Below, piece after piece: positions 1-41,238 of a DNA stretch of 41,238 nt; position 1 is the stretch's first letter, and the number at the start of each line of letters is the position of its first letter. Location: the NCBI GenBank assembly GCA_038231275.1, contig JBBRLQ010000049.1, forward strand, positions 1-41,238, given 5' to 3'. The position numbers and the translations under genes were made by a program. The stretch comes from Polyangiales bacterium (GTDB lineage: Bacteria > Myxococcota_A > Polyangia > Polyangiales > Polyangiaceae). The notes under the pieces were generated by a model that searched no databases, was not told the DNA's origin, and worked only from the letters and a program-made list of their open reading frames with translations.

Positions 1-1720
1 CCCGAATTTTCCACGCGCTACCCGGGCCCCCCCCGCCCCCGGGCGCGGGGCCCCCTTGGGGGTGGGGGGGGGGGTGGGGGGTGGGGGGGGGGGGGGGGTG
101 GGGGGTGGCGTTGGAGTTCTGCGACGGGGCCGGCATCGTCCGCACGACGGGCGCGGGCGAGGTCGTCATGTGGAGGACGGGCCCCATCTTCTCGAGCGGG
201 AGGTGCTCTTTGGTGACCATGTCGCCGCTGCACAAAAGTACGGCGCGCTCCATCGTGTTGCGGAGCTCGCGGATGTTGCCGGGCCACGCGTACTGCTTCA
301 GCGCTTCCATCGCGTCGCGCGAGATGCGCACCAGCGAACGCCCGCTCGTTCGGCACGCGTGATCGGCGAAGGTCATCGCGAGCGGCTCGATCTCGTCGAG
401 GCGCTCGCGCAGCGGCGGCAAGGAGAGCGAGATGCCATTGAGGCGGAAAAAGAGATCCTGGCGAAATCGTCCCGCGACGATCTCGGCCTCGAGGTTGCGG
501 TTCGTCGCCGCGATGAAGCGCACGTCGATGGGACGAGGGCGCACCGCGCCGACGCGCGTGACCTCACGCTGCTCCAGGACGCGGAGGAGCTTTGCCTGGA
601 GGCCGAGCGGCATCTCTCCCGCCTCGTCCAGGAAGACCGTGCCACCGTTGCCCGACTCGAGCAGGCCCTGCTTCGCCGCGAGCGCGCCGGTGAACGCCCC
701 CTTCTCGTGCCCGAAAAGCTCGCTCTCGAGGAGCGACTCGCTCAGGGCCGCGCAGTTGATCGAGACGAGCTGCATCTTCCCGCGCGGGGAGAGCTCGTGG
801 ATGCGGCGCGCGAGCACCTCCTTGCCGACGCCGGTCTCGCCGAGGACGAGCACGTTGATGACGCCGGCCGCGACGCGCTGGATGACGCGCTCCATGCGCT
901 CGATCGCGCCGACCGCGAGGATCTCTTTGGACGGACGATCGATCGACGGGTCGCGCTTCTCGAGCGCGCGGCTCAGGCGCTCGATCAACGCCTCGGGCGT
1001 CCGCCCGTCCCGCGGGAACGCGGCCATCGCGATTTGGAACGCGGCCCCGTCCTCGTGCAAGCGCTTCGAGAGCGCCTCGGCGCGCGCATCCGCTTCGATC
1101 GGCGTGCTTCCGATGAGGAGGACCTCGTACTCGTGGGGCGCGTACTTGGCGACGACGTCGGTGTCGCGGAGCCATGCGCCGACGAGATCGGCGGCGCCGT
1201 GGCCCTGCCGCGTCGCGTGGTTGCCGTCCGCGATCGGCGGGAGTCGAATTCGCGCCACCCCGAAAGGAGCGGCGCCGCCGAGCGCGCGCGTGCACTCCTC
1301 TTCGAGGCGCGCCTCGAAATACCCATGGCTCCACACGTGACGCGGTCGCGCGGCGTGCGTGGTGCGCTGGACGATGAGCACCGTCCCACCGATCGTGATC
1401 GAGTCCCCGATCCCGATCGGCACCGAGCGGTTGGCGGGGATTTTCTCGTCGTGGACGATCGTGCCGTTGCGGCTCCCGAGATCGGAGATGTGGAGCTCTT
1501 CCCCCGACGCGAGCATCGCGTGGCGGCGCGACAGCTTGGGATCGTCGATCTGGACGTTGCACTCCGTGGCGCGTCCGATGACGAGGGAGCCCTTCTCTGG
1601 CACGGCGTAGGTCGATGTACCCGTCGGGCCCATGACGAGCAGCGTGAGTCCGCGCGCGCTGGCTTCTGGGGACAGCCGCGCGACCATGGTCTCTTCTTCG
1701 TTGAGGGGCTCTTCGGCCAT
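1..1720 (-). CDS. Sigma54-dependent enhancer-binding protein with FHA, degenerate GGDEF and AAA+ domains (3' end runs off the window)
   Basis: Manual translation from ATG 1720 (absent from the ORF track because there is no in-window stop). FHA motifs IGR...SRRH...SRNGT; Walker [36 protein letters not shown]; Walker [13 protein letters not shown]. Confidence 0.93.
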
Positions 1721-1783
1721 GAATGCCCGAGGATCGTAGATGGTCTCGCCCGCCCGAAGCAAGGCGCCCCTACGCTTCCAGGC

Positions 1784-2374
1784 TCAGCGCGTGCGATCGG
1801 CGGGGGTGTCCCAATCGACGAGGAGCGTTTCCTCGGAGGCGTCGAGGCGGAGCGGCACGCAATGGAGGGCGTCGAGCAAGCCCTGGAGGGAACGCGGCGC
1901 GCCGGGGCTCGCCTCCGAAGCCCGCGTCGCGGCGATTTCGTAGGCCGCGTCCACGTCGTAACGCGCGAACATCGCCTCCCAGCGCCCGTCGGCGACCGTG
2001 CGAGGGGCGACGGCGATCGCGTCGGGCGCCGCGAGGAGGCGCCCGATCAGCCCGACAGAAACGCGCGGCATGTCGCAGCCCACCGTGATCGCGTGACGGT
2101 AGCGGCCACGCGCGTAGCCGAGAAGCGCGACGACGCCTCCGAGCGGGCCGATGCCGGCGGGCGCGTCTCGGAGGGCTTCGAGCGGGACGTCGGCGTACTC
2201 GTCGCGACGGCCTACGAGGACGCAAGGAATGCGCAGCGCCTCGAACGATGCGCGCCATCGATCGACGATGTGGGGGCCGTCGGGGCTCGACAAGAGACCC
2301 TTCGCGACGCCGCCCATCCGCGTCGACTCACCGCCGACGAAGATCCCCGCGACGACCTCCGCCCGATCGGCCAC
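1784..2374 (-). CDS. mobA: Molybdenum cofactor guanylyltransferase (MobA-like NTP transferase)
   Basis: Motifs GIFVGGESTRMGGVAKGLL, GIGPLGG, VGCDMP and DWDTPAD. GTG start at 2374 follows AAGGGG. Confidence 0.8.
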   Translation of the reverse strand: MADRAEVVAGIFVGGESTRMGGVAKGLLSSPDGPHIVDRWRASFEALRIPCVLVGRRDEYADVPLEALRDAPAGIGPLGGVVALLGYARGRYRHAITVGCDMPRVSVGLIGRLLAAPDAIAVAPRTVADGRWEAMFARYDVDAAYEIAATRASEASPGAPRSLQGLLDALHCVPLRLDASEETLLVDWDTPADRTR

Positions 2375-2382
2375 GACCCCTT

Positions 2383-3567
2383 CTACTTGACCTCGAAGGT
2401 CAGCGTCGCGCCGTTCTGCATCGAGATGTAGGCGACGAGCCGGCGCCACGTGCCGTTTCCGCTCGTCTCGTCGACGGAGATGAGGTCGCTCACGATCTTC
2501 CGGAGCTCGCGCGAGGCCTCGACGGCGCGAAACTTCATCTCGGCATCCATGGCGACGACCTCCAGCGAGAAGGTCTTCGGCTCGGTGCGTCGCACGTTGA
2601 GGATGAGGACCGCCTGGGTGATTCGTCCGGTCAAAATCGAAGAGATGTCGGCAAATACGGCCTGCGCGACGGGCATGAAGTTCGCACGCGAGGGCTCGCG
2701 CGGTGGGGCGACCGCAGGGCTCGGGCGAGACGTAGGCGGAGATTCGATGAGCGTCCGCGGCGCGGCGGTCTCGATGGTCGGCCTCGACGGGCGGCCCGAC
2801 GGCGGCGGCGGCGATGGCAACGGCGACGGCTTGGCGGAGAGCTTCGGTGCCTCCGAGCGAATCACGCGCTGCGACGTCGGAGGCGTCGACTCCGACAGCG
2901 CGGCCGCCATCGTCCCCGAAGCGGTGCGGCGCTGCTGCAGGACGGACTCGATGCGCGGCGCGCTCCCGTCCTCACGCGGCACCACCACTGGACGGGCCGC
3001 GGGGATGGAGTTGCTCGAGGGCATGAACGACGGCGCGGTCGAGACGCGCATTCCGAACGACGGCGTCATCCGTCGCACAAGCTTGCCGCTCGGGACGCGG
3101 TTCGCCACCGCGGTGAGGCCCCCGCTCTCGAAGAGCGCGTAATAGATGGTGCGCGTGCCGCGCTCGATCCGGAAGACGCCGTCCGCGCGCGAGGCGTTGA
3201 GCACGATCCGGACGAGGCGCTCGGCCACCGTGCGATCGTCGAGGCGGATCTCGTCGTCCTTCAGCTGCACGAGGCCGAGCTCGTCGAAAAGCGACTTCGC
3301 CACCTCCACCTTGCGCGTCCGCTTCACGTACCCCGGCCGCTGCGCCCACCCCCACGAGAACACGCTGTCCGCCCCGAGCGTCGCGACCTCCTCGATGGCG
3401 GCGTTGTAGATGACCTCGTCCCCCTTGCGGTACGTGAGCCGGCCGTTCCGATCGTCCAGCGAGACGTCGTCGTAAGGCGCGATCCGCGCACGATGCTTCT
3501 CGAGAGTCCGCTGGATCTCGCTGTCGATGCTCTCGGCGAGCCGGAGGATCTTGTCGTCGAGCTTCAT
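2383..3567 (-). CDS. Hypothetical two-domain protein (DUF6882-like N-terminus, Pro/Ser linker, small C-terminal domain)
   Basis: Long ORF with GC-biased codons; FSWGWA motif; start placed at ATG of MKLDDK. Confidence 0.65.
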   Translation of the reverse strand: MKLDDKILRLAESIDSEIQRTLEKHRARIAPYDDVSLDDRNGRLTYRKGDEVIYNAAIEEVATLGADSVFSWGWAQRPGYVKRTRKVEVAKSLFDELGLVQLKDDEIRLDDRTVAERLVRIVLNASRADGVFRIERGTRTIYYALFESGGLTAVANRVPSGKLVRRMTPSFGMRVSTAPSFMPSSNSIPAARPVVVPREDGSAPRIESVLQQRRTASGTMAAALSESTPPTSQRVIRSEAPKLSAKPSPLPSPPPPSGRPSRPTIETAAPRTLIESPPTSRPSPAVAPPREPSRANFMPVAQAVFADISSILTGRITQAVLILNVRRTEPKTFSLEVVAMDAEMKFRAVEASRELRKIVSDLISVDETSGNGTWRRLVAYISMQNGATLTFEVK

Positions 3568-4098
3568 GGCGGTGGTGCTGTGACTCCTCGGTGGCTCGGA
3601 CACACGATCTACGTCCCGCGGAATGCGCGCCGTAAGATTGCCGATCGTCACCTGGCGGGAGGAGTCGAAAGCCATCGAGATCTCCTGGTGGCAATTTTCT
3701 GCCCGCCGGTCTCAGCAATCGTAAGGGAGCGTGGCAATACTCCACAACCCCGACGGGCCGAGTGTTGACGAAGAACATTTCGACGCGCGTTTCGGAAGCC
3801 CGGATGGTCATTGCAGCGACCGCCGGCGCAAAGCCCCGCATGCCGTACGCGCCGACGACGAGCTCGGGGTCGCCGTCACCCAACGAAATGCGAGCAAAGT
3901 TGTATTACCAATTTGTATGACAACTATCCGCCGGCGCCACGGGCCGCGGGGCAGCGAGCGCGGAGGCGCGCACATTGACCTTCATCGCGCGGGGGCTCGT
4001 TCCCACCCCTCTCGAAATGATTCATGAAAAATGTCTCAATGTCCGTCTCTGTAGGAATTTTCTAGCGTCACCACCGCAAGAGTGACAAGTGGAGGCGG

Positions 4099-4371
4099 AT
4101 GAGAACCTTCGCTCTTCTCCCCCTTCTCTGCATTCTTGGCGTCGGCTGCGCCTCGGCCCCTCCGCCGAAGCCGGTCGAGACGACCTCCGCACCCGTCCCA
4201 TCGCGCGAAGCGTTCACCCCGCCCGACCAGTGGGAGATGCAGATCGCCGACAAGCCCGCCGACGACACGAGCAAGGCCGCGCCCGCGGGCCGCATCCAGG
4301 CGGACACCACCGCCGGCAAGCGTCAGAGCGGCGGACTCGTGAACATGCCGGGCAAGCCCGCGCCGAAGTGA
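4099..4371 (+). CDS. Small lipoprotein
   Basis: GGAGG RBS; signal peptide MRTFALLPLLCILGVG-C with lipobox. Confidence 0.75.
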   Translation: MRTFALLPLLCILGVGCASAPPPKPVETTSAPVPSREAFTPPDQWEMQIADKPADDTSKAAPAGRIQADTTAGKRQSGGLVNMPGKPAPK

Positions 4372-4378
4372 CCTGACG

Positions 4379-5350
4379 TCAGCCGCGTCCGTGCGGCTGC
4401 GTGAAGTCGAGGAGAGGACCGACGGGGACGATGCCCGTCGGATTGATCGCGACGTGGCTTTCGTAATAGTGCCGCTTGATGTGCGCGAAATCGACCGTGC
4501 CGGCGACGCCAGGCACTTGGTACACGTCGCGCACGAAGCCGGTGAGGCTCGGGTAGTCGGCGACGCGGCGCACGTTGCACTTGAAGTGGCCGTGGTAGAC
4601 GGCGTCGAAGCGGATGAGCGTCGTGAAGAGACGCACGTCGGCTTCGGTGAGGCGATCACCGCATAGGTAGCGCTGCTTCGCGAGGATGCCCTCGAGCCAG
4701 TCGAGCGACTCGAAGAGCGGCGTGACCGCGCGCTCGTAGGCCTCCTGCGTGGTGGCGAAGCCCGCGCGGTAGACGCCGTTGTTCACGGTGGAGTAGACGC
4801 GCGCGTTGACCGCGTCGATCTCGGCGCGCAGCGTCTCCGGGTAGTAGTCGCCGTCGCGCGCGCCGAGGTGGTCCCACACCGAGCCCATCATGCGGATGAT
4901 CTCGGCCGACTCGTTGCTCACGATCGACGACGTCTTCTTGTCCCAAAGGATCGGCACGGTGACGTGCCCCGAGTACTTCGGATCGTTCGCGAGGTAGACC
5001 TCGTAGAGCGCGCGCGCGCCGTTCACGGTGTCGGGGACGACGCCAGGCCCGTCGTCGAACGTCCAGCCTCTCTCGCGCATGCGCCAGTGGACGACCGAGA
5101 TGCCGATCATGCCGGCGAGGCCCTTCAGCTCACGGAAGATCAGCGTGCGGTGCGCCCACGGGCACGCGCGCGCGACATACAGGTGGTAGCGACCGACCTC
5201 GGCCGCGTGGCCGCCTTCGCCGGTGGGGCCTGCGCTCCCATCCGCGGTGACCCAGCTGCGGTACTGCGCGTCGTTGCGCACATAGTGGCCGCCGGTCGCG
5301 GCGGTGTCGTACCCGTGGTCGTGCCAAACACCGTCCTTGAGGACTCCCAT
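4379..5350 (-). CDS. Glutathionyl-hydroquinone reductase (YqjG/Xi-class GST)
   Basis: MGVLKDGVW; RYHLYVARACPWAHR; VTVPILWD; SNESAEI; VNNGVYRAGFA; INPTGIVP. True start is the ATG at 5350. Confidence 0.93.
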   Translation of the reverse strand: MGVLKDGVWHDHGYDTAATGGHYVRNDAQYRSWVTADGSAGPTGEGGHAAEVGRYHLYVARACPWAHRTLIFRELKGLAGMIGISVVHWRMRERGWTFDDGPGVVPDTVNGARALYEVYLANDPKYSGHVTVPILWDKKTSSIVSNESAEIIRMMGSVWDHLGARDGDYYPETLRAEIDAVNARVYSTVNNGVYRAGFATTQEAYERAVTPLFESLDWLEGILAKQRYLCGDRLTEADVRLFTTLIRFDAVYHGHFKCNVRRVADYPSLTGFVRDVYQVPGVAGTVDFAHIKRHYYESHVAINPTGIVPVGPLLDFTQPHGRG

Positions 5351-5373
5351 GATGCGGTGCAAGGTAGCCTGGC

Positions 5374-6378
5374 TTGGCGCCCCCCTCCACGCTTCCCCGC
5401 ACTCGCCTCCCTTGGATCGCGCTCGCGCTCGGCGTGTTCGTGCTCGGCGCCGGTGCGGCGCGCTATGCGTGCTCGGGAACTGAGCGTCAGCTCGACACCG
5501 TAGGCCCGCCCGAACCGAAGGCGCCGATCGTGGCGTGGTGCGCGGAAGGCCTCGAGCCCGTGCCCGGCGGAGGTTGCTTTGCGCCTGCGCGTTCGGGCAC
5601 ACCGCGACCGGCGCCGCTGCTCGTCTACCTGCATGGACGCTTCGAGCACGCCGCACCGAAGGAAGAGCTCGACCGTCAGAAGCGCGTCGCGGAGCGCGCA
5701 ACGGCCCGTGGAGTCTCCGTTCTCGCGCTTCGAGGAAAAGAAGGGCAGTGCCTGCAGCCGGAGCTCGCGAGCTGGGTGTGCTGGCCGGCGAGCGAGCGGA
5801 GCGTCGACGCAGGGCCGTCCTTCGTCGCGTCGTGGTCGCCTTCCCTGGCGGAGGCAGAGGCGCGGACCGGCAAAGGGAAGCGCTACGTCCTCGGCTTCTC
5901 GAGCGGCGGCTTTTTCGCGGTGATCGTGGCGACGCGCGCCCTCCTCGACGCCGACGCGTTCGCGATCGCCGGCGCGGGACCGATCGAGCCGACGCACGCC
6001 CTAGGCGCGAAACCGCCGATGCTCCTCTTGTCGTCCGACGACGATCCGTCACAGCCCGGGATGTTCCAGCTGAAGGACGAGCTCACGCGCGAGGGCTGGC
6101 CGCACGACACGATTTCGCGCGACGGCGTGCACGAGCTCATGACGCCCGACATCGACGCGGCGCTCACCTTCTTCGTGCGCGCGGCGACCGAGAAGCTGCC
6201 GCTCCATCCGCCGCTCTCTACGCACGTGCCGCGCCCCCACGACCCGAGCGCGCACGACGCGAGCATGCACGACCCGAGCATGCTCGACGCGAGCACGCAC
6301 GACGCGAGCATGCACGACGCCGGCATGCACCACGCCGCGCCGTTCGAAGCCGACGCGGAGACGACGAACCCTTACTGA
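5374..6378 (+). CDS. Exported alpha/beta-hydrolase (esterase-like) with His/Met-rich C-terminal repeats
   Basis: N-terminal hydrophobic segment; VYLHG; nucleophile GFSSGG; candidate Asp (SSDDD) and His (GVHEL). Start uncertain. Confidence 0.75.
   Translation: MAPPSTLPRTRLPWIALALGVFVLGAGAARYACSGTERQLDTVGPPEPKAPIVAWCAEGLEPVPGGGCFAPARSGTPRPAPLLVYLHGRFEHAAPKEELDRQKRVAERATARGVSVLALRGKEGQCLQPELASWVCWPASERSVDAGPSFVASWSPSLAEAEARTGKGKRYVLGFSSGGFFAVIVATRALLDADAFAIAGAGPIEPTHALGAKPPMLLLSSDDDPSQPGMFQLKDELTREGWPHDTISRDGVHELMTPDIDAALTFFVRAATEKLPLHPPLSTHVPRPHDPSAHDASMHDPSMLDASTHDASMHDAGMHHAAPFEADAETTNPY
6238..6330 (+). repeat. 15-bp coding tandem repeat, about 6 copies (HDPSA/HDASM/HDPSM/LDAST/HDASM/HDAGM)
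   Basis: cacgac(c/g)cgagc(atg/gcg/acg) units seen directly. Confidence 0.9.
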
Positions 6379-7388
6379 GCCGGTCGAAGGCTCTCGAACG
6401 TGCGGCGCAGCGCCTCGTCGGTCGGCACGATCGGCGACCAGCCGATCGACTTGATCTTCGCGTTCTCGAAGCGGTTGCCCTTCCACGCCGTCTTCGTCTT
6501 GTACGGCGTGAAGACGGCGGGGAGCTGGCCGCGCGAGAACGTGTGGTACTTCGCCACCGCGTGCGAGAGCGCCGTCAGCGCAGGGTACGGCACGCGCACC
6601 GAGCGAACGGGCTTCACGTCGCGCTTGTACCGAGACAGGTACGCGGCGGCGCTCAGGAGATCGTCGTCCACGACGTTGTAGACCTCACCGACCGCGCGCG
6701 GTGACTGGCCCGCGACGACGATCGCGTCCGCGCAGTTCTCCACGAACGTGAGCGGCAGCGCGTTGTCGCCGCCGAGGTGAAGGAACACGCCGAAGAGGTT
6801 CAGGCCAACGCGCGTCGACATCGCCGGGCCATTGGGGCCGTAGATGACGCCGGGGCGCAGGACGACGACGGGGACGTTCCGCTTCTCCGCGTACTCCCAG
6901 ACCAGCTGCTCTTGCTTCAGCTTGCTCTGCGCGTACGGATCGCGCAGCTCGGGGTAAGCCTCGAGCGGGGTGCGCTCGTCGACGAGGGTTCCGCGCGGCG
7001 CGTCGGCGACGCCGTACACCGCGAAGGAGCTGCAGAGCACGATCTTGGGCGGCTTGGGTCGCGCCGCGGCGGCCTCGAGGAGGTTCCGCGCGGTGACCAC
7101 GGTGCCGAGGAACATGTCGGCCGCCGCGCCGCTCATCGCCGCGGCGAGGTGGTAAATCGTGTCGCATCCTTCGATGACGCGCGCCGCTTCTTCACGCGTG
7201 GCGAGGCTGCCGGCGCGGACCTCGACCTTCGCCCCCTTGGCGGCGTCGCTCTTCAGGACGGCGTCGAGGCGCGCGCGCTTGCTGCCCGAACGGAGCAGGA
7301 GCACCAGATCGCGCTCGCCGCGCGCGAGGAGGCGCTCGACGACGGAGACGCCCAAGAACCCGTTGCAGCCGGTGACGAGGACGCTCAT
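6372..7388 (-). CDS. NAD-dependent epimerase/dehydratase (extended SDR)
   Basis: TGCNGFLG Rossmann motif; HLAA; SSFAVYG; YAQSK (YxxxK); RPGVIYGP. Confidence 0.92.
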   Translation of the reverse strand: MSVLVTGCNGFLGVSVVERLLARGERDLVLLLRSGSKRARLDAVLKSDAAKGAKVEVRAGSLATREEAARVIEGCDTIYHLAAAMSGAAADMFLGTVVTARNLLEAAAARPKPPKIVLCSSFAVYGVADAPRGTLVDERTPLEAYPELRDPYAQSKLKQEQLVWEYAEKRNVPVVVLRPGVIYGPNGPAMSTRVGLNLFGVFLHLGGDNALPLTFVENCADAIVVAGQSPRAVGEVYNVVDDDLLSAAAYLSRYKRDVKPVRSVRVPYPALTALSHAVAKYHTFSRGQLPAVFTPYKTKTAWKGNRFENAKIKSIGWSPIVPTDEALRRTFESLRPAQ

Positions 7389-8482
7389 CGCACGACCTCC
7401 TTGGCAGGGACAGCGCTCGTCTGCGCGAAGATGTCATCCATCCACTTCGACACCCGCAAGATCTCCGCGTACGGAATCGGCGGCGCGCTGCCGGCGTGGA
7501 TCGCCTCGTAATAGCGGCGGAACAAGTAGTTGAGGCCCGAGAAGAAGTGGAACTCGCTCTTCGCGAATTTGCGCGCGTTGCGCGTGCCCGCCTGCGCGTA
7601 CTGGCGGGCCATCTCGAACGCCGGGATGAGGCGCCCGATCGCGCTCGGCAACTTCGCCGGCGCCTCCAGCGTCACGGTGCGCGCCGCAAAATCCGCGTGC
7701 ACGACGTTCTTGGTCCCGAAGACGCGCACGTAGTGCGGCGGCGGACGGACGTGCGACGAGAACGTGCAGTACGAGGTGACGCTCTTGCCCTGGATCATCA
7801 CGCGGAGCTCGTCGGCCATCTGATCGCGCGCGTCGCCGAAGCGCTGCGGGCGGCGCACCGAGCCGCTCGCGATCACCTTCGCGTCGTCGTCGCCGATGAA
7901 CTCGACCACCTTGTTCAGGAGGTGATCGATGTTGTTGTGGAACAGCTTGCCCGGGAGCCGATGCACCCAATGCGCCGGATCGCCGAGGATCGCCGCGCCG
8001 AACGGGCCGGCGAGGTTGTAGCCGAAGAACGACTCGACGTGGACGACGTCCCCGATTTCGCCGCTGCGAATCAGATCGCGCATCTCGAGCGCCGGCGGGT
8101 CGAAGAGGTACGTGTAGCCGATCGTGAGGACCTTCTTCGCCTCCTGCACCTTGGCGACGAGCTTCTTCGAGTCCTCGAAATTCATCGTGAGCGGCTTCTC
8201 GACGTACACGTGCGCGCCCGCCTCGAGCGAGCGCATCGCAAGCGCGAGGTGCGAGCCGGGCGGCGTCGTGATGTGCACGACGTCGGGCTTCTTCTCGGCG
8301 AGGAGGCGATCAAAATCGGTCGTGAAGTAGTCGAGCCGGTACCGCATCGCGATCTGCTCGGCCATGATCGGCTCGATGTCGCATACGCCCACGACCTGGG
8401 CGAGCTCCGGCATCTTCTGGATCTCTTCGATGTGTCCGTCGGCGATTTTTCCGCACCCGACGATGGCAACGCGCAAGGACAT
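7385..8482 (-). CDS. Gfo/Idh/MocA family oxidoreductase
   Basis: VAIVGCGKIA; ITTPPGSH; HVYVEKP. Its stop overlaps the epimerase start (ATGA). Confidence 0.92.
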   Translation of the reverse strand: MSLRVAIVGCGKIADGHIEEIQKMPELAQVVGVCDIEPIMAEQIAMRYRLDYFTTDFDRLLAEKKPDVVHITTPPGSHLALAMRSLEAGAHVYVEKPLTMNFEDSKKLVAKVQEAKKVLTIGYTYLFDPPALEMRDLIRSGEIGDVVHVESFFGYNLAGPFGAAILGDPAHWVHRLPGKLFHNNIDHLLNKVVEFIGDDDAKVIASGSVRRPQRFGDARDQMADELRVMIQGKSVTSYCTFSSHVRPPPHYVRVFGTKNVVHADFAARTVTLEAPAKLPSAIGRLIPAFEMARQYAQAGTRNARKFAKSEFHFFSGLNYLFRRYYEAIHAGSAPPIPYAEILRVSKWMDDIFAQTSAVPAKEVVR

Positions 8483-8512
8483 GGTCACTCCCGGACAGGG
8501 GACTATATACGG

Positions 8513-10765
8513 CTATTTGAGCGCGCACGCGGCGACGTTGAGGGTCAGCACTCCGGACGCGCTCGCAGCCAAATTTCCGCCCGGCCCGAGCGCGACCTTG
8601 CACCCGGCCCCCGATGCTTCGAGGGTCGCGCCGTACTTCGCGGAGGGGACGAGGCCGACGACGACGTGACGCGTCGCGGTCACGGGCGCCTTGTAGGAGA
8701 CGGCGGCGGCGACCTTCTGCGGCGCGGCGCTCGTGAAGAGGTACGCCTCCGTCTCGATCGCGACGCCGTCGATCCCCTCGCCTTCGATGCGCGCCGGTGA
8801 TGGCGGCGAATCGGCCGCAGCGCCGACGACGATGGTGTGGAGGAAGCGGCGCTCGGTCTTGCCGCGCGGCGAGGCGATCTCGATGCGGGTGGAGTCGATG
8901 CCCGCGGCCGGATCGTTCTTCATGAAGATCGTGTCGGTCTGCAGCGTCGGCTCCTTGAGGAGCTTCGCCGTCACGCCCTCGGGGATCAGCGTCGTGATCG
9001 TGGCGGCCGAGCGCCCGACCGGGATCTTGATCACCGAGCCTGCGACGATCGGCGTGACGCCCGCGTGTCCTGCCCACGTCGTGCCGTACGTCCCCTTCGT
9101 GAGCGTGAAGCGATCGTAGATGACGACGCGCGCGGCCGACGGTGTCCGCATCGTCTCCATCGGCGCGCGCGAGAAGATCACCTCGCGCTCGGCGCGCGCG
9201 ACGCTGTGGGTCTTGTGGTACTGCGGGTAGTCGTCGGGATCGTACGCGTCGCCGTATTCCGCGAGCGCGTAGGCGACGCCGCCCTCGTCCTGGAAGCGCG
9301 AGATCGTCGCGAGCTTGGAGTAAATCTGCTGGTTGGGGTTCCAGCGGTTGTTCTCCTTCTTGTCGTCCACGAGGATGACGTTGTGGCTCGTCGACGAGTA
9401 CGAGTCGTAGTCGCCCGGATCGATCAAGAGCATGTCGCCGCCGCGCGCGATCTCGAAGTGCCCCTGATCGAGGTGCTGGTGATCGCCGAAGAAGGCGGTC
9501 GACACGAGGGAGAGCCAGGTGGCGCGATCGGTCCAATCGGAGCGCGCGAAGACGGTGCCGGTGCCCTTCGCCCAGTAGCTCGTCGGGCCGCGGCGCGGAT
9601 CTTCGGAGACGCGGCCGGGCTCGTCGCCGAGAGCCTTCAGCCAGTTCCACACAGGCTCGCCGGGCCGCTTGGCGAGGCGTCCGAGCCACACGGCATTTCG
9701 CGCGACCGGATCGTCCTTCGGGAGCGCCATCGCGACGCCGTAGAACTGCTGCGGGAACGGCGTCGCCGGCTTGTGCGACCAGTCGGCGTTGTCGTACGTG
9801 TGGACGCCGTCGGGGAGGAGGCCGTGGTTCTGGAACGCGATCGAGTCGCGGAGCCACGGCAGATCGAGCGCCATCTTCGCGGGGCCGCCCGTGGTCGCGC
9901 GCCCTTCCGCGTCGGCGTAGATGCCGAGCACGGCGCCGATGAGCCGCGCGTACTGCCAGCCCTCGGGGTAGTCGCCGCCTGCTAGCCGCGTGCGGTAGCC
10001 GGGCACGATGATCTTGTTCCAGACCTCGCGCGCGTGCTTGCGCATCTCGGTGCCGCTGGCCTTCGTCGCCTCGTCGCCGTCGCACGCCACGCCGCCCATT
10101 CCGGCAGCGCCGAAGTAGCCCATGAAGTGGTTCGACCACGGCTCGGTCGGGCGGTAGCCGCCCTTCTTGTACCAAGAGACGTACGTGCGGAGGCGCGTGC
10201 ACGCATGCTTTCGCTGCGCGTCGTCGAGATCGTCGAAGAGCCAGTCGTAGGCGATCGCCGCGAGGAAGCCGACGTTGCGGATCGCGTAGCCGTCGTCGCG
10301 CTCGCAGGACTTGTCGCCGCCCTTCTTGTCGCCGACCTCGGTCTGATCGTCGAAGAGCGCGTTCATGTAGCGGATGGCGCTTTTGGTGTAGTCTGCACGC
10401 TTCAGGATCTTGCCGCACAGCGCCGAGTCGAGGGCCATGTTCGCCCAGTCCTCGCCCATGTGGCCGCTCGATATTTTCTTACCGAGGCCTTCGTCGCAGT
10501 TCTGCTGGAGGATCGTCCAGCTCGGGTGGTTCGCGCGAGAGAGCGCCTCGAGGCCGCTCATGCGATCGCTCGTGAGGAGGATCCGCGGGTGGGTGCCGAG
10601 CTTGAAGTCGGTGGTGAGCGGCAACGTGCCCTCGGGACCCGAAGGCAACGGCGCGGCGGTGGCCGGAGTCTCGCTGCTCATCCCGGGGAAGCGCTCGCCG
10701 CGATGGCACGACGCGATCGCGACGGCGACGGTGGCCGCCGAGAGGAGGAGGAGCGCGGAGCGCAT
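8513..10765 (-). CDS. Heparinase II/III-like polysaccharide lyase lipoprotein
   Basis: Lipobox IASC; HPRILLT; WSNH; YPEGWQY; FARSDW; HQHLDQGHFEI; HNVILVD. Start is the ATG at 10765. Confidence 0.75.
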   Translation of the reverse strand: MRSALLLLSAATVAVAIASCHRGERFPGMSSETPATAAPLPSGPEGTLPLTTDFKLGTHPRILLTSDRMSGLEALSRANHPSWTILQQNCDEGLGKKISSGHMGEDWANMALDSALCGKILKRADYTKSAIRYMNALFDDQTEVGDKKGGDKSCERDDGYAIRNVGFLAAIAYDWLFDDLDDAQRKHACTRLRTYVSWYKKGGYRPTEPWSNHFMGYFGAAGMGGVACDGDEATKASGTEMRKHAREVWNKIIVPGYRTRLAGGDYPEGWQYARLIGAVLGIYADAEGRATTGGPAKMALDLPWLRDSIAFQNHGLLPDGVHTYDNADWSHKPATPFPQQFYGVAMALPKDDPVARNAVWLGRLAKRPGEPVWNWLKALGDEPGRVSEDPRRGPTSYWAKGTGTVFARSDWTDRATWLSLVSTAFFGDHQHLDQGHFEIARGGDMLLIDPGDYDSYSSTSHNVILVDDKKENNRWNPNQQIYSKLATISRFQDEGGVAYALAEYGDAYDPDDYPQYHKTHSVARAEREVIFSRAPMETMRTPSAARVVIYDRFTLTKGTYGTTWAGHAGVTPIVAGSVIKIPVGRSAATITTLIPEGVTAKLLKEPTLQTDTIFMKNDPAAGIDSTRIEIASPRGKTERRFLHTIVVGAAADSPPSPARIEGEGIDGVAIETEAYLFTSAAPQKVAAAVSYKAPVTATRHVVVGLVPSAKYGATLEASGAGCKVALGPGGNLAASASGVLTLNVAACALK

Positions 10766-10831
10766 GGCGAGTAGAGATAGTCGCCCCGGCCGCCCGGGTC
10801 GAGAGGCAGGCATGGTAGACTTTTCGCCCTC

Positions 10832-11791
10832 ATGAGGCACACGGCCACATTCGCCTTCGCGGCGATCGGCGTCGCGGGCGTGCTCGCGCCACTGGCGGCG
10901 TGCGGGCTCGACCTCACCGGCGATCTCGGCCCGGACGACGGAGGCGCGGGGGACGTCTCGGTCGACGCGCGCGACGCGACGGCCGAGGGCGCTCCGATCG
11001 ACGGGACCACGAACGACGCCGAAGGCGACGGCGCGGCCGACGACGGAAACGGCGGGAACGACGTCGTGGCGATCGACACCGGCGTCGACGCTCCTCCCGA
11101 CGTCGCGGTCGACGGCGGACCGTGCGCGCTGGCCGACGGAGGCGCCGGCGTCACGTGCGGCGGCGCGTGCGTGGACCCGACCGATCACGATCATTGTGGC
11201 GGCTGCACGCCGTGCGCCGCGCATGCGGCATGCGAGAACGGCGCGTGCGTCAACGTCGCGGCCTCGCTCGTCGCCTTCCGCTACGAGCAGCCGTGCACCA
11301 GCTTGATGCGACCCTACTGCGCCACCAACACAGGGCTCCAGACGAAGACCGCGACGCTCACCGGCACCCTCGCCAAGGTCTACGTTCTCACGGTCCACGT
11401 GCGCGGTGTCGTCGAGCAAAAGACGATCAACGGGAGCCTCGCGGGCGGCGCGACCGGCACGAACGCCGGCTTCTTCGTCCTCGGCGGCACCCCGGCGACC
11501 GACGGATGGAACACGTACGCGATGGCCGTGAGCGCGCCTTCTTCAAAGGTGTTCTTCAACGCCGGGGCGTCGAACCACGACTACTGCGATCCGCTCGACT
11601 ACCACGCGAAGCTCAGCGCGAGCGGCAGCGCGACGTTGACGTTCACCGCCGATCCCGCCGACGCGTTCGAGGCGGCGAACCGTGACTCGACGGGCACGGC
11701 GATCGTGATCCCCGGAATCCCGCCGGCGCCGCTGCCCTACAACGGGCAATTCATCCAGCTCGACGTCGAGTCGGTGCGACTCGGGCCGTAG
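10832..11791 (+). CDS. Cys-rich lipoprotein with Asp/Gly linker and uncharacterised C-terminal beta-rich domain
   Basis: Lipobox LAAC; DGG/DAT linker; CGGACVD..DHCGGC..C module. Confidence 0.8.
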   Translation: MRHTATFAFAAIGVAGVLAPLAACGLDLTGDLGPDDGGAGDVSVDARDATAEGAPIDGTTNDAEGDGAADDGNGGNDVVAIDTGVDAPPDVAVDGGPCALADGGAGVTCGGACVDPTDHDHCGGCTPCAAHAACENGACVNVAASLVAFRYEQPCTSLMRPYCATNTGLQTKTATLTGTLAKVYVLTVHVRGVVEQKTINGSLAGGATGTNAGFFVLGGTPATDGWNTYAMAVSAPSSKVFFNAGASNHDYCDPLDYHAKLSASGSATLTFTADPADAFEAANRDSTGTAIVIPGIPPAPLPYNGQFIQLDVESVRLGP

Positions 11792-11801
11792 CGTCGTTCG
11801 T

Positions 11802-12095
11802 TCAGTCCTCGGGCGACGCGGCGGAGAGCCACGCGCGGCGGGCTGCGGCGTAGGCGGCGCGCGACGCACGCGCGATGTTCTCGTGCGGAGGCGACGCGAG
11901 GCCGCGCTTGGCGAGCTCGGGGCCGAGCTTCTGGAGGACCAGGACGCGCGCTTCCGCGAGCGTCCCCGGCCATCCGCCTTCCATGGCGCGCCCTTCACGG
12001 CGCAACGTCTCACGCCACGACGCCACCCACGAGGTGGCGACGCTACGGACGCACTCCTCGAGGACCGCGTCGCCAGCGGCGGCGGCGACGGTCAC
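11802..12095 (-). CDS. Hypothetical protein, 97 aa (last gene of RRM operon)
   Basis: GTG start overlaps the upstream TGA (GTGA); motif EGRAMEGGWPGTLAEAR. Confidence 0.65.
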   Translation of the reverse strand: MTVAAAAGDAVLEECVRSVATSWVASWRETLRREGRAMEGGWPGTLAEARVLVLQKLGPELAKRGLASPPHENIARASRAAYAAARRAWLSAASPED

Positions 12096-12292
12096 GGCTC
12101 GGCCGGCTCGGCCGGCTCGGCCAGGGGCTGCGGTCCGGGAATGATGCCCGCGATGTCCGGATCTTCGCCCGGCGCGCCCTCGGGTCGGTCGCCCTTGGTG
12201 CGCTTTCGCTCTTCCTTCTTCGCGGCCTTGTCGCGCTGCTTTTCTTGGCGCTGCCGTTCCTTTTGACGTTTTACGAAGCTGGTGCTCGACAC
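12092..12292 (-). CDS. Small basic, charged-helix protein, 66 aa
   Basis: GAGGTG RBS; MSSTSFVKRQKERQRQEKQRDKAAKKEERK; acidic Pro-rich tail. Confidence 0.75.
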   Translation of the reverse strand: MSSTSFVKRQKERQRQEKQRDKAAKKEERKRTKGDRPEGAPGEDPDIAGIIPGPQPLAEPAEPAEP

Positions 12293-12319
12293 TTCACACC
12301 TCGAATTCTGCGCGCTCGC

Positions 12320-12718
12320 TCATGCGCGGTACACCGCGGTGGCCACGTAGCGCAGGATTCGCCCGCAGTGCGACGAGCGCACGCTGCCCTGGCACACGTC
12401 TTCGCCCTCGAACGACGCGGTGCGCTCTCGGAGCGCCCTCATGACCGGATACGTGATGTCGTGCCCACCGTCGACACACGAAGGATCCCCGCACGGGATC
12501 TCGAAATGCGCCGGCGCCGAGGCCAGCTGGACCCGACGCGTGTGCGTCGTCGATCCCGCGGCCTCGCCCCGGTGCTCGGAGAGCTCGAGGTTCAAGGACT
12601 CCAGCTCCGGGATCTCGACCGTGAGCCGCGGAGCCTCGTCCTCGCGACGGCGCCGATCGGCGAATCGCCGGGCGGCCTCCGTCTGCTTCTGAGCCCTCAT
12701 CTGTCGGTGTTCGCTCAC
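12320..12718 (-). CDS. Uncharacterised putative Zn-binding protein, 132 aa
   Basis: GTG start overlaps the RRM gene TGA; four Cys in FEIPCGDPSCVDGGHD...CQG...HCG. Confidence 0.75.
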   Translation of the reverse strand: MSEHRQMRAQKQTEAARRFADRRRREDEAPRLTVEIPELESLNLELSEHRGEAAGSTTHTRRVQLASAPAHFEIPCGDPSCVDGGHDITYPVMRALRERTASFEGEDVCQGSVRSSHCGRILRYVATAVYRA

Positions 12719-13080
12719 CAACCGCGGTGTCCACCGCCGCCGCCGCCGCCGCCACCACCGCCGCTGCGCCGGTTACCGCCGCCGCCGCCGCCGCCACCGC
12801 CACCGCCGCCAGGACCACCACCACCACGGCTCTGGCGCTCCTCGGCCTCGTTGACGCGGAGCGGGCGACCGTCCACGACGGCGCCGTTCATCGTCTCGAT
12901 CGCCTTCTGCGCGCCCGCGGGGGTGCCCATGGTGACGAAGCAGAATCCGCGCGACCGACCGGTCTCGCGATCCGTGACGACGTGGACGTCGGTGACCTCG
13001 TCAATTTCCGCGAAGACCGCCCGGATGGTCTCCTCGGTGGAGTTGAACGAGAGATTCCCGACATAAAGACGCTGACCCAT
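12715..13080 (-). CDS. RRM (RNP-1) RNA-binding protein with Gly-rich tail
   Basis: RNP2 LYVGNL; RNP1 RGFCFVTM; GRPLRVNEA; GGAAGAGG RBS. Confidence 0.95.
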   Translation of the reverse strand: MGQRLYVGNLSFNSTEETIRAVFAEIDEVTDVHVVTDRETGRSRGFCFVTMGTPAGAQKAIETMNGAVVDGRPLRVNEAEERQSRGGGGPGGGGGGGGGGGGNRRSGGGGGGGGGGGHRGW

Positions 13081-13479
13081 AGTGACCTCTTCCAGATGGC
13101 AGTGACGGCAGTTATCGCGTTTGTCTTTTTTGATCGGACGAGCCGCTACGTACGATCGCGGGTGACGAACCTTTTTTTCGCCAACCACACGTTTCGTCCC
13201 GAGAGCATGAACGCGTTGCCAGTGCCGGGGAGGCCTACAGCTACGAGTCGATTCGCCGGAAACGGTGACGTGACGAGGGCAGCATAGCGCATTTCGACAA
13301 AAAGGCGAGGGACCCTTGCGCCCTCCCGAGGCCCGGATGCGCGGCGAAACGGCTGCGTTTTGCGCGCTACGGCGAGCCGACGCGTGCTCGTTCGGCAGAC
13401 GTTTGGAGGGACCGCGGGAGACCTCGGAATCGGGCGGCGTCGAAGATCTTTTGCTCGGCGCCGCCGTAGAACAGTTCTG

Positions 13480-14952
13480 ATGCTGGTCAGAAAGGTCGCG
13501 CTGTGGGCTGCGTTCGGGGTGATCGCGTCGAGCGCCGGCGCGATGGCCATCCCAGTCCCGTCGAGCACCCGCGCCGCCGAGCTCGAGCTGGGGCCCGAGC
13601 CCAAGATCAAGACCGATCTCTCGCACTTCACCGCCGGCCAGACGCTCCAGATGGACGGCCGGCTCGGTCACGCGACGGTCGCGCAGAACGGCGCGGGCGA
13701 GACGTACTTCTTCGCGTCGGTCACCGGCAACGCGCCCGCCGGCGTGAGCGCGCCGCCGCTGAACCTCGCGATCGTCATCGACCGCTCGGGGTCGATGAAG
13801 GGCGATCGCATCTCGAACGCCATCGCCGCGGCGGTCGGCATGGTCGATCGCATGCGCGAGGGGGACAGCGTCGCGATCGTGAGCTTCGACACGGAGGCCA
13901 CGCTGGTGGTGCCGCCGACGTTGACGAAGGCCACGACGCGCGCGTCGATCGATGCGGCCATCCGTTCCATTCGCCTCGGCGGCGACACGTGCGTCTCGTG
14001 CGGGCTCGACGAGGGGATGCGCCAGCTCGATCGGACGTCGCTCGGGAACGATCGCGTCAACCGGATGATCCTGCTCTCCGACGGGGCGACCAACCACGGC
14101 GTGCGCGATCTGCCGGGCCTGCGCGGCATGGCGGGCAGGATGCGCGATCGCGGGATCACGATCTCGACGATCGGCGTCGACGTCGACTTCGACGAGCGCG
14201 TGATGACGGCGATCGCGTCGGAGGCCAACGGGCAGCACTACTTCGTGGAGTCGCCGAGCGGCCTCGCCGCGGTGTTCTCGCGCGAGTTCGACGATCTGCT
14301 CGCGTCGATCGCGAGCGACACGGAGCTCGCGATCGATCTGCCGGCGGGGGTCGTCGTCGATCAGGTGTTCGATCGCCCGTTCCGCACCGAGGGTTCGCGC
14401 GTCATCGTCCCGTTCGGGACGTTCAGCGCGAAAGAAGAGAAGACGGTGCTCATGAAGCTCCGCGTCCCGTCGGCGACGCTCGGCGTGCAGCCGGCCCTCG
14501 ACGCGAAGCTCACGTACCGCGATCTCTCGACGCAGACGGCCGGCCTGTGCTCGGGCGCGCTCGCCGTCGTTGTCACGGGTGACGCGAACGCCGCTCAAAA
14601 AGACCTGGATCCGTTCGTCGCGACGCGCCTCGAGCGCAGCCGCACCGCGCAGACGCTCGCCGAGGTGAACCGTCTGTTCGAGGCCGGCCAGGTCACCACC
14701 GCCCTCGCGCGGCTCAAGGACCAAGAGGACAACCTCGCGAAGACCGAGGCCCTGACGCGCCGCGCTCCGCCGCGCCCTGCCGCGCTGCACACGCGGCCGA
14801 TCGACGAGGACTTGAAGCAGCAGCGCGTCGCCGTTCAGAACGCGGGCGCGAGCATCGCACCGCCGAAGGCGCCGGCACCTGCGCCGAGCTCGCGCGCGGG
14901 CAAGGTGTCGCGCAAAGAGAACGAGCTGGAGAAGCTCGACTTCTGGCGCTGA
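13480..14952 (+). CDS. Secreted vWA-domain protein (YfbK/CLCA-homolog type)
   Basis: Signal peptide; PLNLAIVIDRSGSM (MIDAS); LLSDG; ISTIGV. Confidence 0.88.
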   Translation: MLVRKVALWAAFGVIASSAGAMAIPVPSSTRAAELELGPEPKIKTDLSHFTAGQTLQMDGRLGHATVAQNGAGETYFFASVTGNAPAGVSAPPLNLAIVIDRSGSMKGDRISNAIAAAVGMVDRMREGDSVAIVSFDTEATLVVPPTLTKATTRASIDAAIRSIRLGGDTCVSCGLDEGMRQLDRTSLGNDRVNRMILLSDGATNHGVRDLPGLRGMAGRMRDRGITISTIGVDVDFDERVMTAIASEANGQHYFVESPSGLAAVFSREFDDLLASIASDTELAIDLPAGVVVDQVFDRPFRTEGSRVIVPFGTFSAKEEKTVLMKLRVPSATLGVQPALDAKLTYRDLSTQTAGLCSGALAVVVTGDANAAQKDLDPFVATRLERSRTAQTLAEVNRLFEAGQVTTALARLKDQEDNLAKTEALTRRAPPRPAALHTRPIDEDLKQQRVAVQNAGASIAPPKAPAPAPSSRAGKVSRKENELEKLDFWR

Positions 14953-14976
14953 CGGCTTCTGACTGTGCGCGCCCGC

Positions 14977-15999
14977 TCACACGAGCTTGACGAGCTGCTT
15001 GCCGAAGTTCTTTCCCTTCAGCATCCCGAGGAGCGCGGCGGGTGCGCTCTCGAGCCCTTGCGCGACCGACTCCCTGTACTTGAGCGCGCCGCTCGCGACG
15101 GAGGCGCCCAGCTCCGCGAGCGCCTTCGGCCACGATGACAGGTGCTCGGAGACGATGAAACCCTGGATTTTCAAGCGTTGCGTCAACATCAGCGCCGGGT
15201 ACGTGAGAGGCGACGGCGCGCCGTCGTAGGCCGAGATGAAGCCGCAAAGCGCGATGCGTCCGTGCGCGTTCATGCGCGCGAGCATGGCGTCGAGGATCAT
15301 TCCGCCGACGTTCTCGAAGTAGCTGTCGACGCCCTCCGGAGCGGCATCGCGCAAGAGCGCGGCGAAGGCCTTGGCGTCGGGCGCGGATTTGTAGTCGATG
15401 CAAACGTCGAAGCCGAGCTCGCCGGTGACGTAGTCGCACTTGGCCGTGCCGCCCGCGATGCCGACGACGCGGCAACCCTTCGCCTTCGCGAGCTGACCGA
15501 CGATCCCGCCGACCGCGCCCGACGCCGCGCTGACCGCGACGGTCTCGCCGGACTTGGGCGCGCAAATTTCGTTCAAGCCGTACCACGCGGTGATGCCCGG
15601 CATGCCGACCGCGCCGAGGTACGCCGGAAGCGGAATGCGCGTGGTGTCGACCTTGCGAAGCCCGGGCCCCGCGGCGGCCGCGTCGACGACGGCGTGCTCT
15701 TGCCAGCCGCCCATGCCCACGACCTTGTCGCCGATCGCGAATCCGGCGGCGCGGGTCGCCACGATCTCACCGACGGTGGCGCCGATCATGACCTCGTCGA
15801 GTGGCTGAGGTGCCGCGTACGACTTCTGGTCGCCCATTCGCCCGCGCATGTACGGGTCGAGCGACAAGTAGTGGTGCCGCACGAGCACCTGACCTTCGAC
15901 GAGCTCGGGGAGCGGGACGGTCTCGAGACGAAAGTTCCCCTCCTCCGCGGCCCCCTTGGGGCGCGACGCGAGGACGATGCGCCGATTCTCGACGGTCAT
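14977..15999 (-). CDS. NADP-dependent oxidoreductase (MDR, PTGR/CurA-like)
   Basis: IVLASRP; SLDPYMRGRM; GMPGITAWYG; SAASGAVG; YFENVGG; GKNFGKQLV; AGGAGG RBS. Confidence 0.93.
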   Translation of the reverse strand: MTVENRRIVLASRPKGAAEEGNFRLETVPLPELVEGQVLVRHHYLSLDPYMRGRMGDQKSYAAPQPLDEVMIGATVGEIVATRAAGFAIGDKVVGMGGWQEHAVVDAAAAGPGLRKVDTTRIPLPAYLGAVGMPGITAWYGLNEICAPKSGETVAVSAASGAVGGIVGQLAKAKGCRVVGIAGGTAKCDYVTGELGFDVCIDYKSAPDAKAFAALLRDAAPEGVDSYFENVGGMILDAMLARMNAHGRIALCGFISAYDGAPSPLTYPALMLTQRLKIQGFIVSEHLSSWPKALAELGASVASGALKYRESVAQGLESAPAALLGMLKGKNFGKQLVKLV

Positions 16000-16072
16000 G
16001 TGAGCCTCCTGGCTTATCTTGTCCGCGCGCCGCCTCCCCGCGAGGCGCCGCACCCACCAAAGGAGCACGACG

Positions 16073-16171
16073 ATGGCCAAGGGAATCGAGAAGAGCAAGA
16101 AGAACAACCAGCCGAAGCTCTCCACCAAGGAGAAGCAGAAGAAGAAGAAGGAGAAGAAGGCCTCCAAGTAG
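16073..16171 (+). CDS. Small Lys-rich protein, 32 aa (MAKGIEKSKKNNQPKLSTKEKQKKKKEKKASK)
   Basis: AAGGAG RBS ends 7 nt before the ATG; nearly all codons end in G/C; lies in an otherwise intergenic gap. Confidence 0.72.
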   Translation: MAKGIEKSKKNNQPKLSTKEKQKKKKEKKASK

Positions 16172-16282
16172 CCCGCGGCTCGCGTGTGTAAGCTCGGGCG
16201 GGCGTGGGCGTTTTAGAGCGGAGGTCGTTGGCCTGGAACGGGCCGACGACCAGAGCGACCCACTAGAAGGGGAGAGACACCG

Positions 16283-19200
16283 ATGCTCAGCCGTTCGCTT
16301 CGCACGCGTCACGTCGCACCGTTCGTTCTGTTCGTGGGGGCGGTCGCCGGATGCGGCGCCGAGAGCCGATCGCGAAACGCGCCTTCCGCGACCGCGATGG
16401 ACTCGGTGCCGCCCGGCTACCCGCAGATGGAGCCGGGCTCCGGAGGCGCGGCGCCGTCGCCGATGTCCGCGGCCGAGGCGAAGAAGGCCGACGACGCGTC
16501 GCCCAAGAAGCCGGAAGAGACGACGTGGAAGCGCTCGCAGGTCGCCGCGAACGCGACGCGCCTCATGGTCGGCGAGCGCGAAGAGCTGCCGCTCCGGACG
16601 ATGCAGGCCAACGTCACGATCGACGGCTTTCGCGCCCGCGTTCTCATCGACTACGTCTACGACAACGATCGCGATCGGCAGCTCGAGGGGACGTTCCAGC
16701 TGCGGTTGCCGGAGGAGGCGTCGCCGTATTTCTTCGCGTTCGGGGAGAGCACGTTCGAGGCGAAGGCGGCGACGAACGCACCGAGCCCGCAGCCGCTTTT
16801 TTTTGCGGTGGCCGAGACGAAGAAGATGGGCGACGGGCCGCTCGAGATCATGACGGAACGGCAAGCGACGTGGATCCACCCGCGCGAGGCGCGGATGGTG
16901 CCGCGCGAGAAGGCGGCGTTCGCGTACGGCGAGACGGTCCGGCGGCGCGTCGATCCGGCGCTCATGGAATGGGCGGGCGCAGGGGTCTTCAGCGCGCGCG
17001 TCTTCCCGCTCGCGGCGCACAAGCTGCATCGCATCGTCGTTGGGTACGATCTGGATCTCACCCGAATCGGGGATGATCTCGAGGTCCGGTTCGACGTCCC
17101 CGAGAAGGCGCCGCGGGCCGTCGTTGACGTGCGCGTGGCCAAGCTCGCCAACGTCGCGACGCAGACGACGCCGCAAGCGACCGCCACGACCGACGAGAAG
17201 CGGCAGTACTTCCACTTCGAGAACCCCAAGGAGCACGCGGTGAGCGTGCGATTGAAGTCACCCGGCGCGCCTGTGATCGTCGGCAGCGACGCCAAGACCG
17301 GCGACTACTTCGCCGCGCAAGTGAAGCCGAATCTCCCTGCCGGCGCGCCGTCGACGACGAGCGACAGCGCGGTCTTCTTGCTCGACACGTCGCTCAGCTC
17401 GAGCCCCGATCGCTTCAACGTGTGGCTGAAGATGATGCGCACGGTGCTCGACGCGAATCGGCCCTCGCTGAAGCGCTTCGCGGTCCTCACCTTCGGCGTC
17501 GACGCGCGCTGGTACAAGCCCGGCTTCGTCGAGAACACGCCGGCCAACGTCGACGCGCTCCTCGGCGCGGCGGGGAACCTCGCGCTCGAAGGGGCGACGG
17601 ACCTCGGCGCGGCGCTGAAAGAGGCGAGCCGACCCGCGTGGCTCGACGCAAACGGCGGCGGCGCGCGGCGCTACGATCTGTTCCTCTTGTCGGACGGCGC
17701 GGCGACGTGGGGCGAAGGAAATCTCTACGCGCTCGGACGAACGCTCGCGTCGGGCAGCGCGGGCAGCTTGTTCGCGTACCAGACGGGGCTCGCGGGCACG
17801 GACGTCGCGGCTCTCACGCACCTCGCGAGGGAGAGCGGCGGCGCGGTGTTCTCGGTGACGGGGGAGTCCGAAATCGTGCGCGCGGCGACGGCACATCGCG
17901 CGCGGCCGTGGCAGCTCGTGTCGGCGAAGGTCGGCGGCGGGACCGACGTGCTCTTGGCAGGGCGGCCGAAGGCGATCTTCGCCGGGCAGACGCTCCTCGC
18001 GGTCGGTCGCGGCGCGATCCCGGCAGGCTCCGATCTCGTCCTCACGCTCGAGCGCGACGGGCAGAAAGAGACCGTGAAGACCAAGCTCGGCGCGCCGGTC
18101 GCGTCGAAGCTCGCGCCGCGCGCGTACGGTCAAGTCGCCACGAGCCAGCTCGAGGAGCTCGAGGCCGCGACCGAGAGCGTGTCCAAGGCGTACGCGACGC
18201 ACTTTCGCGTGACCGGTCGCACGTGCTCGCTGCTCATGCTCGAGACCGAGCAGGACTACGAACGCTTCGCGATCCGCCCTGAAGAAGACGCGTTCGTCGT
18301 GAAGGGAACGCCGGCGGGAGAGTTGTTCGCGACGACGTTGAAGCAGACGTACGACACGCTCGGCGATCCGAAGGCGTCGTTCTTCGCGCTCCTCGCCAAG
18401 CTAGAAAAGACGCCGGGCGTGAAGCTCCAGGTGCCGGCGTCGTACAAGATGGCGGTGACGCAAATGCCGGCGTCGTCGTTCGCGGTCGACGCCGCCGCGC
18501 TCACGACGAAGCTGAACGACAAGAAGCAGCTCTCCCCTGCCCTCCTCGACAACCTCGCGAAGCACCAGCTCGACTACGATCGGATCTCCGACGACGCGAA
18601 GGCGCGGCTGGCGCAAGGTGGCCCGGGTGACGCGCTGAAGGCGTTGTCGTCGCTCGTCGAGGAGAACCCTGGCGACGCGGTGCTCGCGCGCGACGTCGGC
18701 TTCTCGGCGATGGACCTCGGGCTTCGTCCGCAGGCCTACCACTTGTTCCGGCGCGTCGCCGACGTGCGCCCGTACGAGCCGCAGACCTACCGCGCGATGG
18801 CGCAGGCGCTTGCGGCGATGGGCAAGACGGATCTCGCGCTCGCGTACTACGAGATTCCGCTCATCGGCGAGTGGGATCCGCGCTTCGGCGATCTGCGCGC
18901 GATCGTCGAGCTCGACTACCTCCGCTTCCTCCGCACGATCGCGAGCGGCGCGGCGAAGACGAGCGTGCCGGACTACGCCAAGGCGCGCCTCGAGACGCTC
19001 GCCGGGAAAATCGGCATGAAGAGCGCCGATCTCGTCGTCACCATCACCTGGAACACCGACAACACCGACGTCGATCTCCACGTGACTGAGCCGTCGGGCG
19101 AGGAGTGCTTCTACAGCCACCGCCAGACGCGCAGCGGCGGCGAGCTCACGCGCGACGTGACGCAGGGCTACGGCCCCGAGATGTTCGTACTGAAGCGCGC

Positions 19201-19390
19201 GCCCTCCGGCCGCTACCTCGTGCGCGCGCACTACTACGCCTCGGACCGCAACCGGGCGAGCGCGCGCACGAAGGTGTACGTCACGACCTACGAAGACTGG
19301 GGCACGCCGCGCGAGCGCGCGACGGAGAAGGTCGTCACGCTCGAGACCGGCAAACAGATGCACGACATCGCGGTCATCGACCGCAAGTAG
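16283..19390 (+). CDS. Large lipoprotein with VIT-like, vWA, TPR-like and YfaP/DUF2135-like domains
   Basis: Lipobox VAGC; LEGTFQLRLP; FLLDTSLS; LLSDG; helical repeats; ITWNTDNTDVDLHVTEP and DVTQGYGPE. Confidence 0.82.
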   Translation: MLSRSLRTRHVAPFVLFVGAVAGCGAESRSRNAPSATAMDSVPPGYPQMEPGSGGAAPSPMSAAEAKKADDASPKKPEETTWKRSQVAANATRLMVGEREELPLRTMQANVTIDGFRARVLIDYVYDNDRDRQLEGTFQLRLPEEASPYFFAFGESTFEAKAATNAPSPQPLFFAVAETKKMGDGPLEIMTERQATWIHPREARMVPREKAAFAYGETVRRRVDPALMEWAGAGVFSARVFPLAAHKLHRIVVGYDLDLTRIGDDLEVRFDVPEKAPRAVVDVRVAKLANVATQTTPQATATTDEKRQYFHFENPKEHAVSVRLKSPGAPVIVGSDAKTGDYFAAQVKPNLPAGAPSTTSDSAVFLLDTSLSSSPDRFNVWLKMMRTVLDANRPSLKRFAVLTFGVDARWYKPGFVENTPANVDALLGAAGNLALEGATDLGAALKEASRPAWLDANGGGARRYDLFLLSDGAATWGEGNLYALGRTLASGSAGSLFAYQTGLAGTDVAALTHLARESGGAVFSVTGESEIVRAATAHRARPWQLVSAKVGGGTDVLLAGRPKAIFAGQTLLAVGRGAIPAGSDLVLTLERDGQKETVKTKLGAPVASKLAPRAYGQVATSQLEELEAATESVSKAYATHFRVTGRTCSLLMLETEQDYERFAIRPEEDAFVVKGTPAGELFATTLKQTYDTLGDPKASFFALLAKLEKTPGVKLQVPASYKMAVTQMPASSFAVDAAALTTKLNDKKQLSPALLDNLAKHQLDYDRISDDAKARLAQGGPGDALKALSSLVEENPGDAVLARDVGFSAMDLGLRPQAYHLFRRVADVRPYEPQTYRAMAQALAAMGKTDLALAYYEIPLIGEWDPRFGDLRAIVELDYLRFLRTIASGAAKTSVPDYAKARLETLAGKIGMKSADLVVTITWNTDNTDVDLHVTEPSGEECFYSHRQTRSGGELTRDVTQGYGPEMFVLKRAPSGRYLVRAHYYASDRNRASARTKVYVTTYEDWGTPRERATEKVVTLETGKQMHDIAVIDRK

Positions 19391-19822
19391 TCAGCCGCCC
19401 CAGCCGCCCGAGTCGGTGCACGAGTCCGTGCACGTGACCGACTTGGAGTTGCAGCAGCTGTTCGAGCAGCCGATCGAGTTGATGATGTCGCCGTTCTTGC
19501 AGAAGCACGCGTAGCTGCATCCCTTGTCGCACGACGGGCAGGTGGCGCCGCTGGACCCGCTCGAGCTCGACGAGCCGCCGGAGCTGGAGCTGCTGCTGCT
19601 GCTGCTGTGTCCCGAGCTCGACGACGAGCTACTCGAGGAGTGGCCGCTGCTGCCCCCGCTACTCGATCCTCCGCTGCTGCTCGAAGAGCTCGAGGTTCCG
19701 CCGGACGTCCCGGATCCGCCGCTGCTGCTACTGCCGCCCGTATCGCTGCCGCCGCTGCACGCGACGATCGGCGCCGCGAGGCACGCCGCGAAGAGAACCC
19801 GCGAGAAAACGCTACGAATCAT
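19391..19822 (-). CDS. Ser/Gly-linker, Cys-rich small lipoprotein
   Basis: GGGGAG RBS; lipobox IVAC; poly-Ser linker; Cys-rich tail. Confidence 0.78.
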   Translation of the reverse strand: MIRSVFSRVLFAACLAAPIVACSGGSDTGGSSSSGGSGTSGGTSSSSSSSGGSSSGGSSGHSSSSSSSSSGHSSSSSSSSSGGSSSSSGSSGATCPSCDKGCSYACFCKNGDIINSIGCSNSCCNSKSVTCTDSCTDSGGWGG

Positions 19823-19933
19823 GATGTGACTCCCCTGCTGGCAAAGGTGCGGTCCGTGCTCCGGACCACTCATGCGCAGGACGCGGGTCGCCGCCGCGTG
19901 TCACACACAATTTATTTCGAGCGGGAATCGGGG

Positions 19934-20320
19934 CTATTTTTCGTCCCCGCAGGTCGCCCACATCATCAGGGTCTGCGCATCGGCGGGGGCCAACGGGACT
20001 TGGCGTGGAGGCATCGTGCAAGCACCGACCTGGACGGCGATGCGGCTCTTCTGAGCGATCGCCACCGCCGGCTTCGTGAAATCGTGATCGTCGGCCGCCA
20101 TTCCGTCCGCTGCGTGGCACGCGAAGCATCCGCGCTTCAAGACCGGCAGCACGTCCGCGTACGTCATCGGCGTGCCCGCGCACGCCGGACGTGCGTAGTT
20201 GCACGTCGGCGGCGCGGGCGTGATGGTGCCGGGCGGCGGCCGAGGGGGCGGAGGCGGATCGGTGACGCAGGCCGCCATGGTGGCAGCGACGACGGCGAAC
20301 GCAACGAACGAAACCTTCAC
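19934..20320 (-). CDS. Monoheme cytochrome c-like lipoprotein
   Basis: GTG start overlaps the upstream TGA; lipobox MAAC; CFACH heme motif; MPP distal Met; late Trp (MMWATCG). Confidence 0.75.
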   Translation of the reverse strand: MKVSFVAFAVVAATMAACVTDPPPPPRPPPGTITPAPPTCNYARPACAGTPMTYADVLPVLKRGCFACHAADGMAADDHDFTKPAVAIAQKSRIAVQVGACTMPPRQVPLAPADAQTLMMWATCGDEK

Positions 20321-21252
20321 GCGAATGGCTTCTCCTCGACGCGCGCGCGCGCGTTCTCGATGGTGACGGCCCGATGCCCGAGGCCATGATCCTTGCTCGC
20401 GGGGTCCCACGGCAAGGGGGCTCGCTTCGGCACGGAGCCGGGCGCGGGCAGCGGGAAGATGAGCGAGCGCGCAGAGTGGTGCGACACGCGCCCGGTGACC
20501 TTGTGGTTCTCCTGGTGGATGTGCCCGTAGAATACCGTGGCGTCGCGCCCCTGGAGAAGCTCGATCGCGCGCGCGCCGTCCTTCGTCGTCCACTCCCACT
20601 CGGGGTAGAGATCGAACAGCGGTCGATGCGCGAGGACGACGAGCGGCGCGCCGGCGGGGACCTTGGCGATCTCGGCCTTGAGCCAGTCGAGCTGCGCGTC
20701 GCCGAGCGCGCCCCCGGGGGCTGACGCGTTGTCGAGCGCGATGAAGTACACGCCCTTGTGCGAGAACGACTGGGTGAGCGGACCGAACGCTTCCTTGTAC
20801 GCCTCGCCGCGATCGGGCGACGCGTCGTGCTCGCCGGGGAGAAAGTAGATCTTCTTCACGGTGAGGCCGCCGACGATCTGTTTGAACTCGGCCATGCGTG
20901 CGCGGCGCTCTTTGGCGTCGTCGGTCGTGTGCGTCAGGTCGCCGGTGAAGACGATGAAGTCCGGCTGCACGGGCGACGCGTTGATCGCCTGCACCGTCTT
21001 CTTCAGGGTCATGTCGGCTTCGGGGTTTGGAGGACCCTTGAAGCCCCAGTGCGTGTCGGACAGCTGGAGGAAGAAGAAGTCTTCTACCTTGGGGGCGACG
21101 ATGGCCGGCCCGACGGGCGCGACGCCCGACGCGACCTGAGGCGGAGCCCCGGTCGCCTCCGCGCCCCCGCAACCGACCAGGCCGGACGCGAAGACCACGC
21201 CTCCCAAGCCTGCGAGCGCAAGCACGTCACGTCGTCGAAATTCTTGGCTCAT
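20317..21252 (-). CDS. Tat-exported calcineurin-like metallophosphoesterase (CpdA/Icc-like) lipoprotein
   Basis: FRRRDVL twin-Arg signal and LVGC; QLSDTH; FTGDL; PGEHD; LAH; GHIH; GGAGG RBS. Confidence 0.9.
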   Translation of the reverse strand: MSQEFRRRDVLALAGLGGVVFASGLVGCGGAEATGAPPQVASGVAPVGPAIVAPKVEDFFFLQLSDTHWGFKGPPNPEADMTLKKTVQAINASPVQPDFIVFTGDLTHTTDDAKERRARMAEFKQIVGGLTVKKIYFLPGEHDASPDRGEAYKEAFGPLTQSFSHKGVYFIALDNASAPGGALGDAQLDWLKAEIAKVPAGAPLVVLAHRPLFDLYPEWEWTTKDGARAIELLQGRDATVFYGHIHQENHKVTGRVSHHSARSLIFPLPAPGSVPKRAPLPWDPASKDHGLGHRAVTIENARARVEEKPFA

Positions 21253-21289
21253 TCGATCCTCCGCGGTCCCGTTGTCATTCCTTTCACGA

Positions 21290-21314
21290 AACGAAGGGCT
21301 GGGGCAATCGTTCC
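21290..21314 (-). promoter_or_regulatory. ECF-type promoter GGAAC-N16-CGTT for the metallophosphoesterase operon
   Basis: Matches the generic ECF consensus (GGAAC / CGTT); 38 nt upstream of the ATG at 21252. Confidence 0.6.
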
Positions 21315-21316
21315 AT

Positions 21317-21342
21317 GGAACCTTCGCGCCCCCCGCCTCGTT
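21317..21342 (+). promoter_or_regulatory. ECF-type promoter GGAAC-N17-CGTT for the sigma/anti-sigma operon (autoregulatory)
   Basis: Mirror of the minus-strand promoter; shares the palindrome GTTCCATGGAAC. Confidence 0.6.
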
Positions 21343-21484
21343 GTGAGTGGCAGCACTTGTGGTCCGATCTCCTGAAGGTCTTTTCTCCGCCGCAACGGCG
21401 GACCACGCGGGTCCCGTCTCGGGCTCCGGCGTGATTGGTTCGAGCGTTGGTTCGAGCGACGCCATGTGGTATCGAGCCGACTCG

Positions 21485-22015
21485 ATGCCGACGATCCCGC
21501 CGGGGCAGCGGTCGATGCAGTCGGACGCGCTCGCGCACGCGGACGCGCTCTTCCGCCTCGCCTATCACCTCGCCGGGGACCACGCCGACGCCGAGGATCT
21601 CGTGCAGGAGACGTACGCCCGCGCCTTCGGGGCGAGCGCGCAGTTCACCACGGGCACGAACCTCCGCGCGTGGCTCTGCCGGATTTTGAGGAACACCTAC
21701 GTGGACGGCTACCGGCGCGCGCGCGCCAACCCCGTGCGGGGAGAGCTCGACGAGAACGCGCCCGACTCCCCAAAGGGCGAGCCGCTCCGGGGAGACGAAG
21801 AGCTCGAGCGCCTGCGCGGCGTCGTGGCGGAGGACATCGAGGCGGCGCTCCAGACGTTGTCGATCGACGCGCGCACGGTCGTGCTGCTCGATCTCGAGGG
21901 CTTCACGGAGACCGAGCTCGCGACCGTCCTCGGCTGCGCGGTGGGGACGATCAAATCGCGGCTGACGCGGGCGCGAGCGGCCCTGCGCGCCGAGCTGGCG
22001 GAGTACGCGAGGTGA
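21485..22015 (+). CDS. ECF RNA polymerase sigma factor (ECF26-like context)
   Basis: DAEDLVQETY; NLRAWLCRILRN; GTIKSRLTRAR. Start may be 21485 or 21515. Confidence 0.92.
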   Translation: MPTIPPGQRSMQSDALAHADALFRLAYHLAGDHADAEDLVQETYARAFGASAQFTTGTNLRAWLCRILRNTYVDGYRRARANPVRGELDENAPDSPKGEPLRGDEELERLRGVVAEDIEAALQTLSIDARTVVLLDLEGFTETELATVLGCAVGTIKSRLTRARAALRAELAEYAR

Positions 22016-22020
22016 GCAAC

Positions 22021-22782
22021 ATGAAGTGCGAAGTTGCAAGGACCCTTCTCCTCGCGCGCCGGCAAAAAACGCTGGACGACGACGCCACCGCCGCGGTCAC
22101 GGAGCACCTCGCCGAGTGCGATCGCTGCCGGCGCGAAGACGCCGCCGACGCCGAGCTCACGCGACTTCTCGAGCGCATCCCGCAGCGCAAGGCCCCTGCT
22201 TCGTTGAAGCGCGCGTTGGACGCGCGCTGGTCCGGAGTCGAGCGACGCCCCCGCGCGACGATCGCACGCACCGTTGCCGCCGTGGCTGCCGGCGCCGCGC
22301 TCGCCGCCAGCGCGCTCCTCGTCTGGCGCGGGCGCACGCATTCCGAGGCGATGTTCGGCGAGGCGGTGAACGATCACCTGCGCCTCCTCTACGCCGAGCA
22401 CCCGCTCGAGGTGGAGAGCGGCGGCGTGCACCAGGTGAAGCCGTGGTTCTCGGGGCGCATCGACTTCGCGCCGGTCGTCGCGTTCGGAGGTGACGAGGAC
22501 TTCCCGCTCCAGGGCGGCGCGGTCGCCTACTTCCTCGATCGCAAGGCCGCCGCGTACGAGTACAAGCGCCGCCTCCACCCCATCACGCTCTTCGTGTTCC
22601 GGGCCGACGGCCTGGCGTGGCCCACCGCGACCCGCGCGATCGGCCACGCGCGCGGCGCCTCCGACACGATGCGCGGCTTCCACGTCCTCATCTGGAGGGA
22701 CGGCGATCTCGGCTACGCGCTCGTCTCCGATCTCGACGAGCGCGAGCTCGGCACCCTCGCCGCGAAAATCGCCGGTCCCTGA
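22021..22782 (+). CDS. Transmembrane zinc-finger anti-sigma factor
   Basis: HLAECDRC (HxxxCxxC); one TM segment; VKPWFSGRIDFAP...FPLQGG...GYALVSDL. Alternative GTG start at 22012 overlaps the sigma stop. Confidence 0.9.
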   Translation: MKCEVARTLLLARRQKTLDDDATAAVTEHLAECDRCRREDAADAELTRLLERIPQRKAPASLKRALDARWSGVERRPRATIARTVAAVAAGAALAASALLVWRGRTHSEAMFGEAVNDHLRLLYAEHPLEVESGGVHQVKPWFSGRIDFAPVVAFGGDEDFPLQGGAVAYFLDRKAAAYEYKRRLHPITLFVFRADGLAWPTATRAIGHARGASDTMRGFHVLIWRDGDLGYALVSDLDERELGTLAAKIAGP

Positions 22783-22851
22783 GGCTTCGAAGACGGGTCT
22801 TCGCAGGAAGGAGGCCAGGGCGCCCCACCTCTCGTAGGATGGCCGAGCGGC

Positions 22852-24258
22852 ATGAGCACGAGCAGACGGATTTGCGCGATCCTGGCGCTCTGCCTGGCCT
22901 CGCGTGCAGCGCGCGCGGACGACGGTCCGACGACCGACGTGCCGTCCGACATCCAGGGTGGGGCACCCGAAGGCCTCGGCCGCAAGCAGCGACTCCGGGA
23001 CGATGACCTCGCGCGCAAGCGAGAGGGCGGTTACTTCACCGGCCTCCCGCTCGCCAACTACGACCACGACGTCGGCTTCGGCTTCGGCGCGCGCGTCTAC
23101 TACTTCGACAACGGCAAGCGCACCGAGCCGCGCTTCGCGTACGTGCCCTACGAGCAGCGCATCTTCGCGCAGGGCTACGCGTCGACGGGCGGTCTGCAGT
23201 ACCACTGGCTCGACTACGACTCGCCGCACTTCTTGGGATCGCTCTTTCGCGTGCGCGCGAGCTTCGAGTTCCAGCAGAACATCGCGCAAAATTATTTCGG
23301 CGTCGGCACGCGCTCGATGCAGCCGCTGTCGTTCCCCGGCTCGCCCGAGAGCTTCGCGCACGCCTCCGAGTACGACGCGCGCCTCCGCACCGTGCAGGCC
23401 GACGGCTCGACGTACGCGCTCTACGACAAGTACTTCGGAAGGCGCCCGCAGCTCGCGTTCGCGGCGGAGCGTCACCTCCTCGGCGGCCTCGTGCGCGCGC
23501 TCTTCGGCCTCGGATTTTCGAACACGGCGATCCGGCAGTACAGCGGCAAGGTCACCGACGCCGACGGCGCAGGCGGAACCGTGCAGGCGCCCGAGGCTCC
23601 CACGCGACTCTCCCTCGACTGCGCGGCGCGACGCATCGTCGGCTGCGACGGCGGTTGGGACAACGTGCTGCGCCTCGGCCTCTCGCTGGATACCCGGGAT
23701 TTCGAGCCGGATCCGAACTCCGGAATCTACGCGGAGCTCTCGACCGAGTACGGCCTCCGCGGCCTCGGCTCCAACTACGCGTACGCGCGCGTGATGGGCT
23801 CGGTGCGCGGCTTCTACAGCCCGATCCCGAAGCTCGCCGATCTCGTCGTCGCCACGCGCGGCCTCTACGAAGTGCAGACCCAGGGCACGCCGTTCTTCTC
23901 GATGAGCAACCTGCCGTTCATCGACGACAACCACACCGGCCTCGGCGGCTTCCGCTCGCTGCGCGGCTTCAAGGACAGCCGCTTCGTCGGCCCGGTCATC
24001 GTGCTCGCCAACCTGGAGCTACGTTGGACGTTCGTGCGCTTCAAGGCGCTGGCCCAGAGCTTCGGGCTCATGGCGGTGCCGTTCATGGACATCGGCCGCG
24101 TCTTCGACAACGTCGCGACGACGAGCCTCAAGGACTGGAAGCGCACGCAGGGCGGCGGCTTTCGCATCGCCTGGAACGAGGCGACGATCATCATGGCCGA
24201 CTACGGCTTTAGCGACGAGGACGCCGGCCTCTACGTGAACTTCAACCACATCTTCTGA
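22852..24258 (+). CDS. Omp85/BamA-TamA family outer-membrane beta-barrel
   Basis: Signal peptide; LDTRDFEPDP; LGGFRSLRGF (VRGY-like motif); NLELRW; C-terminal Phe. Confidence 0.85.
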   Translation: MSTSRRICAILALCLASRAARADDGPTTDVPSDIQGGAPEGLGRKQRLRDDDLARKREGGYFTGLPLANYDHDVGFGFGARVYYFDNGKRTEPRFAYVPYEQRIFAQGYASTGGLQYHWLDYDSPHFLGSLFRVRASFEFQQNIAQNYFGVGTRSMQPLSFPGSPESFAHASEYDARLRTVQADGSTYALYDKYFGRRPQLAFAAERHLLGGLVRALFGLGFSNTAIRQYSGKVTDADGAGGTVQAPEAPTRLSLDCAARRIVGCDGGWDNVLRLGLSLDTRDFEPDPNSGIYAELSTEYGLRGLGSNYAYARVMGSVRGFYSPIPKLADLVVATRGLYEVQTQGTPFFSMSNLPFIDDNHTGLGGFRSLRGFKDSRFVGPVIVLANLELRWTFVRFKALAQSFGLMAVPFMDIGRVFDNVATTSLKDWKRTQGGGFRIAWNEATIIMADYGFSDEDAGLYVNFNHIF

Positions 24259-24274
24259 GCGCGACGCCCTCGCG

Positions 24275-24973
24275 TCAGCACTTGCAGGAGTACGAGGTGC
24301 CGCTCCCCTGGCACGTCTTGTCGAAGATGAGGAGGCAGCAGAACGTGCAGCACGAGTTGCCGCACTTGCCGCAGTCGTTGTCGCCGGTGAGCGACGTCTC
24401 GCAGCCGTTCGCCGGATTGCCATCGCAGTCGCCGAAGTTCGTCACGCATCCGCCGCAGACGCCGGCCGCGCCGCACGTCGTGTTGTTCGGGCAGTCGGTG
24501 TCTGCGCAGCAGGCGTGGCACGCGCCGTCGGAGCACACGCGCTGACCGGCGGGACAGCCGCACGCACCGCCGTCGCCCGCACCGCCGCTGCACGCGAAGT
24601 CGCAGGTGCCCGCGGCGCTGCAGGTGGGGGAACCGCCGTCGGGCGCGGTGCAGCTCGTGCCGCAGCCGGAAGCGCAGCCGGCTTCCGGGAAGTTCGGCTG
24701 TGCCGGGACGCAGTCCGCGCCGCACGCGTGGAGGCCGGACGCGCAGGTGGCGCATCCGGGGCCGGTGTGTCCATCAGGGCAGCCGGCGTCGACACGCGGA
24801 GGGCGCGCGTCGTTGCCCGCCTCGTTCGTCGTCGCGTCGTCCGGCACCGCGCCGTCGTCGGTGCCGTCGCCCGTGAGATCGGGGACGTCGGTGCCGTTGG
24901 CGCACGCGGCAAAGCGGAGGAAAAACCCCATCGCGGCGAGCGCGAGGAGGGACGGCAGGGTTCGCGTCGCCAT
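24275..24973 (-). CDS. Cys-rich myxobacterial lipoprotein
   Basis: Lipobox FAAC; DDAT/DAG linker; GDCDGNPANGCET...DCGKCGNSC. Confidence 0.8.
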   Translation of the reverse strand: MATRTLPSLLALAAMGFFLRFAACANGTDVPDLTGDGTDDGAVPDDATTNEAGNDARPPRVDAGCPDGHTGPGCATCASGLHACGADCVPAQPNFPEAGCASGCGTSCTAPDGGSPTCSAAGTCDFACSGGAGDGGACGCPAGQRVCSDGACHACCADTDCPNNTTCGAAGVCGGCVTNFGDCDGNPANGCETSLTGDNDCGKCGNSCCTFCCLLIFDKTCQGSGTSYSCKC

Positions 24974-24984
24974 CGTCGGCCGGG

Positions 24985-25013
24985 ACAGTACGAGGGAACG
25001 GGTGAGTCGGCAA
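24985..25013 (-). promoter_or_regulatory. Putative sigma70 promoter TTGCCG-N17-TACTGT
   Basis: Correct 17-nt spacer; 11 nt upstream of the ATG at 24973. Confidence 0.45.
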
Positions 25014-25120
25014 ACCGATTGGTGTGTGGATGTGGGACATCGCCGCGTCGGCTCCCTGGATCGCGCGCCTCGCCGCGGCCTTCATTGACACGCGGCGTCA
25101 TGGCGCCGGTCCGTAAGCAA

Positions 25121-25133
25121 AATCAACCTGTTG
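25121..25133 (+). promoter_or_regulatory. IHF-binding site (AATCAACCTGTTG)
   Basis: Exact match to WATCAANNNNTTR, located upstream of a sigma54 promoter. Confidence 0.55.
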
Positions 25134-25201
25134 GTTCATTCTCGCGAGCGGCAGCCGCGAGGCAGCGCGAGGCGTTCGCGATACCGAACGAGGGAAGAGG
25201 G

Positions 25202-25217
25202 CGGCACGACCACTGCA
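25202..25217 (+). promoter_or_regulatory. Sigma54 promoter CGGCACGACCACTGCA
   Basis: GG-N10-GC spacing with GGCAC and TGCA; 16 nt before the GH76 ATG. Confidence 0.65.
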
Positions 25218-25233
25218 GTTACGGCTGCCCGTC

Positions 25234-26889
25234 ATGCGCTCACCGGCCCTGCCCCTCCTCTTGTCCATCGCGCTCTTCAGCCTGGCGGTCGCGGCGAGCG
25301 CGGCGGTCATCGGCTGCGCCGGGCCCGAGGTCGGGGACCCGCCGGCGGTCGCCGATCCGACCGCGTCCTCCCCGCCCGGCGATCCGAACGTGCCGGAGGC
25401 AGGCGCGATCGTGCCGGGTCCCTTGCAGCACGGCGACGCGGGAGCCGAAGGCGGCGCGGGCGACCTCGGACCGGGTGGCGACTTCCGCGGGTACGCCGAC
25501 GCCGTCGCCGCGTCGCTCCGAGGCTTCTACGATCCGACGACCGGCCTCTTCCCGTCGACCGGCTGGTGGAACTCCGCCAACGCGATCACAGCGCTCGCCG
25601 ACTACTCGCTCCGCACCGGCTCGCGCCAGTTCGTCTCGGACTTCGGGACGACGTTCGACAAGAACCGCAGCAAGAATTTCTTGAACGAGTACTACGACGA
25701 CGAGGGCTGGTGGGCGCTCGCGTGGATCAAGGTCTTCGACGTCACGAAGGACGCGCGGTACCTCGACATGGCGAAGGTCATCTTCACCGACATGACCGGC
25801 GGCTGGGACGCGACGTGCGGCGGCGGCATTTGGTGGAGCAAGGCGCGCGGCTACAAGAACGCGATCGCCAACGAGCTCTTCCTCGAGGTCGCCGTGCGCT
25901 TGCACCAGCGAACGCCCAGCGGCGCCACCGGCGCGGGGAGCTACCTCGACTGGGCGAAGCGCGAGTGGGCGTGGTTCGACGCGTCGGGGCTCGTCGGCGA
26001 CGTCGGGCTCGTGAACGACGGGCTCGACGGCGCGTGCAAGAACAACAAGCAGGCGACGTGGTCCTACAACCAAGGCGTCGTCGTCGGCGGCCTCATCGAG
26101 CTCGCCGACGCGACGGGCGACGCCACGCTCCTCGCGCGCGCGTCTGCGATCGCGACGGCGGCGATGACCAAGCTCACCGACGCGCGCGGCGTCCTCGGCG
26201 AGCCGTGCGGAACGGCGTGCGGCGGTCCCGACGTCCCGCAGTTCAAGGGCATCTTCGCGCGCCACCTCGCGTCGCTCTTCGCAGTGACCGGCGACGCCCG
26301 CGCGCGCGCATTCCTCGCGACGAACGCCGACTGGGTGTGGAACGCCGCGCGCGGGCCCGGCGACGACATCGGCCTCTTCTGGGGCGGCGCGTTCGACAAG
26401 GCGGACGCGGCGCGCCAGTCCGCCGCGCTCGACCTCATGAACGCTGCGATCCCTTTCGCCGAGCCCGCGACCAACGCGCTCCTCCACAAGACCGCCACCG
26501 CCAACGGCACGTGCGCCGCCGATCAAGGCGCCGAGAAGGCGTTCGACGGCGTCGGCGCGACGAAGTGGTGCTCCGGCGCGACGGCCGGCGCCTACTGGCT
26601 CGCCCTCGACGTCGGCGCGACGACCTCGGTCAGCCGCGTGATCGTTCGCCACGCCGGCGCGGGCGGCGAGAGCCAAGCGTGGAACACCCGCGATTTCACG
26701 CTCGAGACGAGCACCGACGGAACCGCGTGGACCAAGATCGCGACGGTGACGGGCAACACGCTGCCGGTCACCATCCATCGCTTCCCCGCCGTGACGGCCC
26801 AGCACGTGCGCCTGAGCATCACGGCCGCGCAGACCGATACGTCCTACGTCGCCGCGCGCATCTACGAGGTCGAAGCGTACGCGCGGTGA
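25234..26889 (+). CDS. GH76 alpha-1,6-mannanase-like lipoprotein with C-terminal F5/8 type C (CBM32) domain
   Basis: WWNSANA; catalytic YYDDEGWW; GGIWW; YKNAIANELF; WSYNQG; FKGIF; AFDG...TKW...ARIYEVE. Confidence 0.92.
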   Translation: MRSPALPLLLSIALFSLAVAASAAVIGCAGPEVGDPPAVADPTASSPPGDPNVPEAGAIVPGPLQHGDAGAEGGAGDLGPGGDFRGYADAVAASLRGFYDPTTGLFPSTGWWNSANAITALADYSLRTGSRQFVSDFGTTFDKNRSKNFLNEYYDDEGWWALAWIKVFDVTKDARYLDMAKVIFTDMTGGWDATCGGGIWWSKARGYKNAIANELFLEVAVRLHQRTPSGATGAGSYLDWAKREWAWFDASGLVGDVGLVNDGLDGACKNNKQATWSYNQGVVVGGLIELADATGDATLLARASAIATAAMTKLTDARGVLGEPCGTACGGPDVPQFKGIFARHLASLFAVTGDARARAFLATNADWVWNAARGPGDDIGLFWGGAFDKADAARQSAALDLMNAAIPFAEPATNALLHKTATANGTCAADQGAEKAFDGVGATKWCSGATAGAYWLALDVGATTSVSRVIVRHAGAGGESQAWNTRDFTLETSTDGTAWTKIATVTGNTLPVTIHRFPAVTAQHVRLSITAAQTDTSYVAARIYEVEAYAR

Positions 26890-26893
26890 CGAC

Positions 26894-28285
26894 TCACAGG
26901 CACGGACGCGTCGGCAAGACGAGAGGCGGCAGCGGCGCCTGCGTGAAGTCGAAGGCGCCGAAGAGATCGTTGGCCTGCCCGTCCTGCGCGGCGGGATCGA
27001 TGTCGCTCAGCGTCCGCTTCGCGCCGAAGATCTTCCCGATGAAGCGCGGGATGCTCGCCTGCTCCGCGGTCTCCTTCAGCACGAAGTGAGGGCGCGCGTA
27101 CGGCGATATCACGATGAGCGGGACGCGGAAGCCGAGCCCGTACGGCTTGGACTTGTCGCACCCGTATTGCCGGGGCGGCGGCACGTGATCGTACCAGCCG
27201 CCATAGTCGTCCATCGTGAAGAGGACGGCGGTGTCCTTCCAGTAGTCGCTGCCCATGAGCTTGTTGAGCTTGGTGACGGTCCAGTTCTCGCCGGCGCACA
27301 CGCTGCCGACTTGCGGGTGCTCGTCGTCGAGATCCTGATCGACGAGCCAGCTCACGTTGGGCAGCGTGTGGTTGTCGATGTCGGACTCGAACTCGGTGAC
27401 GTTGACCACGTTCTTCCATCCGGCTCCGTTGCGGACGCCGTCGACCGCGTCGAACATCGACCAGATCTCCGGCAGGACGTAGAAGTTGGTGCCGTAGAAC
27501 TTCCAGCTCACGTCGCCGGGAAGGATGTCCGGCACCGTCGGGATCTTGAAGCAGGGGAAGACTTGCTTGGACGAGCACGTCGCCTGATCGTCGATCGGGA
27601 GGCGCGCGTCGGGCGACTGATCGCAGCCCCAGTAGGCGCTCGTCACGTTGTCGGGGTTGCTCGTCGCCCAGCCGGCCTGCGCCGCGAGGACGAAAAGGTG
27701 GCCGGGGAAGCTCGGACCGAGGACGTTGGCGAAGAAGTGATCGCCGAGCGTGAACGCGCGCGCGTACGCCCAGTAGTTGGGGATGTCGGCCTCTTGGTAC
27801 TGCGCGTACGCGAGGGCGCTGGCGCTGGCGGAGCCGCCGGGCAGGTCCCAGCCGTTCATCGCGCCGGCGTTCCAATTGATGAGCGCGCCGGGGTGGTCGT
27901 GATCGATGTCGCTCGGCGTGCGATCGGGCGCGCGCCCGCACGCGAAGGTGGCGCCGTCGTGCTTGGTGCAGGTCGTCGTCCCCTCGGCGCCGGGAAACGA
28001 GCCGAAGTAGTTGTCGAAGGTGTGGTTCTCTTTGACGACGACGACGATGTGCTTGATGGGGTACGCGGACGTCGGCCGCGGCGCGGCGTCGGGCAGCGCA
28101 GCATCCGCGTTCGAAGCGTCCGTCGACCCTGCGTCGGGGCCCGCCTCTCCGGCGCCCGAATCACCGCCAGCGCCTCCTTCAGAGGGCGCGGCGCTCGGAT
28201 CCGCGCCGGGCGAACCGCCGCCGCAGCCCACGACCCATGCGGTCAGGAAGAAGGCAGCGAGCCGCGGGGCGGGAAGTATTTGCAT
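26894..28285 (-). CDS. Phosphoesterase family (phospholipase C / AcpA-like) lipoprotein
   Basis: Lipobox VVGC; IKHIVVVVKENHTFDNYFG; GPSFPGH; DDYGGWYDHVPPP; GFRVPLIVISPY. Confidence 0.92.
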   Translation of the reverse strand: MQILPAPRLAAFFLTAWVVGCGGGSPGADPSAAPSEGGAGGDSGAGEAGPDAGSTDASNADAALPDAAPRPTSAYPIKHIVVVVKENHTFDNYFGSFPGAEGTTTCTKHDGATFACGRAPDRTPSDIDHDHPGALINWNAGAMNGWDLPGGSASASALAYAQYQEADIPNYWAYARAFTLGDHFFANVLGPSFPGHLFVLAAQAGWATSNPDNVTSAYWGCDQSPDARLPIDDQATCSSKQVFPCFKIPTVPDILPGDVSWKFYGTNFYVLPEIWSMFDAVDGVRNGAGWKNVVNVTEFESDIDNHTLPNVSWLVDQDLDDEHPQVGSVCAGENWTVTKLNKLMGSDYWKDTAVLFTMDDYGGWYDHVPPPRQYGCDKSKPYGLGFRVPLIVISPYARPHFVLKETAEQASIPRFIGKIFGAKRTLSDIDPAAQDGQANDLFGAFDFTQAPLPPLVLPTRPCL

Positions 28286-28390
28286 TGCAAGTGCAAATTC
28301 ACGCGGCGACGGGCGCGGGGCAACCGAATTCGCCCCGCGAGACGCCCGGGTGACGGCGCCGCCTCCGTCATCCTCGTCGGCCGGCCGGCC

Positions 28391-29122
28391 TCAGGGGCAG
28401 TACGATTTCACGTAGTTGTAGTACGTGGTGCACGTCGCGTCGTTGCCCGCCGCCGAGTCGTGCGCCTGCTGGCAGCCGCTCTTGATGTTGGCGTCGGCGA
28501 TCTTGTCGCAACACGTCTGGAGCGTCGCGCACGTCACGCCGCCGCCGCCGCTGGAGCCGCTGGTGCCGCTGGCGCCGCTCGTGCCGCTGGCGCCGCTACT
28601 GCCGCTCGAGCCGGTCGTCATGCACGCGGGCTTGGTGCAGTTCGCGCCGCTCACGCACGTGCTGAGCTTGACCGAGCAGTTCTGACACCCGGTGTCGGGC
28701 GTCGGGCACTTGACGATGCACGCGTTGTCGCCGCAGGCGCACTTCGAGATGCAGCCGATGTACGCCGAGCACGAGCCGCCGGTGAAGTCGCCGCTCTTGT
28801 AGGCTGCGCCGTAGCACTCCTTGTAGGTGGTGTCGCACGCGGCGGCGACGCAGTTGTCGTACGTGTCGACGTCGGCCTGCGAGCAGCTCGACTGGGTCGA
28901 ATTGGGGCAGCTCTTGAAGCCGCCGCTGGACGAGCCCGAGGTGCCGGAGGTACCCGACGTGCCGGAAGTGCCTGAGGTTCCGGAGGTGCCGGCGGTGCCC
29001 GAGGTGCCGGAGGTGCCCGAGGTGCCGGACGACGAGCTCGTGGTGGTGGAGCTGCACGCGAAGACGAGGCCGAGCGTGAGCGCGGCGGTGGTGATGATGG
29101 TCTTCCGAGTGGTGATGATCAT
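28391..29122 (-). CDS. Cys-rich lipoprotein with SGT-repeat linkers
   Basis: GGAGG RBS; lipobox VFAC; (SGT)n linkers; two Cys-rich domains. Confidence 0.82.
   Translation of the reverse strand: MIITTRKTIITTAALTLGLVFACSSTTTSSSSGTSGTSGTSGTAGTSGTSGTSGTSGTSGTSGSSSGGFKSCPNSTQSSCSQADVDTYDNCVAAACDTTYKECYGAAYKSGDFTGGSCSAYIGCISKCACGDNACIVKCPTPDTGCQNCSVKLSTCVSGANCTKPACMTTGSSGSSGASGTSGASGTSGSSGGGGVTCATLQTCCDKIADANIKSGCQQAHDSAAGNDATCTTYYNYVKSYCP
28934..29029 (-). repeat. 9-bp coding tandem repeat (Ser-Gly-Thr)n, about 10 copies
   Basis: tcs-ggc-acc units seen directly. Confidence 0.85.
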
Positions 29123-29212
29123 GGGAACCTCCGAGGTCGGTTGGGACGGGACCGGACACGGACCCGGGAACCGTGGCACTTAACCCCCTTCGGGACCCCG
29201 CGGCAACGCCTT

Positions 29213-29839
29213 TTACCGAGGATTCTTGAAGGACGACGCGGCCGCGCGGACCTTGGCGACGATCTCGGCGGGCGACGCGCGATCGGTCATGTTCTCGCCG
29301 ATCTGCTTCCAGAGGATGGCGCGATCTTGGGAGACGATGAAGACGGCGGGCACTGCGATATCGCGCCCCTCCATCGCCACGCCGTACGCGGCGGCCACGT
29401 GCAGATCGGCGTCGCCGAGGAGGCGGAAGTGGAGATCGAGCTCCTTGGCGAGCTTCACCGACTCGTCGGCGGCGTCGACGCTGATGGCGACGAGGCTACC
29501 GCCCTGCGCTTCGATCTCTCCGCGAACACTCTCCAGCTGCCCGAGCTGGCGGCGACAGAAGGGTCACCAGAAGCCGCGGTAGAAGACGAGGACCGCGGGC
29601 CCGCGTGCGGTGAGCGCGGCGAGGGTGGTGGTGGCGCCGCTCTGATCCTCGAGAGAAAAATCCGGCGCGTGCGCGGTGGCCACGACCGATCCCGCGCGGC
29701 GCGATATCGGCTTGTACACACCGATCGCGACGACGATCGCGAGGAGGGCGACGATGCCGAAGATCGCGAGCGCGATGATCCGGAGGACGCGCCGCTTTCG
29801 CGGTTTCTTCGGCGGCGTTTCGGCGGCGTCGGTCGTCAC
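29213..29839 (-). CDS. Membrane-anchored peroxiredoxin-like (AhpC/TSA) selenoprotein with UxxC motif; TGA at 29564-29566 read as Sec
   Basis: Track ORFs 29564..30211 and 29213..29458 are in the same frame. Read-through gives APDFSLEDQSG...VLVFYRGFW-U-PFCRRQL...VAISVD...AVPAVFIV. A hairpin follows the TGA. Confidence 0.85.
29533..29549 (-). promoter_or_regulatory. Putative bacterial SECIS hairpin CCAGCU-CGGGC-AGCUGG
   Basis: 6-bp perfect stem starting 14 nt after the in-frame UGA, with a G-containing apical loop. Confidence 0.65.
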
Positions 29840-29871
29840 GCGAGGCAGGTTACCACGAGGCTCCGACGCGC

Positions 29872-31407
29872 TCAGGCGAAGAGATCGGCGACCTTGCGCG
29901 CGTCGCCGGCTTCCATCGCTGCTTCGACCTCGAGGCTGAGCGAGTCGTCGCCGACCGTCGCCACCGCGAGCACGCGCCCTGCGCGCTCGAAGGCCGCGGC
30001 GTACTTTCCGGACGCAAGCGTGCCGCGCGTACGGATCTTGTCCCACCCCTCGGCGTGCCCGACGTAGTTGATGGTGGTGTCGTAGTGCGCGCTCCAGAAG
30101 AAGGGCACGTCGCGGAAAGGAGCGCCGTCGCCGAGCATCGCGCGCGCGACCGCTTGGCCTTGGCGCTCCGCGTAGGCCCAGTGCTCGATGCGGACGAGCG
30201 CGCCCGACCATGCCTCGGGCAAGCGCGCGATGTCGCCCGCCGCGTACACGCCTTCCGCGCTGGTGCGCAGCTTCTCGTCGACGACAACGCCGCGGTCCAC
30301 CCGAAGCCCCGCGTTCTCCGCGAGCGCGACGTTGGGCGTGACGCCGACGCCGAGCACCACGAAGTCGGCGGCGAGGCGCGTCCCGCTCTCGAGCACGACC
30401 GCGTCGTCGGGGATCTGCGACGGCTTCTGCTCCATGTGGAACCGCACGCCGTTCTTTTCGTGCAGCGCCTTCACGAAGGCGCCGATCTCGTCGCCGACGA
30501 CGCGCGCGAGCGGGATCTTCTCTGCTCCCACGACATCCACCTCGACGCCTCGCGCGCGGAGCGACGCCGCGACCTCGAGCCCGATGAAGCTCGCGCCGAT
30601 CACGACCGCGCGCGCTCCGCTCGTTGCTTTCGCGACGATCGCGCGCGAGTCGGCGAGCGTGCGGAGGACGAAGACGTTCGCAGACTCCGCGCCCGGCACG
30701 TCGAGCGTTCGCGGAGCGGATCCGGTCGCGAGGAGGAGCGCGCCGTATGCGAGGCGTCGTCCGCTCGTCAAGGTCACGCTCTGCGCGTTCGTGTCGAGCA
30801 GCGCCGCCGCGTCCCCCATCACGAGCTCCACGCCGTGCTCGCGATAGAACGCCGCGTCACGCAGCGGAATCCACTCCTCCGGCGCCTTCCCCGCGAGGTA
30901 GTCCTTCGAGAGGTTCGGCCGATCGACGGGCCCGGGCGGCTCATCGGCGACGAGCGCGATCGCCCCCACGTACCCGAGACGACGCAGCCCCTCCGCGCAT
31001 GCCGCCCCCGCCGCGCCGCCGCCGACGATGACGACCGAGCTCGGCCCCTTCGCCGCGCCCGGCTTCTCGTCCACGCGCTTCTTCCCGACGCGCACGAGCG
31101 CTCCCGCGCGCACGACCTCGAAGCACGCGAGCGGCGTCAGCGCCGGCGCCGCCGCGCGCCCCGTCGCGAGATCGAAGCACGCGTGGTGCCACGGACAACG
31201 CACGGTGCCGCCCACGACGAGCCCCTCCGCGAGCGGCCCCGAATAATGCGTGCAGGTTGCACTCGTCGCGTGCACGGCCTCGCCGACGCGCACGAGCATC
31301 ACGGCCTCGCCGCCCGCGTGCCCGAGGAGCGGCCGCCCCTCTTCGAGCCTGCTCGCGTCGACCCCCGCGGACAGATCCGGCCCCGTCAGCTCCGCTGCTT
31401 GCCCCAT
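29872..31407 (-). CDS. Rieske [2Fe-2S]-fused FAD-dependent NAD(P)H oxidoreductase (AIFM3/ferredoxin-reductase-like)
   Basis: CTHYSGPL and CPWHHACF (Rieske); IVGGGAAG; DRPNLSK; IGASFIGLE; YAAGD; VPFFWS. Confidence 0.92.
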   Translation of the reverse strand: MGQAAELTGPDLSAGVDASRLEEGRPLLGHAGGEAVMLVRVGEAVHATSATCTHYSGPLAEGLVVGGTVRCPWHHACFDLATGRAAAPALTPLACFEVVRAGALVRVGKKRVDEKPGAAKGPSSVVIVGGGAAGAACAEGLRRLGYVGAIALVADEPPGPVDRPNLSKDYLAGKAPEEWIPLRDAAFYREHGVELVMGDAAALLDTNAQSVTLTSGRRLAYGALLLATGSAPRTLDVPGAESANVFVLRTLADSRAIVAKATSGARAVVIGASFIGLEVAASLRARGVEVDVVGAEKIPLARVVGDEIGAFVKALHEKNGVRFHMEQKPSQIPDDAVVLESGTRLAADFVVLGVGVTPNVALAENAGLRVDRGVVVDEKLRTSAEGVYAAGDIARLPEAWSGALVRIEHWAYAERQGQAVARAMLGDGAPFRDVPFFWSAHYDTTINYVGHAEGWDKIRTRGTLASGKYAAAFERAGRVLAVATVGDDSLSLEVEAAMEAGDARKVADLFA

Positions 31408-31460
31408 GCGCCACTCCTGCGCCGCGTGGAGACCCGCGTCAAGAGTGGCTTTTCCAGGGG

Positions 31461-31489
31461 TTGTGCGCTCCGTCGCGCGGTCTTATGTT
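31461..31489 (+). promoter_or_regulatory. Sigma70 promoter of ssrA, TTGTGC-N17-TATGTT
   Basis: 17-nt spacer; 23 nt upstream of the mature tmRNA 5' end. Confidence 0.55.
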
Positions 31490-31512
31490 GCACGGGCCTC
31501 ATCCTCACTTTC

Positions 31513-31873
<361 letters not shown>

Positions 31874-31917
31874 CGTAACAAGCTGGAAGAACCACCAACA
31901 GGCGCCCCCCGAAGAGG

Positions 31918-32190
31918 GGCCGCCTCCATCACGCCTCCAAAACCACGCGCCCGATCGAGCAGGCCGATCGCCGCGTCGCGGTCCGTGGACGAGAGCCCAT
32001 GTAGCCGGACGTCGTGCTGATGTGCTCGTGGCCGGCGAGCTCCTTGATCGCCAGCACCGAGGCGCCCGCCGCGGCGAGGGAAGAACAGAACGGCTCGCGG
32101 CCGTCGTCTTGATAGAGGACGCGCTCGCCGCGAAGGTGACGGTGCCTGGAGAGAGCGTTCGGCCAGAGCGGAAGTCATCGTGACGATCCG
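31918..32190 (-). pseudogene. Decayed tyrosine recombinase/integrase C-terminal fragment beside the tmRNA 3' end
   Basis: Frame 32147-31998 reads RHRHLRGERVLYQDDGREPFCSSLAAAGASVLAIKELAGHEHISTTSGYM (box II LxGH..I.TT..Y). The HxxR motif is missing and there are frameshifts on both sides. Confidence 0.8.
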
Positions 32191-32306
32191 CTCTGGCTGG
32201 CTCAGGCTCACCGATCGCGATTGGAGCTCGGGATCGCCGCGTCCCAACGATCACGCGCCCGCGGATTGCAGCAATGGCATTCCCCGCTCTCGCCCGGCCC
32301 GCGACG

Positions 32307-33992
32307 TCAGTGGAACTTTCGATAGTGGAGGAGCGCGGCGAGGTTGTCCTCTTGCCAGAAGCTCTCCGAGAGGAACGTCGCGTCGCGGCAGCGAGTCCAC
32401 ACCCATTTGTCGAACTGGGCGAGCGGTGCCCACCCCTCGCAGCCGACGTTGGCGTTGTCGGTCATCGTGGGGGTCGGCCTTCCATCGATGCCCTTCGAGA
32501 GCAGGTTGCGCGGACCGTTGGGGTTTTGAAAGTCGTACGTCCAGATCCTGCGCAAGAACGTGTTCGCGAAGCGCACGAACAGCGGCGTGCTCAGCCCGAG
32601 GCTCTCGCTCCGGCCGGCGCGCGTGAGCATGGCGTTCAGCAGGATCTTGTCCTCCAGGAGCGTCGCCAGCGAGCCGAGCTCGAAGCCGGCGTGCGCCGTA
32701 TCTTGGAGCGTGTGCTTCCCCAAGATCCCGATCCCCGGCTCTTGAGTGTCCCACTCGAAGTACGGCGTGCCGTCGTCGAGCGTCTTGGTGCGAAGGTGCT
32801 TGTCGTAGAAGGTGAAGTTCTTGGCGATGAGACGCGGAGCCTCATTCACACCGAGGTTGACGCGCCCCGCGTTGTTCGCGCTCGCGCGGTAGAGCGCGCT
32901 GTCGCTCGCGATGGCGGCCTCGGCGAGCGCTTTCATCATCGAGAGGTTCTCGTTGTACGCGATGGGCTTGCCCGCCGTGTCGCGGTAGCCGCTGCACGCG
33001 TGTTGAAGCTTGTCGTCGCCGGTGTTGCACGCGAGCTGCGCGTACGTCGCAGGGACGGTGAAATACGCCCACGGGTCGCCGTCGGTGAGGTGCATCTCGT
33101 GGCGGTAGCCCGCATACGAGTCGAGCGTCGCCGTGATGAAGCGGATGGCCTCGGAGGCGTACGTGCACCCGCCAAATCCGTTGGGAAAATGGGGCGAAGG
33201 CGCTTTTCGGGTGTGCGCGCAGGACGTCGCCTGGAGCGCGGGGTTGTCGGTCACTCGGCGCGCGAACGCCGCCATGGGGTACGTGAGCAAGCCGGTCGTG
33301 ACGACGTCGGTGTTCCACTTGCCGTCGCGGTCGGGCGTGCACCCGCCCCACGAGGGCATCAGGCGCCCGCGAAAGGCGTCGGCGGGCCGATAGCTGGTGA
33401 CGCAATGCGGGAACGGAGCGTGGAACAGACGCAGGTCGTCTCGGTTCGCGAGAAACACGTCGGCCATGCGGCGCAATCGCTCGAGATATTTTCCGGCGCG
33501 CGCTGCGTCGACCGGCGCGACGAGATCGTAGAGGTGCACGAGCGCGACGGTGCGACGGGCGAAGTACCACACCGGCGGCAGCACTCCGACCTTGAACGCG
33601 TTGTCGAACTCCGTCTGGATCCCCGCTGCCTCGTCGTCGTCCGAGTTCGAAAAGAAGCGCGCCCAGACCCACTCGGAGTCGGAGACGATGGTCGCGCTGT
33701 CGTTCGCGTCGCCGATGGTGAACCCCGTCGGCCCTTTCGACGGCCCCGGCGTGATCGGCGGCGGCAGCGTGCCGCCCGGCCGGTGCGGCGGCGGCGGTGC
33801 GGTGGTCGCGGGCAGGGGCGTCCTCGGGCCGAGGTCGGGGCGGCCTCCCGGCTGCGCGTCGCAGATGCCGCTCACACACGTCGCCGCGATCCCGGCGAGG
33901 AGCGACACGAAGGGCGCGTATCGGCTTCGGTCATTGCGCCGCCGCGGTATCTGGCTGCTTCCGCTGCTGCTGCTGCTGCGTGACGTACTCAT
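32307..33992 (-). CDS. Uncharacterised secreted protein, possibly an alpha/alpha-toroid enzyme
   Basis: About 561 aa with GC-biased codons; hydrophobic signal-like segment; Pro linker; helical aromatic-rich body. Start ATG 33992 lies below a sigma54 promoter. Confidence 0.7.
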   Translation of the reverse strand: MSTSRSSSSSGSSQIPRRRNDRSRYAPFVSLLAGIAATCVSGICDAQPGGRPDLGPRTPLPATTAPPPPHRPGGTLPPPITPGPSKGPTGFTIGDANDSATIVSDSEWVWARFFSNSDDDEAAGIQTEFDNAFKVGVLPPVWYFARRTVALVHLYDLVAPVDAARAGKYLERLRRMADVFLANRDDLRLFHAPFPHCVTSYRPADAFRGRLMPSWGGCTPDRDGKWNTDVVTTGLLTYPMAAFARRVTDNPALQATSCAHTRKAPSPHFPNGFGGCTYASEAIRFITATLDSYAGYRHEMHLTDGDPWAYFTVPATYAQLACNTGDDKLQHACSGYRDTAGKPIAYNENLSMMKALAEAAIASDSALYRASANNAGRVNLGVNEAPRLIAKNFTFYDKHLRTKTLDDGTPYFEWDTQEPGIGILGKHTLQDTAHAGFELGSLATLLEDKILLNAMLTRAGRSESLGLSTPLFVRFANTFLRRIWTYDFQNPNGPRNLLSKGIDGRPTPTMTDNANVGCEGWAPLAQFDKWVWTRCRDATFLSESFWQEDNLAALLHYRKFH

Positions 33993-34022
33993 TGGATGGC
34001 CCCCATGGTTCGAGACGGACGG

Positions 34023-34038
34023 AGCACGGCGTGTGCCA
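34023..34038 (-). promoter_or_regulatory. Sigma54 promoter TGGCACACGCCGTGCT
   Basis: TGGCAC with GG-N10-GC spacing; 30 nt above ATG 33992. Confidence 0.65.
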
Positions 34039-34256
34039 CACGCAACCCCGCGAAGGTGCACGGAAGGCCGCCGGATCGCAACGCCCACCGCGTTGCATGC
34101 CACGTGGGCGCTCACATGCAGAGGCCGTTGACGCAGGCCAGCATGCTCGCCGAGCAGCTCACGCACGCCTGCGCGAGGACGACGATCTCCGCTGAGGCGC
34201 AAGGACGCTCCGCGCCTCATTGACGGGCGCCTCCTTCGGACGGGATACTTTCGCCG

Positions 34257-34634
34257 ATGATCGCGGCGCGCATTCGAGCCAGCATCGAGGCCTACGTCGC
34301 GGCGTGGAACGAGCGCGACGCCGCGCAGCGGATTCGGCTCATCGAGCAAGCCTGCGCCGAGGACCTGCGCATGCGAACGCCGGGGAAGCGGATCGACGGG
34401 CGGGCGGAGCTCGATGCCCTGATCGCCGACTTCCAAGTGCGGCGCCCGGGCGAGCGCGCGGTCCTCTTGAGCATCATCGACGTCCAGGGCCACGTCTTTC
34501 GGTTTGCCGGGAGAGTCGAGGGCGGGGCGATTACGCCTGGAGGCAACGCGTTCGACGCCGGGGAGTGCGACGACGACGGGCGGATCCGCGTTCTCCTCTC
34601 CTTCGTCGGCGCCGACCTCCCTTCCCGGACGTAG
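34257..34634 (+). CDS. SnoaL/NTF2-like protein
   Basis: YVAAWNERDAAQR...GRAEL...DDDGRI...F pattern. Confidence 0.75.
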   Translation: MIAARIRASIEAYVAAWNERDAAQRIRLIEQACAEDLRMRTPGKRIDGRAELDALIADFQVRRPGERAVLLSIIDVQGHVFRFAGRVEGGAITPGGNAFDAGECDDDGRIRVLLSFVGADLPSRT

Positions 34635-34810
34635 ACACCCCAATCGTGTTGCGGTCCGTGAGATTCCTGCGGAAATGGCGCTCGTGCTGCGAGTCAACGC
34701 CGAGGACGGGCTCGCGGCGAAGGTGCCGGTGCAGCGTCGATGCCGCAACGTTGCGGCGCCGATGCCGCAGTGTCCCCTCGAATCTCGCCGAACCAGCGGG
34801 CGGGCGAGGC

Positions 34811-34826
34811 TGGCCGCCAGCTTGCA
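34811..34826 (+). promoter_or_regulatory. Sigma54 promoter TGGCCGCCAGCTTGCA
   Basis: TGGC-N7-TTGCA; upstream palindrome GCCGCAACGTTGCGGC at 34742-34757. Confidence 0.65.
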
Positions 34827-34851
34827 AAGAGGGGCGTCGGCGAGGTGACTC

Positions 34852-35442
34852 ATGGCAACTTTTTTTTGGCGTGCGGCTCCCACGGCGGCTGTCCTCGGAA
34901 TCGTCATGGCGTGCGGCGGCGCGTCGGCGCCGACGGCGTCCGGCCCTCTGGGCGACGGCGGCCAAGACGACGGCGGGACGATCGCGGATTCCGGCGGCGG
35001 CGGCGACGGGGGCAGGCTCGGCGACGACGGCGGCGGCTTGCTGGACGGCAGCACGGGCGGGCCCGACGCCAGCGCCAACGATGGAGCCGTGGGCGACGGC
35101 GGGCGCCCTGACGCGAGCGGCACGACGTGCAACCTCGACGGCGGCGCGTTCCCGCTCGACTCGTTCGCGAAGGTCTGCCTCGGCGACGGTACCTGTCTCA
35201 GCGAGCTTCACGAGGTCAGCTGCTGCGGCGCTAGGCTTGCGGTGGGGATCGATCAAAGCGCAAAGGACGACTTCGCCAAAGCGGAGAAGGCGTGGGAAGC
35301 GACGTGTCCGCAGTGCGAGTGCCCCATCGACCCCGGCGCCGTCGCGGAGGACGGCAAGACCGGCCCCGCCGCCAAGGTCCAAGTGAAATGCGACTTCAGC
35401 GGCCCTTCGCTCAACGGAAAGTGCAAGACCTTCTTCCCGTGA
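34852..35442 (+). CDS. Cys-rich lipoprotein with GDGG linker
   Basis: GAGGTG RBS; lipobox VMAC; GDGG/DDGG repeats; Cys-rich C-terminal domain. Confidence 0.8.
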   Translation: MATFFWRAAPTAAVLGIVMACGGASAPTASGPLGDGGQDDGGTIADSGGGGDGGRLGDDGGGLLDGSTGGPDASANDGAVGDGGRPDASGTTCNLDGGAFPLDSFAKVCLGDGTCLSELHEVSCCGARLAVGIDQSAKDDFAKAEKAWEATCPQCECPIDPGAVAEDGKTGPAAKVQVKCDFSGPSLNGKCKTFFP

Positions 35443-35517
35443 TCGGCGAGAAGCACGCCCGAAAATTGGCCCGCCGGTTCTGTCGCGTATGGAAGGAGTC
35501 GCCGGGCCTTGGGGACG

Positions 35518-36270
35518 CTATTTCGTCAGCTTTGCGGCATCGATCGCCGCCAGGATCTGCTCCGTCGACGGCCGCACCGTGTACGTCGGATCGGAGTGCG
35601 CCCACCGGACGCGGCCGGTGGTGTCGATGAGAAAGAGCGCCGGAATGGCGATGACGTGGTGTGTCTTGCCGGAGTGGGCCTCGAGATCGACGCCGTACCC
35701 TTTGTACTTTGCGTACTCGGCGGCATCGAGGTGCTTCGCGACCTTGAATCCGTCGATGAACGCGAGACGGTCGTCGCTCAAGACAGGAAACGGAATCGTG
35801 AACGTCGCGTTGGTCTTCGCTTCGTTCTCCGGCGTGTCGACGCTGACTGCGACGGGCGTGACGCCGCGCTTCGTGTACTCGCCATAGGCTTTCACGAGTG
35901 AGTGGATTTCGAAATTGCAGTACGGGCACCATCCGCCACGATAAAACGCCAGCAGCACGGGCCCCTTCGCATACAACGTCGACAGCGCGATCTCCTTACC
36001 GTCGAGGTCCTTCGCGTGGGCGTCCGGGACGCGTTCGCCGACGGGGATGCCGGTGCCTGGCGCGAGGACGCCAACGGTCGTCGGAACCGTTGTCTCCTTC
36101 CACGCCGGCGGAGCGCTGCTCGCCGGCGCAGACGCGGAGGCCGGCGGAGCGGTGCTCGCCGGCGCAGACGCGGAGGCCCGAGGCGCGCCGCCCGATCCGC
36201 GATCGCATGCGGCCAGCGAGAGACTCGCCGCGAGAAGACAAGCAACGAGTGGTTTGCACGTGACGATCAT
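35518..36270 (-). CDS. Peroxiredoxin-like (AhpC/TSA) lipoprotein, CxxC type
   Basis: Lipobox LAAC; FYRGGWCPYC; VAVSVD; FPVLSD; IPALFLID. Start uncertain (36270 or 36306). Confidence 0.88.
   Translation of the reverse strand: MIVTCKPLVACLLAASLSLAACDRGSGGAPRASASAPASTAPPASASAPASSAPPAWKETTVPTTVGVLAPGTGIPVGERVPDAHAKDLDGKEIALSTLYAKGPVLLAFYRGGWCPYCNFEIHSLVKAYGEYTKRGVTPVAVSVDTPENEAKTNATFTIPFPVLSDDRLAFIDGFKVAKHLDAAEYAKYKGYGVDLEAHSGKTHHVIAIPALFLIDTTGRVRWAHSDPTYTVRPSTEQILAAIDAAKLTK
36104..36175 (-). repeat. 36-bp tandem duplication (2 copies, 1 mismatch) in the Ala/Ser/Pro linker
   Basis: gccggcggagcg(c/g)tgctcgccggcgcagacgcggag seen twice in tandem. Confidence 0.85.
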
Positions 36271-36495
36271 CTCCGCGCATACGCAGGCCGCGCCAAACGG
36301 TTTCATACTGCTGAGGCGGTTTCCCTAAAGCGCCGGGAGACCGCTCCTCTGACGGGGAGTCGCATGTTTCGTGGGGCCATCCTTCGCACAAAAGCTTCGT
36401 CTCCGCGGTGCCGCGCGTCCCGGTTCGTGATGCGGCCCGCGGCAGGCGTTCCCACGCAGCACCCGAGGCGCCCGCGGATCGCGCAGCATCCGGCA

Positions 36496-36511
36496 TGGCA
36501 CCGACCTTGCT
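36496..36511 (+). promoter_or_regulatory. Sigma54 promoter TGGCACCGACCTTGCT
   Basis: Essentially consensus TGGCAC-N5-TTGCW; 13 nt before ATG 36525. Confidence 0.75.
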
Positions 36512-36524
36512 CCGGGCGGCTCCG

Positions 36525-37811
36525 ATGAAGCTCTTGCCTTTCCTCTTCTTGGCGACGCTGGCCATCGCGCCGCTCGCGTTCGGCGCGCTGCTCACGGGTT
36601 GCTCGAACAAAGGCGGCACCGCGTGCGTCGCGCCGAAGATCGGATCGCCGTCGCTGTCCGTCTGGCCGGACGATGCGACGGTGCTCCATCCGGGGCCCGC
36701 GCCCGACGCAACCGGGTTCACGCCTGCGCCGCACGCCGCTTTTCCGACGATGCCACGCGACGAGCTCGCGCTGACGCCCACGAACATCCGCTTCGAGGTC
36801 ATCACCGAGGAGAACGATCCGCTCTTCGATCGCCTGATGGCGTTCGCGGTCGATCTCGGAACGAGCAAGTGGTGGAAGGACGTCGGCGCTGACTACGATC
36901 TCCCACCGACCGTCACCTCCGTCAGCGCGGTGCAGGGCAACCCGTTCGGCGGCGACATCCGCGACGCGGACCTCGAGACGTACATCCACGGGACCTCGCA
37001 GTACCCCGATCCGGACTCGGCGGACAGCCTCACGATTCGTGTCGTCTTCCTGGCTCCGAAGGTGAACGTGATCACGTCGGAGGGCGCCAACTGCGGCTGC
37101 TCGATGTTCGGCGGCTACCACGCCGTGTCGCGCTTCGGGCAGGTCTACGCCGTCGTCCAGCGGTGCCCGACGGCCGGCGACGCCGAGCTCGACGGCCTCA
37201 CCACGATCGCGAGCCACGAGATCATCGAGGCCGCGACGAACCTCGGCCCGACGGCGCGCGTACACTTCCGGCGCGATCCCGCCGCCGTTTGGAAGACCTC
37301 GGCGCTCGCTGCGACGTTGCTCGACCACGAGACCGAGGTCGGCGACGTGTGCGGCGTGCGCATCTACGAGGGGCCGTGGGCGATCGAGCGCATTTGGTCG
37401 AACGCGCACGCCGCCGCCGGAAAGCCGCCGTGCATCCCGTACGCGACGTCCGAGCCGTACTTCAACGTGACCGCACCCCAGGACTGGTACCCGCTCGCGA
37501 ACGGCACCCATTCGGTGTCGATCCCGCTCTCCGCGTGGTCCGAGGCGCCGCGCGCGGATTGGTACGTGTCGGTGGACGCGAAGGTCGGGGCCGCCAAAGA
37601 CGCGTTCACTGCGGCGCTCGACGGCGGCGGCATCGAGACGATCGGTACGCACGCGTTCCACGCCGTAAACAACGGCGGGACCGCGACCCTCACCGTGACG
37701 CGTACGACCCACGACGCGACGACGAACCCGTACGTCGTCGTCCGCATCCGCAGCCGCTCGGTCGCGCCGGGGCTCTCGCACTCGTGGAACGTCGGCGTCT
37801 ACGTTCCGTGA
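36525..37811 (+). CDS. Uncharacterised lipoprotein with HExxE motif (Phi-1/EXORDIUM-like or zincin-like)
   Basis: Lipobox LTGC; GGYH; YAVV; SHEIIEAATN; EVGDVC; IWSN. Confidence 0.7.
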   Translation: MKLLPFLFLATLAIAPLAFGALLTGCSNKGGTACVAPKIGSPSLSVWPDDATVLHPGPAPDATGFTPAPHAAFPTMPRDELALTPTNIRFEVITEENDPLFDRLMAFAVDLGTSKWWKDVGADYDLPPTVTSVSAVQGNPFGGDIRDADLETYIHGTSQYPDPDSADSLTIRVVFLAPKVNVITSEGANCGCSMFGGYHAVSRFGQVYAVVQRCPTAGDAELDGLTTIASHEIIEAATNLGPTARVHFRRDPAAVWKTSALAATLLDHETEVGDVCGVRIYEGPWAIERIWSNAHAAAGKPPCIPYATSEPYFNVTAPQDWYPLANGTHSVSIPLSAWSEAPRADWYVSVDAKVGAAKDAFTAALDGGGIETIGTHAFHAVNNGGTATLTVTRTTHDATTNPYVVVRIRSRSVAPGLSHSWNVGVYVP

Positions 37812-37830
37812 CCCGCCCCCCCCGAAGCGC

Positions 37831-38118
37831 TCAGAGGTGATTCAGGGGGAGCATCCGCTCGTGCAGGATGCGAACGATCTCGATGCCTCCCACGCTCCGG
37901 AAGTAGACGACGTGGCGCTCGCAACGCCAACGCAGGAGCCGTGGCCGCTGGGGCACGGGACGCGCGTGGGCCGCGTTCTGCGGGAGGATCACCTCGCAGG
38001 TCTGCTCGAGCAGATCGAGGTACTTGGCGCACTGAGCCTTGCCCCATTGCGCGACCGTGTACTCCGCGATGTCGCCGAGGTCGTGCTCTGCGTCTCGTGT
38101 GTAGTAGACGCGGCTCAC
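37831..38118 (-). CDS. parE: Type II toxin, RelE/ParE family (ParE)
   Basis: AEHDLGDIAEYTVAQWGKAQCAKY; HVVYF; IEIVRILHERM. GTGA overlap with the antitoxin. Confidence 0.9.
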   Translation of the reverse strand: MSRVYYTRDAEHDLGDIAEYTVAQWGKAQCAKYLDLLEQTCEVILPQNAAHARPVPQRPRLLRWRCERHVVYFRSVGGIEIVRILHERMLPLNHL

Positions 38119-38351
38119 CGCAAGCCGGCGCGGCGTCTCGCACGCGCGAACGTTCCCGGCCGAGCCCGCCCGCTCGCCACGCCGTGGTCGAGTGCGGCCA
38201 GGACCAAGGCTTCCTTGCGCTGCTCTTCGGCGAGTCGGGTCAGTGCGTCGCGAACGACTTCGCTGGCCGAGGCGTAGGCGCCGCTGTCGACTTGCCGTCG
38301 AACGAACCCGTCGAGATCTTCACCGAGCGTAAAACTGGTGGTCCTGGCCAT
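38115..38351 (-). CDS. parD: Type II antitoxin, ParD family (ribbon-helix-helix)
   Basis: TTSFTLG..LDGFV..QVDSGAYASASEVVRDAL...L..G..SG. Confidence 0.9.
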   Translation of the reverse strand: MARTTSFTLGEDLDGFVRRQVDSGAYASASEVVRDALTRLAEEQRKEALVLAALDHGVASGRARPGTFARARRRAGLR

Positions 38352-38357
38352 CGGGCA

Positions 38358-38386
38358 AATGTACTAGAAACCAGGTACTCGAGCAA
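38358..38386 (-). promoter_or_regulatory. Sigma70 promoter of parDE, TTGCTC-N17-TACATT (probably leaderless)
   Basis: 17-nt spacer; ATG 6 nt after the -10; two AGTAC/GTAC boxes overlap the promoter. Confidence 0.6.
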
Positions 38387-38509
38387 AAGCGACGGGGTCA
38401 GCGCACGAAGCCGAGGCGCCTTCAAGTTGGACGCTGCGTCGCCAGTGGCGACACAGCGGCGTACGTAGCCGCGACGGAGGCTGCGACGTCGTTGGGATAT
38501 CTTCCGCGA

Positions 38510-39508
38510 ATGAGCGTGCTCGTGATGGTCAGCGAAGCAGAATTCAAGAAACTGCGCACGAGCGACGGCCTTCCCCCTCGCCTCGGCGTGAAGCTGGACA
38601 TCGATCGCTACCACTCGCAGCATCCCGTGCTCGAGGCGCTCGCCGGAGGTGGCGCGCTATTCCTCGTGACGGTTCTTCCTGGCGACGTGCTGTGGCTCGT
38701 CGCGATGCTCGGGGCGGTGAGACGCTTCAAGGGCAGCTGGAAGTCGCAAGGAACGATGACGCCGGTGGTCGACCTCACACCCGTCTGCGGACATCTCGGG
38801 ATCACACGTGGCGACGGCAAGCTCGCGATGCGGTTGAAGACACCCCGTGTCCTCGACGATCGCCAGTGGGCAATCCTTCATCACATCGAAGAGCAGTCAA
38901 ACGTTGCGTGGCGCGCGGGTCTGCACGCACCGCAGATCCGGCCATATGTCGCATCGGTTCCGAAGAAGTTGCTGCGCACGCCGAAGGTCGCCGCGCCGCC
39001 GCCGCCTCCTCCGCCGCCGGTGAAGCTCGTCGCAAAGCCGAAGGCGAAGACCAAGCGAACGGAGCCGCCGAAGCCCGTCAAGGTGCCGAAGCTCGCGAAG
39101 GGCCAGTTCGCCTTCGTCCATGCACGCACGCTCGATGCCGACGCAATCCTGGCGCTCGACAAGGCCCACGAGGGGCAGTTCATCGAAGCGATGTATGCCT
39201 ACGCCGGCATACGCAAGAAGACCGGCCTTGAGACCCTCGAAACGTTTCTCCGCAAGAATGGCTGGCAGCCCTCGGACTTCTCGATCGAGCTGTGGGACGT
39301 CTACGAGGGAGGACGCAAGACGCCGCGCTTCGAGTTCTGGGTACAGAACGCGGGCGACGGCACGCTGTTCGAATACGGTCGCGCGACGTCCCCCAAAAGC
39401 ATCGGATCGACCCAGCATTCGTTCGAGTCGCATGGCGCGGACGATCCCAAGACCCTCGGCCTCGTCGAGGCGTTACAGACAGCCGCCGAAAAGTCTGGCG
39501 CCGTCTGA
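38510..39508 (+). CDS. Hypothetical two-domain protein with Pro/Lys-rich linker
   Basis: Long ORF; N-domain DRYHS...LAGGGALFLVTV...LWLVA; poly-Pro/KPK linker; globular C-domain. Confidence 0.7.
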   Translation: MSVLVMVSEAEFKKLRTSDGLPPRLGVKLDIDRYHSQHPVLEALAGGGALFLVTVLPGDVLWLVAMLGAVRRFKGSWKSQGTMTPVVDLTPVCGHLGITRGDGKLAMRLKTPRVLDDRQWAILHHIEEQSNVAWRAGLHAPQIRPYVASVPKKLLRTPKVAAPPPPPPPPVKLVAKPKAKTKRTEPPKPVKVPKLAKGQFAFVHARTLDADAILALDKAHEGQFIEAMYAYAGIRKKTGLETLETFLRKNGWQPSDFSIELWDVYEGGRKTPRFEFWVQNAGDGTLFEYGRATSPKSIGSTQHSFESHGADDPKTLGLVEALQTAAEKSGAV

Positions 39509-39789
39509 GCCCACCACCCGCGACCGATGCGCGTCCCTCACCGCCGAGCGACGTTCCTCAAGCGAGGGGAATCGACGGGCTCTACTGTCCGACGTCCGCG
39601 TGGTGTCACACGGTGGAAGGATCGGAAAGCGTTCACGGTGCTGCCCGATGGAGGCATCGAGCTCCGCGCGAAGTAGCTGCCCGTCACTTGAACTTCGAGT
39701 GACACGCCTTGCACGTGGCCTTGATCGACGCGAGGCCGGTGAAGTATTGCCAAGAGCAGAGGGCGGCCCCCTTTGCGCGGACTCCACGC

Positions 39790-40587
39790 TCAGGCCGGAG
39801 CGCCTGCGCTTCCGTGCGCGGCGCCCCGAGTAGCGCGACGAAGACGCGACAGGATCACCGGGAGCCCGAACGCCACCGCGGGCATCGCCGTGAACGCGAA
39901 GATGAGCGCGTCTCCCCCGCCGTCTAGCACGAGAGCCGTCATGCTTCCGCCGCGGACGCACGCCGCCACCGCCGTGAGCACGCCGAGGACGACGCCCCAC
40001 GCGCGCATCCTCACGACGCCGCACGCCGCCGCGAGGAAGCCTACGGCGAGCGCCGCCAGCCCGACGGCGCCGGCGGGATCCCCCCCGGCGACGTACGACA
40101 AGGCGTGAAGCCCCGTCGTCGTGGCAGCCGTGACGGCCGACACCGCGCCCACGAGAAAGAAGCTTCTGAACGCGACAGGCGCGAACGCTCGCTGCGCGGC
40201 GGCGGTGTGCAATCCCGGCCGCGAAAGGGCGAGCGCCGCGCCCGATCCGAAGCTCATGAACCACAGCGCCGTGCTCCACACCATCTGGCCGTCGGCGAGA
40301 CCGCGCGCGATCGGGTAGGACGCCGACAGGAAGACGATCAACGCGACGCCGCGCGAAAGCACCTGCGCGAGCACGGAGGAGCGCTGGAGCCCGACCGCCG
40401 CTGCCGCCGTCATCACCGCCAAGGTGACGAGGGGCAGGACGAGGAGCTCCAGCCGATTCCCGGCCAGGTCCCGGTAGACGGGACCGATCCGCGACCCCAG
40501 CGCGATCGCGGCAAGGGCGAGCGACACCGATGCCGCGACGCGCCGAGCGACGAGCGCGGAGCTGCTGCCAATGGCGAGAGCTCGCAT
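39790..40587 (-). CDS. Polytopic membrane protein of unknown function
   Basis: About 8 hydrophobic segments; start uncertain. Confidence 0.65.
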   Translation of the reverse strand: MRALAIGSSSALVARRVAASVSLALAAIALGSRIGPVYRDLAGNRLELLVLPLVTLAVMTAAAAVGLQRSSVLAQVLSRGVALIVFLSASYPIARGLADGQMVWSTALWFMSFGSGAALALSRPGLHTAAAQRAFAPVAFRSFFLVGAVSAVTAATTTGLHALSYVAGGDPAGAVGLAALAVGFLAAACGVVRMRAWGVVLGVLTAVAACVRGGSMTALVLDGGGDALIFAFTAMPAVAFGLPVILSRLRRATRGAAHGSAGAPA

Positions 40588-40711
40588 CAGGAAAAAGCGT
40601 AGCTGCACCACCGGCAAGGCGCCACGCGGCGCCGACTGCCCGAGTCCCGGTCAGGGGTGCCCTAGCTGCTGGGAGATGTACCTCCGAGGTGGGAAAGTTC
40701 AGAAAGTCGAT

Positions 40712-41140
40712 TCATTGGGCCTGCGGGACGGGATGAGCATCCTTCGCGGTTTCGTCCGCGACGAACTCGCGCGCGAACTGAACGAGCCGGTGCCCGGCCA
40801 CGACGAAGCAAAGTGCGGCAAGGATGATGGTGAGTGGGGCCACCGCGCGCTCGTGTCCGCTCGCCAGCACGGTCACCGTGGCGCCGATCATCACGAGCCC
40901 CATCGCGAAGGACGACGGGAGTCGGATGTTGCGTACGAAGAACCCGATGCCGCCGAGGAGCTGCGCGACGCCGACGAAATACATCATCCAGGATGGCAGC
41001 TGCCACCCCTGGAACTGCTCGACCAGCGTCGGCACCGCTGCGAGCTTGGTCGCGCCGAAGATGACGTGTGCGACGCCAAGTACATAGGCGAGGCTCTGGA
41101 TTCGCTTGTCGGTCTTGCTGGCAGGGAGTGCAGTCGTCAT
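40712..41140 (-). CDS. DoxX-family membrane protein
   Basis: G..KL.....EQF..W.LP.W....VG..QLLGG; MIGA; four TM segments; GAGG RBS. Confidence 0.8.
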   Translation of the reverse strand: MTTALPASKTDKRIQSLAYVLGVAHVIFGATKLAAVPTLVEQFQGWQLPSWMMYFVGVAQLLGGIGFFVRNIRLPSSFAMGLVMIGATVTVLASGHERAVAPLTIILAALCFVVAGHRLVQFAREFVADETAKDAHPVPQAQ

Positions 41141-41238
41141 GGGCCTCGTGGGCCACTGGCTCTGGCCAGCGGTACGTGCGAGCCTGCTTCTCAACACTCC
41201 ATGCCGCAAGTACGCACAAATTTGAGACCTAGTACCCA

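Follow-up and report, generated by a model that had tools for sequence, protein, structure and literature searches.

The gene at positions 29839..29213 on the minus strand of the window (the whole stretch of 41,238 nucleotides analysed here, from a Polyangiales bacterium) very probably encodes a single selenoprotein of 208 residues, neither two fragments nor a pseudogene. This reading is based on a conserved in-frame TGA, the pairing of Cys and selenocysteine (Sec) at the corresponding position, selection on both halves of the gene, a conserved hairpin and the fold. When TGA is translated as Sec (U), the region is a single frame of 208 codons which starts with GTG (29839..29837), ends with TAA (29215..29213) and includes only one internal stop, the TGA at 29566..29564. 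This codon corresponds to residue 92 and to the first position of a U-x-x-C redox motif. It lies between TGG (Trp91) and CCC TTC TGT (Pro-Phe-Cys95), in the context FYRGFW-TGA-PFC, and the TGT codon of Cys95, the second residue of the motif, occupies 29557..29555. A paralog in the window (35518..36306, minus strand) carries FYRGGW-C-PYC, with Cys at the Sec position. A sequence-only reading of this DNA had proposed a TGA exactly at the first redox Cys position, a frame without indels down to the stop at 29213 and this Cys-containing paralog; all three were found as described. GC3 is 0.87 on the 5' side of the TGA and 0.86 on the 3' side. The public gene call P0123 (91 aa) corresponds to the N-terminal piece, with the same GTG start and an end at the TGA, while the C-terminal piece has a candidate start codon of its own, GTG 29458.

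The 33 related loci that make up the ortholog set come from Polyangiaceae, other Myxococcales (metagenome-assembled genomes), five Polyangium isolates and Enhygromyxa salina, and their proteins share 41-77% amino-acid identity with that of the window. The five isolates comprise P. fumosum DSM 14668, P. jinanense SDU13 and strains 6x1, 15x6 and y55x31. The aligned codon is TGA in 32 of the 33 loci and TAA, TAG or a sense codon in none. The remaining locus is a 72-aa C-terminal remnant, and TGA is thus present in 32/32 full-length orthologs. Among 30 more distant full-length database homologs, the aligned column contains Cys in 26 cases, Ser in 3 and Gly in 1, so that the homolog alignment proposed earlier as a check brings out the Cys/TGA correspondence. 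Database entries carry the same boundary: at least 11 N-terminal fragments in a set of 5.8 billion proteins stop at ...FYRG[FY]W (among the matches listed). Identity to the window protein is 60-94% for C-terminal fragments and at most 57% for full-length entries (protein database matches). The C-terminal fragments measure 48-107 aa, and their starts vary from locus to locus. The labels given to the database fragments are 'peroxiredoxin', 'redoxin domain-containing protein', 'SCO1/SenC family' and 'hypothetical protein'. For P0004, a metagenomic relative, the entry shows Trp at the Sec site; the gene caller could just as well have read a TGA there under a different genetic code. P0149, closely related to P0004, is the C-terminal fragment of a split gene. 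Another metagenomic relative, P0003, is a Cys form.

TGA ends 15 of the 20 complete called genes of at least 150 aa in the window and 171 of 234 complete genes in the related loci; it is also the terminal stop of 22 of the 33 Prx-like genes themselves. TGA is the usual stop here, so no change of genetic code lies behind the in-frame TGA. A scan for selenoprotein genes (TGA with 60 open coding-like codons on each side) returned the Prx-like gene together with a few junctions without redox motifs.

Both halves of the gene are under purifying selection. Relaxed selection after the TGA had been named beforehand as an observation that would speak against a selenoprotein. Instead, downstream pN/pS ranges from 0.11 to 0.45 in 19 close pairs, and the comparison of the window with ortholog L001 gives similar values on the two sides (pN 0.145 and pS 0.415 downstream; pN 0.149 and pS 0.487 upstream). 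When every pair is taken, NG86 dN/dS has medians of 0.52 downstream and 0.43 upstream, which is only moderately low. At long range, synonymous sites approach saturation and carry a GC bias, and the selection argument therefore rests on the close pairs only. On the 3' side of the TGA, 21 residues are invariant across the 33 sequences and none contains a frameshift. Invariant residues between the UGA and the C-terminal start codons include Cys95, Gln98 and Leu99.

The sequence-only reading had also pointed out a hairpin directly 3' of the UGA, and this structure is present at 29549..29533 on the minus strand. It consists of a 5' arm CCAGCU (29549..29544), a loop CGGGC (29543..29539) and a 3' arm AGCUGG (29538..29533), which form six perfect base pairs starting 14 nt after the UGA (20 nt from UGA to loop). 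By itself it is weak evidence, since similar hairpins are common by chance in the window: a perfect hairpin of at least 6 bp with a loop of 3-7 nt is found 8-20 nt downstream of 3.3% of all window positions, and such a perfect hairpin (at least 6 bp) follows 16 of the 738 TGA trinucleotides. The observation rises above chance through conservation, both of the TGA codon (32/33 loci) and of the hairpin, which occurs at the same offset in all 33 sequences, the window included. RNAalifold, run unaided on these 33 sequences, recovers the same helix with 7 bp. The covariation score is 0.137 compared with 0.063 for shuffled alignments (0/500 reach 0.137), and slid controls do not exceed 0.065. Pair 27:37 is intact in every sequence (27 GC, 4 AU, 2 GU), while pair 30:34 is CG in 17, GC in 7 and mismatched in 9. 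Synonymous compensatory changes also occur in the hairpin, for example CAA with TTG. Because the hairpin lies over codons of the conserved peptide Q-L-G-E/Q-L, protein constraint accounts for some of its nucleotide conservation.

The bSECIS model, as set out in PMC13188914, describes a loop of 3-9 nt, a stem of 4-16 bp, a G in the first two loop positions, a distance of 16-37 nt from the UGA and a minimum free energy no higher than -7.5 kcal/mol. In 33/33 sequences the loop, the stem, the position of the G and the spacing fall within this model (UGA-loop spacing 20-21 nt), and the 17-nt core is also within the energy limit, with all four constraints applied, in 23/33. The window core itself narrowly misses this limit (-7.4 kcal/mol) and reaches -13.3 kcal/mol in a 47-nt context with extra lower pairs. 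The 47-nt segment is not unusually stable in the window (z = +1.08; 174 of 200 dinucleotide shuffles fold at least as well), and the thermodynamic argument for the hairpin was therefore dropped. Taken together, its geometry and the compensatory changes support a conserved hairpin which fits the bacterial SECIS model.

A thioredoxin-fold domain (AhpC/TSA, Redoxin; residues 56-186, positions 29674..29282, minus strand) spans the UGA. Pfam PF00578 (AhpC-TSA) matches residues 56-175, a segment that extends across the TGA, with an E-value of 2.5e-26 (92.5 bits for a gathering cut-off of 26), and PF08534 (Redoxin) matches with 3e-19. The AlphaFold2 model (pLDDT 91.2) places Sec92 between a strand (82-86) and a helix (93-104), and the UxxC of W-U92-P-F-C95 lies at the N-terminal end of the first thioredoxin-fold helix. 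The best Foldseek matches among solved structures are BcpB, Bcp4 and AhpE (E-values of 1e-14 to 1e-12), and ResA also matches. On the target, TM-scores reach 0.83-0.89 with 5epf, with 3hjp and with 4x1u, 1xvw and 1xxu (all three AhpE), and 0.75-0.78 with the Aeropyrum pernix structures 4gqf and 2cx3. By sequence, the nearest solved proteins are 2cx3 (1.5e-12) and 5epf (3.9e-11). The earlier description of the protein as peroxiredoxin-like is borne out by these structural comparisons for the fold only; the Pro, Thr and Arg positions of the peroxidases are replaced.

In alignments with 2cx3 and 5epf, the Pro of the P-x-x-x-T/S-x-x-C signature corresponds to Arg88, the Ser/Thr to Sec92 and the peroxidatic Cys to Cys95, which is invariant in 33/33 sequences. 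The peroxiredoxin catalytic Arg precedes a strand of the type ..F(I/V)(I/V)D. By sequence alignment only, the 2cx3 Arg falls on Pro164, a residue that all 33 orthologs share, while in the alignment with 5epf the Arg appears as an insertion beside Pro164. W-[C/U]-x-x-C associated with a conserved Pro is the pattern of thioredoxin, ResA and TlpA. The clade signature can be written FYRGxW-U-x-[FY]-C ... GVAM.G..IA.P. The protein combines a peroxiredoxin-type fold with a thioredoxin-type U-x-x-C centre. A selenoprotein acting as a true peroxidase (a Sec-peroxiredoxin) instead of a thiol:disulfide oxidoreductase would be compatible with the nearest solved structures, the peroxiredoxins BcpB, Bcp4, AhpE and PrxQ, and with the fast reaction of selenols with peroxides. 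However, the residues at the signature and catalytic Arg positions and the thioredoxin-like motif, which the ResA and TlpA models also match, make this rather unlikely. The W-U-P-F-C active site and the conserved Pro in place of the catalytic Arg suggest that the chemistry is likely that of a thioredoxin-like thiol:disulfide oxidoreductase.

The N-terminal region (29839..29717, minus strand) includes a K/R-rich stretch, KKPRKRR (residues 10-17), followed by a hydrophobic helix modelled by AlphaFold2 at residues 15-39. The same architecture is observed in orthologs L001-L004 and L006, and 27 of the 33 orthologs have at the corresponding place the Cys of a lipoprotein-type signal. The modelled helix and these signals lend indirect support to the previous suggestion that KKPRKRR and the transmembrane segment direct the Sec domain to the periplasm. 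The redox domain would thus lie outside the cytoplasm, anchored in the inner membrane.

The genes for Sec decoding were searched for around the Prx-like gene. Scans for tRNA and Rfam families and Pfam searches on 28 ORFs identified no selA, selB, selD or tRNA-Sec in the 41-kb window, a small part of the genome. ARAGORN detected no tRNA-Sec in the 33 loci, which are likewise small parts of their genomes, and NCBIfam profiles identified no SelA, SelB or SelD in 107 of 121 representative flank proteins (250-800 aa; the 14 longer than 800 aa were left out). Since window, loci and flanks are small parts of genomes, this outcome is uninformative, not negative. The only Rfam match in the window is a tmRNA. 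Gene-neighbourhood synteny, established by clustering 356 called ORFs, is limited to Polyangium, and Pfam searches on 32 representatives of these clusters found no redox partner (CcdA, DsbD or thioredoxin reductase) near the gene.

The UGA might be recoded but not to Sec. Cys insertion by a tRNA-Sec-like tRNA with SelB is reported for some Actinobacteria, and near-cognate read-through could insert Trp or Cys. Such a reading would agree with Sec machinery being unseen in the stretches searched, with the Trp recorded in P0004 and with Peng et al. 2016, who list Sorangium cellulosum So ce56, a member of the same family, as lacking both SelD and the Sec trait. Nevertheless we consider it very unlikely: the hairpin agrees with the SelB-dependent bSECIS model and lies at the canonical distance, the family is a known Sec/Cys family, and Haliangium ochraceum and Plesiocystis pacifica, in the same class, are listed as Sec-positive (3 and 6 selenoproteins, respectively, in Peng et al. 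2016). A literature search returned no paper on myxobacterial selenoproteins, judged by title, and the matches listed for Polyangi- with selenoprotein were medical or unrelated by title.

Two separate polypeptides, a membrane-anchored N-terminal product of 91 residues and an independently initiated C-terminal product, could be invoked because gene callers find C-terminal start codons such as GTG 29458 in the window. However, the stop would fall within the redox motif and split one thioredoxin-fold domain between its first β-strand and the helix of the active site. Moreover, the C-terminal starts are not shared among loci, the stretch from the UGA to these starts is conserved as protein, including the invariant Cys95, Gln98 and Leu99, and the stop is TGA throughout. 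This arrangement appears highly improbable. Lastly, a Cys codon (TGC/TGT) mutated or misread to TGA in a dead gene would agree with the splitting of the gene by public callers (P0123; C-terminal pieces in NCBI and JGI records) and with Sec machinery being unseen in the window, loci and flanks, but deserves almost no credence, since an error or recent mutation cannot recur at one codon in proteins only 41-77% identical to that of the window, the orthologous loci are too divergent for a single contaminating sequence, the same TGA is found in independent assemblies including the five cultured Polyangium strains and Enhygromyxa salina, and the downstream frame is intact and under purifying selection in all full-length orthologs.

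We return to a single selenoprotein, for which Sec insertion, topology, chemistry and partners are inferred as follows. Translation would start at GTG 29839, and SelB with Sec-tRNA(Sec) would decode the UGA at codon 92 as selenocysteine, recruited by the hairpin that lies within the codons for Q-L-G-Q-L, 14 nt past the UGA. The K/R-rich N-terminus and the single hydrophobic helix would tether the protein to the inner membrane with an extracytoplasmic redox domain; most orthologs would reach the same location as lipoproteins. The Sec92 selenolate might then attack an oxidised substrate, which could be a disulfide, a sulfenic acid or perhaps a peroxide; Cys95 would resolve the adduct into a selenenylsulfide before a donor re-reduces the centre.

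On a broader scale, Polyangiaceae and their relatives, aerobic soil predators, may possess an ancient clade of envelope selenoproteins, anchored by a lipid or a transmembrane helix, in which Cys was replaced by Sec once and Sec was kept in every sampled genome, with a SECIS embedded in the Q-L-G-E/Q-L codons such that protein and RNA constraints co-evolve. We give this scenario about even chances. If true, the Sec trait would be widespread in Polyangiaceae, even though it is lacking in the reference species Sorangium cellulosum, and a reductase based on a selenol would operate outside the cytoplasm of these bacteria. The window gene itself implies Sec decoding in Polyangium and related myxobacteria, despite the Sec-negative listing of Sorangium cellulosum So ce56, the member of the family that is known best. 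The gene is present in pieces in 33 or more genomes and in dozens of metagenomic entries, and recognition of the Sec codon would repair their annotations. It also offers a compact natural case in which a SECIS shares its nucleotides with a conserved peptide and compensatory changes are synonymous; such a case is useful for SECIS models.

Prx-like thiol:disulfide oxidoreductases (PF00578, UxxC) are included in the bacterial selenoprotein tables of Zhang et al. 2006. The GOS study counted 225 Sec forms and 2,740 Cys forms, Peng et al. 2016 report this selenoprotein in 28 organisms, and the selenoprotein table of a 2026 review also contains it. According to PF00578 and the motif, the window protein appears to be a further member of this known kind, whose genes are routinely split by genome annotation. 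It shares PF00578, a Sec-first UxxC and abundant Cys homologs with the 'Prx-like 1' selenoproteins of Geobacter, Syntrophus, Desulfotalea and marine metagenomes. However, within our scan the window clade is found only in Polyangiaceae, other Myxococcales and Enhygromyxa, and it has an export/anchor signal (transmembrane helix or lipoprotein-type) and its own FYRGxW-U-x-[FY]-C signature. The best NCBIfam match is the SelL-related redox protein NF040769 (E-value 8e-18), related to fish selenoprotein L, which also has a Prx-like fold and a CxxC/UxxC-type centre; the match covers residues 57-154 only and its 64.7 bits are far below the curated cut-off of 120, so that the protein was not placed in this family. 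The membrane-anchored thiol:disulfide oxidoreductases ResA, TlpA and DsbE/CcmG resemble the window protein in their N-terminal membrane anchor, in a thioredoxin-fold domain placed outside the cytoplasm and in a W-C-x-x-C-type motif. Scores again remain below the cut-offs (PRK03147, 58.6 for 170; DsbE, 27.2 for 123.15; TlpA, 30.3 for 230), and Pfam searches on window ORFs and neighbours identified no cytochrome-maturation or CcdA/DsbD gene near the window gene. In contrast to these proteins, its scaffold is nearer to BCP and AhpE and Sec is present in place of Cys. The overall fold is that of the BCP/PrxQ and AhpE peroxiredoxins, whose signature residues are replaced in the window protein, and its Sec lies three residues ahead of the peroxidatic Cys position, unlike that of the TxxU Sec-peroxiredoxins. 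The window protein would bring to the UxxC Prx-like selenoproteins a member that is exported and tethered to the membrane.

The Prx-like gene (29839..29213, minus strand) runs from a GTG start at 29839 to a TAA stop at 29215..29213 and is interrupted by a single in-frame stop, a TGA at 29566..29564 located by translating the reading frame. When this TGA is read through, the product is 208 residues long and includes ...AVLVFYRGFW-U-PFCRRQLGQL..., in which Sec92 and Cys95 form a UxxC motif. Both sides of the TGA are covered by the Pfam profiles AhpC-TSA (2.5e-26) and Redoxin (3e-19), which match across residues 56-186. Third-position GC, at 0.87 ahead of the TGA and 0.86 past it, is like that of the other genes of the window (69% GC). 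The sequence-only reading had proposed a TGA within FYRGFW-TGA-PFC, a frame intact to 29213, a paralog with Cys at this site and a hairpin with loop CGGGC 14 nt past the UGA. Minus-strand translation confirmed the first two, the paralog (35518..36306, minus strand) reads FYRGGWCPYC and the hairpin lies at 29549..29533. These statements about the sequence are therefore all correct. The paralog also carries a lipoprotein-type signal (LSLAAC) and, ahead of its AhpC/TSA domain, a repetitive Ala/Ser/Pro-rich linker with two copies of SASAPAS[TS]APPA. Another TGA, at 6376 (plus strand), has coding-like composition on either side (...TTNPY-TGA-AGRRL...) and no redox motif; it probably either marks where two same-frame ORFs meet or is an antisense shadow of the 6372-7433 (minus strand) gene.

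What is decisive for this reading of the gene is comparative evidence. Among 5.8 billion proteins, those of similar length share at best 57% identity with the window product; two of them, P0003 and P0004 (50% identity), have Cys and Trp, respectively, at the Sec site. A search of the same set for shorter proteins gave 71 matches. Among the 42 retrieved, all 11 N-terminal pieces terminate at ...FYRG[FY]W and many C-terminal pieces match the window at 60-94% identity. The nearest relatives are thus all split at the same codon. P0004 is a full-length metagenomic entry (948-nt contig) reading FYRGFW-W-TYC; its close relatives are L010 and L013, two genomic loci with TGA at the site, and P0149, a C-terminal fragment. 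Either the gene caller rendered a TGA as Trp in this entry, or the codon is a genuine TGG variant.

Scanning genomic contigs with the alignment of these database relatives gave 33 loci, whose sources are Polyangiaceae and other Myxococcales MAGs as well as Enhygromyxa salina and five cultured Polyangium strains. Of these loci, 32 carry TGA at the aligned codon (28 found by the strict motif and 4 with Met or Ile following the TGA); TAA, TAG or a sense codon occurs at the Sec position in none of them. The exception is L033, where a C-terminal remnant of 72 residues lies close to an IS66 transposase. This remnant (L033 3177-3392) derives from a second gene copy without its upstream half, in the same MAG as L010, and the IS66-family transposase gene lies at 6-1532 of the same contig. 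A reassigned genetic code can be ruled out because TGA, an ordinary stop of these genomes, ends most complete genes: 15 of the 20 called in the window with at least 150 aa, 171 of 234 in the loci and, among the Prx-like genes, 22 of 33.

The conservation expected on both sides of the TGA was recovered. The 33 Prx-like sequences, window included, align without frameshift and share 12 invariant residues upstream of the TGA and 21 downstream, among them Cys95, Gln98, Leu99, Ser120, Asp122, Asp143, Pro164, Asp186 and Arg187. Between the window and its nearest relative, L001, Nei-Gojobori counts give pN 0.145 and pS 0.415 downstream of the TGA, and 0.149 and 0.487 upstream. Downstream pN/pS is 0.11-0.45 in the 19 pairs with downstream pN < 0.12. 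All-pairs medians are higher (0.52 downstream, 0.43 upstream), but the close pairs were relied on because over all pairs GC bias constrains the synonymous sites, which are close to saturation. The correspondence of Cys and TGA also held: the Sec column of 30 full-length database homologs (alignment A5) contains Cys in 26, Ser in 3 and Gly in 1.

The candidate SECIS, CCAGCU-CGGGC-AGCUGG, is on its own not beyond chance. Perfect hairpins of at least 6 bp beginning 8-20 nt downstream follow 3.3% of all window positions and 16 of the 738 window TGA trinucleotides, and the 47-nt hairpin segment folds no better than its own shuffles (z = +1.08). The hairpin region aligns over 57 columns without indels in the 33 sequences, and RNAalifold, unaided, predicts a 7-bp helix (columns 24-30 / 34-40) with a 3-nt loop. 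Four pairs are invariant. Pair 27:37 is never broken, 27 sequences having G-C there, 4 A-U and 2 G-U; since it joins the third base of a Gln codon (CAG/CAA) to the first base of a Leu codon (CTG/TTG), changes on both sides are synonymous, and its A-U forms may represent one or two events. Pair 30:34 is C-G in 17 and G-C in 7; the other 9, among them the window, have a mismatch here and a 5-nt loop. With a covariation score of 0.137, the alignment exceeds column shuffles (0.063; 0/500 score as high) and slid partners (0.065 at most), although kin sequences may outscore shuffles even without structure; paired cells amount to 87.9% versus 15-49% with slid partners. Protein constraint accounts for part of this conservation because the hairpin encodes the conserved Q-L-G-E/Q-L. 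The bacterial SECIS constraints published in PMC13188914 (Fig. 2) ask for 3-9 nt in the loop and 4-16 bp in the stem, with G within the first two loop positions, a distance of 16-37 nt to the UGA and an MFE no higher than -7.5 kcal/mol. All 33 sequences fall within these bounds for loop, stem, G position and spacing (20-21 nt), and 23/33 do so for the energy of the 17-nt core. The window hairpin has -7.4 kcal/mol for this core and -13.3 within its 47-nt context.

None of selA, selB, selC and selD was seen within the 41-kb window or the 33 loci, which are small samples of their genomes. Peng et al. 2016 list Sorangium cellulosum So ce56 in their supplement without SelD and Sec, and Haliangium ochraceum and Plesiocystis pacifica as Sec-positive with 3 and 6 selenoproteins. 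The Sec trait is therefore present in the class, yet not universal.

Within the family the anchor type, encoded ~45-80 codons ahead of the TGA, was exchanged. In the window clade (6/33; window, L001-L004, L006) the anchor consists of a K/R-rich stretch plus a hydrophobic transmembrane helix and lacks Cys, whereas 27/33 (L005, L007-L032) have a short lipoprotein-like signal with a terminal Cys ~10 residues before the mature domain, 22 of which match the strict lipobox pattern. Both types would place the redox domain outside the cytoplasm.

Members do not share a conserved partner gene, and synteny is found only within Polyangium. In the window, a co-directional gene for a ferredoxin-reductase-like Rieske [2Fe-2S] and FAD/NAD(P) pyridine-nucleotide-disulfide oxidoreductase (29872..31482, minus strand) lies 32 nt upstream of the Prx-like start. 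It is missing at the syntenic place in L001, where a tmRNA gene directly adjoins the Prx-like gene, so any link to the selenoprotein would be specific to the window genome. Pfam identified no CcdA, DsbD or thioredoxin-reductase genes among 32 neighbour representatives. The window tmRNA gene (31513-31873, plus strand) and that of L001 (1928-2288) encode the identical tag peptide ANDNAIALAA, and a phage-type integrase gene (L001:738-1892) adjoins the latter, as at a tmRNA integration site. Elsewhere in the window, genes for two large proteins with von Willebrand factor A domains (13288-14949 and 16217-19387, both plus strand, the second also with VIT, TPR and DUF2135) flank a zinc-type alcohol dehydrogenase gene, with no relation to the selenoprotein gene.

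The AlphaFold2 model (60-sequence alignment, pLDDT 91.2) shows a helix (residues 15-39) after KKPRKRR, then a thioredoxin-fold domain with Sec92 between strand 82-86 and helix 93-104. The nearest Foldseek structures are BcpB, Bcp4 and AhpE (target TM-score 0.83-0.89) and PrxQ (0.75-0.78 for the Aeropyrum pernix PrxQ/BCP entries), ResA being lower in the list. The description as peroxiredoxin-like stands for the fold but not for the peroxidase signature. In the HMMER alignment to BCP 2cx3, F-F-P-A-A-F-S-P-V-C lies opposite F-Y-R-G-F-W-U-P-F-C, and the Arg of K-R-A-V-F-I-V opposite Pro164 of V-P-A-V-F-I-V. The signature Pro therefore corresponds to Arg88, the Thr/Ser to Sec92 and the peroxidatic Cys to Cys95; we take the BCP residues opposite these three and Pro164 to be the catalytic ones. 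The active site is thus of thioredoxin/ResA/TlpA type (W-C/U-x-x-C with a conserved Pro) while the scaffold is that of a peroxiredoxin, and thiol:disulfide exchange is more likely than peroxide reduction. Among NCBIfam models, 'SelL-related redox protein' scores best, with 64.7 bits where the cut-off is 120; the product also scores under the cut-offs of the ResA, DsbE and TlpA models.

The proposal of a Prx-like selenoprotein holds, its chemistry being refined toward thiol:disulfide exchange, and the gene is very probably a real, conserved selenoprotein gene. Literature searches, judged from their listings, gave no papers on Polyangiaceae selenoproteins. The 'Prx-like thiol:disulfide oxidoreductase' (PF00578; UxxC/UxxU) is an established family of computationally predicted bacterial selenoproteins, reported in Geobacter, Syntrophus and Desulfotalea (Zhang et al. 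2006, PMC1794560), as 'Prx-like 1' with 225 Sec and 2,740 Cys forms in the GOS study (PMC2398784), in 28 organisms (Peng et al. 2016) and in the table of a 2026 review. The window gene shares both stated family features, PF00578 and UxxC. What is new is a whole unannotated Polyangiaceae clade within this already known kind of selenoprotein.
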